This document shows positions 1 to 64,000 of a stretch of DNA of 64,000 nt, one piece after another (positions within the stretch are counted from its first letter, which is position 1; the number at the start of each line of letters is the position of its first letter). Both the position numbers and the translations under genes were made by a program. The DNA is from Spirochaetia bacterium. GTDB lineage: Bacteria; Patescibacteriota; Microgenomatia; UBA1400; MFAQ01. The stretch spans positions 1,009 to 65,008 of the forward strand of contig DATIKJ010000051.1 in NCBI GenBank assembly GCA_035477615.1, read 5' to 3'. The notes under the pieces are model-generated. The model worked only from the letters and a program-made list of their open reading frames with translations, made no database searches and had not been told where the DNA came from.

Positions 1-4
1 GACC

Positions 5-1774
5 CTAGTTAGCTATCTTATTCTCCACTTCCTTTTCCACCTTACTAGTAAAGTTCTCAACAGTCATTAAACCTAAGTCTTTCTGACCACGCTGTCTCAC
101 AGATACTTGTTTTGCCTCCGCTTCTTTTTCACCCACGATTAACATGTATGGCACTTTAGAAGCTTCGGCATTACGAATTTTCTTTCCCAAAGAGTCAGCA
201 TCACGATTCAGCTCCACACGAATTCCCTTTTCCTGAAGCTGTTTCAACACACTTTCCGAATACTCTATCGTTTTCTCGGAAATCGGTAATATCGTCACCT
301 GTACTGGAGACAACCAAACAGGAAATGCTCCTCCATAGTGTTCAATCAAAACCATCATCATTCGCTCAGCCGATCCGATAATTGCTCGATGCAACATAAC
401 TGGACGTTTTTGTGTACCATCTTGATCTGTATACACCAAATTAAATCTTTCTGGCATTACATAGTCAATCTGCACCGTCGATAACTGCCATTCACGACCC
501 AAAGCATCTGTTGCAATCAAGTCCATCTTAGGAGCATAAAAAGCTGCCTCTCCTGGTCCTTGAAAATACTCGATCTCGTTTCTTTCCATAATTACCTCAG
601 CCCACTTCTCCACCTTATCCCACATTTTCGGATCCCCCAAAAACTTCTCTGGATGCTGAGGATCTCTTGTTGATAGTCTGTACTTATACTTAAAACCAAA
701 TGTTTCCATGATTTTCTTCGTCATCTGCAAGGCCATATCAATCTCTGCGTCAACTTGATCTTCTCGACAAAAAACATGACAGTCATCTTGAGAAAATGCT
801 CTTGCTCTAGCAAGACCTGCCAACTCACCTGGTTTCTCATCACGATACAACATTGCAAAGTCAGTAAAGCGCAAAGGCAAATCACGATAACTTCTTGGTT
901 GGGCTGCATAAATCTGAGTATGCTGTGGACAGTTCATTGGTTTCAAAAACATTTCCTCATCGGAAAAATTAGAGACTACTCTAAACATTGAATCCTTATA
1001 TTTGTCATAATGTCCCGATGTTTTAAATAGTTCTGCTTTAGCAATCTGCGGTGTCCATACTTGGGTATAGCCTTCCTTAATTTGCATCTCCTCAACATAG
1101 TTATTCAAAGTCCTTCGAATAAAGGCTCCTTTTGGAGAATACAAAGGTAAACCAGAACCAATTAAATCTGAAAAAGAAAACAGATCTAATTCCTTTCCCA
1201 GTTTCCTATGATCTCTCTTTCTTGCTTCTTCCACCAAAGACACATAATTATCCAACTCTTCTTGAGTTTCAAAAGCTGTCCCGTAAATTCTTGTCAACAT
1301 CTTATTCTTCTCGTCCCCATGCCAATATGCACCGGCAATAGACAAGAGTTTAAAAGCTTTCACTTCAATGGTTCTCGCTACATGAGGTCCTGCACAAACA
1401 TCCACAAAAGATCCTCCACTTCCAGGGTCTCCGGTCCAGTAAACTAAAATTTCTTCGTTTTCCTTTTCAGCCTTATCAATCCACTCTTGCTTGTATGGGT
1501 TGTCAGCAAACATCTCTCTTGCCTTACTCGCCGTTACAATCATTTTTTCAAAAGGCAAATTACTCTGCACGATTTTTCTCATTTCCTTCTCAATTTTTGG
1601 AAAATCTTGTTCAGTTACTTTAAATCCATTAGTTGTGTCAAAGTCAAAATAAAAGCCTGTATCGATGGCTGGACCCATGGCCTTCAGAATTTGACCAGGC
1701 CATAGTCTCTCCATCGCCTGAGTTAATATATGTTCGGCACTATGTCTTAGTGCATGTAGTTTGTTTTCTTCCAT
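5..1774 (-). CDS. thrS: Threonyl-tRNA synthetase (N-terminally short form lacking TGS domain)
   Basis: 589 aa ORF; class II aaRS catalytic core and ThrRS editing-domain HxxxH motif near N-terminus (HSAEHIL); C-terminal anticodon-binding domain. Confidence 0.9.
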   Translation of the reverse strand: MEENKLHALRHSAEHILTQAMERLWPGQILKAMGPAIDTGFYFDFDTTNGFKVTEQDFPKIEKEMRKIVQSNLPFEKMIVTASKAREMFADNPYKQEWIDKAEKENEEILVYWTGDPGSGGSFVDVCAGPHVARTIEVKAFKLLSIAGAYWHGDEKNKMLTRIYGTAFETQEELDNYVSLVEEARKRDHRKLGKELDLFSFSDLIGSGLPLYSPKGAFIRRTLNNYVEEMQIKEGYTQVWTPQIAKAELFKTSGHYDKYKDSMFRVVSNFSDEEMFLKPMNCPQHTQIYAAQPRSYRDLPLRFTDFAMLYRDEKPGELAGLARARAFSQDDCHVFCREDQVDAEIDMALQMTKKIMETFGFKYKYRLSTRDPQHPEKFLGDPKMWDKVEKWAEVIMERNEIEYFQGPGEAAFYAPKMDLIATDALGREWQLSTVQIDYVMPERFNLVYTDQDGTQKRPVMLHRAIIGSAERMMMVLIEHYGGAFPVWLSPVQVTILPISEKTIEYSESVLKQLQEKGIRVELNRDADSLGKKIRNAEASKVPYMLIVGEKEAEAKQVSVRQRGQKDLGLMTVENFTSKVEKEVENKIAN

Positions 1775-1790
1775 CGTTTTTTAATTAAAT

Positions 1791-1853
1791 AACAAAAAAC
1801 TACCCTTACTGCAAGAACCCTTCCGGGTGGTTCCATCTTGCTTGCTAGGTAGC
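1791..1853 (-). terminator. Extended nested hairpin (CTACC..GCAAG..GAACC / GGTTC..CTTGC..GGTAG) followed by TTTTTTG, ending about 17 nt upstream of thrS ATG; terminator of TA operon and/or attenuator of thrS
   Basis: Read on minus strand: ctacctagcaagcaagatggaaccacccggaagggttcttgcagtaagggtag + tttttt; lies between toxin stop (1945) and thrS start (1774). Confidence 0.4.
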
Positions 1854-1944
1854 CTCTTAATTAAACCGTTGGTGGTTTCTCCCTGCTTTTCCTTGGTTGG
1901 TAGCCAAATCATCAAAGCAATTCAACTAAGAGAATTATACACTC

Positions 1945-2199
1945 CTAACGATAGTGATTTGTTATTAAAATTATCTCGATTGTTTCTTTATCGGACAAAA
2001 ATTTCAATAAGGCACGATATTGCCGATCAATCCTAATACTATATAGCCTTCTACTTTTTGGCTCTAATAGCTCTAGGTTCAAACTTGGATGTCTGGGATT
2101 TTCCCTAAGATAATCCATTTGCTTCTCAAACTTCCGTTTCAAACCGTACCTTTTCAATTTTATTTCAATATCTTTCCTCAAAGGCAAGACCTCAAACAT
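1945..2199 (-). CDS. Type II toxin, RelE/ParE superfamily
   Basis: 84 aa; C-terminal pattern RLYSIRIDRQYRALLKF...IEIILITNHYR typical of RelE/ParE/YoeB-like mRNA interferases; overlaps upstream RHH gene by 8 nt. Confidence 0.6.
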   Translation of the reverse strand: MFEVLPLRKDIEIKLKRYGLKRKFEKQMDYLRENPRHPSLNLELLEPKSRRLYSIRIDRQYRALLKFLSDKETIEIILITNHYR

Positions 2200-2491
2200 T
2201 TCTCTTTTTTAGCGCCTTACTTTTCTTTAAGCCTTCTTCCAAATCCTTGAGAAAATTTTCACTGTATTTACCGGTTTCTCGAAAATCATTAACCACATCA
2301 TCGGGTTTATCGGCTGGGTTGGCTACTAAAAATGGAAAATCACCCATCTCTTCTGATATAGCTTTACTTTTAAGTACAAAGCGCAAAGCTGATCTCACGA
2401 ACTCACTTCTATTGGCATAGCCATATCTTTCAACCATTAGATCTACGTCTTGTATTTGTTTTTCTGGTAGAGATACATTCATCATTGCCAT
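2192..2491 (-). CDS. Ribbon-helix-helix (CopG/ParD-like) antitoxin
   Basis: 99 aa; N-terminal beta-strand plus helix (NVSLPEKQIQDVDLMVER..RSEFVRSALRFVL) typical of the RHH fold; translationally coupled to downstream toxin. Confidence 0.6.
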   Translation of the reverse strand: MAMMNVSLPEKQIQDVDLMVERYGYANRSEFVRSALRFVLKSKAISEEMGDFPFLVANPADKPDDVVNDFRETGKYSENFLKDLEEGLKKSKALKKRNV

Positions 2492-2497
2492 AACAAT

Positions 2498-2540
2498 ACT
2501 ATACCATGTTTGTCAATCTTTGTCAATCATTGACAAGAAT
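2498..2540 (-). promoter_or_regulatory. TA-operon promoter/operator: TTGACA-17nt-TATAGT promoter with tandem 10-bp direct repeat TTTGTCAATC x2 and 17-bp perfect palindrome TTGTCAATCATTGACAA; antitoxin mRNA apparently leaderless
   Basis: Sequence 2509-2537; -10 ends 7 nt before antitoxin ATG (2491), leaving no room for an SD. Confidence 0.5.
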
Positions 2541-2562
2541 TCTATAATTCTATTCCTATCTC

Positions 2563-4053
2563 TTAATCTTTCTTAACTCTCAAGGGAGGAAATAGCGTTC
2601 CTTCACGAGCCGACACATCTTCCATAAACCAGAAGAGTCTCTCCGACATGCCAAAACCTGAAGTTGGTGGCATTCCATACGAAAGCATTTCCACGAAATC
2701 AGTATCCATCATCTGTGCTTCTTCGTCGCCTTTTTCTCTAGCCTTTTGTTGTTCTTCAAATCGAGATCTCTGATCGATCGGATCATTTAATTCTGAGTAA
2801 CCATTCCCTAGTTCCGACCCTGCCAAAATAATATGAAATCTTTCGGTGATTTCAGGATCTTCTGCTTTACTCTTCGCCAAAGGCGACATAAATTTTGGTT
2901 CATTGAGAAGAAATGCAGGTCCTGCAATTGTCTTCCGCACTATCTTCCAGCAATTATCGATCAAACGCGCTCGATTAATTTCTCCAGTCAGTTTCACCCC
3001 CGCCTTTCTGATTGCTTCAACCATCTCTGCTTCTGTAGAGTTCACAATATCAATTGCAATTTTTTCTTTGATCACTTTCAGATAATCGATCTCTTTCCAA
3101 TCATCAGCCAAGTCATACTCCATTCCTCGACTGACAAATTTTGTCTTTCCATAAACTTCTTTCGCCAAATGACGATAAAGTTCACGGGTCAACTGCATAT
3201 TGTCTCGATAGTCAGCAAACGCCCAGTACCACTCCAAAGAATAGTACTCTGGCAGATGTTCGTCATCCATTCCTTCATTCCGAAAGTTTGGTGCCAAGGT
3301 ATATATCTTTTCAAAACCCGCTCCAATTAGTCTCTTTTGATAGAGCTCGGTAGAAATGCGCAAATAGAAATCTTGATCAATAGCATTCATGTGGGTCATA
3401 AATGGTTTGGCATCTGCCCCTCCAGTTACCGACTCCAATACTGGTGTTTCTACTTCAATAAACCCCTTACTTGCCATATATTTTCGACACTCACTCCAAA
3501 ACTTTGCCTTTCTCTCAAATCGCGCAATCTTCTCAGGGCTCATCAATAGATCCAGATATCTTTTTCGAAAAGCCTCATCAGGGTCGACAATCCCCACCCA
3601 TTTTTCAGGTAAGGGGAGTCTTGCTTTAGTTAATATCTTAATTTCTTTTACTTGTAGTGATACTTCACCAGTTCTGGTTTTTACCACTTCTCCTGTCGCT
3701 TGAATAATGTCTCCGATGTCTAAATAGTCCAATTCCATAAACCCTAGTGTCTGTCTGGCCTTATCCGCCTTACTCATCGAATCAGCTCGAATAAACAACT
3801 GGATCTTGCCTGATTGATCTTGAATTTGTCCAAAAATAAGTTTGCCGTGTTCTCTCCATGCCATAATTCTCCCTGCCAAAGTTAATGTCTTCCCTTCATA
3901 CTTCTCAAAATTACTCACCACCTCCATATTGGCAGCCTCTTTTACTGAGCGTGCTGGATACAAATCAATCCCCATCTTTTGAAGAGCTTCTACTTTTTTT
4001 TCTCGTTCCTTTAGAATTTCATCCAATCTACTTGCCATGCTCCAATTATACAA
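2563..4053 (-). CDS. lysS: Lysyl-tRNA synthetase, class II
   Basis: 496 aa; N-terminal OB-fold anticodon-binding region and class II catalytic motifs (FRNEG, GxGxGxDR-like C-terminus). Confidence 0.9.
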   Translation of the reverse strand: MYNWSMASRLDEILKEREKKVEALQKMGIDLYPARSVKEAANMEVVSNFEKYEGKTLTLAGRIMAWREHGKLIFGQIQDQSGKIQLFIRADSMSKADKARQTLGFMELDYLDIGDIIQATGEVVKTRTGEVSLQVKEIKILTKARLPLPEKWVGIVDPDEAFRKRYLDLLMSPEKIARFERKAKFWSECRKYMASKGFIEVETPVLESVTGGADAKPFMTHMNAIDQDFYLRISTELYQKRLIGAGFEKIYTLAPNFRNEGMDDEHLPEYYSLEWYWAFADYRDNMQLTRELYRHLAKEVYGKTKFVSRGMEYDLADDWKEIDYLKVIKEKIAIDIVNSTEAEMVEAIRKAGVKLTGEINRARLIDNCWKIVRKTIAGPAFLLNEPKFMSPLAKSKAEDPEITERFHIILAGSELGNGYSELNDPIDQRSRFEEQQKAREKGDEEAQMMDTDFVEMLSYGMPPTSGFGMSERLFWFMEDVSAREGTLFPPLRVKKD

Positions 4054-4062
4054 GCTCTAACG

Positions 4063-5754
4063 CTACATCTTCTCTACCGTCTCGATCCCTAAGAAACTCA
4101 ATCCTTTTTTAATCACTTCTCCTGTTAGTAATGTTAACCTCAAACGCAAACTTTGGTTTTCTACTCCAATTACTTTATTCCTTTCATAAAATCCATTAAA
4201 CTTTTGCGCTGTTTCAAATAGATATGCACATACTTGTTGTGGTGCAAAGTTCCTGGCAGCCGACTCCACTATTTCCCCTTCCGCAAATCGCAGTAGCAAC
4301 CATCTTGCTAGTATTTTTTCGTCTTCATTGGCGAATGTCTTTCCATCATCACCAATCTTTTCTATATTTTCCCCAGACTTATTTAATATGCCTCGTGTCC
4401 TCACATACACATACTGTAGATATGGTGCGCTGTTTCCTTCCATTGATAAAGCCTCATCCCATTTAAAAATATAGTCCATCCCAGGGGATCTTTTCAATTC
4501 GTTATACTTCACTGCTCCAATAGAAATTATCTCTCCACCCACCGCTTTTTCTTCTGCTCTATTGAGTAAATCTTCCAGTTTAATCGTCATTCCTTTTCTA
4601 GTACTCATCTTCCCTTCAGGTAAACTCAAAAGTCCGTGGGCCACATGGACAAACTCTACTTTGCTTGTCTCTTCCGGCCATAGTTTTTTCACTGTCGCAA
4701 ACACTTGTCTCATATGGAGTTTCTGCTCCCCTCCAATTTCGTAAATAAATAAATCCGACTTCAAACTAGGATCATCCAATCTTCTCCTAATAGTTGCCAA
4801 GTCTCTTGTAAAGTAAGTTGTCGACCCATCACTTTTCACTAGCATCGCTGGTGGCATTTCTTCTTTCCCATTCTCGCCTTTAAACTCCACAATCAAAGCT
4901 CCTTCTTCACCCACAGACGATACTCCTTTATTTTTTGCCTCTTCAATTATTCTTGGCATCATACTCTCATATACCGACTCACCTAACGTATTCTCAAACT
5001 CCACTCCCAGCTTTTTATAAATCTGCTCAAATTCCTTCATTGAAATATCCCAAGATTTTTTCCATATCTCCCTGGCAGTTGTGTCTCCCTTTTCTAATCT
5101 GAGGAATGCTTCTTTTGCTTTATTTCTTAACTCAGGATCTGTTTCAATCCTTTTATTAAAGTCCACATATATTTCCTCCAGTTTATTAATGTCCACACCA
5201 CTCCAGTCAAAATTGGGTTTTTCCTCAACTGCCGCAATGATCATCCCAAACTGCGTTCCCCAGTCCCCTAGATGATTATCATTAGTCACTCTCTCAGCTC
5301 CGGTGTGTTTGTATAGATTAAAAATTGCTTGGCCAATAATTGTCGATCGCAAATGCCCCACAGAAAAACGCTTGGCAATGTTAGGCGATGAATACTCTAC
5401 CAATATTTTTTTCCCTTTCATAAAATCACTATCTCCCAAACAATCTCCTGATTTCAAAGTCTCATTCAATTTTTCTATCAATATCTCGTCCTTAACCCAA
5501 AAATTGATAAACCCCGGACCAGCCACTTGAATTTTTTCCCCGTCAACAATTCTCATCAGTTCCTTATTTCCTTGCAGTTTGTTCACCAAATCAACCGCCA
5601 GCTCCCGAGGATTTCTCCCAAGTTCCTTGGCCATCACCATGGCTATATTCGTCGAGTAGTCTCCCATCTTCTCATCAGCCGGATGTTCCACGTTAAACTC
5701 CTTACCTAAAGACAACTCCTCAATCGCTTTTCTTATTTCTTCTTTAACTTTCAT
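4063..5754 (-). CDS. argS: Arginyl-tRNA synthetase
   Basis: 563 aa; class I Rossmann core with HIGH-like SSPNIAKRFSVGHLRS region, and C-terminal DALR anticodon-binding domain ending ...VEKM; 9-nt gap to lysS suggests co-transcription. Confidence 0.9.
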   Translation of the reverse strand: MKVKEEIRKAIEELSLGKEFNVEHPADEKMGDYSTNIAMVMAKELGRNPRELAVDLVNKLQGNKELMRIVDGEKIQVAGPGFINFWVKDEILIEKLNETLKSGDCLGDSDFMKGKKILVEYSSPNIAKRFSVGHLRSTIIGQAIFNLYKHTGAERVTNDNHLGDWGTQFGMIIAAVEEKPNFDWSGVDINKLEEIYVDFNKRIETDPELRNKAKEAFLRLEKGDTTAREIWKKSWDISMKEFEQIYKKLGVEFENTLGESVYESMMPRIIEEAKNKGVSSVGEEGALIVEFKGENGKEEMPPAMLVKSDGSTTYFTRDLATIRRRLDDPSLKSDLFIYEIGGEQKLHMRQVFATVKKLWPEETSKVEFVHVAHGLLSLPEGKMSTRKGMTIKLEDLLNRAEEKAVGGEIISIGAVKYNELKRSPGMDYIFKWDEALSMEGNSAPYLQYVYVRTRGILNKSGENIEKIGDDGKTFANEDEKILARWLLLRFAEGEIVESAARNFAPQQVCAYLFETAQKFNGFYERNKVIGVENQSLRLRLTLLTGEVIKKGLSFLGIETVEKM

Positions 5755-5947
5755 ATTGATTTAACAAATTAAAACCCCTCACTTAAACCTCGATAATTAA
5801 TCTTAGCTTAAGTCAGGGGTTCTTGAGAGAACGGTACCACCCTTCCATACTCTTTGTGCTATTACGGGCTACCCCGATGAATTTCTTCACTTGCTCCGAA
5901 GATCGCGACTCTTCATCAACGCTACTCATATTTTACTCCTAATACAT
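5755..5947 (-). promoter_or_regulatory. T-box-like antitermination leader of argS-lysS
   Basis: Minus strand contains AGGGTGGTACCG (12/12 match to T-box core AGGGUGGNACCG) in antiterminator arrangement: A1 (AAGGG / CCCT), 7-nt bulge TGGTACC, A2 hairpin GTTCT-ctca-AGAAC. A competing 14-bp terminator (AACCCCTCACTTAA / TTAAGTCAGGGGTT) plus TTTTAATTT ends about 10 nt before the argS ATG. Confidence 0.55.
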
Positions 5948-6928
5948 CTATTTGTGCTCTTCCAAATATTTCTCCGCATCCAGCGCTGCCTGACAACCCA
6001 TTCCTGCGGCTGTAATCGCTTGTCTATATCTATAATCCACCACGTCTCCACAGCCAAAAACCCCTTCTACCGAAGTCATTGTTGGAAACCCATCTTTCCA
6101 CATATCCTTTTCACTCACTCTCCATTTTGTATCCGTCATTAAAGCCGTCATTGTTGTTCGTAGATATCCTTTTTCATCAAGTTCCAACTTTCCTTCAAAA
6201 AGTTTCGTCGTTGGCACATGACCAATCGCCACAAACAAACCATCTGCGTCATATTCTGTCACTTCCCCAGACTTTACATTCTTAACCTTAATTGTCGTCA
6301 GTTTTGTCTCACCCGATACTCCGATCACCTCACTACTCCACAACACTTTTATTTTGGAATTTGCCAACACTCTATCTTGCATTATTTTGCTTGCCCTAAA
6401 CTCATCTCTCCTGTGGATGATTGTTACTTCATCAGCAAACTTCGCCAAAGCCATCGCATCCTCCATCGCTGCATCTCCTCCACCAACAACAAAGGTTTTT
6501 TTACCTTTGAAAAAAGCAGCATCGCATACTGCACAAGTACTTACTCCTCGACCAACATAAGCTTCTTCCTCTATCCCAATCATCTGTGATGTCGCTCCGG
6601 TTGAAACTACAACAGCCCTTGCCTCATAAACGGTTTCCCCAACCCAAACTTTTTTTATCTCCCCGGTCAGATCCACTCTACTAACTTCGGAATAAATTAC
6701 TTCCGTTCCAAACCTTTTTGCCTGTTTTTCCATTGTCATCATCAAGTCCGGTCCCATGATCCCCTCAGAAAATCCGGGAAAGTTCTCCACCTCGCTAGTA
6801 TTCATCAACTGACCTCCAGGGTTAACTCCTGTCAAGACCAAAACCGACAAAGTCGCTCTTCCCAAATATATTGCCGCAGTATACCCACTCGGCCCGCCGC
6901 CAATTACAAGAACATCGTACTTCTTCAT
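5948..6928 (-). CDS. trxB: Thioredoxin-disulfide reductase
   Basis: 326 aa; FAD GxGxxG (VIGGGPSG), redox-active CAVC, NADPH-binding GGGDAA motif. Confidence 0.9.
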   Translation of the reverse strand: MKKYDVLVIGGGPSGYTAAIYLGRATLSVLVLTGVNPGGQLMNTSEVENFPGFSEGIMGPDLMMTMEKQAKRFGTEVIYSEVSRVDLTGEIKKVWVGETVYEARAVVVSTGATSQMIGIEEEAYVGRGVSTCAVCDAAFFKGKKTFVVGGGDAAMEDAMALAKFADEVTIIHRRDEFRASKIMQDRVLANSKIKVLWSSEVIGVSGETKLTTIKVKNVKSGEVTEYDADGLFVAIGHVPTTKLFEGKLELDEKGYLRTTMTALMTDTKWRVSEKDMWKDGFPTMTSVEGVFGCGDVVDYRYRQAITAAGMGCQAALDAEKYLEEHK

Positions 6929-6931
6929 GAT

Positions 6932-7255
6932 TTACTTTACCGTCTTTTTAACCATCTCTTCGTAGATCTCTTTACCTCCAAAGCCCACCTGTCTTGCGAT
7001 CTCTTTACCTCCATCAAAAAGAACTACTGTCGGAATACTCATTACGCCATACTTTCCAGCTACACCAGGATTAGCATCAACGTCCACCTTACCTACAATC
7101 ATTTTTTCACCATAAGAATTTGCCAATTCTTCGATCACCGGAGACACCATTCTACATGGTCCGCACCAATCAGCAAAAAAATCTACTAGCACTGGCTTCT
7201 GTGCCTTCAGTACCATCTCGTCAAAATTTGCGTCGGTAAAATGTGCTATATCCAT
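6932..7255 (-). CDS. trxA: Thioredoxin
   Basis: 107 aa; WCGPC active site. Confidence 0.85.
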   Translation of the reverse strand: MDIAHFTDANFDEMVLKAQKPVLVDFFADWCGPCRMVSPVIEELANSYGEKMIVGKVDVDANPGVAGKYGVMSIPTVVLFDGGKEIARQVGFGGKEIYEEMVKKTVK

Positions 7256-7282
7256 ATTTTTTTATATATTTAATTAATATTT

Positions 7283-7510
7283 TTAAAGAAATCTCTTCAA
7301 TAGTTTAGTATATTCTTCTTTAGAACAACTACCAACCGCATCGGCCAATAGTGTTTTGGCAACACTCTTTAAAGAACTCATCGAAGCCACTACCTGTGTC
7401 ACAATCGCTTCACAATTTTTATCATCTCCCACCATCCGTTCAATTCCACCCACCTGGCCTTGAATTCTTTTAAGCATTACCTGCAGTTTCTTTTTTTCGT
7501 CTAATGACAT
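7283..7510 (-). CDS. CsoR/RcnR/FrmR-family metal- or stress-sensing repressor (DUF156)
   Basis: 75 aa; LKRIQGQVGGIERMV signature helix and conserved Cys (NCEAI, GSCSK) positions. Confidence 0.6.
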   Translation of the reverse strand: MSLDEKKKLQVMLKRIQGQVGGIERMVGDDKNCEAIVTQVVASMSSLKSVAKTLLADAVGSCSKEEYTKLLKRFL

Positions 7511-7548
7511 ATACCCCCCATGGTATATGAAAAATACCAGTAAGTCAA

Positions 7549-8100
7549 CTACATGTTAAACGCCACAATGATGTAAACAACACTTACGATCACCACAAAC
7601 CACAACTTCTCCTCCGGTTCTAGTGTTCTTTTAATCTGCCAAAACCACTCATCTAGTCGCAATTTGTCATAGATATAATCGTAAATTAAATCAAACACCA
7701 AATGCGTTCCCATTCCTAGCATAAAACCTCTAGCAAAAGGATTAACCACGCTGGTCATAGCAAAAAGAGCCAACACTATCCAAACAACCAAAAACAAGAA
7801 GCTTCTCATTACTAACTCTTTCTGATCAAAATCCTCAGACAAAAGCATCTTTATACCACCCAATAGCTCATCCTTCTTCAACTCCTTTAACTTAAGGTTT
7901 AAAGTCTCATTTGGCTTAGAAAAAACACTGTAAACAAATCTATCTAAAAATATAAACAGAAATCCAATCATGGCTCCCAGTAACCACCACAACAAAGCTA
8001 TGTTAAAAACAAATGTCTGATTCAAAACACTCCACAAAATCAATACTCCCAACACTCCAAACAAAACTAATTGGTGTAGCCACAATTTTCCTTTAAACAT
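7549..8100 (-). CDS. Integral membrane protein, unknown function
   Basis: 183 aa, multiple hydrophobic helices; no recognisable motif. Confidence 0.5.
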   Translation of the reverse strand: MFKGKLWLHQLVLFGVLGVLILWSVLNQTFVFNIALLWWLLGAMIGFLFIFLDRFVYSVFSKPNETLNLKLKELKKDELLGGIKMLLSEDFDQKELVMRSFLFLVVWIVLALFAMTSVVNPFARGFMLGMGTHLVFDLIYDYIYDKLRLDEWFWQIKRTLEPEEKLWFVVIVSVVYIIVAFNM

Positions 8101-8146
8101 CCTTAACTAATCATACACAATATACTCTAACCCTTCCATCCAACTA

Positions 8147-8440
8147 CTACTCCTCAGTTTTCATTTCCTCTCGTATTTGCTTCAACTTCCACATAAAAAG
8201 CTTTCCCTTATTATTCGGATGATTAGCTCCCAACACAAACAATCTTGCTTGTTCAATTATTTCTCTTGGTGTGTTTTTTGCCAATCTCATATAAATTGCA
8301 GTGTGAGCCGTATCATCTAGTTCCACCGCCAAACGATAAGCATAATCCTGAAACTCTCTACTGATTCTTTTCTGTTTTGTTTCCTCCAAATCATACCTAT
8401 CTAAAATACTTATCAATGGTTTAAATCCTGTCTTGTCCAC
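8147..8440 (-). CDS. Hypothetical protein
   Basis: 97 aa ORF in intergenic-compatible position; no family recognised. Confidence 0.4.
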   Translation of the reverse strand: MDKTGFKPLISILDRYDLEETKQKRISREFQDYAYRLAVELDDTAHTAIYMRLAKNTPREIIEQARLFVLGANHPNNKGKLFMWKLKQIREEMKTEE

Positions 8441-8470
8441 TACCTACATTCTAACGTAAAATGACTCTAC

Positions 8471-10276
8471 ATGACCAAGTTTTTTACCAACATCAAAGAA
8501 TTTTCCCAAACATACTCTTCCACAGTCAAAATCGCTTGGGAAACAGATCGTTCTGTTTTTCTCAAAATATCCCTTGCCAACGCCTTAAATGGTGCTCTTG
8601 TCTACCCAAGTCTTTTAATTGCCAAACTTCTCATAGACTCAGTCATGATCTCCATTACCACTCATGATATCTCCACTGGTATGAAAGGTATGATTATCGC
8701 CGCTATTTTGGGTCTTCTAGTTGACAGAGTACAACAAATACTTCAAGAAATTGATAATGTCTACAGCGGCCAACTTTCCAATCTAATTTCCGAAAAAATC
8801 CAAGTATCCATATCAAGAAAATTAAACTTATTACCTGTATCTACCGCCGAAGACCCAAACACCAGAAACATTCTCCAAAAGGTTATCGACAATGCTGGCC
8901 GTTCTGTCTGGTCACTTATTATTCCTATCTCCACCCTTCCCGAACTCCTTCTTACTATCATCTCTACCGCAATTCCAATTATTACCTTCCAACCTCTGAT
9001 TATCATTCCTAGTATTATTCTTGCTATTCCCAACATTATCATCGGTGTCGGTCATTCTAAAGCCCAACACGCTCTCTCCACCGAGTTCTCTCCCAAATGG
9101 CGTGTCTGGAGTGCTTTAGAAGACTTTGCCACAAAGGGGCGTTTCTTATATGAAAACAAAATTCTAAGTCATGTCGAGATTCTTCTCAGTCGCCGTTTCA
9201 AACTTGCCAAAGAAATATTCGGTCGTCGCCAAAAACTTGGTGCAAATTTTGCCAAAAAACGCCAAATTGCTTCTCTTCCTCTCTCTGTATTTGAAACCGG
9301 CACTAAACTCTATCTCTATTACTTAGCTATTACTCAGACACTTACTCTTGGTACCGCTCAAATAACAAGCAACGCCATCAACCAATTTATCTCAAGTATC
9401 AGTCGTCTAATAAGACAAGCCAACGACATCTTTCAAAACTATCTTTTCATTAATGACTATGAAACATTTATGGCTCTTCCAGAAGAAAACCAAACCAAAG
9501 GTATCCACTTCCCCGATAAAATCAATCAAGGCATTGAGTTTCAGCACGTCTATTTCAAATACCCCAAATCAAAAAACTGGATATTAAATGATGTCTCTTT
9601 CAAAATAGATCCCGCCGACAATCTTGCTATCGTTGGCCAAAACGGCGCTGGTAAAACTACCCTTATCAAACTTCTTTGTCGTTTTTACGAACCCCAAAAA
9701 GGAATAATCTTAATCAATGGTAAAAACATTAATGATTACAACATCAAAGAATACCGTTTTAAATTCTCTGCTCTTTTTCAAGACTTTGCCCAGTATCCTT
9801 TTTCTGTCGAAGATAATATTCGCTTTGGTGATATCTCTCAAAAAAGAAGTCTCCGTAAAATAAAACAAGCCGCCATGCTCACCGGCATCACCAACTTCAT
9901 AGAAATGCTTCCATTAAAATACCAGAATCCTCTAGATAAAGAATTTAAGGATGGCGTTGAACCATCAAAAGGTCTGTGGCAAAGAGTGGCATTAGCTCGC
10001 ATCCTTTACCGTCCTTCAGAATTTCTTATCCTCGATGAACCAACTTCCAACGTCGACCCTCAATCTGAAGAAGAAATTTTTGAACAAGTTCTAAAAATCG
10101 CCAAAGAAAAAATTATTTTCCTTGTATCTCATCGCTTCTCCACCGTAAGAAAAGCCGATAAAATCTTAGTTCTCGAACACGGCACCGTCGTCGAACACGG
10201 CACACACCATGAACTAATGGCCAAAAATGGTCGTTACAAAGAATTATTTGATATTCAAGCCGAGAGTTTCCGCTAG
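8471..10276 (+). CDS. ABC exporter, fused permease-ATPase, with degenerate signature motif
   Basis: 601 aa; N-terminal TMD, Walker A GQNGAGKTT, Walker B LILDEPTS, H-loop SHR; signature LSGGQ replaced by PSKGLWQ. Confidence 0.85.
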   Translation: MTKFFTNIKEFSQTYSSTVKIAWETDRSVFLKISLANALNGALVYPSLLIAKLLIDSVMISITTHDISTGMKGMIIAAILGLLVDRVQQILQEIDNVYSGQLSNLISEKIQVSISRKLNLLPVSTAEDPNTRNILQKVIDNAGRSVWSLIIPISTLPELLLTIISTAIPIITFQPLIIIPSIILAIPNIIIGVGHSKAQHALSTEFSPKWRVWSALEDFATKGRFLYENKILSHVEILLSRRFKLAKEIFGRRQKLGANFAKKRQIASLPLSVFETGTKLYLYYLAITQTLTLGTAQITSNAINQFISSISRLIRQANDIFQNYLFINDYETFMALPEENQTKGIHFPDKINQGIEFQHVYFKYPKSKNWILNDVSFKIDPADNLAIVGQNGAGKTTLIKLLCRFYEPQKGIILINGKNINDYNIKEYRFKFSALFQDFAQYPFSVEDNIRFGDISQKRSLRKIKQAAMLTGITNFIEMLPLKYQNPLDKEFKDGVEPSKGLWQRVALARILYRPSEFLILDEPTSNVDPQSEEEIFEQVLKIAKEKIIFLVSHRFSTVRKADKILVLEHGTVVEHGTHHELMAKNGRYKELFDIQAESFR

Positions 10277-10774
10277 CTCTTTAATTATCTCGTCAAATTC
10301 ATCGTCGAGTTCTTTTATCTCTTCCTTACTTAACTTAGATAATACATAGTCTGCCCCGGTTCCATAGCTAATCCCAGGTTCCCTGTTATCAATTCCAATT
10401 CGAACTCTCAAAAAATCTTTTCTTCCCAAATACTGTTCTACAGATTTCAAGCCATTATGAACTTTAGGACCTACTTCAGTCTGAATCTTATACTCACCAA
10501 AGGCAATGTCCAAGTCGTCATGTACTACTACTACCTGATCAATTACCATTTTATAAAATCCCATTATTTTCCGTACCGCCCTTCCTGACTCATTCATATA
10601 AGTACTCGGCTTTGCCAAAATCAACTCACCTCTTTTCAACACCTCAGCCTCTTGTTTCCGATCAAGCCCAAATTTTTCCTTCCCTGCAAGCTTATTAACA
10701 AACAAAAATCCTGCGTTATGTCGCGTTTTTTCGTAATCTTCACCTGAATTTCCCAGTCCAACAATTAAATACAT
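10244..10774 (-). CDS. pth: Peptidyl-tRNA hydrolase
   Basis: 176 aa; MYLIVGLGN..G..Y..TRHNAGF N-terminal signature. Confidence 0.9.
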   Translation of the reverse strand: MYLIVGLGNSGEDYEKTRHNAGFLFVNKLAGKEKFGLDRKQEAEVLKRGELILAKPSTYMNESGRAVRKIMGFYKMVIDQVVVVHDDLDIAFGEYKIQTEVGPKVHNGLKSVEQYLGRKDFLRVRIGIDNREPGISYGTGADYVLSKLSKEEIKELDDEFDEIIKELAETLGLNIK

Positions 10775-10793
10775 ACTATAATTCTATCAGTCT

Positions 10794-11660
10794 ATGAATA
10801 AAGAACCGTTTTTCTCCATTGTCATTCCTTGCCTAAACGAGGAAAAATCTCTGCCCTTGCTACTCAAAGACCTATCCAATCAAACTCTCCAAGACTTCGA
10901 AGTTGTTGTTATCGATGGCCACTCCAAAGACAAAACGGTTGAAAAAGCCAACTCCTTTAATAAAAAACTACCTTTTCTTTCCATTCACACAAGCAAAATC
11001 CGCAATGTTTCAGTTCAAAGAAACATGGGTGGAGAAAAAGCTCGTGGAAAATTTTTACTATTCAATGACGCCGACAACCGCCTCCCTAAACACTTTCTTG
11101 AAGGAGTTAAATACCACATAAGTGTCAAACCATCCGATATGTTTACCACCTGGTGCCTTCCCGACTCAAACCGTAGATCTGATAAAGTAATTGCAACCAA
11201 CCTTAACCTCCTTACCGAAACTGGTTTTCTTCTCGGAAATCCCGGAGCTCTTGGCGCTATGATTGGTTGTCGTCGAAAGATATTTGGCAAAATTGGTGGT
11301 TTTAATCCTGAAATTTCTTTTGCTGAAGATACTGAATTTATCAGACAAGGATATCGTAAGGGTTACTCTTTTTCTATCATTCATGAACCTCGCTATGTGT
11401 ATTCTTTAAGACGTTTTCGAAAAATTGGCACTCTTAAGCTTCTCCAAAAATATGCAGTTCTCCATCTAAAAATAATGACAGATCAAAAAATCGATCAAAA
11501 AAAAGAGTATCCCATGGGAGGCAGTTATCTCAAAAAAGCCAAAACTACTTCAGATTTCTTCAAAAATCTCCAGTCTGTCTTTATCAAAAAAGCCCCAAAA
11601 AAGAAAATATACGACCAACTCAAAGCCCTCCTTAGTCTAGAAGAAAGTAAGCCTAGTTAA
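10794..11660 (+). CDS. Family 2 glycosyltransferase
   Basis: 288 aa; FSIVIPCLNEE, DGHSKD, NDADN (DxD) motifs. Confidence 0.8.
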   Translation: MNKEPFFSIVIPCLNEEKSLPLLLKDLSNQTLQDFEVVVIDGHSKDKTVEKANSFNKKLPFLSIHTSKIRNVSVQRNMGGEKARGKFLLFNDADNRLPKHFLEGVKYHISVKPSDMFTTWCLPDSNRRSDKVIATNLNLLTETGFLLGNPGALGAMIGCRRKIFGKIGGFNPEISFAEDTEFIRQGYRKGYSFSIIHEPRYVYSLRRFRKIGTLKLLQKYAVLHLKIMTDQKIDQKKEYPMGGSYLKKAKTTSDFFKNLQSVFIKKAPKKKIYDQLKALLSLEESKPS

Positions 11661-12592
11661 GCAAACATAAACTGTAGCCCGATAAACATTAAATAAAAAC
11701 CAACCAATACAACTCCCTCCCATCTTTCCAGTTTTCGTTTTGACTTTGTAAAAAGCCAAAACAGACCTAAAATAATTACCAAAAACATTCCTGACAGACC
11801 TCGCTGCAATGACTCATGCATTACTATCGGAGTTATCAACGCTACCACTCCCAAAATCACTGTTGAGTTAATCACTACACTTCCCAGTAAATCAGGTAAA
11901 ACCAAACTCGCTCTATGCTTCTTACGAGAAAATGAAAGCAATAACAACTCTGGTAACGTAGTTCCGAAAGCAATCAGTATCAAACCCATCCAAAACCAAC
12001 TCACTCCCCACACTGCTGCAACTCCAACAGCAATTTGTACCAACTGCCAAGAACAAACAGACATAATAATTATCCCTAAAACTAACATAACTACCAAACC
12101 CCACCTTTCATGACTATTTATTTTCTTCTTTGATGATTTAATTACCATCTTTTCATTTGACAAATAGAAAGCATAAATAAAATACAACACTACCAAAATT
12201 CCACCTTCAATCCTCGAAATTACACCATCAAACAACATAGCAAACGGCATTAAAGAAATACCAACTGTCACCCACAAATCTCTTTTTAAATACTCTCCCA
12301 CAATCGGTATCACCGAAGCCAAAATCGCCAAACCTCCAATAATCAAACTCAAATTTGCCATACTGGCTCCCACTACCATCCCCAAAGCCATCTGTGGTTT
12401 TCCGTCCAAAGCTGCCGCAATTCCTACAAAAAGTTCTGGTAAGGCCAACGAAAAACCAACCAAAATCGAAATCACCCTATTTTTTTTGAATGGTAAATGA
12501 GAAACAAACCTTTCAAAAACATCCACCACCACTCCGGAAGACAAAACAATCAAAATCAAGAGTATCAATCCAACAAAAATATTCCAAACCAT
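11657..12592 (-). CDS. Ca2+/cation antiporter (CaCA/YrbG family)
   Basis: 311 aa; two alpha-repeats (LPELFVGIAA..., TTLPELLLL...GSVVINS). Confidence 0.75.
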   Translation of the reverse strand: MVWNIFVGLILLILIVLSSGVVVDVFERFVSHLPFKKNRVISILVGFSLALPELFVGIAAALDGKPQMALGMVVGASMANLSLIIGGLAILASVIPIVGEYLKRDLWVTVGISLMPFAMLFDGVISRIEGGILVVLYFIYAFYLSNEKMVIKSSKKKINSHERWGLVVMLVLGIIIMSVCSWQLVQIAVGVAAVWGVSWFWMGLILIAFGTTLPELLLLSFSRKKHRASLVLPDLLGSVVINSTVILGVVALITPIVMHESLQRGLSGMFLVIILGLFWLFTKSKRKLERWEGVVLVGFYLMFIGLQFMFA

Positions 12593-12658
12593 AATTTATT
12601 CTAACATCGATTAATTTTAAATAGTTTAAAAAGATAAATTAAGATATACTTCTTTCAT

Positions 12659-13303
12659 ATGGATCAAATTCTTCAAAGTATACTTGATATGGTCAAAACA
12701 CATGGCTCTCTTGCCATGTTAGTCGGTGGAATCACCGAACAAATAATTGTCCCCATCCCCTCACCAATTATCTCTATGTCTGGTGGAGCTTTTTTGATTT
12801 CCCCCAATAATCATTTTTTCCAATCTTTATTAGATATCATTCTCAAAGTTTCCCTTCCATACTCAATTGGAGCTGTACTAGGAACCAGTCTGATTTTCCT
12901 AATTGCCTTTTTTGGAGGACAACCAATAATTGACAAGTTTGGAAAATATGTCGGTATAAAATGGTCGCTTATAGAAAAAATTAAGGCAGATTTTAAAAAG
13001 ACCATATCAGACGAGTTATTTATTCTTATAGCAATTTCAATTCCTGTTGTTCCTGTTTCACTTATAACTGCTTTTTGTGGTGGTTTTCGAATAAAACCAA
13101 TTAAATTTTATCCTCTAGCTTTTTTAGCCCTAATAATTCGCTCTACCATACTAGGATTTCTTGGTTTCAAGATGGGAGAAGCTTTTACCGAGATAGCAAA
13201 CGGACTAGATAAAATTGAAAGTATCTTAACTGTCGTTATTGCTGTTCTGGTTCTTGGTTTCCTTTTTCTTCAAAGAGAAAAATGGCTCAAGAAGAACAGT
13301 TAG
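12659..13303 (+). CDS. DedA/VTT-domain-like membrane protein
   Basis: 214 aa, about 5 TM helices; VPIPSPI motif region resembling DedA/SNARE-associated family. Confidence 0.5.
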   Translation: MDQILQSILDMVKTHGSLAMLVGGITEQIIVPIPSPIISMSGGAFLISPNNHFFQSLLDIILKVSLPYSIGAVLGTSLIFLIAFFGGQPIIDKFGKYVGIKWSLIEKIKADFKKTISDELFILIAISIPVVPVSLITAFCGGFRIKPIKFYPLAFLALIIRSTILGFLGFKMGEAFTEIANGLDKIESILTVVIAVLVLGFLFLQREKWLKKNS

Positions 13304-15002
13304 ATATCTTCGCTATCTCTTCAACCTCTTTCCAGGTTGTCGATTGATCAGCTCTCTTATCCTCACGGAATCGAACTAGACGAGGAAAGCGCAAAGCTAT
13401 TCCCCCAGCATGTACATTACTAATAGTTATTTCATCTGCTGCCACTTCCACCACCACCCTAGGTTCTACCCAAACATCTGCCAAAAGTGTCCCTTCAACC
13501 AAATAATTTTTTGGTTTTTCTTTTAACTCTATCCCATCAAGTTTCTTTCTCAAACTCCTAAACTCATCATCAGTCAATCCTGTACCAATCTTAGCCAAAC
13601 TAACCCAAGACTCGCCTTTTTTTAGTCCCACCAAAAAAGCCCCAATTCCAAAACCAACTCTTTTTCCTCTTCCGTAGTAATATCCTAAAATCACCAAATC
13701 CAAAGTATCCGACAATTTACCCGATGTTCCCTCCACTTCTTTTATTTTTACCCAGTTCCATCCTTGTCTTCCTGGCAAATATCTACCATCCCACACTTTT
13801 AACACTGCTCCCTCAAAACCCTCACTCAAATATTTCTCATGTAATTTCTTTACCTCATCTGGATTACTAGTTCTCACAAACTCATCAACCACTATCGTCT
13901 CGTTAGACTTAACTACGTTTTCCAGTATTTCTCTTCTCTCAAAATATGGTTTATCTATCAAACTCTCACCATTTTTACTCAAAATATCAAACAGAAAAAA
14001 TCTCATCGGCACCAACTCCGCTGCATCGGCAATATTATGTTTTCGTTTTCGTGTCATTGTCATCTGAAAAGGTAACACTTTCCCTGTCTTTCTTTCATAC
14101 CCTGCCGCCTCACAATCCATGATCACTTCATCTGCTTCAATCCATTTACCCATTTCCATAAGCTCAGGAAACATCCAACTATTTTCTTCCAAATTTCTTG
14201 TATATGTTTTAATTTCATTCTTTAATCTATTAAAGTGAATCTGCAATCGTGTTCCGTCATACTTTCTCTCCACTGCCACATCCTTCATCTTATCTACAAT
14301 CTCTCCGTATTCATTTAGTCTCTGACATAAAGCCGGCACAACCGGCACCCCCACTTCCACCTTAATATCTCTCAAACCAGTCATCCCTTTTTCCTTAAAC
14401 ATTTTTGTTATCAGTCCCGGATCAGGATAAATCTGGAATACGGAGTCCAACTCTTTTCTCAAAGTCTTATTTCCGTTTTCTATCTGTGATAATGCATCAA
14501 AAACTGTCTTTGCAGAAAATCCCAAACGCAGTCTTCCAACAACCATTCTAGAAATATACTTTCTCTCTAAAGCACTCACTTCTAGTAAAATCTCTGATAA
14601 TTTGTTTACTTTTCTATCTTGACTTCCCAGACCCCCATCCTCAGCAATCAAAAGTAAATAATCATAGACCTCTATTAAACTATGATTTTCCCTCTTTTCA
14701 TTTTGAAAAGGTAGCTTTTCAAGCAATACTCCCAAATCTCCAATTTTTTTATAATCATTCATCACCTCTTCAGTTGATATTCCAGCACCTTGAGAAATTG
14801 CCCTAATAACCATCTTAACCGCCATTCCAAATTCCTTATTAGCAAAGTCAGGTCCTAGTTGTCCCAATACCAGATAGATTCCTTTATTTATTTCAGCTGT
14901 ATTCATTTTTTCGATCAGCTCCGCCAACACATCAGTAATGGCCAATCTCGAAGATATCTTTTCCAATTTTTCTAGATACTCGGCAAATTCCTTAAACAGC
15001 AT
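13287..15002 (-). CDS. ATP-dependent DNA ligase (archaeal/eukaryotic-type Lig)
   Basis: Motif I KYDGTRLQI, motif IV EGAVLK, motif V/VI WVKIK; N-terminal DNA-binding domain; start set at MLFKEF (15002); the ORF track extends to 15206 through a GC-rich structured region. Confidence 0.85.
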   Translation of the reverse strand: MLFKEFAEYLEKLEKISSRLAITDVLAELIEKMNTAEINKGIYLVLGQLGPDFANKEFGMAVKMVIRAISQGAGISTEEVMNDYKKIGDLGVLLEKLPFQNEKRENHSLIEVYDYLLLIAEDGGLGSQDRKVNKLSEILLEVSALERKYISRMVVGRLRLGFSAKTVFDALSQIENGNKTLRKELDSVFQIYPDPGLITKMFKEKGMTGLRDIKVEVGVPVVPALCQRLNEYGEIVDKMKDVAVERKYDGTRLQIHFNRLKNEIKTYTRNLEENSWMFPELMEMGKWIEADEVIMDCEAAGYERKTGKVLPFQMTMTRKRKHNIADAAELVPMRFFLFDILSKNGESLIDKPYFERREILENVVKSNETIVVDEFVRTSNPDEVKKLHEKYLSEGFEGAVLKVWDGRYLPGRQGWNWVKIKEVEGTSGKLSDTLDLVILGYYYGRGKRVGFGIGAFLVGLKKGESWVSLAKIGTGLTDDEFRSLRKKLDGIELKEKPKNYLVEGTLLADVWVEPRVVVEVAADEITISNVHAGGIALRFPRLVRFREDKRADQSTTWKEVEEIAKISNCSS

Positions 15003-15268
15003 ACTCACATTGTAACTCACACAAATCGGTATAAATACTTGATTCCAGAAATTAGATTTTTTCTCTTTCCGTTTGGCGTTTAGTATTTTTGACAATGAGT
15101 CGCAGTCCATCGTTTTCTTGACATTCAGGCTACTGCCCGCGACGCTACGCGATGAGCGGCTAGAGTCAAGAAAACAGGAATCGACGGTCACCGAAGGTGA
15201 CGTCACAAAATAATAAATGACAAAAGAGGAAAAGAGAAATAATCAATATCTTCCATAAAAGTACTACT

Positions 15269-16369
15269 TTATTTAAATCCCTTCACCCTCCCCAGCACAT
15301 ACACCGCTCCTTTTGTTTTTCCCTTCTTCCTTAGTAGTTTTTTTAAAATCAAATCTTTAATATCGCGCAAAATAGTATCATCAGAAACCATTGGCAGTAT
15401 TCCTCTAATCTCTTTAATTGTCATTTCCCCCTGAATTGTCATCTCTTCCATAATTGTAATTTCTCTTTCTGAAAGAGAAATTACTTTGCCCACTTCAGAC
15501 TTAAATACTGGTCGGTCACCAACTAAATTCATTATTTTTACTCTTGTCTTTTCTGCCGATTCCGATAAGGTTTTTGTAAAATACTCCAACCATCCAGTTA
15601 AATCTTCACTATCCACTGTCTGAGAAAATATTTCTCCAAATCTCGATTTATTTTTTAACAAATCTTCTTCAAAAGGCCACATCTCCTTCATTCCATAACC
15701 ATCGTTAGCCATAGTCAAACTTGAAAAAAATAAGCTTGCGCTCAGGTTATTTTCTTCAAAAGGTCTTATTCTCATAATCTCAAATAATACTATCCCCGCC
15801 TTAATCACTGAATGAATATCCGATTTTGAAACACTCTTAAACCATGAAAACAAATCTTCCATCTGATAACTCACCTCAATTGGTGCTGGAGACTTAATTT
15901 CTGGATATTCTAGACTGTCTTTTCCCCGATACTCCCCAAGAGAGTTTGAACACACAACTCGCTCACCTAAAAGAGAATTTATTGTCTTCAAATCTTTCTC
16001 TCCAAATATCTCTTGTTTAAACTTTTTGGTTAAATAGGCAGTTTGACTCACCAAACGATACGAATTCAGCCAGTTAATTGCTTTCTGAACATCTTTTTCT
16101 TTGGCTACTACTCCAATTCGAAGAGCTACCTGTGTTGGTTTATCGTCCCTTCCAGGATCATCTTTCACAATCTTCGATATATCATCAATATCAAGTTGAC
16201 AATCCAAATAGTGCAACACACTGTAAGCTCTTTTAGAAAGACACTCTAATTTAATTTTTGTCTCCCAATCAACTTGCAATGGCGCCAAATCAGCCACCAA
16301 TACCGCTTTTTCAAGCTCAATTAAGTTGTTTACTATTCTGTTAGAAAATATAAATTGAGGACTAAACAC
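15269..16369 (-). CDS. Fic-fold protein with degenerate active-site motif (pseudo-Fic) and C-terminal winged-helix
   Basis: 366 aa; IKAGIVLFEIMRIRPFEENNLSASLFFSSL aligns to Fic core (..AGI.HF.F..IHPFxDGNGRxxRLL) but HPFxDGNGR is RPFEENNLS; C-terminal wHTH-like segment (EMTIKEIRGILP...ILRDIKDL). Confidence 0.55.
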   Translation of the reverse strand: MFSPQFIFSNRIVNNLIELEKAVLVADLAPLQVDWETKIKLECLSKRAYSVLHYLDCQLDIDDISKIVKDDPGRDDKPTQVALRIGVVAKEKDVQKAINWLNSYRLVSQTAYLTKKFKQEIFGEKDLKTINSLLGERVVCSNSLGEYRGKDSLEYPEIKSPAPIEVSYQMEDLFSWFKSVSKSDIHSVIKAGIVLFEIMRIRPFEENNLSASLFFSSLTMANDGYGMKEMWPFEEDLLKNKSRFGEIFSQTVDSEDLTGWLEYFTKTLSESAEKTRVKIMNLVGDRPVFKSEVGKVISLSEREITIMEEMTIQGEMTIKEIRGILPMVSDDTILRDIKDLILKKLLRKKGKTKGAVYVLGRVKGFK

Positions 16370-16398
16370 ATCATTATTTTCGCATCATTTGCGGAAAA

Positions 16399-17280
16399 TC
16401 ACAACTTCTTCATCAAACTTCCATATATTTCAGGCACAATCTCTACCAAATCATCAGCATTAAACATAAAACCTCGAGTCTCTGCCAATCTCTCAGCTGC
16501 CTTTTTAATAAGTAAGGTGGCCGCACTCACCGAAAACAGTCGCTCATTTTTTGCCATCAACCCTACGGTTAATCCAGCAATTATGTCTCCTATTCCTCCT
16601 TTTACTAATCCGCTATTTCCTCCTTCAATCGACCAGGTTTCTTTTCCATCACTCGCTATCGATATCGTATCCTTAGTTAAAATTACTAACTCATACTTCT
16701 TCGCAAAATTATAGATTTGTTTGCATCTTTCTTCGATATCCTCTTTTAACTTTTCTCCAAACATCATCTCAAATTCTTTTCCGTTTGGCGTTACTACCGC
16801 ACCTTTTGGAATATCCGTCACCTCCACCACTTGCAAAGTTCCTCCGTCAATCACCCAATTTTTATCAGGATATTTTTCAAATAACTCCACACTCATTTTT
16901 CGTGTTTCGTTTCCTTCTGTATCACAAGCAAATCCTTGTTCTTTTGAATGACTTCTCATTAATCCTGGTCCGATAAGTATCGCGTCAGACTTAGCTACAT
17001 AGCTATCTAATTCATTTCTATCTACCCAAATAAAACTTGATAGTCCTGCCTTAATTTTTTCTGCCACCCCTTTATCTTCAATTGGGCTGGAAAAATAAGT
17101 CATACTTACCATTCTTGATGCCGCCTTCAACGCCAATATTGGTGCTCCATGAAACAATTTGCTTCCACCAATTATCGTAACCTGCCCCATCGAGTACTTA
17201 TCCCCAACATCTTTAAACGTTTTACTCTCGGCAAATTTTGTTTCATCAAATTTCTTCAATTCCATACACTGAGTATACAA
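16399..17280 (-). CDS. NAD(P)H-hydrate dehydratase (Nnr/YjeF C-terminal domain, carbohydrate-kinase fold)
   Basis: 293 aa; IIGGSKLFHGAPILA, GPGL, VIDGG, GGNSGLVKGGIGD motifs. Confidence 0.8.
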   Translation of the reverse strand: MYTQCMELKKFDETKFAESKTFKDVGDKYSMGQVTIIGGSKLFHGAPILALKAASRMVSMTYFSSPIEDKGVAEKIKAGLSSFIWVDRNELDSYVAKSDAILIGPGLMRSHSKEQGFACDTEGNETRKMSVELFEKYPDKNWVIDGGTLQVVEVTDIPKGAVVTPNGKEFEMMFGEKLKEDIEERCKQIYNFAKKYELVILTKDTISIASDGKETWSIEGGNSGLVKGGIGDIIAGLTVGLMAKNERLFSVSAATLLIKKAAERLAETRGFMFNADDLVEIVPEIYGSLMKKL

Positions 17281-17296
17281 GTGATAAACTCAAATT

Positions 17297-17566
17297 ATGA
17301 AGAAACTTAAGAAAAAGCCAGTTAGTAAACTCTCCCAAGAAATTGCCATTCAAACTCTTACACTTGTTTCTTCTGCCCTCGGTCTTGTAGCAGCTCTAGC
17401 CTGGAACGAAGCCATCACTGAATACATCAATATTTACATCAAACCACACCTTGCCAAAGGCTCAGGAGTTATCTCTCTTTTTATCTATGCCATCTTTATT
17501 ACTGCTATTACCGTAATGGTTGCCCTCCAAATGGCTAAGATTAAAAAGAGGTTGGGACCTAAGTAA
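17297..17566 (+). CDS. Small membrane protein (2 TM), unknown
   Basis: 89 aa, Lys-rich N-terminus and two hydrophobic helices; fits intergenic gap exactly. Confidence 0.45.
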   Translation: MKKLKKKPVSKLSQEIAIQTLTLVSSALGLVAALAWNEAITEYINIYIKPHLAKGSGVISLFIYAIFITAITVMVALQMAKIKKRLGPK

Positions 17567-18611
17567 GCTTAACAATCTCTGCTTTTTTAAACATTAAAAT
17601 ATCCTCCCGGTCCGCAGTTGTCACCACTACTTGTCTACCCTCCATCACTCTAAGCACTTCCTGCTTGTGTACCTCATCTAGTTCAGAAAATATATCATCC
17701 AGTAGTAAAGTTGCTTTTTTCTTTCCCCTTTCCTCCAGAAAATATATCTCTCCCATTTTGAGGGCCAACACTGCCATTCTTTGTTCTCCCCTTGAACCAT
17801 AAGTCAGTAAATCTCTTGTCCCTTCTTTAATTACCAAATCATCTTTATGTGGACCAACCAGGGTATAGCCCACTGCCACCTCAGCCTCTGCATACTGACT
17901 CAGTCTTCCTTCACTGATTACACTTACGTCATAAATAATTTTTAGACTCTTAAACAACTCGCTTTTTTCAAATAATCCATTAATAAAATCCACCAACTCC
18001 CGTCTTTTGTCCTGAACTACCTGTCCATGCTTTATCAAAAGTCCATCCCAAAATGTTAGGGAATATCTACTCGCTGTCCCATCTCTTACTGCATCTAATA
18101 TTTTATTTCTTCTTCTTAGAGCTTGTTCATAAGTACTCAAACTTTGTTCATACTCCCTATCCACTTGAATCATTAATCTATCCAAAAATTTCCGTCTCAC
18201 ATCAGGCGATCCGCTTATAAGCTCTATATCCTCAGGTCGAAATAATACCAATGGTAAAAAACCTAAAATATCTTTTCGTCGTCTCGACACTCCATCCACT
18301 AGATACTTTCTTTTATTAACTACCTTTCCCATTACCATTCCTCCGTTTACTACCACCTCCAAAGTCATTGTATCTTTCTTTGACAAAGTAACCTCACCTG
18401 ATACTCGTCCCAGCTCTTGCTCAAAACGCACCATTTCTTCTGTTCTTTTTGCTCTAAAACTTTCTCCCACTCCCAGTAAATAAATCGCTTCCAACAAATT
18501 TGTCTTTCCTTTGGCGTTCTCTCCGGCAATCACCGTCACTCCACTAGAAAACTTAATCGATTTATTTTCGTAGTTTCTAAAATCAGATAATGTAATGCTC
18601 GTCAGTCCCAC
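17559..18611 (-). CDS. recF: DNA replication and repair protein RecF
   Basis: 350 aa; Walker A GENAKGKTNLLEA at N-terminus, SMC-like signature and Walker B LLLDDIFSELD at C-terminus. Confidence 0.9.
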   Translation of the reverse strand: MGLTSITLSDFRNYENKSIKFSSGVTVIAGENAKGKTNLLEAIYLLGVGESFRAKRTEEMVRFEQELGRVSGEVTLSKKDTMTLEVVVNGGMVMGKVVNKRKYLVDGVSRRRKDILGFLPLVLFRPEDIELISGSPDVRRKFLDRLMIQVDREYEQSLSTYEQALRRRNKILDAVRDGTASRYSLTFWDGLLIKHGQVVQDKRRELVDFINGLFEKSELFKSLKIIYDVSVISEGRLSQYAEAEVAVGYTLVGPHKDDLVIKEGTRDLLTYGSRGEQRMAVLALKMGEIYFLEERGKKKATLLLDDIFSELDEVHKQEVLRVMEGRQVVVTTADREDILMFKKAEIVKLT

Positions 18612-18731
18612 GTCTATATTCTAGCATCGTAATTAAGTGAACAAAGTGAATGAATTACGAGCGAATATAAGAGGAAGCGCAGGAATAACATTTCCATAAT
18701 GAATATTATGGAAAGGGTGACGAGCAAGCTC

Positions 18732-19580
18732 TTATATTTGACAATTTTGACAAAAGAATGTTCCTCGTCCCCCTATCTTCATTTTTTTGAAGATTCCACC
18801 ACACTTCCTACACTTCTGTCCATCTTTCTTATAAACCAAGAAATGATCTTGATATGTACCACCCAAACCATTTGTATCTACATAGTTGGCTGCACTTGCT
18901 CCACCATATTTAAGACCTTTGCTTATGACTTCCCTTATTGAAGCCAGCAAATTTATCACTTCTTGATGGCTCAAACTACTTGCTTTCCGATTTGGCATCA
19001 CTTTAGCCAAGTAAAGAGCATCATTAGCATAAATATTTCCTACTCCTCCAATTTTTTCTTGATCCATTAACACCAGTTTTACCGCTTTTCCTGATTTGCT
19101 TAATACCTTTGTAACATACTCCAAAGAAAATTCTTTTTCTGTCACATCTGGTGCTGTTTTCCTAATTTCTTTTTCATATTTTTTCTTTTCGACCATTCTC
19201 ATCCACCCAAACACTCTCATGTCATTAAAAAATAACTTCGAACCGTCAGTAAAATCTATTACCACCCTGGTATGTTTACTTGGCAAATCCTTAACCCAAT
19301 CCGCTGTTGGATGACCGCCCACAACTCGTCTTTCTTTATCCACAAACACCAACTGTCCTGTCATCTTTAGATGGACAATCACTATCTTCTCCTTGCCTTT
19401 GAAATAAATCTCAATTATTTTAGATTTTCTATCAATCTTTTCCACCTCCCCCCCAATCAATTCTTTTGCCTCACCTCCAAAACTTTTTTCTCGAAGCACC
19501 TCAACCCTATCTAATATCTTTCCAACCAACACCTCATTAAGCTGTCGCCTAATTGTCTCTACTTCTGGTAACTCAGGCAT
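18732..19580 (-). CDS. mutM: Formamidopyrimidine-DNA glycosylase
   Basis: 282 aa; N-terminal MPELPEVE catalytic Pro2/Glu3, H2TH region, C-terminal zinc finger CRKCG...CQNC. Confidence 0.9.
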   Translation of the reverse strand: MPELPEVETIRRQLNEVLVGKILDRVEVLREKSFGGEAKELIGGEVEKIDRKSKIIEIYFKGKEKIVIVHLKMTGQLVFVDKERRVVGGHPTADWVKDLPSKHTRVVIDFTDGSKLFFNDMRVFGWMRMVEKKKYEKEIRKTAPDVTEKEFSLEYVTKVLSKSGKAVKLVLMDQEKIGGVGNIYANDALYLAKVMPNRKASSLSHQEVINLLASIREVISKGLKYGGASAANYVDTNGLGGTYQDHFLVYKKDGQKCRKCGGIFKKMKIGGRGTFFCQNCQI

Positions 19581-20706
19581 TTACTTTAGCAACTTCATTT
19601 CGAATATTTTTCACAAATTTTTCTTTTGAAAACATTCTCGCTCTATTAACTAGTTTTTCCCTGCTCCATTTGATTTTTTCAAATCTTTTCATCGCCATTT
19701 CCAATGTCTTCACATCAGTACCATCAACAAATACTCCTGTCTCTCCATCAACTACCGACTCTTTAAAACCACCCCCATTAAAAGCTATCACCGGTGTCCC
19801 CGATGCCATTGACTCTACAACTGTCATTCCAAAATCCTCCTCCTTTGCCAAAGCAATAAAACCTTTAGCCTGTGCATATAACATTTTTAATACACTATCC
19901 TCAACCCTACCTAATATCTCCACCCCAGCAATTTTTCTTAACTGTTTTTCAACTTGAGAAAAACCAACCGCCTCTCCCACAATCTTCAAAGAAAATCCCA
20001 AATGGTGTGCTGCTTTGGCTGCTTCCACAATTCCCTTCGCTCCCACCAACCGAGATACTATCAAAAAATAATCCTCTTTTTTTACTGCCTTGCTTGACTT
20101 GATCATTTTTTCTACCTCCACTGGAGGATAAACCACTGTTGATTCCTTCCGATAGTACTTCCACACTCTCTGCTGCACATTTTTTGAATTCACTAACCAC
20201 TTATCTATCATCTCAGAAGACCACAAATCAAAAATTCTTAGATAATGATTTACCACTGTTGCGTACACTCGCACTATCCAGTACTTCATCAGGTTCACAC
20301 TCATTTCATATCCATACAAAAACCTTGGTGGTGTATGACAGTAAGCCACCACTTTTGTCTTAGGAGATACCTTAAAACCACGAGCAAAATACGAAGAGCA
20401 TGAAGTAATCACCAAGTCATAGGAAGATAGGTCTAGCGATCTCCAAATTAACGGTACCAAAAATCTCAAGGGGCTATAAAAGTTTCCTCTTTTAATCAGC
20501 CAGCCATACTTACTCTCAATTATCTTTCTATCTGAAAACTTTTTATCACAACTTGATCCTTTTACTCTAAAAGCTGTATATATTGGCGCTTCAGGATACA
20601 TATCAGCCAGTACCCGTAGTACTCTTTCGGCTCCCCCAAACTCTTTTATAAAGTCATGTACTAAAGCAATTTTCATAAAAATATTTCTTCTGTTTCCTTT
20701 TCCCAA
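19573..20706 (-). CDS. Family 4 (GT-B) glycosyltransferase
   Basis: 377 aa; EDFGMTVVESMASGTPVIA retaining-GT4 C-terminal signature. Confidence 0.8.
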   Translation of the reverse strand: MGKGNRRNIFMKIALVHDFIKEFGGAERVLRVLADMYPEAPIYTAFRVKGSSCDKKFSDRKIIESKYGWLIKRGNFYSPLRFLVPLIWRSLDLSSYDLVITSCSSYFARGFKVSPKTKVVAYCHTPPRFLYGYEMSVNLMKYWIVRVYATVVNHYLRIFDLWSSEMIDKWLVNSKNVQQRVWKYYRKESTVVYPPVEVEKMIKSSKAVKKEDYFLIVSRLVGAKGIVEAAKAAHHLGFSLKIVGEAVGFSQVEKQLRKIAGVEILGRVEDSVLKMLYAQAKGFIALAKEEDFGMTVVESMASGTPVIAFNGGGFKESVVDGETGVFVDGTDVKTLEMAMKRFEKIKWSREKLVNRARMFSKEKFVKNIRNEVAKVNA

Positions 20707-21590
20707 GAATCCTTAGGTAATCGAGAAAGCAAACTATTAAAACTCAATTCCTTAAATAACTCAGTCGCTTTATTCTTATCATAATTTGTCAACAAACAAT
20801 CCTCCCAATCAATTTTCAAAGGCACTTCTTTATAAATCTCAGCCAATTTGTAGCTTTGATTTGCCATTTCTCTTTCAGCCAAAAGCATCTCTCTTGTTCT
20901 CTTACTAATTTTGTCACTATCAATATTTTTAAAAATGTTTTCCAAACTACCAAAGTCCATTATTAGTTTTGTCGCTGTTACTTTTCCAATTCCTTTAACT
21001 CCGGGAATATTATCCGAAGAATCTCCCATCAAACTTTTTAAATCCACAATACACTTTGGTTTAAAACCATAAGTCTCAACTACCTTCTCCTCATCAAACA
21101 CCACTGCCTGTGCCGCTCTATTTTGTAAAGGTAAATAGACCACAATTTTTTTCTCTTTAATCAATTGAAGTGCATCTCTATCTGCCGTTACAATCACCAC
21201 CTGAGTATCCTTTTCTTTTTTTTCATCAGTTGCTTGTCTTGCCAAGGTACCAATAACATCGTCCCCTTCATATCCTTCAATTCCAAACTGCGGAATATTC
21301 AAAACCGATACCACCTCTTTAGTTCTTTCAATTTGTGTCGCCAAGTCATCATCCATCGGCCCACGATTGGCTTTGTACTCTGCGAACTCTGCTTTTCTAA
21401 ATGTCGGTCCTTTTACATCCCAAGCCACCGCTACATGTGTCGGTCCAAGCTTTTCTAAAATGGTCAGCAGCATTGAAGAAAAACCATAGACGGCATTTAT
21501 TAGTTCACCCTTTGCTGTCGTTAAAGGCGGAAAGGCATGATAGGCTCGATGCAAAAGCGAGTTGCCATCAATTAATATCAGTTTCCTCAT
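20673..21590 (-). CDS. Standalone 5'-3' exonuclease / flap endonuclease (Pol I N-terminal domain homolog)
   Basis: 305 aa; LILIDGNSLLHRAYHA, GYEGDDVIGTLA, and H3TH region. Confidence 0.85.
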   Translation of the reverse strand: MRKLILIDGNSLLHRAYHAFPPLTTAKGELINAVYGFSSMLLTILEKLGPTHVAVAWDVKGPTFRKAEFAEYKANRGPMDDDLATQIERTKEVVSVLNIPQFGIEGYEGDDVIGTLARQATDEKKEKDTQVVIVTADRDALQLIKEKKIVVYLPLQNRAAQAVVFDEEKVVETYGFKPKCIVDLKSLMGDSSDNIPGVKGIGKVTATKLIMDFGSLENIFKNIDSDKISKRTREMLLAEREMANQSYKLAEIYKEVPLKIDWEDCLLTNYDKNKATELFKELSFNSLLSRLPKDSWEKETEEIFL

Positions 21591-23455
21591 TTTTTTAACT
21601 TAAAAACAGCTTTTGGTTTACCCACCAACGTCTCAAACTCTTCTTGTTCCAAGGTCTCAATTTTCATTAGCTTAGCTACCACTTTATCCAAAGCCTTGCG
21701 GTTGGCATTTAAGACCTTCTCTGCTGTCTTCAAACCCTCATCCACAAGCTTCTTAATCTCAAAGTCGACTTTAGCCTGAGTAGACTCAGATAATCGAACA
21801 GACGAATCTCCATAGGAAAATCCCCAGCTATTTGTCTCTGCCATCTGCCCCATAGCTACCGGACCTAAATCACTCATTCCAAAATCAACTACCATGCGTC
21901 TTGCAAGCATCGTGGCTCTCTCAATATCGCTAGCCGCCCCAGCTGTCAGTTCATTGAATATCATTTGTTCAGCCGCTCTACCTCCCAAAGACATCGCAAT
22001 TTCATCCTTAAGTTCAGTTCTTGTTTGCTGATACTTATCTGTCTTTGGTCTACTCATAGTAAATCCCAAAGCCATTCCTCGAGAAACAATCGAAAGTCGA
22101 TGTATTGGATCGGTTCCTGGCAAAAGATGGCCGACAAGTGCATGACCTGCTTCATGATATGCCGTCATTTTTCTCTCAAGCTCAGACTGCAGTCTTCTGC
22201 GTTCTGGTCCCATCTTAACCTTCATAGCTGCTTCTTCAATATCCACCATCCAAATTTCTTTTCTGTCGTCCCTAGCCGCTAGTATGGCCGCCTCATTTAG
22301 CATGTTTTCCAAGTCTGCTCCAGAAAACCCCACGGTTCTCTCTGCCACTTTATCCCAATTCAGTTTTTTTGCAAAGGGTTTTCCTTTTTTATGAATCTCA
22401 ATTACAGATTTTCTTCCAGCGATATCAGGTAAATCCAAGTTCACTCTTCGATCAAAACGGCCAGGTCTTATTAAAGCAGGATCCAAAACATCTGGTCTAT
22501 TAGTAGCCGCCATCACAATCACGTTATCTGTCTGGGTAAAACCATCCATCTCTACTAAAATTTGATTTAAAGTTTGTTCACGTTCATCATGTCCTCCCAT
22601 TCCGCCACCCACACCACGAGTCCTACCAATAGCATCAACCTCATCTATAAAAATAATTGCAGGAGAAGCTTTTTTGGCCGTATCAAACAAGTCTCTTACA
22701 CGACTAGCACCAACCCCTACCAGCATTTCCATAAACTCAGATCCAGCCATTGAAAAGAAGGGTACTCCTGCTTCACCAGCCACTGCCCTTGCCATTAATG
22801 TTTTTCCTACGCCGGATGGTCCTGTCAAAAGTACACCTTTGGGAGTTCTTGCCCCCAAGTCTCGATATTTTTTCGGATTCTTCAAGAAATCAACTACTTC
22901 TTCCAACTCTTTTTTTGCTTCATCAACACCAGCCACATCTTTAAATTTAATGTTCTGTTTGCCTTTGGAAAATAATTTCGCCTTACTCTTTCCAATTCCA
23001 AACACATCTCCACCCCCACCTTGCCTGCGCATCAAGAAAAACATCAAAAATCCAAAACCCAGTATTGGCAAAACCAATGATAAGATACTCCAAAACGCTT
23101 TTGAAAAATCTTGTGAAGATACTGTTACTTTTACTTTTCCCTCATCAACTCCAGCTTTTTGCAACTGATCCATAAAACTGGATCCCTCTTCTTTTCTTGA
23201 TACTCCAATAATCTGTTTTCCTTCATCATCTTTTGGATATATCAAAATCAACTCATCTCCTTTAATATCTACCGACTCAACTTTTCCTTGTTTTATCTCG
23301 TCTATGGCCGAGGATAAAGGCATCTCTACCATAGCCCCGGTAGATCCCAAGAGGAACTTAACAATATAAGGTACAAACAAAAACAAAATCAAAAACCATA
23401 CCAATAATCTCCGTAAATTAAAATTCAATTTAAACTCTACTTTTTTTTGTTCCAT
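21587..23455 (-). CDS. ftsH: ATP-dependent zinc metalloprotease FtsH
   Basis: 622 aa; N-terminal TMs, AAA Walker [19 protein letters not shown] zinc-binding motif. Confidence 0.95.
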
Positions 23456-23470
23456 ATTTATTTTGTCTAA

Positions 23471-23806
23471 CTATCTTATCACCGTACCGAGAACAGTTGC
23501 CTCATCCAAAAATATCAATTTGGGTCCGTCCGTTCCATCCGCCATAATTGCCATTCCCTGACTCACTTCATCACCCATTTTTTTGGGCTCCATATTCACA
23601 ATTACTGGCATAATTTTCCCTACCATATCTTCAGGGGCATACCATTTTCTGATTCCGCTAAAAAGCACTCGTTTCCCCAGCTCCTCACCCAAATCCATTT
23701 CATAACGAATCAATTTCTCACTCCACTCAGGCGCCGAGGCCGCCACTACTTTCCCAGCTCTAATATCCAGTTTTTCAAAATCGGTATAGTTGATTAAATC
23801 CTTCAT
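23471..23806 (-). CDS. tRNA-binding domain protein (Myf/EMAP/CsaA-like OB fold)
   Basis: 111 aa; DIRAGKVV...NMEPKKMGDEVSQGMAI resembles C-terminal tRNA-binding domain of MetRS/PheT. Confidence 0.7.
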   Translation of the reverse strand: MKDLINYTDFEKLDIRAGKVVAASAPEWSEKLIRYEMDLGEELGKRVLFSGIRKWYAPEDMVGKIMPVIVNMEPKKMGDEVSQGMAIMADGTDGPKLIFLDEATVLGTVIR

Positions 23807-23810
23807 TCAA

Positions 23811-24902
<1,092 letters not shown>

Positions 24903-25080
24903 AGACTACCAGTATTATATCTTAATCACTATCAAATTGGGCACGGAAATCACCAAAAAAGTTGTTAATTAGGCTCGATCGTGCTAAAATACCCATGTTC
25001 GTTAATTTGCGGGTGGAAGGTAAGTATCTTGCGAGGCTCATAATCTCGCTTAACTAGGGGGCGGAACCCTAGACCCGCAA

Positions 25081-25458
25081 CTATTTTAGAAGTGCCCACC
25101 ACTTCTGCCAATTGTCTACCTGTTTTTCTTCAATTTTAGCTTCATTTGTGCCTAACAGGTTGCCTTTTGGTAGTACAGCCACTACTTCTCCTACTTTCTG
25201 CATATTCAACTGTTCTCTGATGATCTTTTCCTTGAATTCCTCGGTCATCACTGTACTCAGCTTATCCTTTAACATTTGATTTTTTGCCTCTTCTTCCGCC
25301 AATCTGACTTTTGATTCCTCAATCCGACTATACCCCTTTTTAATCTGCCAAAGATCTTTAGCTAGCGAAAAAATAAGTATCCAGGCAACAACCAAAATTA
25401 TGGCCTTAATCCAATCTTTTTTGTGTTCTTTTCTGTTTTCTCTATTTAGGGCTTGCAT
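25081..25458 (-). CDS. Septum-formation initiator-like protein (FtsB/DivIC family): single TM plus coiled coil
   Basis: 125 aa; N-terminal TM (IILVVAWILIFSL), then heptad-rich coiled coil typical of FtsB/FtsL/DivIC. Confidence 0.5.
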   Translation of the reverse strand: MQALNRENRKEHKKDWIKAIILVVAWILIFSLAKDLWQIKKGYSRIEESKVRLAEEEAKNQMLKDKLSTVMTEEFKEKIIREQLNMQKVGEVVAVLPKGNLLGTNEAKIEEKQVDNWQKWWALLK

Positions 25459-25511
25459 TTTAAGAACCTAGAGTGTTATAATAAGTGCCATAATAAAATC
25501 TGTACCCAATT

Positions 25512-26387
25512 ATGGAACAAATTGACCAAAACATCAAACAAGCTATTACTGCTTTTAAAGCCTTCCTGGCTTCCCAAGGCAGGGCTTCTGCTACTATTTT
25601 AGCCTACTCAAAAGATATTGAGCAATTGGCTACTTTCGTCGCCAAGTCTAACAAAGCTAACCTCTCCGAAGTAACCAAGGAAGACATTGATGCCTTCAAA
25701 GACAGTCTTTCTGAACAAAACTACACCACCAAATCCATCTCCAGAAAGATCAACTCAATCAAGTCCTTCTTTGCCTATGTTTTGGCCAATGGTGCTATTT
25801 CTGAAAATCCAGCCACAAACGTCACTCACCCCAAGTACGACATCAAACCTCCTCGTATCCTCAACAAAATTGAGTATCGTGCTCTTCGTGATGCTTGTCG
25901 TGAAGACTTAAGAATGGCTGCCATTGTTGAGCTTCTTCTTCAAACTGGTATGCGTATTTCTGAACTGGCTAACCTCAAAATCGGCGATATCGATCTTACG
26001 ATCAACCAAATCACCATTCGCGCCTACGAATCTCATCCAGAACGTGTCATTCCCCTAAACCAACCTGTTAAAGAGTCTCTTGCTCGTTATATGGAAACCC
26101 GCCCCAAGAGCGGTAATACCTTCGTTTTCATCACCAAGACTGGTAATGCTTTCTTAATCAGAAACATCCGTTCCAATCTTGACCGTTACTTCCACATTGC
26201 TGGTATTGAAAACGCCAAGGTTAATGACTTAAGACACACTTTCATCGCTCAGCAACTTACTTCTGGTAGTCCTTTGGTCTACATCAGTAAGCTCGTTGGC
26301 CACAAAAGACTTTCTACCACTGAAAAGTATCTTGAATTCATTTCTGAAAAGCCAGCGAAAGATAAGCCAAAGCTTATCGACCTTTAA
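25512..26387 (+). CDS. Tyrosine site-specific recombinase, XerC/XerD-like
   Basis: 291 aa; N-terminal core-binding (SAM-like) domain, catalytic R (GMRISEL), LRHTF (HxxR), GHKRLSTTEKY (nucleophilic Tyr). Confidence 0.85.
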   Translation: MEQIDQNIKQAITAFKAFLASQGRASATILAYSKDIEQLATFVAKSNKANLSEVTKEDIDAFKDSLSEQNYTTKSISRKINSIKSFFAYVLANGAISENPATNVTHPKYDIKPPRILNKIEYRALRDACREDLRMAAIVELLLQTGMRISELANLKIGDIDLTINQITIRAYESHPERVIPLNQPVKESLARYMETRPKSGNTFVFITKTGNAFLIRNIRSNLDRYFHIAGIENAKVNDLRHTFIAQQLTSGSPLVYISKLVGHKRLSTTEKYLEFISEKPAKDKPKLIDL

Positions 26388-26410
26388 AAAGTCGCTTTAA
26401 TTAATTAAAG

Positions 26411-26438
26411 AAGCTAGTCTTTATTGACTAGCTTTTTT
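26411..26438. terminator. Bidirectional intrinsic terminator between convergent genes
   Basis: AAGCTAGTC-tttatt-GACTAGCTT stem-loop followed by TTTT; flanked by A-run on the other side. Confidence 0.5.
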
Positions 26439-26779
26439 AATGCCTGCAAAGTTGTCTGAGACAAAAATCCCAGCACCTCTCCCATCTTTTCCATCGAGCC
26501 CACAGCCAAAGCCAACCATCCTGAAGTAGACTTTCTGGTGTCTTCTACGATCAAGAAGGCATTCCGCACTCCAGAAACCTCCAGTTGTTCTCCTGTAACC
26601 TCATCCTCTACATAAATCGTCACTGGATTACCACTATTTCCCAAGTTCATATTACCTGTGATTACCATCTCTTGCGACCAAGGTGAAACAGAGGCTGTAT
26701 CGTTAAGTTCTTCGTCTGGTTGAGCAAGCCTCAGTATTTTATCGTTCTTTGTTTTAACTTTTTTTTGTTTAACTTTCAT
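26414..26779 (-). CDS. Hypothetical protein (possible Roadblock/LC7-like fold)
   Basis: 121 aa, immediately 3' of tRNA-Ile on same strand; no motif recognised. Confidence 0.4.
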   Translation of the reverse strand: MKVKQKKVKTKNDKILRLAQPDEELNDTASVSPWSQEMVITGNMNLGNSGNPVTIYVEDEVTGEQLEVSGVRNAFLIVEDTRKSTSGWLALAVGSMEKMGEVLGFLSQTTLQALKKLVNKD

Positions 26780-26783
26780 CTAG

Positions 26784-26857
26784 TGGGCCGACCAGGATTC
26801 GAACCTGGGACATCGAAGGTATAAGCTTCGCGCTCTAACCAGCTGAGCTATCGGCCC
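26784..26857 (-). tRNA. tRNA-Ile with UAU anticodon
   Basis: Minus strand GGGCCGA-TA-GCTC-AGCTGGTTA-GAGC-G-CGAAG-CTTATAC-CTTCG-ATGTC-CCAGG-TTCGAAT-CCTGG-TCGGCCC-A; D-arm identical in style to bacterial tRNA-Ile; anticodon positions 34-36 = TAT. Confidence 0.8.
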
Positions 26858-26883
26858 AATCTGCAATATTCTACCATTTCAGG

Positions 26884-29208
26884 TTAAAGATTACTTCTTT
26901 TTTGAATTTCCTCCTCTACCTCATTCACATCTCTACCGTACTTCAATCTTGACAGTTCTTTAATCATTCTAGAAATTTCAGGGCTACCTTGGGCCTTCTC
27001 TGCCTTTAAATCACGTTCTACATTCATCGAAAAAGGAGGTACTGGTGACTCATTTATAATCGTTTTTGTATAAACAATACGCGCAGGAACATTAGTTAAA
27101 TCACTTTCATTAAAAGTTGGCTCAAACTCCTTAGTCAAAATCTGAGCATCTTGCATACCAACACGATATGTCATTAAAGTACCAACATTTCCAAATATGG
27201 CGTCACGGATATTTTCATCAAGCTGACTAATAAATTGATTGGCCAAAGTAAGTGATACATTATACTTACGCACTTCTGAAAGCATCTGAGCAAAGTCAGG
27301 AGTAGCAAAGTTCTGAAACTCATCAACATATAAATTAAATGGCGGTCTTTGTTCTACTGATACGTTTTGTCGCGATAAAGCCGCCGCCAAAATTTTTGGT
27401 ATTAAAATCAATCCAAGAAAACTGGCATCTTCTTCTCCTAAAAGACCCTTAGCCAACTTCAAGAAAACAATCTTTTTGTTATCCATCGCCTCGCGGAAAT
27501 TTAGAGTACTCTTTGATTGACCAATGATATTTCTCACCCTTTTATTAGTAACAAAGCGTCCAAACTTTGAAGAAATATAGTCTAGTGTTTCACTTTTATG
27601 AAAGTCTGAAGTCTGAGCAATCTGATCCGTCCAATAGCGTCTTACAATTTGATCCTTTACTAAAGGTAGTATTTCCTGTACATACTTTTGGTCAGTCAAC
27701 GCACGGTTTACCTCTATAAACGTCGACCCAGGGACCATCGCCACAGTCAACATAGCATTACGAACAGCATGTTCAAATCGAGCCCCAATCATGCCAGTTC
27801 TGTGTGGATCAAACAGTTTATACATAAGGTTAATAATTGAAGATGCCACCTGGTACATTTCGTCATAATTATTTACCTCGAGCATATTAAATCCAATTGG
27901 TCTATCATCATCAGTTGGATCAAAGAAAATTACATCTTCAGCTCTCTCGGGGGGAACTAATTCCATCAACTCTTCAATACCCTCACCATGAGGCTCCAAG
28001 AAACACAACCCCCTCCCTGCTCTCATGTCTTGAATAATCATCGACTTTAAAAGCTGGGTTTTACCAGTACCAGTCCTTCCAATGATATACATATGGCGCA
28101 TTCTGTCTCGATCACCCATATATATATTCCTCTCCTGACCACGATACATCGATCTACCAAGCCACAATCCGTTATCGGGAAAACCTCCTGTCGCTGGAGC
28201 TGCCTTGGCTGTCAACCAATATATATGTGGAGTATCGATAGTCTTATTTGGTAAATGCCAAATAGTAGCCAGCTCATCGGTTGATAATACCGAGTTATTC
28301 CCCCACATGTTTTGATAACGATACAAAAAATCCACCATAAACATTTGTTTCAACCGAATATTTCTACTCGAAAAACTATTCTGACTTCCAGCAAACTGTG
28401 AAAATGTTCCCTTTAAATTTGAAAGATTGGCCTTCGCCATTCCTTCATTTGGAGCTACACTGATTATCCTTATACTCGTCAAAAATCCTACCTTACTACA
28501 TTTATTAGTGATTGCCTCCATCTCTTGTGGATTCATCTTAAACTTCGCCTTCTCTGGATTTGCCTCATCTTTCTTCAAACGAGCCACATAACCTTCACCC
28601 GACTTACTCCAAGAAGACTCTGCTGGTGAAATAATTATCTGAATTGCCGCCGCCTCATTATCTCCAAACTTCGCCAGTGAAGCCGTAATTGCTGCCAAAG
28701 AATCAACTGGTAGCTCTTTGTATGACTTGATTGGTTTAAAACTTGGGTTCTTCAAAGCCAACTCTGTAAAGGCCACTGCCGCATCTTTATAAAAAATATT
28801 GTACTCATCAACTTGTTTAACTTGTGCCCCAGAATACGTCCCTGCAATCAGTTTTTCCACCAACTCCACATTATCTCTGTGGCACGACACATAAAATCGA
28901 ATATCTTCTTTTTTACCCACAATCTCGAGGGACAGATGTTGTTGTGATTTATATTTCTGCCAAAAACCACCTTTTTTAATCGAAAACAAAGAAGAAAACA
29001 TCTGTTCTACTGCGTCAACCTTAACTTCATTATCCTTCGGTACCGCAATCTCCATCAGTACAAAATTCATACTCACCGTTTCTCTATTTCTGTGTCTAAG
29101 CCACAAAACAAACATCATCCAACAAAAAATTAGTGCACCAATGACCACAATCAGTCCTAAAATAATTACTGCTGTGTACTGAATCCAATAACTGTAGTTA
29201 TTGATCAT
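26884..29208 (-). CDS. Type IV coupling protein-like ATPase (VirD4/TraG/TraD family, FtsK-HerA superfamily) with large atypical N-terminal domain
   Basis: 774 aa; N-terminal TM segment, about 340 aa unknown domain, Walker A GRTGTGKTQ, DPxGE-like FLEPHGE, Walker B LYVDEFQNF, TraG-D_C-like segment (RKYNVSLTLANQFISQL); about 265 aa spacing between Walker A and Walker B, as in T4CPs rather than FtsK. Confidence 0.7.
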   Translation of the reverse strand: MINNYSYWIQYTAVIILGLIVVIGALIFCWMMFVLWLRHRNRETVSMNFVLMEIAVPKDNEVKVDAVEQMFSSLFSIKKGGFWQKYKSQQHLSLEIVGKKEDIRFYVSCHRDNVELVEKLIAGTYSGAQVKQVDEYNIFYKDAAVAFTELALKNPSFKPIKSYKELPVDSLAAITASLAKFGDNEAAAIQIIISPAESSWSKSGEGYVARLKKDEANPEKAKFKMNPQEMEAITNKCSKVGFLTSIRIISVAPNEGMAKANLSNLKGTFSQFAGSQNSFSSRNIRLKQMFMVDFLYRYQNMWGNNSVLSTDELATIWHLPNKTIDTPHIYWLTAKAAPATGGFPDNGLWLGRSMYRGQERNIYMGDRDRMRHMYIIGRTGTGKTQLLKSMIIQDMRAGRGLCFLEPHGEGIEELMELVPPERAEDVIFFDPTDDDRPIGFNMLEVNNYDEMYQVASSIINLMYKLFDPHRTGMIGARFEHAVRNAMLTVAMVPGSTFIEVNRALTDQKYVQEILPLVKDQIVRRYWTDQIAQTSDFHKSETLDYISSKFGRFVTNKRVRNIIGQSKSTLNFREAMDNKKIVFLKLAKGLLGEEDASFLGLILIPKILAAALSRQNVSVEQRPPFNLYVDEFQNFATPDFAQMLSEVRKYNVSLTLANQFISQLDENIRDAIFGNVGTLMTYRVGMQDAQILTKEFEPTFNESDLTNVPARIVYTKTIINESPVPPFSMNVERDLKAEKAQGSPEISRMIKELSRLKYGRDVNEVEEEIQKRSNL

Positions 29209-29570
29209 TTTGTTTCAGAAGGAAGATAAAACACTCTCCCTGGGTATTTTTTAATCATCATCACACACCACTCCGAAAGCCAACGCACACTTTCCCACAC
29301 TCCCTTATGCAACCCATCAACTACTTCTTGCTTATCCAGTGGCAACACAATACTTGGTTTCGTTTGTATCGCAAACTGCGCTGACACTATTTTTCCCATA
29401 TCTCCAACCTGATTATCAGTAGGTGGTTTTGTTTGTTGAGATTGTGTATTGGCTGGCTGTTGTGTTTCAACTTGCTTTTCCACCTTTTCCACGTAACTTA
29501 CCTGCTCAACAGGTTGAGTTATTCCTTCAGGTATAAGTGGATGTTCAATTTCCTTACCTACGGCAGGCAT
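29205..29570 (-). CDS. Hypothetical protein, Gln/Pro-rich N-terminus, coupled to downstream T4CP-like gene
   Basis: 121 aa; 4-nt overlap with the ATPase gene. Confidence 0.4.
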   Translation of the reverse strand: MPAVGKEIEHPLIPEGITQPVEQVSYVEKVEKQVETQQPANTQSQQTKPPTDNQVGDMGKIVSAQFAIQTKPSIVLPLDKQEVVDGLHKGVWESVRWLSEWCVMMIKKYPGRVFYLPSETK

Positions 29571-29584
29571 ACTTCTACTATACC

Positions 29585-30136
29585 TTAAAAGTCGAGTCCA
29601 GAAACAGCCAATACACCCTTGTCGTATGGGTGTTTTATTTTCTTCATTTCCGTCACCAGATCCGCAATTTCTTTTATCTCCCGAGGACAGTCATGTCCCG
29701 TTAAAACAACATGTGTTTTATCTCTCATCTTGACTATCTCTAAAACATCCTCTATGGTTAAAAGTCTGTCATTTACCGCTCTTAATACTTCATCAAGCAC
29801 TAAAAGATCCACCATACCCCCAGTACCCTCTTTTCCAAACAAAACACTCTTTGCTAATAAAATACCAGATATAGCCGCATTTTTATGCCCATCTGGGGTA
29901 TCGTGATCTATCGGACCACCATAAAATCCTTTTCCTATCCAGTACATCTTCAAATCATTTTGAAATGTCTTTGGAAGTTTCATCTCTGAAATTTTCCAAG
30001 ATTTTTCTTTATACCAAGAAATCCAGACTACTTTTTTTTTGTTTAAAAGCATTCGCACAGTTACTCCTAAAGCTGCGCTAGTTTTCCCCTTTCCATATCC
30101 TTCAAAAACATAAACCAAGCCTTCTTTGATCTTCAT
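29585..30136 (-). CDS. Cob(I)alamin/corrinoid adenosyltransferase (CobO/CobA/BtuR type)
   Basis: P-loop GYGKGKTSAALG, VLDE, VVLTGHDCP, ADLVTEMKKIKHPYDKG; start set at MKIKEG (30136); the ORF-track N-terminal extension to 30238 runs over an AT-rich promoter-like region. Confidence 0.85.
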   Translation of the reverse strand: MKIKEGLVYVFEGYGKGKTSAALGVTVRMLLNKKKVVWISWYKEKSWKISEMKLPKTFQNDLKMYWIGKGFYGGPIDHDTPDGHKNAAISGILLAKSVLFGKEGTGGMVDLLVLDEVLRAVNDRLLTIEDVLEIVKMRDKTHVVLTGHDCPREIKEIADLVTEMKKIKHPYDKGVLAVSGLDF

Positions 30137-30441
30137 ATAAAAATAATACACCTCATCCCCAAAAAATAGTTTTGTAATATACAAAACACACTCAAATATA
30201 TAAAAAACTATAGTGTCTAGACACTGTCGTTCAACCAATCCTTAACCAAAAAATGATGCCATTATCAAAAAACAAAAAAAGATTGATACAAAGCGAAAAA
30301 AACCATAAAACCACCTCTTAGCAATGTCAACAAAAGACTGATAGTAATCACAATTACCTAATACCATTAAATACTATCCAAAGAGACTTGTCAAATTACT
30401 CACCGATATCATCAAACTACATCATATCAGTTCCAAATATA

Positions 30442-32865
30442 TCAGCATTTACTTGCACCGCAAGAGTAACATTTCTGACACCCTTCCTCCAAGACCAAAC
30501 TAGCCTGTCCACACTCAGGGCAAAGGTCCCCTTTCTTAATCTTTAAAGGTAGCTCTTGTTGCGTTGCCAGTAGTTCTGGTTTACTCTCACTAATCACCGC
30601 CGGTATACTCTCATCTACCCTTACATACTCACGTAACACCTTTGCCACTCCATCAGCCAGACTTCTTACTCTGTTATTTCCAAACCCCACACTATCTGCT
30701 CCGCCGATTCCCGACAACTGATCAACTACTGCTTCAGCTACTGCCTTAGCCGGATACTGAGAAGGAACCCTAAGAGACAATGAAATCAGTCTTCCAATAG
30801 CTTCGGCATCTGCCATCACGTGTGATCCTGCCTTACCTACATTTATAAAAACCTCAAAAGGATTCCCTTGTTCGTCAGCATTGATCACTACAAAGGCAGT
30901 ACCTACCGGTGTCTGTATCTTGTATGTGTTTCCCTGCAATTTACTTGGTCTCACTCGCATATCTACAGTTTCTACTTCTTTCTCGACCATCATTTCTTCT
31001 TTCTTCGTACCCACATTCAAAACTTGCCACTCCTTACAACCATCTCTATATATTGTAATTCCCATACAACCCAGTTCATAAGCCGACAAATATGCCTTGG
31101 CTACATCATCTACTACTGCTTCACTTGGAAGATTGATTGTTTTACTTACAGCGTTATCCAAGTTCTTCTGCCAAGCCGCCTGCATTTTTACATGCCACTC
31201 AGGAGAGATTTCATGAGCTGTCACCAATACTTTTTGCCATTTCTCTGGTACCTCAGAAACACCATGTACACTTCCAGTTTCTGCCACCTGAGCCATTAGC
31301 TTTTCACTCCAAAATCCCTCTCTTTTTGCTACCTGCTCAAAAGCTGGATCAGCAAAAAATAATTCACGATTAAGCGACTCGTCTTTCACCATATGTTTAT
31401 AAGCCAAAGCAAACACAGGCTCACAACCACCACTTGTATTAGCAATTATGCCAATCGACCCTGTTGGAGCTATCGTGGTGATTGCCGCATTTCTAATCGG
31501 TTCTTCATCTTTAAAGATACTTTCACCAAATAAGGGAAAAGCGCCACGTACCTTTGCCAAATCCCGACTCTCTTGATGAGCGGCATCATTAATTGTCTTC
31601 ATAATCTTCTCTGCCAATTTCAATGCCTCCTCTGAGTTGTACGGTACTCCCAAAAGATAAAGCATGTCCGCCCAACCACCAATTCCCAACCCCACTCTTC
31701 TAATTGACCTTACAGTGTCCCAAACCTGTTTCAAAGGATATGGATTAATCTCTATTACATCGTCCAAAAATCTTACCGCCTCACCTGCCGCTTTTTTCAG
31801 CTCTTCCCAGTCCACTACCTGCTTTCCATCTACTTCCTTCACAAAATAATTTAAGAAAATACTACCCAAATTACATGCATCAAATGGATATAGTGGCTGT
31901 TCTCCACACGGATTAGTACTTTCCACTGGACCCAAACTCGGCACTGGATTAGCCGCACTAGCGTTCACTCTATCTATAAAAATCATGCCAGGATCACCCG
32001 ACTGCCATGCACTCTCACAAATAAGATCAAAAATTTCTCTGGCATTTTCCTGGCGCACCACTTTTCCTGAGTGTGGCTCAATCAAGTCATACATTCCACC
32101 CTCAGCAACCGCTTTCATAAAAACGTCTGTTGCCGCAACCGAGATATTAAAATTTGTCAAACCTCCATCCAGCTTACATGTAATAAAGTCGCGCACATCT
32201 GGATGGTCAATTCGTAAAATTCCCATATTGGCCCCTCGACGTGTACCCCCTTGCTTGATCTGTTGAGTGGCTTCATTGAACACTTTCATAAAACTAATTG
32301 GTCCGCTTGCCACTCCTCTACTTCTTTTTACAGCCGCCCCTTTTTGACGTAATCGGCTAAAAGAAAATCCAGTGCCACCTCCAGACTGATGAATAATAGC
32401 TTGAAACTTTATAGCGTCAAAGATGCCCTCCAAAGAATCAGGAACAGGAATCACAAAACATCCTGAATACTGCAAACCGTTATTCTTTCCTGCATTCATC
32501 AAAGTTGGTGAGTTGGGCAAGAATTTACGACTACTCATCAATTTATAAAAACTTTTTGCTGTCTCTGTGATCTCTTCGATCGAAGATCCAAAACGTGCCT
32601 CTGCACTGGCGATTGCAAATGACACTCGCCACATCAACTCATCAGGTGTTTCGATTACTTCTCCCTCATTATTTTTATCCAAATATCTTTCTCTTAGTAC
32701 TTTTACGGCCTGAGTAGACCAATCCCCAGGAACTAGACTCTCTGGTATTGGTGGCATCTCCCCAACCTTTTTATTTACTTCGGCCATTACTTCTTCATAA
32801 GTCTCGGCAATAATCTTATCTTCTTTTTTATTCATATTTTGGTAAATAGTTGATGATACTGACAT
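30442..32865 (-). CDS. nrdJ: Adenosylcobalamin-dependent (class II) ribonucleotide reductase
   Basis: 807 aa; NPCGEQPL active-site loop, class II architecture, C-terminal redox Cys zinc-ribbon tail CPECG...CYSCG. Confidence 0.9.
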   Translation of the reverse strand: MSVSSTIYQNMNKKEDKIIAETYEEVMAEVNKKVGEMPPIPESLVPGDWSTQAVKVLRERYLDKNNEGEVIETPDELMWRVSFAIASAEARFGSSIEEITETAKSFYKLMSSRKFLPNSPTLMNAGKNNGLQYSGCFVIPVPDSLEGIFDAIKFQAIIHQSGGGTGFSFSRLRQKGAAVKRSRGVASGPISFMKVFNEATQQIKQGGTRRGANMGILRIDHPDVRDFITCKLDGGLTNFNISVAATDVFMKAVAEGGMYDLIEPHSGKVVRQENAREIFDLICESAWQSGDPGMIFIDRVNASAANPVPSLGPVESTNPCGEQPLYPFDACNLGSIFLNYFVKEVDGKQVVDWEELKKAAGEAVRFLDDVIEINPYPLKQVWDTVRSIRRVGLGIGGWADMLYLLGVPYNSEEALKLAEKIMKTINDAAHQESRDLAKVRGAFPLFGESIFKDEEPIRNAAITTIAPTGSIGIIANTSGGCEPVFALAYKHMVKDESLNRELFFADPAFEQVAKREGFWSEKLMAQVAETGSVHGVSEVPEKWQKVLVTAHEISPEWHVKMQAAWQKNLDNAVSKTINLPSEAVVDDVAKAYLSAYELGCMGITIYRDGCKEWQVLNVGTKKEEMMVEKEVETVDMRVRPSKLQGNTYKIQTPVGTAFVVINADEQGNPFEVFINVGKAGSHVMADAEAIGRLISLSLRVPSQYPAKAVAEAVVDQLSGIGGADSVGFGNNRVRSLADGVAKVLREYVRVDESIPAVISESKPELLATQQELPLKIKKGDLCPECGQASLVLEEGCQKCYSCGASKC

Positions 32866-32869
32866 TTTG

Positions 32870-33346
32870 TTAATGAGTAGTTGTTAATCTTTTTGATCCA
32901 GCCACAAACTCTTGAAACTCACGAGCATCAGCAAAATCTAAGTAAACGCTTGCGAATCTCATGTAAGCCAAATCATCAATTCTCAGCAATCGAGACAGCA
33001 CCATCTTTCCGATATCGCTCGACTTTATCTCCACCGTTTTTCTATTTAACAACTTCGTTTCAATCTCATCCACCAGATTCTCAATCTCTCCTTCATCAAC
33101 CTTCCTTTTATAACAAGCTTTCTTAATTCCTTTTAGTAGTTTTTCTCTATCGTACTGCTCTACTTTACCGTTCTTTTTGATTACTTTCAAATCAATATTT
33201 ACCACTCTCTCATGGGTCGTAAATCTTTTTCCACACTTTTTACACTCTCGTCTGCGACGAATACCATCCTCTCCAGGCAAACCTCGACTTTCAAGTACCG
33301 ATGTATCTTCGTTGCAACAATATGGACAATTCATAATTAAACACAA
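32870..33346 (-). CDS. nrdR: Transcriptional repressor NrdR
   Basis: 158 aa; N-terminal zinc ribbon MNCPYC..C, then ATP-cone domain; 4 nt upstream of nrdJ. Confidence 0.9.
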   Translation of the reverse strand: MCLIMNCPYCCNEDTSVLESRGLPGEDGIRRRRECKKCGKRFTTHERVVNIDLKVIKKNGKVEQYDREKLLKGIKKACYKRKVDEGEIENLVDEIETKLLNRKTVEIKSSDIGKMVLSRLLRIDDLAYMRFASVYLDFADAREFQEFVAGSKRLTTTH

Positions 33347-33350
33347 TATT

Positions 33351-33366
33351 TAGTGTCGGATATTAT
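33351..33366 (-). promoter_or_regulatory. NrdR box (operator)
   Basis: Minus-strand ACACTAAATATTGTGT, 15/16 match to consensus acaCwAtATaTwGtgt, located -22..-7 relative to nrdR ATG and just downstream of a TAATAT -10-like hexamer. Confidence 0.6.
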
Positions 33367-33454
33367 CATGTAACACTACCCCTAGTAATGCAACTGCCAC
33401 ATACCATATCACAAAACGTCATTAAGGCCAATCTCCGCAAATTCTTCTTCAATC

Positions 33455-33482
33455 CATACAAAAGGGCGGCTCTTCGCCGCCC
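33455..33482 (-). terminator. Intrinsic terminator (GGGCGGC-gaaga-GCCGCCC + TTTTGT) upstream of nrdR
   Basis: 7-bp GC stem, 5-nt loop, T-run on minus strand. Confidence 0.5.
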
Positions 33483-33489
33483 AAACAAC

Positions 33490-33546
33490 TTACTCTTCTC
33501 TTGGGGCAATCCACTCAGGCACTTCTTCAAGCATTATTGATAACAT
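33490..33546 (-). CDS. Candidate 18-aa sORF (MLSIMLEEVPEWIAPREE) with consensus SD
   Basis: AGGAGGT - 3 nt - ATG; stop 7 nt before the terminator hairpin. Confidence 0.2.
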   Translation of the reverse strand: MLSIMLEEVPEWIAPREE

Positions 33547-33651
33547 CCAACCTCCTAATGCTTCTTTATCTTCATGGTCAATATCAAAACTGCCCAACAA
33601 ACCATGGAAACACCTTAGCTGCTTCTGTCTTTCTTCCTTATCTTCTTGGCG

Positions 33652-33870
33652 CTATTTCCAATTGGAAATACTTCCCCCTCTACAAAACAACTTGGAAGCA
33701 TAACTGGACCAAGGGTTATCATTTTGAAACTCTCGTGGGCACAAACCCACTAATTCTTTTTCATTTGAGAGACCACCAAACGGTTGTGGTATTCCAGAAA
33801 ATAAAATTTTCATTTTTTCAGAGTCTAAAATTAATCTCCCCTTACCAACTACAGAACTTTTTACCATCAC
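33652..33870 (-). CDS. Candidate small secreted/peptide-precursor-like protein (72 aa) with Gly-Gly motif
   Basis: Perfect SD AGGAGG 5 nt upstream of GTG-ATG start; sequence MMVKSS...GIPQPFGG / LSNEKELVGLCPREFQNDNPWSSYASKLFCRGGSISNWK; directly downstream of CPBP protease gene. Confidence 0.35.
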   Translation of the reverse strand: MMVKSSVVGKGRLILDSEKMKILFSGIPQPFGGLSNEKELVGLCPREFQNDNPWSSYASKLFCRGGSISNWK

Positions 33871-33912
33871 TACCTCCTATTAAGTTTGAAAGTACCCTCA
33901 GATTATACATCT

Positions 33913-34512
33913 CTATCCCAAAACCGCCAAATTCATTCCCAACCGAGCCAAGATCGATCCAGCCACGTTTTCCGATTTTACTCTAATCCAAGCACCAATC
34001 ACCCCACTTACCAAGGTTATCACCAAAGCTCCTAAAACCTCTATTCCTCCCGCTTGATAAACAAAAATCAATATCGGCAAACGAATTATCACCGCCATCA
34101 AGCCTACAATTATCAAGTTAAACCATCTTCCTTTTTGTATTTTTTCCAGATACCCGGCCACAAAACCACTAAAAGTAAGCTCTTCTGTCACAGCCGTAGC
34201 CACAGCCACCCCCATTAAATTAAAATCAAACTGAAAGTTTCCCCAGTTATTAAATCTCAAGACAACAAAATAACCTACTCCCATCACCAGTCCTAAAATC
34301 AAAGACTCTCCCCACTTTTTTCCAAACATTACTATTTTTTCTTTAAGCGCCAAATTCCACCAAAACAGTGGCACTAACCACAACATAGGTTTAAACCATA
34401 GCTCCTCAATTACTTCCGGTAAGCGAATAAAGTAGCGAAAACTTCCCCATATCAGTACCAGATATATATAGTAAAGCCAAAGTCGTTTCACAACTTCATC
34501 GTACCATAGCAT
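33913..34512 (-). CDS. CPBP (CAAX protease / Abi) family intramembrane metalloprotease
   Basis: 199 aa, multi-TM; conserved EExxxR/FxxxH-type motifs (AVTEELTFSGF). Confidence 0.75.
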   Translation of the reverse strand: MLWYDEVVKRLWLYYIYLVLIWGSFRYFIRLPEVIEELWFKPMLWLVPLFWWNLALKEKIVMFGKKWGESLILGLVMGVGYFVVLRFNNWGNFQFDFNLMGVAVATAVTEELTFSGFVAGYLEKIQKGRWFNLIIVGLMAVIIRLPILIFVYQAGGIEVLGALVITLVSGVIGAWIRVKSENVAGSILARLGMNLAVLG

Positions 34513-34517
34513 ATATA

Positions 34518-36896
34518 ATGTTACCTATGGCTCTTACCAGAAAACAGCTTTTACGCACCATCGAAAAAAGCTTTCGCAAATGCACAAAGAATCGTCGCTC
34601 TCGTATTCTATCTTTGGTTTTTATTCTTGCTGGTATCTCACTTATCTCTCTTTTCTTTCTCTTCAAAGATGTTCCTAGTCCTGCCAAACTAATCAAAACT
34701 CCTGCTCCTATCAGTACTCAGATTCTTGATCGCAATGGCAAAATGCTTTACGAAGTTTACTCCGAGTACAAACGCACCCCCATTGCTCTAGTAGATATTC
34801 CTGACTATGTAAAACAAGGCACTATCGCAATCGAAGATAAAAACTTCTATCTCCATCACGGCATTGATCTCACTGGTATCATTCGTGCCACTTTCAATAC
34901 TATTGTAAAAGGCAAACGTCTTGCAGGTGGATCAACCATTACCCAACAACTAGTCAAAAACTCACTTCTCTCCGACAATCAACGCACCATCACCCGCAAA
35001 ATCAAAGAGGCCATTCTTGCCATAGCAACCGAACTAACCTACTCCAAAGATCAAATCCTCGAGCTGTATCTAAACTACACTCCTTATGGTGGTACAGCTT
35101 ATGGTATCGAGTCAGCTGCCAACACTTATTTTGGCAAAAGTGCCAAGGATCTAAGTTTGGCTGAGTCAGCACTCCTTGCAGGACTTCCCCAGTCCCCCAC
35201 TAGCTACTCTCCTTTCGGTGCTCGTCCAGAACTCGCCATTAATCGTCAAGGAGAAGTACTACGTCGCATGGTTGAAGACAAATATATTTCAGAAGAACAA
35301 GCCGAAACAGCCAAAAACGAAAAACTTGTCTTTGCAAAAAAAAATATTGTCATCAATGCTCCTCATTTCTCTTTAATGGTTCGTGATTCTTTGGTTCAAA
35401 AATACGGAGAGGATAAAGTAAACCTCGGCGGACTAAGAGTCACCACTACTCTCGATCTTGAACTTCAACAATACTTCGAGGCTTCCCTCGCAGCCGAAAT
35501 GAAAAAAATCGCCAAACTAAAAATAAGTAACGGCGCTGCTGTCGTTACCAAGCCAAATACTGGAGAAATAATTTCCCTTATTGGATCAAGAGATTACTTC
35601 AATGATGATATTGATGGTCAAGTAAACATTACCACTTCATTCCGCCAACCAGGAAGTTCCATAAAACCCATTAACTATGCTGTTGGCCTTCTTGAAGGTT
35701 GGCCAGCCAGCACTACTTATCTTGACCTTCCCACCTGTTTTAATGTTGCCGGCCAAAAACAGTACTGTCCCAAAAACTATGACAACACTTTCCGTGGACC
35801 AGTGTCTATGCGCCTTGCCCTCGCCAACTCGCTCAATATTCCCGCTGTCAAACAACTAGCACTCAATGGACTAGACTCATTTATTGCCACCGCTTCAGCT
35901 ATGGGCATCTCCACTTGGACAGACCAAAGTAAATACGGTTTATCACTCACTCTAGGTGGTGGTGAAGTCACCATGCTCGACATGGCCAAAGCTTTTGGTA
36001 CTTTTGCCAACTCAGGTGTTACTGTTCCTCTAATCTCTGTTACAAAAGTCGAAGACTACACTGGAAAAATACTAGAAGAAATTGATACAGAAAAAATCGC
36101 CAATATCGTTTCTGTACTTCCCGAAAACTGGACAGATTTCTGGCAAAAACAAAACGAGCCAAAAGACGATTTATTACCCACAAACCCTCGAGTAACCCTT
36201 CCTCAAGAAGTCGCTTTTATTATTTCGGATATTCTTTCAGACAATGGTGCCCGTAGTGCCGCCTTTGGATCAACTAGCCAGCTTGTTATTCCTGGCCACA
36301 CTGTCTCCGTCAAAACAGGTACAACGAACGACCTAAAAGACAACTGGACCATCGGCTTCACTCCAGACTACTTAGCAGTTACCTGGGTAGGCAACAACGA
36401 CAACACTTCTATGAGCTATGTTGCGTCAGGGGTTACCGGTGCTTCTCCTATCTGGAATACTATTATGAAGAAACTATTAAAAGACATCAAAAATCGCCCA
36501 CTAGTCCAGCCGGAAACTGTTACCAACTTTCAGGTGTGTAATCTTACCGGACTTCTCGCCCAACAAGAAAATCAATGCGAATCACACAATGAGTTCTTTA
36601 TCGAAAACATCCTCCCCCTTGGTCAAACCGCTTACCCATTAAGACAACAAATCTGGGTCCGTCGTTCCGACAAACAGCCAATTCTTCCTGGAGACGAAAC
36701 AGTTGATCGTGATCTTGAAGAACACACTGTTGTCTCTGATCCATTTACTCAAAACTTCTGTCTCGATTGCGTCTATCCCGTAGATGACAAAGGTAAAATC
36801 TCTTGGCCACAAACAGTAGTTGATTACTCCAAGTTCCAATACAAAAATGTTACTCCGAGTAATTATCTAAATCTCGCTCCAACCAATGCTCCGTAA
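34518..36896 (+). CDS. Class A penicillin-binding protein (bifunctional glycosyltransferase/transpeptidase, PBP1A-like)
   Basis: 792 aa; GT51 motifs EDKNFYLHHGID, GGSTITQQLVKN; TP motifs SSIK, SLN, KTGT. Confidence 0.9.
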   Translation: MLPMALTRKQLLRTIEKSFRKCTKNRRSRILSLVFILAGISLISLFFLFKDVPSPAKLIKTPAPISTQILDRNGKMLYEVYSEYKRTPIALVDIPDYVKQGTIAIEDKNFYLHHGIDLTGIIRATFNTIVKGKRLAGGSTITQQLVKNSLLSDNQRTITRKIKEAILAIATELTYSKDQILELYLNYTPYGGTAYGIESAANTYFGKSAKDLSLAESALLAGLPQSPTSYSPFGARPELAINRQGEVLRRMVEDKYISEEQAETAKNEKLVFAKKNIVINAPHFSLMVRDSLVQKYGEDKVNLGGLRVTTTLDLELQQYFEASLAAEMKKIAKLKISNGAAVVTKPNTGEIISLIGSRDYFNDDIDGQVNITTSFRQPGSSIKPINYAVGLLEGWPASTTYLDLPTCFNVAGQKQYCPKNYDNTFRGPVSMRLALANSLNIPAVKQLALNGLDSFIATASAMGISTWTDQSKYGLSLTLGGGEVTMLDMAKAFGTFANSGVTVPLISVTKVEDYTGKILEEIDTEKIANIVSVLPENWTDFWQKQNEPKDDLLPTNPRVTLPQEVAFIISDILSDNGARSAAFGSTSQLVIPGHTVSVKTGTTNDLKDNWTIGFTPDYLAVTWVGNNDNTSMSYVASGVTGASPIWNTIMKKLLKDIKNRPLVQPETVTNFQVCNLTGLLAQQENQCESHNEFFIENILPLGQTAYPLRQQIWVRRSDKQPILPGDETVDRDLEEHTVVSDPFTQNFCLDCVYPVDDKGKISWPQTVVDYSKFQYKNVTPSNYLNLAPTNAP

Positions 36897-38109
36897 AATC
36901 AGTTTTCTTTTTCTATCTCTTGCCCTAATCTTAACTTCAGTCACAACCTACTACATCTGGCGCAGCAATCTCCCTCTAGTCAGTCCGATTGCCCTTATTG
37001 ATAGTCTCATCGGCAACTCTCCAGCAATCAAATCAGACAAGGTTGTTTACGGTTTCTTTCCTTACTGGAATCTAAAGTACTCCGAAAAACTAAATATTAG
37101 TTCCCTTACTCACTTTGCCTATTTTGCAATAGACCTCAATGCTGATGGCACCATCAACAAAAAAATAAACTCAGTAGAAACAGAACCTGGATGGAACAAA
37201 CTCAAATCAAAAGACACCAGCAAACTTCTCTATCAAGCCAAACTTCTTGGCCAAAAGACAGTTATCACTGTAACCGCTATGGAACCAGAAATCATCGAAG
37301 GAATCCTCAACTCTCCAGAAAACAAAGAAAGAACTATTTCTTCAATCATGTCTGTCTACAAAGACTATGACTTCGACGACATCAATATTGATTTCGAATA
37401 CGTCACTGTTGGGAACCAAATACTCAGAGACAGTCTGGTAGATTTTATTTCCAATCTACGGTCAGCATGCATTTCTTACAAGAGTCACTGTCAAATAGAC
37501 ATCGATATATTTGCCAGTGCCGGTGAAAAACCCCGTATCTGGGATTTAAAAAAACTCGAACCTTTTGTCGACAAATTTATTGTCATGGCTTACGACTATC
37601 ACAGAAAATCATCTTCACAAGCTGGGCCGGTTGCTCCTCTCAAAGGAAAATGTCCCACACCATACTCATATTCTGAAAAAAATAAGTGCATCGAAGAGGA
37701 TATCATCACTCACCTCTCACTTCTAAGCAAGCAAATTCCTTCAAATAAAATTATTCTTGGTGTCCCTTTTTATGGATACGAATGGCAAACTGCCACCAAA
37801 GAATATTTATCCAATACCTATTCTGGTACAGGCGCCTTAGCTACATATCAGCGAATTCAAACTCTTTTTCAAGACTCAAAAATTTCTTCACTTTCAGCAG
37901 AATGGTCTAGTTCTACCTTAAGTCCTTACCTCATCTTTCAAAAAGACGACAAAATTTTCCAAATTCATTTTGAAAACGCTCAGTCTCTCGAACAAAAAAT
38001 TAAACTTGTCGAGTCTGCCAATCTCGGTGGAGTTGCTATCTGGGCCTTGGGCTACGAAGGCGATTCCCAAGATTTATGGACTCCCATAAACTCTCTTTTT
38101 CGCCACTAG
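36886..38109 (+). CDS. Glycoside hydrolase family 18 domain protein (membrane-anchored)
   Basis: 407 aa; N-terminal TM; GH18 catalytic DxxDxDxE motif (DFDDINIDFEY). Confidence 0.75.
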   Translation: MLRKISFLFLSLALILTSVTTYYIWRSNLPLVSPIALIDSLIGNSPAIKSDKVVYGFFPYWNLKYSEKLNISSLTHFAYFAIDLNADGTINKKINSVETEPGWNKLKSKDTSKLLYQAKLLGQKTVITVTAMEPEIIEGILNSPENKERTISSIMSVYKDYDFDDINIDFEYVTVGNQILRDSLVDFISNLRSACISYKSHCQIDIDIFASAGEKPRIWDLKKLEPFVDKFIVMAYDYHRKSSSQAGPVAPLKGKCPTPYSYSEKNKCIEEDIITHLSLLSKQIPSNKIILGVPFYGYEWQTATKEYLSNTYSGTGALATYQRIQTLFQDSKISSLSAEWSSSTLSPYLIFQKDDKIFQIHFENAQSLEQKIKLVESANLGGVAIWALGYEGDSQDLWTPINSLFRH

Positions 38110-38161
38110 TCTTTTTATACTCTTGGATCTAAAATATACTTAGTTCGCAAAGTCCTGCCCT

Positions 38162-40576
38162 TTGAACAAATCAGCCTTCGACATGGCTCAAAAAAGACAC
38201 TTTAATCAATCAAAGAATTTTTTATCATACCTTGGTAATCCCATCTTTAAAATTATTCTGTGGTTTGTTTTAGTTTTAGGTTATCTTTTTGTCTTCTTTT
38301 CAAAGCTTTTTTCTCAACCACTTCCTCATATTTCTTTTCCCAAACTCAAAATTCCTCGATTCGCACTTCCATCATTTTCTTTCCCCAAAGTTCATTTTCC
38401 CAAGATCATTTTTCCTCAACTGCCCTCTCTAAAAATTCAACCTGTACATTTTTCCTTACATTCTCCAAAGTTTAATTTTCCTCAAATAAAACTAGACCCT
38501 CACTCTCTTCGCTCACATCTATTCTTTTCTCTTGGAGTGATTATCTTTGCCTGTTTTGTTTATGTAGAATTTTTCTACGGTCTACCCAGCCCAAAAACAC
38601 TCTCAGATTTCCCTTCCAAACTTACAACTCAAATTCTAGACCGAAATGGCAAGCTCCTTTACAAAATATACAAAGATGAAAATCGAACTTTAGTTACCCT
38701 TGATTCCTTGCCAGATTTTGTCAAAAATGCCTTCCTTGCTGCTGAAGACAAAGATTTTTACCATCACAAAGGTTTTTCTATCACCGGTACTTTTCGGGCT
38801 CTCTACAAAAACATCACTAACAACAAAACCGAAGGTGGTTCCACCATTACCCAACAGCTTGTCAAAAATACTCTCTTAACCAACGAAAAAACCTTAACCA
38901 GAAAAATAAAGGAATTAATTCTCGCTGTTGAAGTTGAGTTCACCTTCGATAAAAACAGAATCTTTGAGATGTATCTCAATCAAGTAGGCTTCGGCGGACC
39001 AGCCTATGGCATTCAAGAGGCCTCCAGACAATACTTCAACGTCGACGCCAAAGATCTTAATCTACCTCAAGCTGCTTTTCTTGCCGGCCTTCCTCAAGCA
39101 CCTAGTAAATACTCACCCTTCGGTGATCAACCCGAGTTAGCCAAACAAAGACAAAAACTCGTTCTTACTCAAATGTTAAAACTAAACATGATCAGTGATG
39201 AAGAATATCAAAAAGCTTCCACTGAAGAACTCATCTTCAACTCGGCTAAGATTGAAATCAATGCACCCCACTTTGTCATGTACATCAAAGACATTCTCAC
39301 CAAAGAACTCGGAGAAAGTATTGTCAGCCAAGGAGGTTTGATTGTTACCACTTCTCTTGATCTTGATCTTCAAGAAAAAGTACAAAACATTGTCACCTCT
39401 GAAATTAACAATCTCAAAAGATTCCAAGTCTCCAATGGATCAGCTTTAGTAACTAATCCCCAAACAGGAGAAATCTTAGCTATGGTTGGATCGAAAGACT
39501 ATTTTAATATCAACGAAGATGGTCAGGTCAATCTCACTCTTGCTCTCCGTCAACCAGGAAGTTCCATCAAACCCTTAAACTACGCTCTAGCTTTTGAAAA
39601 CGGCTATGGTCCGGGTAGTGTTATCGAAGATAAACCAATTTCTTTTAACTTGCCAGGACAAGAACCCTGGACTCCCAAAAACTATGATGGCAAATTTCAC
39701 GGATATGTTACTCTACGTCAAGCATTAGGCAGCTCATACAACATTCCCTCTGTTATTCTTCTTTCTAAAAATGGTGTCCAAAACTTCGCCTCTCTTGCCC
39801 AAAATATGGGTATTACCTCCTGGAACAATCCTCAGCGTTTTGGCCTATCCATGGCACTCGGTAGTCTTGAAGTTAAGATGATCGATCTGGCTACTGCCTA
39901 CTCCGCCTTCGCCAATCAAGGAATTTCTACTCCTCTTGTTTCCATCAAAAAAATCCAAAAATCAAACGGTGATAATATTTTTCTCTCCAACTGTCCCCAA
40001 AAAACAGAAGCCATAAACTCCGATACTTCCGTTATTGCCAAAGAAGATAGTTGTTCTCCTCATCAAATTATTTCTCCAACTACGGCTTATCTTATCTCCG
40101 ATATTCTCTCAGACAACAATGCTAGAGCTCCTGCCTTTGGCACAAACTCAATTCTCAACATAAAAAAAGCAAAAGTATCTGTAAAAACAGGTACCAGCAA
40201 CGATTTAAGAGATAACTGGACTATTGGCTACACCAAAGACTATCTTGTCTCTACTTGGGTTGGTAACAACAACAATGCTCCCATGTCTCGCATCGCTTCT
40301 GGAATCACAGGAGCTTCTCCCATCTGGGCAAAAATTGTCAGTACTCTTCTAGAAAACACTTCTCCGACCACTCAAGTATCAAATCCTCCAAGCGATCTCA
40401 TAAAAGTATCCATCTGTTCTCTTACAGGCACACTTCCTTGTGAAGGCTGTCCCACTCGATATGAATATTTCAAAAAAGGTACCGAACCAAAAACAGCTTG
40501 TGATCCAAACAGAATTAAAGAAATTCTCAATCCCACAACCACTCCCTCAACTTCCCCCTCACCTCAAATATTGTAG
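38162..40576 (+). CDS. Class A penicillin-binding protein paralog with repetitive N-terminal extension
   Basis: 804 aa; GGSTITQQLVKN, PGSSIKP, KTGTSND; N-terminal region carries FPK(L/V)x(I/F)P heptad-like repeats. Confidence 0.85.
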   Translation: MNKSAFDMAQKRHFNQSKNFLSYLGNPIFKIILWFVLVLGYLFVFFSKLFSQPLPHISFPKLKIPRFALPSFSFPKVHFPKIIFPQLPSLKIQPVHFSLHSPKFNFPQIKLDPHSLRSHLFFSLGVIIFACFVYVEFFYGLPSPKTLSDFPSKLTTQILDRNGKLLYKIYKDENRTLVTLDSLPDFVKNAFLAAEDKDFYHHKGFSITGTFRALYKNITNNKTEGGSTITQQLVKNTLLTNEKTLTRKIKELILAVEVEFTFDKNRIFEMYLNQVGFGGPAYGIQEASRQYFNVDAKDLNLPQAAFLAGLPQAPSKYSPFGDQPELAKQRQKLVLTQMLKLNMISDEEYQKASTEELIFNSAKIEINAPHFVMYIKDILTKELGESIVSQGGLIVTTSLDLDLQEKVQNIVTSEINNLKRFQVSNGSALVTNPQTGEILAMVGSKDYFNINEDGQVNLTLALRQPGSSIKPLNYALAFENGYGPGSVIEDKPISFNLPGQEPWTPKNYDGKFHGYVTLRQALGSSYNIPSVILLSKNGVQNFASLAQNMGITSWNNPQRFGLSMALGSLEVKMIDLATAYSAFANQGISTPLVSIKKIQKSNGDNIFLSNCPQKTEAINSDTSVIAKEDSCSPHQIISPTTAYLISDILSDNNARAPAFGTNSILNIKKAKVSVKTGTSNDLRDNWTIGYTKDYLVSTWVGNNNNAPMSRIASGITGASPIWAKIVSTLLENTSPTTQVSNPPSDLIKVSICSLTGTLPCEGCPTRYEYFKKGTEPKTACDPNRIKEILNPTTTPSTSPSPQIL
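38320..38500 (+). repeat. Degenerate tandem repeat of about 21-24 nt inside the PBP gene, encoding an FPKxxxP peptide repeat
   Basis: Recurrent ttt(t)cccaaa(c/g)t.(a)a.attcctc units. Confidence 0.5.
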
Positions 40577-40585
40577 AAACAAAAA

Positions 40586-40909
40586 TCACAAAGTAATTTC
40601 TACATAGTTCTTTTTCTCTGGTTTATCCACGTTCTTATTCGTGTTATCCTTGCCTTTCATTTCAATTTCTACCGGTTCACCTCGAAAAATGCTTCCTATT
40701 TTTGGCGCCAGCCAAAATCCCATTGTTACTAGCAAAATAACCAGTAATGTCCAAAAAATTACCTTTCTTTCGGCAACTCTTTCTTCTCTAGACTTACGTT
40801 TTTTCTCCCGCTTTTTCTTAGGAGCTCCTTCACCATCGTTTTCATCATCATCACCGGGAATGTCTAGATCTTCCTCTTCTTTATTTCTTGGCATTTTCTT
40901 TCCAAACAT
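40586..40909 (-). CDS. Small membrane protein with highly charged N-terminus
   Basis: 107 aa; acidic/basic low-complexity N-terminus then single TM. Confidence 0.4.
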   Translation of the reverse strand: MFGKKMPRNKEEEDLDIPGDDDENDGEGAPKKKREKKRKSREERVAERKVIFWTLLVILLVTMGFWLAPKIGSIFRGEPVEIEMKGKDNTNKNVDKPEKKNYVEITL

Positions 40910-41870
40910 CAGTATTTATTAAACTTGCTGGTTGTCTTCCCTCCAAAGCATCGTTCACATTGTCAACTACAATTCTTGCCATTGCCAATCGAGCCTCAAC
41001 TGTAGCCGATGCAGTATGTGGAGTCAGCACAGTATTAGACAGTTCAAAAAACTCGACAGGTATCTTCGACTCATCTTCAAAAACATCCAAACCTGCTCCA
41101 GCAATCCATCTTTCCTTCAAAGCTTTAATTAACATTTTTTCATCAACTACTGCTCCTCGAGCTGTATTCACCAGTAATGCCGTTTTTTTCATTAGTTTAA
41201 GTTCTCTTTCACCTATCAGATGTCTCGTCTCCTCAGTCAGAGGTACCGACAAACTCACTACATCTGCCTGTTCCAATAGCTGATCCAGTGTGTGATAAAC
41301 CACATCATACTCTTCTTCAAACTCTTCATCTCTATGACGATTAAAATAAATCACTTTCATCCCCAATGCTCCAGCCATTCTAGCCGTCCATCTACCAATT
41401 CTTCCCAAACCTACGATTCCCATTACCTTATCTTTTATTCCAGTACCCAAAAGCAAATCCGGTTCCCACCCTTTATATTTTCCAGACCTAATAAATCTAT
41501 CACCTTCTGCAATTCTTCGAAAAAGAGCCAAAGTCAACGCAATTACTTCCTCGGCCACCGACTCTGTTAATACGCCAGGTGTATTGGTTACACAAATTCC
41601 TCTTTTTGTCGCTTCTTTCACATCAACATTGTCATAACCCACTGCATAATTACTTATTATTTTTAGTGATGATCCAGCAGCATCCATCACTTCAGCATCA
41701 ATTTTTTCCGTTAATGTAGAAATTATTCCCGTTACTCCTTTTACTTCTTTGAGTAAATCTTCTTTACCAATATCTTTCTCGGACCACACTACTACCTGAT
41801 ATTTTTCTTTCAGTTCTTTAAGATATTTATCCAAAAAAACATGTGTCACAAATATTTTCTTTTTCTCCAT
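40881..41870 (-). CDS. D-isomer-specific 2-hydroxyacid dehydrogenase (glyoxylate/hydroxypyruvate reductase or PGDH-like)
   Basis: 329 aa; NAD-binding GIVGLGRIGRWTARMAGALGMKVIYF; catalytic R/E/H positions conserved. Confidence 0.85.
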   Translation of the reverse strand: MEKKKIFVTHVFLDKYLKELKEKYQVVVWSEKDIGKEDLLKEVKGVTGIISTLTEKIDAEVMDAAGSSLKIISNYAVGYDNVDVKEATKRGICVTNTPGVLTESVAEEVIALTLALFRRIAEGDRFIRSGKYKGWEPDLLLGTGIKDKVMGIVGLGRIGRWTARMAGALGMKVIYFNRHRDEEFEEEYDVVYHTLDQLLEQADVVSLSVPLTEETRHLIGERELKLMKKTALLVNTARGAVVDEKMLIKALKERWIAGAGLDVFEDESKIPVEFFELSNTVLTPHTASATVEARLAMARIVVDNVNDALEGRQPASLINTDVWKENAKK

Positions 41871-41877
41871 AACTTAA

Positions 41878-42870
41878 TTAAAGCACACCTAATGTTTCTT
41901 CCACCATTTTAAGTCTTCTCTTCAGCCATTTTTCCATATCCTTTTTGTATAGCAACCCTTCCTTCGCTCCCAATTTACTTACTACAGAACCACCATTTGC
42001 CAACCCCATTTTGAGTGCTTCTATATTACTTTTTCCAGATAATAATCCAGCTACCACACCAGAGACAAAAGCATCTCCCGCTCCGGTATCATCAACCGAT
42101 TTGTTAGGATATGCCTCCATCTTAATCCACCGCCCTTTTTCAGTTACTCCCGCTCCATTTTTTCCATCAGTTATCATTACCAATCTACTTCCCGCCTTTA
42201 TAAATCTTTCCACTAATTTTTCCTCCTCTTCAAAACCACCATTCCAAAACTCTGCCGCTTCCATTCTGTTTAGAATCAACAAATCAAATTTTGGTAACAA
42301 CGCCTCCAATCTCTCTTTATTTGTCAGTTCTTTTTTTCCAGGATTTATTCCAATTTTTATACCATTATCTAAAGCAAAAGCCACTAAATCCTCCAATAAA
42401 TCCATTTCTCCTCCCAAGCTCGATATTTGAATCCAGTCTGCTTTCTTTATCTCCTCCCAATTTATTTCGTTTCTTTCAATTTCTCCGCTTTCTCCCCGAT
42501 AAGTTACAATTGACCTACTTCCATCCAAAGCCACCAACACTGCAGAAATACCTGTTTTACCCTTTGTTCTTTGCATAAATGACATGTCTACATCTTCCTT
42601 AGCCAACTGTCTAATCAACACCTCACTTAAATCATCATCTCCTACTCTACTTACCATTTTTACTGCCTCACCTAATCTATGCAAACCCACCGCAACATTT
42701 GTTCCACCACCTCCGCTTATCAAAACACCATCTTCTGCCTCAGTCTTTCCACCCAAAACTTCACACAATGCCACACCACCTTCAATTTGGTGACTCTTCA
42801 TTACCCGTAAAGATTTCGATTTAAGAAGCACATCAACAACAGCTGCTCCAATTACTATCACTTTCTTCAT
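41878..42870 (-). CDS. PfkB-family carbohydrate kinase (ribokinase-like)
   Basis: 330 aa; N-terminal GAAVVDV, C-terminal DTTGAGDAF anion-hole/catalytic Asp motif. Confidence 0.8.
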   Translation of the reverse strand: MKKVIVIGAAVVDVLLKSKSLRVMKSHQIEGGVALCEVLGGKTEAEDGVLISGGGGTNVAVGLHRLGEAVKMVSRVGDDDLSEVLIRQLAKEDVDMSFMQRTKGKTGISAVLVALDGSRSIVTYRGESGEIERNEINWEEIKKADWIQISSLGGEMDLLEDLVAFALDNGIKIGINPGKKELTNKERLEALLPKFDLLILNRMEAAEFWNGGFEEEEKLVERFIKAGSRLVMITDGKNGAGVTEKGRWIKMEAYPNKSVDDTGAGDAFVSGVVAGLLSGKSNIEALKMGLANGGSVVSKLGAKEGLLYKKDMEKWLKRRLKMVEETLGVL

Positions 42871-42921
42871 ACTTTCATTCTAAACTAAAAATTATCCTGC
42901 TTTGTTATAATTCCTCTTGTT

Positions 42922-43743
42922 ATGCAAAGCTCTGCAATAATCACTGTTTTTGGAGTTCTCTTTATTGTCTTAATCCTTGTCTATCGCATTCAAGCCTTAC
43001 ACACAAAAAAAATCTGGAATCTCTCAATTCAACAAATAATTTTTCTTATTCTTATTCCGGGAATAGTATTCCCTATGATTTTTTCTTATCTTCAGTCCAC
43101 TGTTCGCTTACCCAAAAGTGAGTCTTCCATAATCTCAGACGGCTTTCTCGTAAATACAATTCTCCTTTCGATAATGTACTCATACGGTGGCATCGCAATT
43201 CACGCTGTAACAAAAATGTTCTCAAATTATCTAAAAGAGAAGGATAGTGAAATAGCCCAAGTCAATAAATTCTTTCACCTGACATTCTCACATAATCTCG
43301 TATACTCAGGGATGGCCATCTCCTCTTTGGGTATTACCCTTCTCGAACTAAATCACATACCCAACAATCAACCAGCAAGTATCGGTTGGGGTATCTTTCG
43401 AGGACTAGTTTTAGGATTAAGTTTTGCCATCTTCATCTATTACTACACCAGAGCTTCTTCTTCAAATGAATATCGTGGTAGATGGGGAGACCTCAAAATG
43501 CTTTTTGGAGTGATATGGATTAGTTTTTCTTTACTGTTATACATCGTTCAAAAATTTGATATTGGTTTCTCAGAATATCAGCTACTTCTCCCCATGTTCT
43601 TATCATTTGCTCTCCTTGCTGGTCTAAGTTTGATACTGGTTATCAGAAGACTCAAAAATGGCAGTTTCCGAATAGAACTTACGAATAAAATTAAAAGAAT
43701 TTTTTCAAAAAAATCCTCTCGAACACCCCACTCTTACTTATAA
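42922..43743 (+). CDS. Integral membrane protein, unknown
   Basis: 273 aa, 7-8 hydrophobic helices. Confidence 0.45.
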   Translation: MQSSAIITVFGVLFIVLILVYRIQALHTKKIWNLSIQQIIFLILIPGIVFPMIFSYLQSTVRLPKSESSIISDGFLVNTILLSIMYSYGGIAIHAVTKMFSNYLKEKDSEIAQVNKFFHLTFSHNLVYSGMAISSLGITLLELNHIPNNQPASIGWGIFRGLVLGLSFAIFIYYYTRASSSNEYRGRWGDLKMLFGVIWISFSLLLYIVQKFDIGFSEYQLLLPMFLSFALLAGLSLILVIRRLKNGSFRIELTNKIKRIFSKKSSRTPHSYL

Positions 43744-44480
43744 ACAATCTCTGCCAATTTCTTCGACACCTCATCTGGGTTTTCATCTTGCCAAACATTT
43801 CTTCCAATCGCAATTCCAGCAGCACCCGCTTTCATCACTCCAGAAATTTCTTCCTCCAAATTTCCCCAGTCCGTTTTTTGTCCACCTTGTGCCAACACTC
43901 CCGTTTTCCCAGCCGCCCGAACAGCCCAAGAAAAACTCTCAGCATCACCTGTATATGGTACTTTCACAAAATCAGCATTCATCTCCAGGGCCAAACGTGC
44001 TCCATAGGCCACTACATCACGGTCATTTTCCCTCCCAGCTACCTTTCTACCCCTTGGATACATCCAAGCAATCACAATCATTCCCCGTTCATGTGCTTCA
44101 TCTTCAATTCGCGAAAACTCTACCATCATCTGTTCCTCATACTGGCTACCAACATAGATGGTGTATCCCACCCCAATCGCCCCCATCTCCGCCGCTTTCT
44201 TAACTGTACATAGTTGTAATGACAAAGGCTCTTCTCCTTGAAAAGAAGTCTTCCCGTTTAGTTTTACAATCAAAGGGATTCCCGACTCTTTGTCATAATA
44301 CCTTGCCGCTACTCCTTCGTGAAAAACTACCCCTGTAAAGTTTCCATTCTTGGCAATCTTCATAATATATGCCGGATCAACCGACTTCTCATCAAAGTCT
44401 ACCGGACCATGCTCAAAGCCCTGATCATATGCCAGTAGCATTACTTTGCCATTTATTTCGATTCTTGAAGTATCAATCAT
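43734..44480 (-). CDS. Class I aldolase of DhnA/FbaB (archaeal-type FBP aldolase) family
   Basis: 248 aa; LLAYDQG, Schiff-base Lys region (FVKVPY), TIM-barrel class I aldolase pattern. Confidence 0.75.
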   Translation of the reverse strand: MIDTSRIEINGKVMLLAYDQGFEHGPVDFDEKSVDPAYIMKIAKNGNFTGVVFHEGVAARYYDKESGIPLIVKLNGKTSFQGEEPLSLQLCTVKKAAEMGAIGVGYTIYVGSQYEEQMMVEFSRIEDEAHERGMIVIAWMYPRGRKVAGRENDRDVVAYGARLALEMNADFVKVPYTGDAESFSWAVRAAGKTGVLAQGGQKTDWGNLEEEISGVMKAGAAGIAIGRNVWQDENPDEVSKKLAEIVYK

Positions 44481-45429
44481 TTATTATTTTTCTTATAACT
44501 TTAATAACACCATCTTTGTCTAGTCCATATTTTGCCAAAAGTTCTCCGGGGTTTCCACTTTCCCCAAAACAATCTTTCATCCCCATTCGTACCATCTTAG
44601 TCGGGCACTTCTCCCCTAGTACTTCGGCAATAGCCCCGCCCAATCCACCATTAACTTGATGATCTTCCAAAGTAATTACCTTGCCAGTTTTCTTGGCACT
44701 TCTCACAACTGTTTCTTCATCAAGGGGCTTAATTGTGTGTAAATTAATCACTTCTACATCTACCTCATCTTTTAGTTCTTCGGCAGCCAATAGCGCTTCA
44801 TACACCAAACCTCCGCATGCAAAAATTGTTACCTCTTTTCCAGTTCGCAATACTTGCGCTTTGCCCAGCTCAAACGGCGTCGTCGCAGTTGTGAAACAAG
44901 CCGTCTTTGGTCTCGTCAGTCTCATATACACAGGTCCCTCATGAAGACCCATTGCCAGAGTTGCCTTCTTAGCTTGTTCGTAGTCCGCCGGCACGACTAC
45001 CATCAAGTTCGGTAATACTCGTGTCATTGCTATATCCTCCAACGCCTGATGAGTGGCTCCATCAGGACCAACCGTAATTCCTGTATGCCCTCCCACAACT
45101 TTGACATTAGCATTGGTATAACAAACCGACACTCTCAGCTGATCCCAGTTCCTTCCAGGGCTAAACACAGCATAAGAAACAGCAAATGGAACTTTGCCAG
45201 ACAAAGCCAACCCTGCCGACACTCCCATCATATTTTGTTCTGCTACGCCTACCTGCACAAATCTTTCAGGATATATTTTTTCAAACTCATCTACCTTCAT
45301 GCTTTCTCCCAAGTCAGCCGTCACCACCACAACCTCTTTATTATTTTTTCCGAGCCACACCATCGCTTCTCCAAAACCTTCTCTAGTGGCTTTCCGTTCT
45401 ACATTGATTAGATCATTTACTAAATTCAT
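44473..45429 (-). CDS. Transketolase, C-terminal (pyrimidine-binding) subunit
   Basis: Split tkt; start set at MNLVNDL (45429), 1 nt after stop of N-subunit gene; ATREGFGEAM, VVTADLGESM motifs. Confidence 0.85.
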   Translation of the reverse strand: MNLVNDLINVERKATREGFGEAMVWLGKNNKEVVVVTADLGESMKVDEFEKIYPERFVQVGVAEQNMMGVSAGLALSGKVPFAVSYAVFSPGRNWDQLRVSVCYTNANVKVVGGHTGITVGPDGATHQALEDIAMTRVLPNLMVVVPADYEQAKKATLAMGLHEGPVYMRLTRPKTACFTTATTPFELGKAQVLRTGKEVTIFACGGLVYEALLAAEELKDEVDVEVINLHTIKPLDEETVVRSAKKTGKVITLEDHQVNGGLGGAIAEVLGEKCPTKMVRMGMKDCFGESGNPGELLAKYGLDKDGVIKVIRKIIND

Positions 45430-45430
45430 T

Positions 45431-46264
45431 TTATTTAAGTTCCCATAATGCTTTTTCTGCCTCTTCACTGTTTGGTGCTTTCCCGTGCCAACGGAAATTT
45501 CCCTCCATAAAACTGACTCCTTTACCGGCAATCGTTTTCATAATAATTGCTTTTGGTTGGTCAGGAAATAATTTTCCTTTTTCAAAGACGTCCAATATTT
45601 CCTCAAAATTATTTCCATTAATCTCAAACACTCTTAGGCCAAAAGAAGTTAACTTGTCTCGTAGAGGTTCAATTGACATTACCTCATGTAAGTTTCCGCT
45701 AATCTGTATCTCGTTTCGATCAATTACAAAGGTCAAGTTCCCCAAACCATACTTGGATGCTGTTTGATATGCTTCCCAAGTCTGACCTTCTTGTTGTTCT
45801 GCGTCCGACGATACACAAATCACTTTCCACTTACTTTTTTGCATTTTTGCCGCCAAAGCCATCCCCACAGCTACACTCACCCCCTGTCCCAAAGGACCTC
45901 CAGTGTTTTCAATCCCTGGTAATTGTTCATCATTGCTTCCAGAATAAACCACGTGCCTTACCGGATGTCCCTGCAATCTTGATCCTAGTTTTCGTAGTGT
46001 CTTCAGCTCTTCAACAGGGAAAAATCCTGCCAAAGCTAAAGTTGCATACTGCACTGGGCCATAATGCCCACACGAAAGTACTACTCGATCTCTGTCTTCC
46101 CAATAAGGTTCGTCTTTTCTGAAATTAACCAGCCCTCCAAAATATAGCGCCGCAAATAAATCTGCCGTTCCCAACGGTCCAGCACTATGACCAGACTCTG
46201 CCTCAGCCAGCATCTTAATTATTTCCACTCGAATCTCTCGGGCTTTTTCCACCAAATCAACCAT
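45431..46264 (-). CDS. Transketolase, N-terminal (TPP-binding) subunit
   Basis: 277 aa; ESGHSAGPLGTADL, GHP..., TPP-binding GDG-like region. Confidence 0.85.
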   Translation of the reverse strand: MVDLVEKAREIRVEIIKMLAEAESGHSAGPLGTADLFAALYFGGLVNFRKDEPYWEDRDRVVLSCGHYGPVQYATLALAGFFPVEELKTLRKLGSRLQGHPVRHVVYSGSNDEQLPGIENTGGPLGQGVSVAVGMALAAKMQKSKWKVICVSSDAEQQEGQTWEAYQTASKYGLGNLTFVIDRNEIQISGNLHEVMSIEPLRDKLTSFGLRVFEINGNNFEEILDVFEKGKLFPDQPKAIIMKTIAGKGVSFMEGNFRWHGKAPNSEEAEKALWELK

Positions 46265-46315
46265 ATATCCATTCTAAACTATATCCATCCAACAGATTAC
46301 CAGGCGTTAGCTTCT

Positions 46316-47014
46316 CTATTTAACAAACAATTTGACAAGCCATCCAAACACACTTCCTAATCTATCTTCAGCACTAATTTTATCCTGCAAACTTACATTT
46401 TGTTCAATTAAAGCATTAATTGTTTCTTGAACCATAGCAATATCTCCTGTATTAGTTAGTTGGTTTTTAAATTCAACCAATTGTTCAATTCTAAGCACAT
46501 TCTGTGCCAATTGAGATTCTAAGTTTTTTAGAGCTTTATAATCCGTACCTATCAAGGCCTTAACAAATCCTCCTCGACTATCAATTTTATTTATTTGATC
46601 ACGTACTTGATCTTGACTCTCTTTTTGCTCTTGAGCCAGTTGTTTTACTTGATCACCAATCCCTCCTTTTAATGTTTTTGCATTCAATATGTCTTCTACG
46701 CCTTTAGCTACCTCACTCATTTTTTCTTGAGCCATCTCACTTCTCATTGTTGCGCTAATAGTACTGTCACCTGCTTCTTCTTTTTCTGCTGTACTCACCA
46801 TAAGTTGAGATTCTTCTCCTGCATTTTGGGTTTTAACTTGATTTTGATTCGCTACACCTGCTCCAGAAGTTGGACTTACTGTGATCTTAGGTGCTACTGC
46901 CCCTGTCCCAGTACCGGTGCCAGCTCCAGTTCCGTCCGACTCGCTTTTTGCCAATACCATCGGAGAAAACATAACCATCATCACCACCATTATCAAACCT
47001 GAAATTTTTTTCAT
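46316..47014 (-). CDS. Secreted coiled-coil protein, unknown
   Basis: 232 aa; signal peptide, (GT)n-encoding low-complexity region, long coiled coil. Confidence 0.5.
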   Translation of the reverse strand: MKKISGLIMVVMMVMFSPMVLAKSESDGTGAGTGTGTGAVAPKITVSPTSGAGVANQNQVKTQNAGEESQLMVSTAEKEEAGDSTISATMRSEMAQEKMSEVAKGVEDILNAKTLKGGIGDQVKQLAQEQKESQDQVRDQINKIDSRGGFVKALIGTDYKALKNLESQLAQNVLRIEQLVEFKNQLTNTGDIAMVQETINALIEQNVSLQDKISAEDRLGSVFGWLVKLFVK

Positions 47015-47041
47015 AGTATTTTTATATTTATACTTATTCTA

Positions 47042-47578
47042 TTACTTAGTATATACACTTCCACGACCTTGTCCATTTCCACGCCTAAAGTTATAAATAT
47101 CGTCACCACTCCTCCACGGCAACACCTTCCCTCTCCCATCATACTGTTGATACAGTCTTCGCATTTGCCCTTGTTTTACCCAAACCTTATCAAAACCTAG
47201 ATAATCAGCCAACCAACCAGAAATTAATACCGCTACGATAAAAACCAAAACAATTAACACAAAATTATTTTTATAGGAAAATTCAAATCTTTTTAGCAAA
47301 ACTATTCCTGTCACTGTCCCCACAATAGCCAATCCAACTGCCCATAAAGGAAAATTATCCAACAACTGCTGATAACGTATCGCCCCCATTAGTCCATGAG
47401 TTCGCAAAGAAAAGCTAATCAAGCTCACCAAAAATACAGACAATACATATGTTCCAATTACCCCCAATACCAAAGCAACCGATCCGACAACAAACATCCA
47501 CTTAGGTCTCATTTTTAATTGACCTCTCTCAATCTTCGACATGACTTCTTTTGTAATATCTATTTTATTTTTTGACAT
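47042..47578 (-). CDS. Membrane protein, putative anti-sigma factor (co-transcribed with ECF sigma)
   Basis: 178 aa, overlaps sigma gene stop; cytoplasmic N-terminus followed by TMs. Confidence 0.45.
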   Translation of the reverse strand: MSKNKIDITKEVMSKIERGQLKMRPKWMFVVGSVALVLGVIGTYVLSVFLVSLISFSLRTHGLMGAIRYQQLLDNFPLWAVGLAIVGTVTGIVLLKRFEFSYKNNFVLIVLVFIVAVLISGWLADYLGFDKVWVKQGQMRRLYQQYDGRGKVLPWRSGDDIYNFRRGNGQGRGSVYTK

Positions 47579-48105
47579 ATACTTTTCATTAATATTTTGG
47601 CTCTATTTATTCGAGTACCCACTGTCCCTACTGGAAGACGTAGAATATCACTGATCTCTGTATAATTCTTTTCCTCAAGATAATACAGAACGAGTGGCTC
47701 TCTATAAATACCAGGCATTTTATTAAGACAAGAATGTGTATTTTCCATCATTTCTTTTTTAATAAAATCTTCTTCTATATCAACACCGCTATCAAACTCA
47801 ACGTCCTCACCAATAGGAATTTGTTTCCTATTTTTAAGTACTTCATTCATCGCTTCATTGTGAACAATCCGGTATATCCAGCTAGAAAATTTTTTGTTCA
47901 CATTAAAGCCATTTAAGTTAACATACGCTTTGATAAATGCATTTTGTACTACATCGGCAGCATTATGTTCATCCCTCAAAATATTTCCTGCATATCTGAG
48001 CAGTTTGATTTGATATCTCTCCATCAGCTCAGCATAATACTCTTTATTATCTTTTCTTACCAGCTCCACTACTTTTTCATCAGTTAAATTTGTAAGAGTA
48101 TCCAT
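47560..48105 (-). CDS. ECF-type sigma-70 family RNA polymerase sigma factor
   Basis: 181 aa; region 2 (DVVQNAFIKAY) and region 4 HTH (LPVGTVGTRINRAK). Confidence 0.85.
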   Translation of the reverse strand: MDTLTNLTDEKVVELVRKDNKEYYAELMERYQIKLLRYAGNILRDEHNAADVVQNAFIKAYVNLNGFNVNKKFSSWIYRIVHNEAMNEVLKNRKQIPIGEDVEFDSGVDIEEDFIKKEMMENTHSCLNKMPGIYREPLVLYYLEEKNYTEISDILRLPVGTVGTRINRAKILMKSICQKIK

Positions 48106-48173
48106 ATAATTACGTTTAGTTTACTCCAAAATCCAAACCGGCACCTTTAATATAGATGCCGGCTAAGACTTTG

Positions 48174-48605
48174 TTATTTAGCGTTTCTACCCTTACCCAT
48201 TCCTTGTCCATTTCCCGAACCATTTCGAAGACCCAAACCTAGTTCAGTTCTAATCTTGTTAGCCTCTTCTGTTTTGCCTTGTAAGGCCAACTCGTGAGCT
48301 TCAACAAACTTTCCAAAATTACTTTGGTTTATCACCTGAGCCACTCTTCCATTATTACCCGCTACTAAGTTTTTCCAAGCATTGTAATCTTTATTTTCAA
48401 ATGCTTTAGTCATTGCTTCATGACGTTCTGTTGTATAGTTTGGTCCTTGCACACTAGGGTCACCTCTGTAGGCTTCTGCCATTCTCGGTGTCAATAATGC
48501 TCCGCCCAAAACTAATGCCGAAATTCCTAAAAATACTGTTTTATTAATCATCTCAATCACCCCCTTTCTACCTTTAATACAAGACTGGGACCAATTTTCT
48601 TTCAA
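48174..48605 (-). CDS. Small secreted protein, unknown
   Basis: 143 aa; signal peptide, Gly-rich C-terminus. Confidence 0.45.
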   Translation of the reverse strand: MKENWSQSCIKGRKGVIEMINKTVFLGISALVLGGALLTPRMAEAYRGDPSVQGPNYTTERHEAMTKAFENKDYNAWKNLVAGNNGRVAQVINQSNFGKFVEAHELALQGKTEEANKIRTELGLGLRNGSGNGQGMGKGRNAK

Positions 48606-49237
48606 TCAAAAAATGCCTTCTCTCCACTCCCATCATCCACCACTGGCTGTTCATTTTGTCGATGATCATCCATCACTGTATCAAACTCTTGTAGATACTG
48701 CAGAACCATCTCTGGTGTCGTCGCAATTCTATATACTCTCAAAGCTCCAGGTCGACTCCCAATCAACATATTTTTTACCAACGACTCCATAATAGAAAAC
48801 CAAAAATCTCCATACAATATCAATGGTTTATGATGACCAAAATACAAGTAAGCCAAACCCCAAGCCATTCCAAACTCTGACAATGTTCCTGTCCCTCCGT
48901 TAAATATCACATACGCATTCCCAAGTTCCAAAAGTTTCATTGTTCGATCCACATAGTTATTCATGATCACTTCTCGATCCGCTTTGTTCAAATGATCTTT
49001 TCCTTCAAAGTTCTCAATAAACTTAGGATAAAAAGTTGCCACTGTCGAAGTACCTCCACCCTCATGAGCTCCTTCTGTCGCCGCCCTCATTACTCCAGGA
49101 CCGCCACCGTTCACAATCTCCAAACCATTCTGTGCCAACAAACGAGTGACCTCTAATGTTTCACGATATAAAGAACTCTCAGGAGGACAGTCTGCAAAAC
49201 CAAAAACTGTAATTGCCTTAATCTTTTTAAATGCCAT
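48602..49237 (-). CDS. LOG-family protein (cytokinin riboside 5'-monophosphate phosphoribohydrolase-like / TIGR00730)
   Basis: 211 aa; GGGPGVM and GGTGTLSE motifs. Confidence 0.8.
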   Translation of the reverse strand: MAFKKIKAITVFGFADCPPESSLYRETLEVTRLLAQNGLEIVNGGGPGVMRAATEGAHEGGGTSTVATFYPKFIENFEGKDHLNKADREVIMNNYVDRTMKLLELGNAYVIFNGGTGTLSEFGMAWGLAYLYFGHHKPLILYGDFWFSIMESLVKNMLIGSRPGALRVYRIATTPEMVLQYLQEFDTVMDDHRQNEQPVVDDGSGEKAFFD

Positions 49238-49246
49238 AACTTAATG

Positions 49247-49882
49247 CTACTCTATGTTTTCTAATTTTCGGTACACCATTTCTGGATCTTCGGAATTAAG
49301 AATCTCACTTCCTACCGCATACTCCATCTTTTCACCTCCCGCACCTAAACATTTTTTAATATTCTCCTCATTCAGACCGCCATCTATCATAATCGTTACG
49401 GTTGAAGATAACTCTCTCACTTTTTTAATTTTCTCCAAAACCTGATTATCAAATTTTTGTCCTTGCGCCCCAGCCTTAACACTCATTAGCAACACCACAT
49501 CAACTAAATTTACCCATTCATCTAAGCCAATCAAAGAAGTCTCCAAGTCATAAGCCAATCCTGTTCTCATACCAGCCTCCTCAGCTTTTGTAATAAACTC
49601 TTGTTTGTCTGTCATTTTCTCCACCTGTCCGTACACTACCGTTATTCCTGCTGCCACACATCGATCAATCCACTCTACTGGCTCTTCCACCATCAAGTGT
49701 GCTTCGATCTCTGCCATGGTATCTACTTCTAGCAGTACTTCGGGCGTAACCGTCTCCACCGGAAAAAACTTTCCATCGATAATATCCATCTGCACTTTCG
49801 GTGCAAAAACTCCGACCTTGTTTAAATCCTCTTCAAATTTACTGATATCTTTTGCGAGTACTGTCGGAATTATTTTATTCAT
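49247..49882 (-). CDS. rpe: Ribulose-phosphate 3-epimerase
   Basis: 211 aa; DIIDGKFFP, HLMVEEP motifs. Confidence 0.9.
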   Translation of the reverse strand: MNKIIPTVLAKDISKFEEDLNKVGVFAPKVQMDIIDGKFFPVETVTPEVLLEVDTMAEIEAHLMVEEPVEWIDRCVAAGITVVYGQVEKMTDKQEFITKAEEAGMRTGLAYDLETSLIGLDEWVNLVDVVLLMSVKAGAQGQKFDNQVLEKIKKVRELSSTVTIMIDGGLNEENIKKCLGAGGEKMEYAVGSEILNSEDPEMVYRKLENIE

Positions 49883-50319
49883 TGAATCAAATTATCCAAT
49901 TTCATAACTCGTCTTTTATAGTTCTCTCCACCATTAAAATTTTCTGTCAAAAATATCTTTATCATTCTTTCCACACTGACATTATCAATATAATCTGCCG
50001 GAACAGAAAGACAATTGATATTGTCATCCGTTCTTCCTCTTCGCACTGCCTCATCATCAAAAGCCAAGCCGCACCTCACTCCTACAAATTTATTGGCCGC
50101 AATCATCATCCCAAATCCATTTCGACAGAAAAGAATCACTTTATCATCATTTGTAATTGCCTCTTTTATAGCTGCCTTAGCATAATCTACAAAATCATCA
50201 TCTTCCACCAACTCCCTTGCCCCAACATCAACCACTTCATAACCATCAGCCATAAGCCAAGCCTTTGCTTCTTCTTTTGTTTTAAAACCTCCATGATCAG
50301 CTCCAATTATTACGTGCAT
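49879..50319 (-). CDS. rpiB: Ribose-5-phosphate isomerase B
   Basis: 146 aa; MHVIIGADHGG N-terminal signature, catalytic Cys region (FCRNGFGM). Confidence 0.9.
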   Translation of the reverse strand: MHVIIGADHGGFKTKEEAKAWLMADGYEVVDVGARELVEDDDFVDYAKAAIKEAITNDDKVILFCRNGFGMMIAANKFVGVRCGLAFDDEAVRRGRTDDNINCLSVPADYIDNVSVERMIKIFLTENFNGGENYKRRVMKLDNLIQ

Positions 50320-50331
50320 ATATACAATATA

Positions 50332-50628
50332 TCAAAATCCAAACTCAGCTTTCAGTTCGTCACTCATTAGATCTTTACTCCAGGGTGGATCCCAGACCAA
50401 CTCCACTATTAATTTCTTCACTTCCGGAACTCCTTTTAAAGCATCATTAATTTTTTTATCGATCACTGGTGCCAGAGGACATCCCGGACTTGTAAGAGTC
50501 ATCTCCACTTCCGCTTCACCTGCTTCATAACGCACGTCATAAATAAGTCCCAAATCCACAATCGACACACCAAGCTCTGGATCAATTACTTTTTTTAACG
50601 CCTCCCAAATTTTATCCTCCACCATCAT
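50332..50628 (-). CDS. Fe-S cluster assembly factor SufT / MIP18 (DUF59)
   Basis: 98 aa; VIDPELGVSIVDLGLIY...TLTSPGCP motif. Confidence 0.75.
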   Translation of the reverse strand: MMVEDKIWEALKKVIDPELGVSIVDLGLIYDVRYEAGEAEVEMTLTSPGCPLAPVIDKKINDALKGVPEVKKLIVELVWDPPWSKDLMSDELKAEFGF

Positions 50629-50819
50629 TTTTTCATTCTAAACTCTGCTTCGATCAATACAAACACTCCCCAAATAGCCGCTGTCAAACCAACCAACATC
50701 CACTGAGTACTCGCTAGCCAAAGATCAGTTCCCAAAGCTCCAATCAAAGCCAAAACTACACACACAATTGAAAAATATATTAAAGTTTTTCCCATCGCTA
50801 ATTTATCTTTACTTCTCAT
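50625..50819 (-). CDS. Small membrane protein (2 TM), unknown
   Basis: 64 aa, start-stop overlap with downstream gene. Confidence 0.35.
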   Translation of the reverse strand: MRSKDKLAMGKTLIYFSIVCVVLALIGALGTDLWLASTQWMLVGLTAAIWGVFVLIEAEFRMKK

Positions 50820-50835
50820 GCTTTCACCTCCCTTC

Positions 50836-51060
50836 TTATCTCGGCCACACGGTTTCTCCGGTTTCCGTATTAATAATTTTTATTGCTATCATCGGACAAG
50901 ACTGTGCTGCCAGAAGTTTTTCCTCGTCACTATTTCCGTCCTGATCAATCAATCCAACTTTCCCGTCAGTCCCAATTCTAAAAGTTAAATTTGCCAAATC
51001 TACACACGAACCGGAACCAATACACTTATTTTTATCAACTACCACTTTATACTTGGTCAT
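50836..51060 (-). CDS. Ferredoxin (single-cluster, CxxGxC...CP type)
   Basis: 74 aa from MTKYKVVVDKNKCIGSGSC...SCP; the longer ORF-track start would overlap the upstream gene. Confidence 0.7.
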   Translation of the reverse strand: MTKYKVVVDKNKCIGSGSCVDLANLTFRIGTDGKVGLIDQDGNSDEEKLLAAQSCPMIAIKIINTETGETVWPR

Positions 51061-51091
51061 TACTGGTTCATCGTTCATTACCATCAGTTTA

Positions 51092-51799
51092 TCATGCAAA
51101 TCGTTCATAAAAAATCTGTACCTCTGGCACACCTTTTTTCAAAAGCAGTTCTTTAACTCCCACAATCATATCCGGATTGCCACACAAATAAGCTGTCATT
51201 TCTTTCCATTGCAAACTCATCTTTTCAATCGTCTCGCCCACATGCCCTTGTTTTCCTGGCCAATCATTTCCTGGTTTCGACAAAACAGTCTCAAAATGGA
51301 AATTTTCGTAATCCCTTTGCAGTTTATCAATCTCCTTTACCCAATAAAGATCAGACTCATACCTCATTCCCCATACTAGATGTACCTGACCCCGAAAATT
51401 CCTATTCACCAACAAATTATCAATCATTGGTTTTAAAGGCACTACCCCAGTTCCAGTTCCCACAAACAACAGCTCTTTTTCCGTCGCAAAAACTTCCTCA
51501 CCTACTACAAATCTTCCTAAAAATCCCAACACCTCAACCGAGTCCCCAACTTTAAGATCAATAATGTATTTTGAACCCTCTCCCATTGGAGATACATCAA
51601 TTACCAAATCAATCGTTTTCTTTCCCGGCAAACTCGCTACCGAATAAGACCTTCGCAAACCTTCTTTATTTACTTTCAAACTCACAAACTGCCCTGGTAA
51701 AAAAGAGACTACTTCTTCCAGTTCAATTCCTACCAACCAAGTCTTACCAGACAAACTGGTCTTGTAATTTACTCTACCTAGCATTTTCTTTGCACTCAT
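51092..51799 (-). CDS. Ferredoxin-NADP+ reductase-like flavoprotein (FNR family oxidoreductase)
   Basis: 235 aa; RRSYSVAS FAD-binding motif, GTGVVPL NAD(P)-binding motif. Confidence 0.75.
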   Translation of the reverse strand: MSAKKMLGRVNYKTSLSGKTWLVGIELEEVVSFLPGQFVSLKVNKEGLRRSYSVASLPGKKTIDLVIDVSPMGEGSKYIIDLKVGDSVEVLGFLGRFVVGEEVFATEKELLFVGTGTGVVPLKPMIDNLLVNRNFRGQVHLVWGMRYESDLYWVKEIDKLQRDYENFHFETVLSKPGNDWPGKQGHVGETIEKMSLQWKEMTAYLCGNPDMIVGVKELLLKKGVPEVQIFYERFA

Positions 51800-51813
51800 G
51801 TCTTATCTTAACT

Positions 51814-52503
51814 CTAATTTAAAGCAATCCAAATTCCTACTGCTATTAATACTACTCCCATAACAAACCTCATCCATTTCGTATTTTTGTGTTCCCACTC
51901 TTTCATTTCTACAACCTGTCTACCACCAATCATCACCAGTAAAACCACAATCAAAGGTAAAATAAATATCAGGTTGTAATAGAAAAAATATCCCAGTACT
52001 TTTGTCATTTCCAAACCTGACCTAGCTATTACTGCGGTAGTTCCAATATACAAAGGTAACATACACGGTGTCGAAAACACTGTTGTCAAAAATCCAATCA
52101 AAACTGTTACTCCATAGTTAGTTTTTGCCATCAACTTTGTTAGTTTTTCGAATCCTTTCATACTCATTCTTAAATGAATCGGTAAATTTGACAAACACAC
52201 ATCCTTAAGCTGAATTACTCCGGCAATAATCAACACTCCCCCCACAATATATTTGAAAACACTCGCCAGCCACCAACGCTGAATATAATAAGCAAGTCCA
52301 TAAAACAACAATCCTGTTAAAAGATACGTTACAAATACTGCCCCGATATATACTAAGCCTGTTTTCAAAACAAAGTTCTTTTCTTTTCCTCTTCGTCCGA
52401 AAACAATCAGGTATCCTAAAAAGGTTATCATCATTCCAATTCCACAGGGGTTCAACCCATTGGTCAAAGCAGCTGCCGTTAGCAACGATAAATTTATTTC
52501 CAT
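51814..52503 (-). CDS. CcdA/DsbD-like thiol-disulfide transporter membrane protein
   Basis: 229 aa; two TM-embedded Cys (LNPCGIG and TPCMLPLY). Confidence 0.75.
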   Translation of the reverse strand: MEINLSLLTAAALTNGLNPCGIGMMITFLGYLIVFGRRGKEKNFVLKTGLVYIGAVFVTYLLTGLLFYGLAYYIQRWWLASVFKYIVGGVLIIAGVIQLKDVCLSNLPIHLRMSMKGFEKLTKLMAKTNYGVTVLIGFLTTVFSTPCMLPLYIGTTAVIARSGLEMTKVLGYFFYYNLIFILPLIVVLLVMIGGRQVVEMKEWEHKNTKWMRFVMGVVLIAVGIWIALN

Positions 52504-53133
52504 TTAATATGTTTTAAGTAATTCGTTAACTTTAGCTACCACAAAATCAATCGCTATTTGTTCTCCATTTACAAAGATTGTTGGCGTTCCAGAAAGTCGT
52601 AAGCTATTTCCTAAATTAAGATCTTTTTGTACTTCAGCCATTACTTCACTCGAGTTAAGTTTTTCCTTAAAAACAGTTTCCTCCAATCCCAAACTCTTTG
52701 CATACTCTATCAGTTTGTCTTCAACTTTAACCTCAGTAGACCATTCCTCCTGTTTCTCAAACAACAAGTCCATCATCTCCCATTCTTTTCCCATGACTCT
52801 CGCTGCCTCCACTGCTCTTGCAGAAATCTGAGAATATCTATGAATTCCAAGAGGAAAATGTCTAAAAATCATCCTAACCCCCGAAGTACTATCCAAACTC
52901 TTCATCAGTTCATGTGCTCTTTTACATGCCGGACACTCCATGTCGGAAAAATTGACAATGGTTACTTTTGTTTCCCCATATTCTTTGATTAGCTTTGCTC
53001 CATCGATAAGTCTGTTTTGATCCACAATAAGTGATGTAGACTGACCAGCCATTCTTGACAATCCAAAAATCACAACCATCACCAAAAAAGCACTTCCAAG
53101 TAACACATTAAATATTAATCTCCAATCATTCAT
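52504..53133 (-). CDS. DsbA/BdbD-like thioredoxin-fold thiol:disulfide oxidoreductase
   Basis: 209 aa; N-terminal TM anchor, CPAC active site. Confidence 0.7.
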   Translation of the reverse strand: MNDWRLIFNVLLGSAFLVMVVIFGLSRMAGQSTSLIVDQNRLIDGAKLIKEYGETKVTIVNFSDMECPACKRAHELMKSLDSTSGVRMIFRHFPLGIHRYSQISARAVEAARVMGKEWEMMDLLFEKQEEWSTEVKVEDKLIEYAKSLGLEETVFKEKLNSSEVMAEVQKDLNLGNSLRLSGTPTIFVNGEQIAIDFVVAKVNELLKTY

Positions 53134-53501
53134 TCTTGTTCAAACACTCTTAATAATCCACGATAGGCGAGTGTTGCACACTTCATTCTTCCCGCATTTA
53201 TCTCTCCTCCAAGCATTTCTACCACCCCATCCTCTCCAAATATTTCTAAATCACTTTTGTTCATTCCTACCACCTTTTCCGACAACATCGATGCCCCAGC
53301 TGTCGAGATAGCACAGCCTATCCCTTGCCACTTCATATCCAAAATTTTTCCATCATCCAATTTCACAAAAATTTTAATAATGTCTCCACAAGAAGAATTT
53401 ACCTCATCAATTACTCTATCAGCATTCTCAATCTCTCCCTGATTCCTCGGGTTTTTATAATGATCGATAATAATCTCTCGGTATTCAGACATCTTAGGCA
53501 A
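53130..53501 (-). CDS. sufU: Fe-S cluster assembly scaffold/sulfur acceptor SufU (IscU/NifU-like)
   Basis: 123 aa; NPRNQG, SCGD, GCAIS, RMKCA motifs. Confidence 0.85.
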   Translation of the reverse strand: MPKMSEYREIIIDHYKNPRNQGEIENADRVIDEVNSSCGDIIKIFVKLDDGKILDMKWQGIGCAISTAGASMLSEKVVGMNKSDLEIFGEDGVVEMLGGEINAGRMKCATLAYRGLLRVFEQE

Positions 53502-54774
53502 AAACTTTTGGTACCTCTCTTAATTTTTGAACAAAAAAGTCAATTTCTTCTTTGGTGTTATATAGATAAAAGGTTGCTCTCACCATTGCACTCACTCCAA
53601 AATTTGCCACTAAGGGAGCCGCACAATGATGTCCGGATCTAACAGCAACTCCATAATTATCCAGTATCTGAGCCGTATCATGGGCATGCACGCCCACTAC
53701 ATTAAACGATATTACTCCTCCACGTCTTTCTATTTCTGGACCATATAGAATTACCAGATCTTCACTTTCTAGTTCTTCCATCTTTTCCAAAGCATAACTC
53801 ATCAGTTTTTTTTCATAAACATGAACTTCATCCATGCCAATTTTTTGTAAATAATCCACTGCTGCACCCAGTCCCACAATTCCAGCTATATCCGGTGTTC
53901 CTGCTTCAAATTTACTCGGCAGTTCTGCCCAGGTTGCACTCGTCAACTTCACCTCATTAATCATATCTCCACCATAAAGAAATGGCTTCATTCCGTTTAA
54001 TATTTCTTTCTTCCCCCACAACACTCCCACTCCCGTCGGACCAAGCATTTTATGTCCAGAAAAAACCAAGAAGTCTACCCCCATCTTCACTACATCAACT
54101 TTCATATGTGGCACCATCTGCGCCCCATCAACCAATATCAGAGCTTCAGATGACAGACTTCTCACCATCCTCACAATCAATTCCATTGGCGTCACTGTTC
54201 CCAACACATTTGACTGCCCTGTAAAAGCTACCATTTTCACTTTCGAGTCCAACATATTTTTCCATCCACCAATCACTACTTTCAAACCATTTTCTTCCAT
54301 AGTTTTTACTTCACTATCATTAATCAGTTCTCCTTTTTTATCGATATCTACTACTCGAAGTTCAGCCCCTTTTCTTCTACACAGTTCCTGCCACGGAATC
54401 ATGTTCGAGTGGTGCTCCAGTTTTGTAATCACCACCGCATCACCCTCATTTATATATTCCTCACCCCAAGAATAAGCTATCAGGTTAATACTCTCAGTTG
54501 TATTTCTAGTAAAGATTACTTCCTCGCTTCTTCCTCCAATAAAATTGGCCACTTTATTTCTTGCTTCATCTACTAGTCGGGTTGATTCAACAGATATTTC
54601 ATAAACTCCGCGATGAATATTTGCATTTGTCTCACGATAATACTTATCTATCGCCTCAATCACCATCAAAGGTTTTTGGCTGGTCGCTCCGCTATCCAAA
54701 TACACCAAAGGATTACTTATTATTTTTCTATGCAAAATAGGGAAGTCTGCTCTAATTTGTGTTACATCAAACAT
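53494..54774 (-). CDS. sufS: Cysteine desulfurase SufS
   Basis: 426 aa; PLP Lys in SGHKMLGPTG, active-site Cys loop RSGHHCA. Confidence 0.9.
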   Translation of the reverse strand: MFDVTQIRADFPILHRKIISNPLVYLDSGATSQKPLMVIEAIDKYYRETNANIHRGVYEISVESTRLVDEARNKVANFIGGRSEEVIFTRNTTESINLIAYSWGEEYINEGDAVVITKLEHHSNMIPWQELCRRKGAELRVVDIDKKGELINDSEVKTMEENGLKVVIGGWKNMLDSKVKMVAFTGQSNVLGTVTPMELIVRMVRSLSSEALILVDGAQMVPHMKVDVVKMGVDFLVFSGHKMLGPTGVGVLWGKKEILNGMKPFLYGGDMINEVKLTSATWAELPSKFEAGTPDIAGIVGLGAAVDYLQKIGMDEVHVYEKKLMSYALEKMEELESEDLVILYGPEIERRGGVISFNVVGVHAHDTAQILDNYGVAVRSGHHCAAPLVANFGVSAMVRATFYLYNTKEEIDFFVQKLREVPKVFA

Positions 54775-54776
54775 AC

Positions 54777-55241
54777 TTAATTGTAATCCAGAAATCCTTT
54801 AATAATCATATTTTTTGCTTCCATTTCTCCTACACCCCGAGACTTCAAATAAAACAGTTGTTCTTCATCAATTTTTCCTACACTTGCCGAATGACTCGCC
54901 TTTACTCTATTAGCCTCAATCTCTAGTTCTGGTTCCGCCGTAGCACTTGATTTCTTATCCAAAAGCAAAATTTTCATTGATAAAAAACTATCCGTTTCCT
55001 GTGCCTGCTTGGCGATCTTTACTAATCCTTTAACTCTAACTCTCGCTCCATTCTCCGCTATACCTTTAATCACTACTCTACCAAAAGTATTTAGAGCAAG
55101 ATGTGCTATCACCAAATTCAACTCATAATCTCCGGCATCCCTTGCCTCAATAACTCCCAGCCACTCCAACTTCTCACCTTCTTTACTCAACTGAAGTTTT
55201 ATTTCGTGTTTTCCTGGGCTTTTTATTAAGTATTTTTCCAT
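54777..55241 (-). CDS. sufD: Short SufD-like protein (C-terminal SufB/D domain only)
   Basis: 154 aa; C-terminal LFYLKSRGV motif of SufB/SufD family; lacks most of the N-terminal beta-helix seen in canonical about 430 aa SufD. Confidence 0.6.
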   Translation of the reverse strand: MEKYLIKSPGKHEIKLQLSKEGEKLEWLGVIEARDAGDYELNLVIAHLALNTFGRVVIKGIAENGARVRVKGLVKIAKQAQETDSFLSMKILLLDKKSSATAEPELEIEANRVKASHSASVGKIDEEQLFYLKSRGVGEMEAKNMIIKGFLDYN

Positions 55242-55246
55242 ATTCT

Positions 55247-56673
<1,427 letters not shown>

Positions 56674-56677
<4 letters not shown>

Positions 56678-57453
56678 TCAGCTAATTGATATCCATTCTT
56701 TTCCAATCTGTCTACTATTTCCTTTCCTCCTCTTTCTACTATCACTCCATCTTTCATGACTGCCACTTTGTCAGGGTTTAAGTAGTTCAAAACCCTTTGA
56801 TAATGAGTAATTACCAAAACACTCATTTTTTCTTCTTTAACCATCTCTGCCACACTCCTTGCTATTGTAGCCATCGCATCAATGTCTAGACCACTATCAA
56901 TCTCATCCATTATCAATAGTTTCGGCTTCAGTACTCTCATCTGCAGTATCTCCATTTTTTTCTTCTCTCCACCACTAAACCCTTCATTGAGTCCTCTACC
57001 CAACAACTCAGGACTCAAACTCAATTTCTCTGCTTCTCTCTCAACTGTTTTTTTTAGATCCAGTGCTGACACTACTTTATCTTTATTCTTTATTCTCAAT
57101 GCTGTAAGCAACATCTCTCGTACTGTAACTCCCGGAATTGCCACTGGGTGCTGAAAAGCTAAATAAATTCCTTTGTTCGCTCTCTCGTCCGGCGTCATCA
57201 ATTGCATATCTTGTCCTTCAAAAGAAATTACTCCATCATATACTTCATATATCGGATTTCCGATTACTGTCGAAGCCAAGCTAGATTTTCCAGACCCATT
57301 CGGTCCCATCAAAACAAAAATCTCTCCCTCATTCAAAGACAAATTCACTCCCTTTAAAATTTCCTTACCTTCTACTTTTACTTTCAAATTTTTTATTGTC
57401 AACATTTTTTTGTTTATCTTTGCAAGGATTTGAGAATTATGACAATTTTCCAC
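56674..57453 (-). CDS. sufC: Fe-S cluster assembly ATPase SufC
   Basis: 259 aa; Walker [14 protein letters not shown] signature FSGGEKK, Walker [11 protein letters not shown]. Confidence 0.9.
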
Positions 57454-57477
57454 CGTTAAGCACTAAATACTTGTTTC

Positions 57478-57864
57478 TTACTTAATAAGATCCTCCAAGG
57501 TGTATTTTTCAAGCAATCTATTAATATCCTCAGTTAGCATTTCCATAAATCCCACTTGTCCACAACCACCCTCCATCGGACACTCAGAGCAATTAACTGG
57601 CTCTACTTCTCCCTCAATTGCCTCTAAAGCCTCTCTAATCTGAATTTCTTTAGGTTCATAGTTTAAGCCATAACCTCCACCCTTACCTTCACGACTATTA
57701 AGAATTCCAGCCTCAACTAGAGAAGCTGCAATTTTACTCATGAAGGCTCTAGGCATCCCCATCTCGGCTAGCTCCTTTAAATTGACACGGCCCTTCCGGC
57801 CCCTTAAAGCCAAAACAGAAAGCATTGATAAGCCATAATCAGCCTTTTTAGTTAGTGTAAACAT
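57478..57864 (-). CDS. Rrf2-family transcriptional regulator (IscR/SufR-like) with Cys cluster
   Basis: 128 aa; N-terminal wHTH (ADYGLSMLSVLA...LKELAE), Cys-rich C-terminal region CSECPMEGGCGQ. Confidence 0.8.
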   Translation of the reverse strand: MFTLTKKADYGLSMLSVLALRGRKGRVNLKELAEMGMPRAFMSKIAASLVEAGILNSREGKGGGYGLNYEPKEIQIREALEAIEGEVEPVNCSECPMEGGCGQVGFMEMLTEDINRLLEKYTLEDLIK

Positions 57865-57895
57865 ATACTTGGACTATTATACTCCAAGTACACCG
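57862..57895 (-). promoter_or_regulatory. Palindromic operator ACTTGGA-N9-TCCAAGT embracing a TATAAT -10 box immediately upstream of the Rrf2 gene (near-leaderless mRNA)
   Basis: 7-bp inverted repeat at 57867-57889; TATAAT in the spacer on the minus strand; ATG 2 nt after the palindrome. Confidence 0.3.
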
Positions 57896-57905
57896 TTTTA
57901 ACCAC

Positions 57906-58739
57906 CTATTTCTTCGATACCGCTCCCTCAATCTGCTCCCAGTCACGCACCTTTCGAATCTTCAAATTTTTCTTCCATGCATTCTCAATCACCGACAAAT
58001 CCACATCCAGTTCTTTAGCCAATCCCAATAAAGCTACCGTATCTTTTGGAAAACACTTTCCCCCAAACCCTCTTTGGGTCGTAATATCCAAATGTGAGTC
58101 ATATATTCGTTTATCTGCTACCACCATTTTCTTCATTTCCCCATAATTTACCCCCAACTTTTCGCATAGATCAAACATCTCATTGGCAAAAGATACCTTT
58201 GTCGCCAAATATGTATTGGCCATATACTTCACCACTTCAGCCGTTGTTGGGTCTGTTTCAAATATTGGAGTCTTAGGAAAAGTCGCTCGATACAAATCTA
58301 CCACCCACTGTTTTACCTCATTATTATCTGCCCCTACCACCACTCTATCCGCATTCACAAAATCCTCCAAGTAATTTGCCTCCGTCAAGAACTCCGGATT
58401 AAATACCATCCGAGGATACTTCAATTTCTTAATCAGTCTCCTAGTCGTCCCTGGAATAATCGTAGATTTCAACACAATAATCGGTTTTACTTTGTTCTTT
58501 TTCGCAGACGCCACTATCTCGGCCGTCACGTCTTCCACAATAGACAAATCGATCTTTGTGTACTCCTTGGTCATCGGAGTTGGTACACCTACAAAAATCA
58601 CCTCCGATTTTTTAACCACTTCATCCAAAGAAAGTGTTGGTAAAAACTTATCATAAATATAAACCTCATTTTCCTCCTTAAATCCATACTCTACTGCTTT
58701 TCCAACAAATCCATATCCAACAATTCCAATTTTGTACAT
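57906..58739 (-). CDS. Nucleotide-sugar dehydrogenase (UDP-glucose 6-dehydrogenase family), short form lacking C-terminal UDP-sugar-binding domain
   Basis: 277 aa; N-terminal GYGFVG Rossmann motif, catalytic GGKCFPKD; protein ends about 50 aa after catalytic Cys. Confidence 0.75.
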   Translation of the reverse strand: MYKIGIVGYGFVGKAVEYGFKEENEVYIYDKFLPTLSLDEVVKKSEVIFVGVPTPMTKEYTKIDLSIVEDVTAEIVASAKKNKVKPIIVLKSTIIPGTTRRLIKKLKYPRMVFNPEFLTEANYLEDFVNADRVVVGADNNEVKQWVVDLYRATFPKTPIFETDPTTAEVVKYMANTYLATKVSFANEMFDLCEKLGVNYGEMKKMVVADKRIYDSHLDITTQRGFGGKCFPKDTVALLGLAKELDVDLSVIENAWKKNLKIRKVRDWEQIEGAVSKK

Positions 58740-58777
58740 ACTATTAGTGTAACACTTACAATAACCTTGTCAACTGT

Positions 58778-59410
58778 CTAAAACAATCCCATCTGTTGCT
58801 CCACCTTCTTAGGCTCTTCCCCTTTTGGATAAGAAAAATCCACTTCGATTTCTCTCAGCTCATTCCAATGATCTTTAAACCTCAATTTTCTATTTTTCAA
58901 ACCATAGTCATACACTCCTTTGGTTACTTCTACATCCATCTCACAGTATTTTTTCAAGTTAGCTAAGCTCTCAGGATCTCCCTTAGTCCACCAGGAAACT
59001 GCCTCAGCTCCTCCGGCTATTTTTCCTTGTCCCAAAGTTTCTTTGGCTACAGAATCAAGTTTTACTCGATGTCCAAAAACGTCTTTTATAATCTTTAATA
59101 CGTCAAAGTGATTAAGCTTAAAAAAGTTTCCCTTGTACACCCCATTCATAGCCGGCACATCAAAACCTAAACTGTTGTATCCAATAATTCTATCTGCCTC
59201 TTCAAACCAGCTCCACATTTGCTCAAACTCACTCTCCCAAAAACTTTTCATTTCTCCCCTAATTTCTTTGAAATCCCGATCAATTTCTCGTCTATAAGCC
59301 GACACTATTGAAATACCCAAGTCTTCCGGTTTCTTTGCATTTATCTCATCAAAAAATTTTTTCGTCTCAATGTCAAAAATCACTTCCACTCTTTTTCCAT
59401 CACTACTCAT
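58778..59410 (-). CDS. DEDD-type 3'-5' exonuclease-like protein (RNase H-like fold)
   Basis: 210 aa; ExoI-like IFDIETK, ExoII-like GYNSLGFDVPAM, ExoIII-like YCEMDV. Confidence 0.5.
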   Translation of the reverse strand: MSSDGKRVEVIFDIETKKFFDEINAKKPEDLGISIVSAYRREIDRDFKEIRGEMKSFWESEFEQMWSWFEEADRIIGYNSLGFDVPAMNGVYKGNFFKLNHFDVLKIIKDVFGHRVKLDSVAKETLGQGKIAGGAEAVSWWTKGDPESLANLKKYCEMDVEVTKGVYDYGLKNRKLRFKDHWNELREIEVDFSYPKGEEPKKVEQQMGLF

Positions 59411-59419
59411 GTGAGTTAT

Positions 59420-59926
59420 TTAATCACCCTTCTCCCATTTGTGCATCCTCTTCTTTCCATATCTTCCAAAAAAGAACACTCCAAATCCTAATGCCAACGC
59501 CGGAATGTAATACTGCCAAGATCCAGCATCTAAAAGCTCCGACTCATCCGGCAACGCCGCTGGAGTTGCCACGGCTGCCGACACTGTTGCATTAAATCTC
59601 AAAGTAAAAGAGATACTCTGTGTCCCCGACGTTATTGTTATCAAACTATCCCCTTGATCTAAAACACTGGGTATATAGCTCCACACCCCACTCGTACTTG
59701 CAGTCGTGTAATTTAACGACGTTTTAATTTTTACTCCTACCTGTGCACTTGGAGAAGCCGTTCCCGACAAAGATGGTATTCCACCTGTATAAGTTACCAA
59801 ACTGTAATTTGTTCCGAGAGTAGACTGTGTTCCTACACTAGTAAGCGTCAAATCATACGCCCATACATTTCTCACAAAAACATAAAGTCCCAACAAACTT
59901 ATCAAATATATTAATCCTTTTTTCAT
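59420..59926 (-). CDS. Secreted protein with C-terminal hydrophobic anchor plus basic tail, unknown
   Basis: 168 aa; signal peptide; C-terminal YYIPALALGFGVFFFGRYGKKRMHKWEKGD. Confidence 0.45.
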   Translation of the reverse strand: MKKGLIYLISLLGLYVFVRNVWAYDLTLTSVGTQSTLGTNYSLVTYTGGIPSLSGTASPSAQVGVKIKTSLNYTTASTSGVWSYIPSVLDQGDSLITITSGTQSISFTLRFNATVSAAVATPAALPDESELLDAGSWQYYIPALALGFGVFFFGRYGKKRMHKWEKGD

Positions 59927-59927
59927 A

Positions 59928-61268
59928 TTAGATATCTATCTCATTATGCAACATCGGTGTATCAATTTTCACCCCAGGGAATTCTTGTCTCACCTTCTCT
60001 GCCAACACTAACCTCGGCAACTCTTCTCCATGAGTCAAAATTACATGAGACAAACCCTCCATTTTTCCAAGCCACGTCAATATCTGTCCCTGATCGGCGT
60101 GTGAACTCATTGTCTTAATCTCTTTTATTCTTGCTTTAACTGTAATCAAATTTCCCCAAATATTTACTGTGTCTGCTCCGTCTTTAATCTGTCGACCCAT
60201 TGTTCCATCAGCTTGATATCCCACAAAAACTAACTGTGTTTTAGGATCCCCCAAAAATGAAATTACATGATGAAGTACTCTACCGCCAGTCATCATGCCA
60301 CTTCCCGCCACAATTATCTTTGTTCCCATCAAATTTTTTATCTGTCTACTTTTTTCAATCGTGTCACAAAGCACCAAACTTGGAAAATCAAAAGGATCGT
60401 CTGTTTTTGCTTGAGTCTGTAGTTTTCGGTTATATAACTCTGGAAAATCTCTAAAAATCTCCGTCGCTTTTATAGCCATTGGACTATCCAAAAATACTGG
60501 CGTTTCTGCAGCCATCTTTCCCTGTTTTTTTAACTGATCAAATATATACAAAATCTCTTGAGATCTTTGCAAAGAAAAGGAGGGAATAATTACAGTTCCT
60601 TTTTCAGCTTCAGCTTCAGCAACAATTGCCGCTAGTTCTTCTACTTCATCTCGACTCTCATGTATCTCATCACCATAAGTTGATTCGACTATTGCCACAT
60701 CTGCTTTTTTTACCCAATGGGTCGGTTCCAATAAAGGTTCTGGTGTGTTTCCCAAATCTCCACTAAATGAGATTAATTTTCCACTTTTAACATCACGGAT
60801 AAGTACCGAGGCTGATCCTAAAATGTGACCTGCATCCAAAAGAGTCACCTCAAACTCACCTACCATAAAGGGCTTGTCATACTCAACCAGTTGTGACTGT
60901 TTCATTATTTTTTCCACATCTTCATCAGTAAAAAGTACCCCCTTAAGCTCTTCTTCTTTCGCAATCTTAGCTGAGTCATAAAGAACCAATTCAGTTAAAG
61001 CCTTTGTCGCCTCTGTCATAAAAATCGGACCTCTGAAACCATATTTCAGTAGTAATGGCAACCTTCCACAGTGATCTAGATGAGCATGGGTCAAAACAAC
61101 AGCCGTTAATTTATCAAAATCAATATCTGGCTTTATAGTGTTCAACCCTGTCTCTTCCAATTTTCCTTGAAACATGCCGTAATCAATCATTACTCCCGTC
61201 TTCTCTCCCGTAAGAAAGTAACACGAACCAGTAACCATGGAAGCTGCCCCTAAAAACTTTATTTTCAC
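59928..61268 (-). CDS. MBL-fold beta-CASP hydrolase (RNA-processing nuclease-like, CPSF73/RNase J-related)
   Basis: 446 aa; HAHLDHCG (HxHxDH) motif, beta-CASP motifs; GTG start. Confidence 0.8.
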   Translation of the reverse strand: MKIKFLGAASMVTGSCYFLTGEKTGVMIDYGMFQGKLEETGLNTIKPDIDFDKLTAVVLTHAHLDHCGRLPLLLKYGFRGPIFMTEATKALTELVLYDSAKIAKEEELKGVLFTDEDVEKIMKQSQLVEYDKPFMVGEFEVTLLDAGHILGSASVLIRDVKSGKLISFSGDLGNTPEPLLEPTHWVKKADVAIVESTYGDEIHESRDEVEELAAIVAEAEAEKGTVIIPSFSLQRSQEILYIFDQLKKQGKMAAETPVFLDSPMAIKATEIFRDFPELYNRKLQTQAKTDDPFDFPSLVLCDTIEKSRQIKNLMGTKIIVAGSGMMTGGRVLHHVISFLGDPKTQLVFVGYQADGTMGRQIKDGADTVNIWGNLITVKARIKEIKTMSSHADQGQILTWLGKMEGLSHVILTHGEELPRLVLAEKVRQEFPGVKIDTPMLHNEIDI

Positions 61269-61309
61269 TAATCCAGTTTATCAGACCTGCTTAATTGTTT
61301 TTTCAAACT

Positions 61310-61490
61310 TAAGACCGTAGTCTACTCCCTTTTCGACAGGGTTACGTAAAGTGCGTATGGCATGGTGTTGCTATGTGCAACCATACGCACTGCGTATCAA
61401 GAAATTTTCTCGCAGGAGAAAATATTCTGGCTGACGACAAAGGGTGTAGACGGCAGGTCAAGTGAGAAAAAAAGTTATCCCACTTTTGCT
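61310..61490 (+). ncRNA. Candidate structured RNA (sRNA or riboswitch-like leader) in divergent intergenic region
   Basis: Compositionally GC-rich in an AT-rich genome. Closing helix CCGTAGTCTAC / GTAGACGG encloses three hairpins (CCCT-tttcgac-AGGG; GTGCGTATGG-N20-CCATACGCAC; ATTTTCTC-gcag-GAGAAAAT). A terminal hairpin plus TTTTGC lies 20 nt before the ATG at 61502. Confidence 0.3.
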
Positions 61491-61501
61491 AGAATAAATC
61501 C

Positions 61502-62257
61502 ATGACTTGCCCTCACTGTACCTCACCTCTATCATTTATATCTATCGACACAACCGATGGTCAAACACAAACTATCAACGAATGTCTCAACTGTGGTGGT
61601 CACTTTATTCCTCCATACATAGCAAACTTTCTCTCTGTCGAAACTGCCAAAAATATTGACTCGGTTCTTCCAAAATCAAAGATTGTTCCTGCCACTCACC
61701 CTGTTTGTCCTCAGTGTGGTCAAGTCATGTCTAGTATTAAAGATGATGCTGTTCCTGAAACTGTCACTGTCTTCACCTGTCCCAACAATCACGGTGATTT
61801 CTTTCCCAAAGGCCAGTTATTAAGTTTCAAAAAAGCTCAACAGGCAAAAATTTATTACCACAAACTCTGGGGTATTCCTCTAAAATCTGCCTTTGCTATC
61901 ATCATTCCTCTTATTATTGCCTTTACTGCCATCTCTGTTATTCCAACAATTATTAAGCAAATCGGTACATCCCAAGAATCTCGTGTTAAAGCGGGCGATA
62001 TTCTTACTGCTCCCCTCATCACCCCTGTCTCTAGTACCCAAGTTCTTATTTCTTTCTCCACCAAAAATCCTGTCATTGCTTCTATCCGCTTTACCGAAGG
62101 ACTAGACAAAACCTTTACTCTTTCTGAAACAGCTCAGACCAACCATCTCCTTAGTGTTGACAGTCTAACTTCAGGTACACTCTATAAATATGTTATTACT
62201 CTAAATATTAGTGGTAAAACCACAACCACCAACGAATATACTTTTGCTACTCCTTAA
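61502..62257 (+). CDS. Zinc-ribbon membrane protein with C-terminal FN3-like domain, unknown
   Basis: 251 aa; two CxxC pairs (CPHC...CLNCGG; CPQCG...CPNNHG), one TM, beta-rich C-terminus. Confidence 0.5.
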   Translation: MTCPHCTSPLSFISIDTTDGQTQTINECLNCGGHFIPPYIANFLSVETAKNIDSVLPKSKIVPATHPVCPQCGQVMSSIKDDAVPETVTVFTCPNNHGDFFPKGQLLSFKKAQQAKIYYHKLWGIPLKSAFAIIIPLIIAFTAISVIPTIIKQIGTSQESRVKAGDILTAPLITPVSSTQVLISFSTKNPVIASIRFTEGLDKTFTLSETAQTNHLLSVDSLTSGTLYKYVITLNISGKTTTTNEYTFATP

Positions 62258-62290
62258 ACCAAGAAAAAGCCACCTGTCTCCAAGTGGCTT
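62258..62290 (-). terminator. Intrinsic terminator (AAGCCAC-N10-GTGGCTT + TTTTTCTTG on minus strand) between convergent genes
   Basis: 7-bp stem with T-run on minus strand, A-run on plus. Confidence 0.5.
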
Positions 62291-62297
62291 AAAAATA

Positions 62298-62900
62298 TTA
62301 CTCTCCTCTTCCGCAAGCTAATGCTTGCTCTAAATCACTAAATTTCATTCCCTGACAGGTGGCGTTCCAGACTCTGGAGTTATTTATCAGATTCAAGCGG
62401 CTACTTTCGAAGCGAACTTCGTTTTGAAAAATTCCGCCTTTAACAGCAGACCAATCAACAGTATCCACAAAATTCTTTCCCCGATAGATATTGTTTACAC
62501 CACCATCAACTATGATGGTGTCCTCATCAATCACCGCCAAAGCGGCAACTTCTGTGGGGCCACCCACAAGATATTGATCACCCTGCCAAGGAGTAAAAAC
62601 CTCTACCGGCAGATTTAAAAGCGCCCATCCATTTTTGACGAATAAAACATTCGTGATATTGCCATGTTCTGCCACAAAAATGGCAAAACAAGTATTCATG
62701 TATGATGGCAGCTTCCCAGTCGCATCTGCTACAAGTTCGCTCAACGATGCAGCGTTATCATATACATCCGCTTCAAATCGCGGACACTTCGGAAGCCAAG
62801 CCGGAGTCGTTTTTGTTCCTCCATCATCAGCCGATACGGAGGAGAACATGCTCGCCATTAAAATGGCCACTAAAACCAGGACATAAACAACTTTTTTCAT
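62298..62900 (-). CDS. Secreted protein, unknown; gene has visibly higher GC than surroundings
   Basis: 200 aa; signal peptide MKKVVYVLVLVAILMASMFSSVSA; 4 Cys; GC-richer codon usage. Confidence 0.5.
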   Translation of the reverse strand: MKKVVYVLVLVAILMASMFSSVSADDGGTKTTPAWLPKCPRFEADVYDNAASLSELVADATGKLPSYMNTCFAIFVAEHGNITNVLFVKNGWALLNLPVEVFTPWQGDQYLVGGPTEVAALAVIDEDTIIVDGGVNNIYRGKNFVDTVDWSAVKGGIFQNEVRFESSRLNLINNSRVWNATCQGMKFSDLEQALACGRGE

Positions 62901-63017
62901 TATCTCCTCCTCAGATTGAGAGTAATTTAAGGTTCACTTCGGGCTATATGATACCACGTTTAGCCTCAAATGTCAAGTTATAGGATGCCACTTCCTAATT
63001 ACAAGCTATAATTAGCT

Positions 63018-63761
63018 ATGCCCAAACGCATATTTAGCCCCTACGAGCTCAACCAGCTTCGCCAATGGATGCCCCATATCGATCCAGACTCCATCAGCAC
63101 TAATAAACCTGTTGAGTACCTTACTGGCCACACTGAGTTCTGCGGACTCGATTTCTTAGTTACCCACGACACTCTAATTCCCCGTCTCGAGTCTGAAGAA
63201 ATAGTCAATCTAGCCCTTCAATTTATTGATGATCATAATCTCAGCCACCCTGTAATTGCCGATATCGGTACTGGCTCTGGTTGTCTTGGTGTCTCACTTG
63301 CCGTCAAGCTCTCCAAACAACACTCTCCTTACTCCATCTTTCTCTCCGACATCTCTCCTCAAGCACTCAAAGTAGCCGATCTCAACACCCAAAAACTTCT
63401 TCACTCTCCCGAGAACATCTTTTTTATAGAGTCGAATCTTTTTGAAAATTTTCCCAATATCAAGTTTGATCTTATCCTTGCCAATCTTCCCTATATTCCT
63501 TCCCAAAACATCAAAGCTCTCGACTCTTCAGTCAAAGATTTCGAACCCAAAATGGCTTTAGATGGTGGTTCTAAAGGTAATCTTTTTATCAATGCCCTTC
63601 TTTCCAAACTTCCACAATTCCTCAATCGAGATGGTCAGGCCATACTTGAGATCAACGACACACACACCATAAATAGCTTTACCCTCCCAGCAGGAATCCA
63701 GCCAACTATACAAAAAGACTGTTTCAACAAATCCCGTTTTCTTGTATGTTCCTATTTATAG
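63018..63761 (+). CDS. prmC: Release factor glutamine N5-methyltransferase PrmC/HemK-like
   Basis: 247 aa; SAM-binding IADIGTGSGCLG, substrate motif NLPYIP (NPPY variant). Confidence 0.8.
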   Translation: MPKRIFSPYELNQLRQWMPHIDPDSISTNKPVEYLTGHTEFCGLDFLVTHDTLIPRLESEEIVNLALQFIDDHNLSHPVIADIGTGSGCLGVSLAVKLSKQHSPYSIFLSDISPQALKVADLNTQKLLHSPENIFFIESNLFENFPNIKFDLILANLPYIPSQNIKALDSSVKDFEPKMALDGGSKGNLFINALLSKLPQFLNRDGQAILEINDTHTINSFTLPAGIQPTIQKDCFNKSRFLVCSYL

Positions 63762-63964
63762 TTGCTTTTAATCTGGAAAAGGATATACATCGAAATTCCT
63801 GTTCCAATTACTAAATTCCCTAGATCAAATGTTATTAAACTGTACAGAGCCATCACCAGCCCAGAATAAAACACTAGTCTCCATGAAGATAACTGCCTTT
63901 TAAAAAGTCCCGGTAATGCCAATACTAAAAGCACTATGCTGGCAAATGAAATCCAAGAAGCCAA
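63752..63964 (-). CDS. Small membrane protein; may be the 3' part of a longer gene truncated by the window edge
   Basis: 70 aa ORF, two hydrophobic helices; the window ends 36 nt upstream. Confidence 0.3.
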   Translation of the reverse strand: MASWISFASIVLLVLALPGLFKRQLSSWRLVFYSGLVMALYSLITFDLGNLVIGTGISMYILFQIKSNYK

Positions 63965-64000
63965 GCCATATCCATAAACATACCCATATCTATAATAAGC

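Follow-up and report, generated by a model that had tools for sequence, protein, structure and literature searches.

The 233-nt gap at positions 61269-61501 of the 64-kb window (the whole stretch of DNA that was analysed, 64,000 nucleotides), which separates two divergent genes, very probably holds a real, conserved structured RNA element. In our preferred reading, to which we assign a probability of roughly 0.55 on the strength of sequence comparisons, the element would be a stand-alone structured non-coding RNA of the + strand, about 175-186 nt long, lineage-restricted, dispensable and probably protein-binding. A preliminary description of the window had proposed a candidate structured RNA here, and the fold is indeed kept, with compensatory changes, in related genomes. 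The gap is flanked by a gene for a metallo-beta-lactamase/beta-CASP/RMMBL RNase and by one for a membrane protein with N-terminal zinc ribbons, a divergent pair that is kept throughout all relatives found.

The close relatives of both flanking genes are all Collierbacteria, Microgenomates or Woesebacteria, members of the CPR, whose cells are ultra-small. The zinc-ribbon protein (VLH94_04955) is identical to a MAG protein that NCBI labels 'Spirochaetia bacterium'; since every close relative of both flanking genes is from Collierbacteria/Microgenomates, the bin carrying the window is probably mislabelled as Spirochaetia. An exact-sequence look-up of the beta-CASP protein returned no record. Its best matches outside the CPR clade were to Polynucleobacter (35%) and to the archaeal Thermoplasmata and Methanosarcinaceae (31-33%), an unusual spread.

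The gap folds far more stably than expected by chance. The + strand reached -77.8 kcal/mol (z = -5.8), with none of 200 dinucleotide shuffles as stable, and the - strand -77.9 kcal/mol (z = -6.5), again with no shuffle as stable. The window has 13 non-coding gaps that are 120 nt or longer. Ten of them were compared by folding, gaps 1775-2562, 6929-7548 and 50371-51091 being too long, and this was the only strongly structured one: against mononucleotide shuffles it gave z = -7.2 and -5.4. Modest values were obtained at 5755-5947 (-), 18612-18731 (+) and 33347-33500 (+), with z of -3.9 (the next best gap), -3.6 and -3.1, respectively. The region had been described as much higher than its surroundings in both GC and pairing potential. 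The pairing potential stands, but GC is barely raised (0.43-0.44 in the element region versus about 0.39-0.41 around it), and it is GC skew that changes, this gap being the only place in the window where it is positive. Elsewhere the + strand has negative skew whatever the orientation of the genes, and for this reason RNA folds of the - strand look more stable in most gaps.

The minimum free energy (MFE) fold is a long imperfect stem, or rod, capped by a three-way junction (Table 1). The closing helix noted previously is present, formed by GTCTACTCCCTTT at 61320-61332 with AAAGGGTGTAGAC at 61439-61451 (92% complementary), but its extent was underestimated, as the stem continues outward to 61292-61477. 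The GC-rich stem was also borne out, as a perfect 11-bp helix between 61350-61360 and 61381-61391. Three hairpins had been placed inside the closing helix; of these, the 11-bp stem and an 8-bp hairpin with a GCAG loop (61404-61411 paired with 61416-61423) exist, but they belong to two arms on the three-way junction. The unit of stem plus junction agrees with the earlier idea of an independent sRNA of about 180 nt: it spans 186 nt in the window and usually 180-186 nt in relatives, the shortest being 170 nt and the longest 224 nt.

Table 1. Features of the window at and beside the gap. Paired strands and loops are written as DNA.
Feature	Position	Strand	Remarks
Metallo-beta-lactamase/beta-CASP/RMMBL RNase gene	59928-61268	-	446 aa; left of gap
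Extended -10 of beta-CASP gene	61269-61283	-	TGA-TAAACT, reverse complement of 61275-61283; 6-nt spacer to GTG 61268; outside RNA; inferred from consensus
Whole element, rod plus three-way junction cap	61292-61477	+	186 nt; MFE fold with both promoter boxes masked; unmasked fold identical
Outer arms of closing stem	61298-61310 with 61460-61472	+	TTTTTTCAAACTT with AAGTGAGAAAAAA; 85% complementary
Core (P0, internal loop, P1, junction, P2, P3)	61311-61462	+	covariance model R1 match 61311-61460
P0, 5' strand	61313-61316	+	GACC; read from sequence
Internal loop, 5' side	61317-61319	+	GTA; read from sequence
P1, 5' strand	61320-61339	+	GTCTAC-T-CCCTTT plus junction-proximal TCGACAG; pairs with 61431-61451
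Arm P2	61343-61396	+	P2a TACG/CGTA; P2b GTGCGTATG/CATACGCAC; inverted repeat I4
P2 bulge	61360-61366	+	GCATGGT, 7 nt
P2 apical hairpin		+	GTTGC-TATGT-GCAAC
Arm P3	61400-61428	+	AGAA-ATTTTCTC, loop GCAG 61412-61415, GAGAAAAT-A-TTCT; inverted repeat I7
P1, 3' strand, and what follows	61431-61459	+	CTGACGA-C-AAAGGG-T-GTAGAC, then GGCA, GGTC
Internal loop, 3' side	61452-61455	+	GGCA
P0, 3' strand	61456-61459	+	GGTC
Supposed terminator hairpin	61460-61485	+	AAGTGAGA...TCCCACTT; judged non-functional
Extended -10 of zinc-ribbon gene	61487-61501	+	TGC-TAGAAT 61487-61495 plus 6-nt spacer to ATG 61502; outside RNA
Membrane protein gene, N-terminal zinc ribbons	61502-62257	+	251 aa; right of gap

Syntenic relatives were collected by a genome scan with the beta-CASP protein (9 loci), a scan of metagenomes that used a zinc-ribbon protein alignment (58 further loci) and exact-protein look-ups (10 more). 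Their gaps fall into two length classes, 34-81 nt at most loci, which are empty, versus 243-256 nt at a minority; most relatives lack the element or have remnants only, and in empty sites the start codons of the two divergent genes lie only about 41 nt apart. The core measured 151-157 nt in all nine full-length elements, and each of the nine has as its own MFE fold a closing stem with a three-way junction. Elements of two subtypes were distinguished, with 50-58% identity between subtypes and 55% between the window and the other A-types. The A-type comprises the window and loci L004, L005 and L124, with partial copies in L091 and L263; the B-type comprises L101 (= L008), L087, L090, L096 and L099 (= L100), with a partial copy in L267. 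More distant forms occupy the same site in L123 (9754-10000), L133 (5070-5315) and L116 (2612-2787) and, separately, in L261 (598-865). A covariance model (R1) built from the nine full-length sequences scored the window core at 90.4 bits (E = 3e-20) and missed these four, so that they are only possible homologues of the A- and B-types. The distant forms, from more distant or sister lineages, are rod-shaped, and one of them has TATAAT at the stem base and a CCGCC-GCAG-GCGGG hairpin.

Comparison with homologous intergenic regions, a check that the preliminary description had suggested, showed strong covariation. In all, 79-82% of cells form a standard pair, against 34-50% in controls slid by 1-3 columns: 79.3% versus 34-50% in an alignment made with MAFFT only, where 35 of 56 pairs carry double-sided changes, and 81.9% versus 35-49% in a model-fitted alignment, where 36 of 54 do. 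On either alignment, none of 500 shuffles reached the observed pairing, the double-change counts or the covariation score. Helices 3-5, in arm P2, covary; pairs in P3 are changed on both sides in 10 of 12 cases (model-fitted) or 12 of 14 (MAFFT only); and the P1 helix is retained despite changed sequence in L004, L005, L124 and the B-type loci. Because realignment to the covariance model left some A-type rows misaligned in P1, structures were also curated by hand. Across the nine sequences these contain 470 Watson-Crick pairs (94.8%), 20 G·U, 1 A·C and 5 others.

Sequence conservation is seen in the single-stranded bulge and loop. A 7-nt P2 bulge of the form GCNNGGY is found in every homologue of both subtypes, and the P3 cap C-GCAG-G is invariant in nine of ten aligned sequences (loop variants are GCCG in L099, GCAA in L267 and GCUG in L095). 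Both subtypes also share an asymmetric internal loop low in the stem, which in the window (GUA/GGCA) is identical to that of L004 and reads GAA/GACA in L005. The P3b stem is hypervariable yet always compensated (CCGGACUC, UCAGAUUC, UUGUCGCU, CCGGCUUC, AUUUUCUC, UCCCGCC, GUUUCGC, GAAUUGC). The junction strands, only 0-6 nt long, read GGU...UAAA in the window, UA...GCAAA in L004 and GC...CAG in the B-type, and differ in length as well between A- and B-types. In most of the nine elements 12-14 bp separate the P3 loop from the junction, so that it is level with the P2 bulge (P3 of L005 has only 10 canonical pairs), and in L099 both the loop and the bulge are altered. The matched height, together with the changes in L099, suggests a loop-receptor contact.

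Several observations indicate that the element is likely read on the + strand. The + strand fold is more stable than that of the - strand in nine of nine elements, by 2-16 kcal/mol, and G·U pairs outnumber A·C 20:1 in the curated helices, a ratio in which the G·U pairs represent fewer independent events than counted because the B-type sequences are closely related. Local skew, too, is G-rich on the + strand. The core of the window contains no G·U pair, and no strict TAnnnT box is found at its stem base; the strand and promoter of this copy are consequently assigned from the relatives, the fold energy and the GC skew. The same data bear on a - strand RNA, such as one that serves the beta-CASP RNase gene as a 5' leader or an antisense RNA, acting, for example, in autoregulation like that of an RNase E leader. 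The good - strand fold and the neighbouring gene for an RNA-processing enzyme are in line with that proposal, but each of the 20 G·U pairs would be an A·C mismatch in a - strand transcript, the - strand is the less stable in all nine elements, and a conserved TGnTAAACT box of its own lies 6 nt ahead of the beta-CASP start codon. We regard it as highly improbable.

It also seems very unlikely that the element acts purely as DNA, any RNA being incidental, as an inverted repeat or cruciform that would keep the two promoters apart, insulate them or provide them with AT-rich upstream elements. The position of the element would suit such a role, exactly between two -10 boxes that are about 20 bp apart in empty sites, as would AT-rich arms about 40-50 bp upstream of each outward-facing promoter and the nearly equal folding of the window copy on both strands. 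However, G·U is tolerated and A·C is not (20:1), the + strand is the more stable in nine of nine elements, the single-stranded bulge and loop are conserved in sequence, and the arms of the branched cap match in height; a spacer would require none of this.

The sequences on either side of the element would place it outside both flanking transcripts. In the window, TAnn[A/T]T occurs exactly 5-6 nt before the ATG in 15 of 54 long open reading frames, against about one at other offsets, while a Shine-Dalgarno-like core precedes only 2 of the 54; together these figures make leaderless transcription the norm in this genome (examples of the signature are at 63018, 42922, 11657-12592 (-) and 10244-10774 (-)). 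In all 56 syntenic loci, both with and without the element, the zinc-ribbon gene has TAnnnT 5-7 nt before its ATG, and in 51 of these the box carries the TGn extension (consensus TGnTAnAAT); CAGTTTA(T/C)CAGA adjoins the beta-CASP start codon in most syntenic loci read, with small variants as in L005. The two -10 boxes are mirror images of one another, back-to-back and, in empty sites, nearly overlapping at about 20 bp apart. The zinc-ribbon and beta-CASP mRNAs therefore appear from their upstream sequences to be leaderless, and because both boxes lie about 6 nt from the start codons, the element would be upstream of both promoters and outside their 5' UTRs.

The terminator attributed to the element did not hold up. 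The hairpin concerned has a stability of -4.6 kcal/mol and a z of -0.3, no better than shuffles; nothing was called there by a terminator scan; a counterpart was absent from the four homologous loci tested (L101, L004, L005 and L124); and the hairpin competes with the outer closing stem. As for the TTTTGC taken to be its tail, the TTTGC belongs to the conserved extended -10 box TGCTAGAAT at 61487-61495.

These results remove the basis for the earlier suggestion of a riboswitch or attenuator expression platform: the terminator fails, every one of the 56 loci has an ATG-proximal promoter, the element is missing from most relatives, and the junctions differ between subtypes. Rather than sitting in a 5' UTR, as a riboswitch does, the element lies upstream of the ATG-proximal promoter; it has neither a conserved terminator or anti-terminator nor conserved sequestration of a start site; and instead of a conserved junction or ligand pocket, all that the subtypes have in common is the P2 bulge and the P3 loop. 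For a cis-regulatory leader, whether riboswitch-like or attenuating, there would now have to be a second, upstream promoter that yields a long zinc-ribbon mRNA with a structured 5' region of about 200 nt. We consider this possible though unlikely. The orientation of the element matches that of the zinc-ribbon gene in every locus, its compact three-way junction with matched arms is aptamer-like in architecture, and the B-type junctions are almost invariant; moreover, since no conserved terminator separates the element from the zinc-ribbon gene, read-through into that gene could occur. On the other hand, the zinc-ribbon gene keeps its extended -10 box 5-7 nt before the ATG with the element or without it, the junction strands of A- and B-types differ in both sequence and length, and no conserved pairing of the element with the zinc-ribbon start region was found, repeats I1 and I8 being specific to the window. 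Nor did any Rfam riboswitch match the gaps of six loci at E values up to 10. Where leaderless transcription rules, a structured RNA upstream of a gene does not by itself amount to a riboswitch.

The preferred reading, a stand-alone RNA, would have transcription start from a -10-like box overlapping the stem base. Strict TAnnnT boxes occur there in L005 (TAGAAT), L123 (TATAAT), L101 and L090 (TATTAT), L099 (TAATAT) and L124 (TATCAT). The number of elements with a TAnnnT overlapping the stem base is eight if the L262 remnant and weak boxes (TATTTT in L087, for example) are included, although in sequence this AT-rich chance matches are likely. The window, L004, L096 and L116 have none at the stem base, and in L261 the one box, TATTTT, is weak. 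Similar -10-like boxes also arise on the - strand from the inverted-repeat ends.

The element is a single-copy feature. Searched with filters off, the 64-kb window yields one R1 match, and the 748 kb of related DNA yields one per carrier locus, always in the same gap and in the same orientation, so that the multiple dispersed copies typical of MITE-like repeats are absent from both. It has been lost or has decayed repeatedly, and is absent or a remnant in most Collierbacteria-like relatives. Remnants carry internal deletions: L262 retains the stem and internal loop only, L095 the 3' half only, and L088 the ends only. Loss by internal deletion therefore appears frequent, and such frequent loss argues that the element is dispensable. 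In trees of the flanking proteins, which are star-like and poorly resolved, loci of A-type, B-type, remnant and empty form are mixed with one another, which counts against a simple vertical history.

This pattern could also be expected of a selfish or decaying insertion, a MITE-like palindrome or site-specific hitchhiker that owes its structure to an inverted-repeat origin and has no function for the host. Patchy presence, with subtypes, variants and empty sites interspersed in the host tree, would fit such an insertion, as would the internally deleted remnants in L262, L088 and L095, the AT-rich inverted-repeat ends, other small palindromic repeats in the same gap of L009, L115, L136 and L137, and the closer resemblance of B-type elements to one another than of their host genes. 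The ends, however, covary as part of the stem (L096 versus the others), the element is single-copy with a constant site and orientation, and no target-site duplication or direct repeat was seen at the boundaries between filled and empty sites. The compensated P3b, the invariant bulge and loop and the 20:1 ratio of G·U to A·C point to selection on an RNA fold rather than on a DNA palindrome. B-type cores are 76-92% identical while the DNA of the adjacent genes is 70-75% identical, and the gap sequence immediately outside the element is unalignable among B-type loci; this combination argues for purifying selection and against recent block transfer. A selfish origin is accordingly quite doubtful.

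The other palindromic repeats differ from the element. One, reading CGTCATTGCGAGGAACGTAGTGACGCGGCAATCTA, is found in L009 (about 1915-1991), L115 (about 9900-10000, tandemly doubled) and L137 (about 900-969), and another, CGTCATTCCCGCGCAGGCGGGAATCTA, in L136 (about 9720-9760), which suggests that the gap site tolerates or attracts small hairpin insertions. Four independent metagenome contigs, those of L091, L263, L267 and L260, end inside or right beside the element, perhaps because strains differ in whether they carry it, or because the long hairpin is hard to assemble.

The failure of the preliminary description to match the element to a known class was upheld by a covariance-model scan against Rfam 15. 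At E values up to 10, the gaps of the window, L101, L123, L261, L004 and L005 gave only chance matches of 8-20 bits to unrelated families, and no description of the element was found in the literature. A tRNA- or tmRNA-like origin was rejected, as ARAGORN calls nothing in the gaps. The CUGACGA at 61431-61437 recalls a hammerhead, but homologues do not conserve it and the topology of the strands is wrong for one; canonical K-turn and sarcin-ricin patterns likewise do not fit the internal loop by eye. Pattern scans of IMG/VR for a viral origin returned one chance match inside a coding region (L139) and a non-specific set. A small conserved open reading frame was also discounted: indels between B-type members disrupt the frames within the element, and one JGI contig has a 62-aa frame that overlaps the zinc-ribbon start.

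Resemblances to three known systems were considered. Like the three-way junctions of GEMM-I, which have a tetraloop-receptor contact, the element has a closing stem with two side-by-side hairpins, together with a GNRA-like tetraloop (GCAG; GCAA in L267) and an asymmetric bulge level with it, 12-14 bp away from the junction; the segment GCGCAAAGCC of A-type members may also resemble a GEMM-I segment. In contrast to the c-di-GMP-I (GEMM-I) riboswitch, it has no match to RF01051 in six loci, its tetraloop is on the 3' arm and its bulge on the 5' arm (in GEMM-I the GNRA loop is on the 5' hairpin and the receptor on the 3' one), its junction nucleotides vary by subtype, and it lies outside the 5' UTR and has no expression platform. 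With 6S RNA it shares a size of about 180-190 nt, a long irregular closing stem, a probable stand-alone nature and fast sequence change with conserved shape. 6S RNA, however, has a large central bubble that mimics an open promoter, with long stems on either side. The element has no large open central bubble but a tight junction with strands of 0-6 nt, and it carries a conserved P3 arm of 30-40 nt with a conserved loop, is missing from most close relatives and has no Rfam 6S match. MITE, Correia, ERIC and REP repeats are similar in their inverted-repeat ends, long hairpin, intergenic position and presence/absence among related genomes, but differ from the element, which is single-copy at a fixed site and orientation, has no target-site duplication, and shows strong covariation and a G·U bias.

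The element is best filed as a new orphan structured non-coding RNA family of CPR bacteria, a familiar general kind. Orphan structured motifs of bacteria have been found by comparative genomics, among them raiA and the motif sets of Weinberg et al. (2010, 2017; PMC2864571, PMC5737381). Like these, the element is about 150-190 nt long, supported by covariation, limited to one lineage, intergenic and without an associated protein domain; unlike them, it is tied to one syntenic site between back-to-back leaderless promoters and exists as several subtypes with decayed remnants. Its novelty lies in the fold, in the uncommon fixed site that it occupies and in how clearly its diversification and decay can be traced.

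The stand-alone RNA that we favour would work as follows. An imperfect closing stem of about 45 bp, interrupted by the asymmetric internal loop, leads to the three-way junction and its two arms of matched height, and these arms would be kept parallel by docking of the P3 loop on the P2 bulge. Because the junction lacks a conserved pocket, we favour protein binding or scaffolding over ligand sensing or catalysis, and the RNA may act as a dispensable protein-binding scaffold rather than as a ligand-sensing leader. Candidate partners, by adjacency only, would be the adjacent zinc-finger membrane protein and the beta-CASP RNase. We also see a slim chance that the element represents an undescribed, CPR-specific class of compact tertiary-folded RNA, with the near-invariant B-type core serving as a trans-acting sensor, a ribozyme or a dedicated partner of the adjacent zinc-finger protein or beta-CASP nuclease, and that it may spread site-specifically; such spread, if true, would explain both the interspersed subtypes and the B-type cores that are more conserved than the genes beside them.

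The genomes of CPR bacteria are tiny, and hardly any regulatory RNA has been characterised in them. An element under stronger constraint than its neighbouring genes in some lineages and repeatedly deleted in others is a clean candidate for a lineage-specific RNA function. Its location between overlapping leaderless promoters is unusual, and filled and empty sites offer a natural comparison of promoter behaviour.

At gathering thresholds, a scan of the whole window against the 4227 families of Rfam 15 reported two tRNAs only. One is a tRNA-Met (CAT) at 24828-24902. The other is a tRNA-Ile with anticodon TAT (UAU) at 26783-26857 (-), an uncommon bacterial way of reading AUA.
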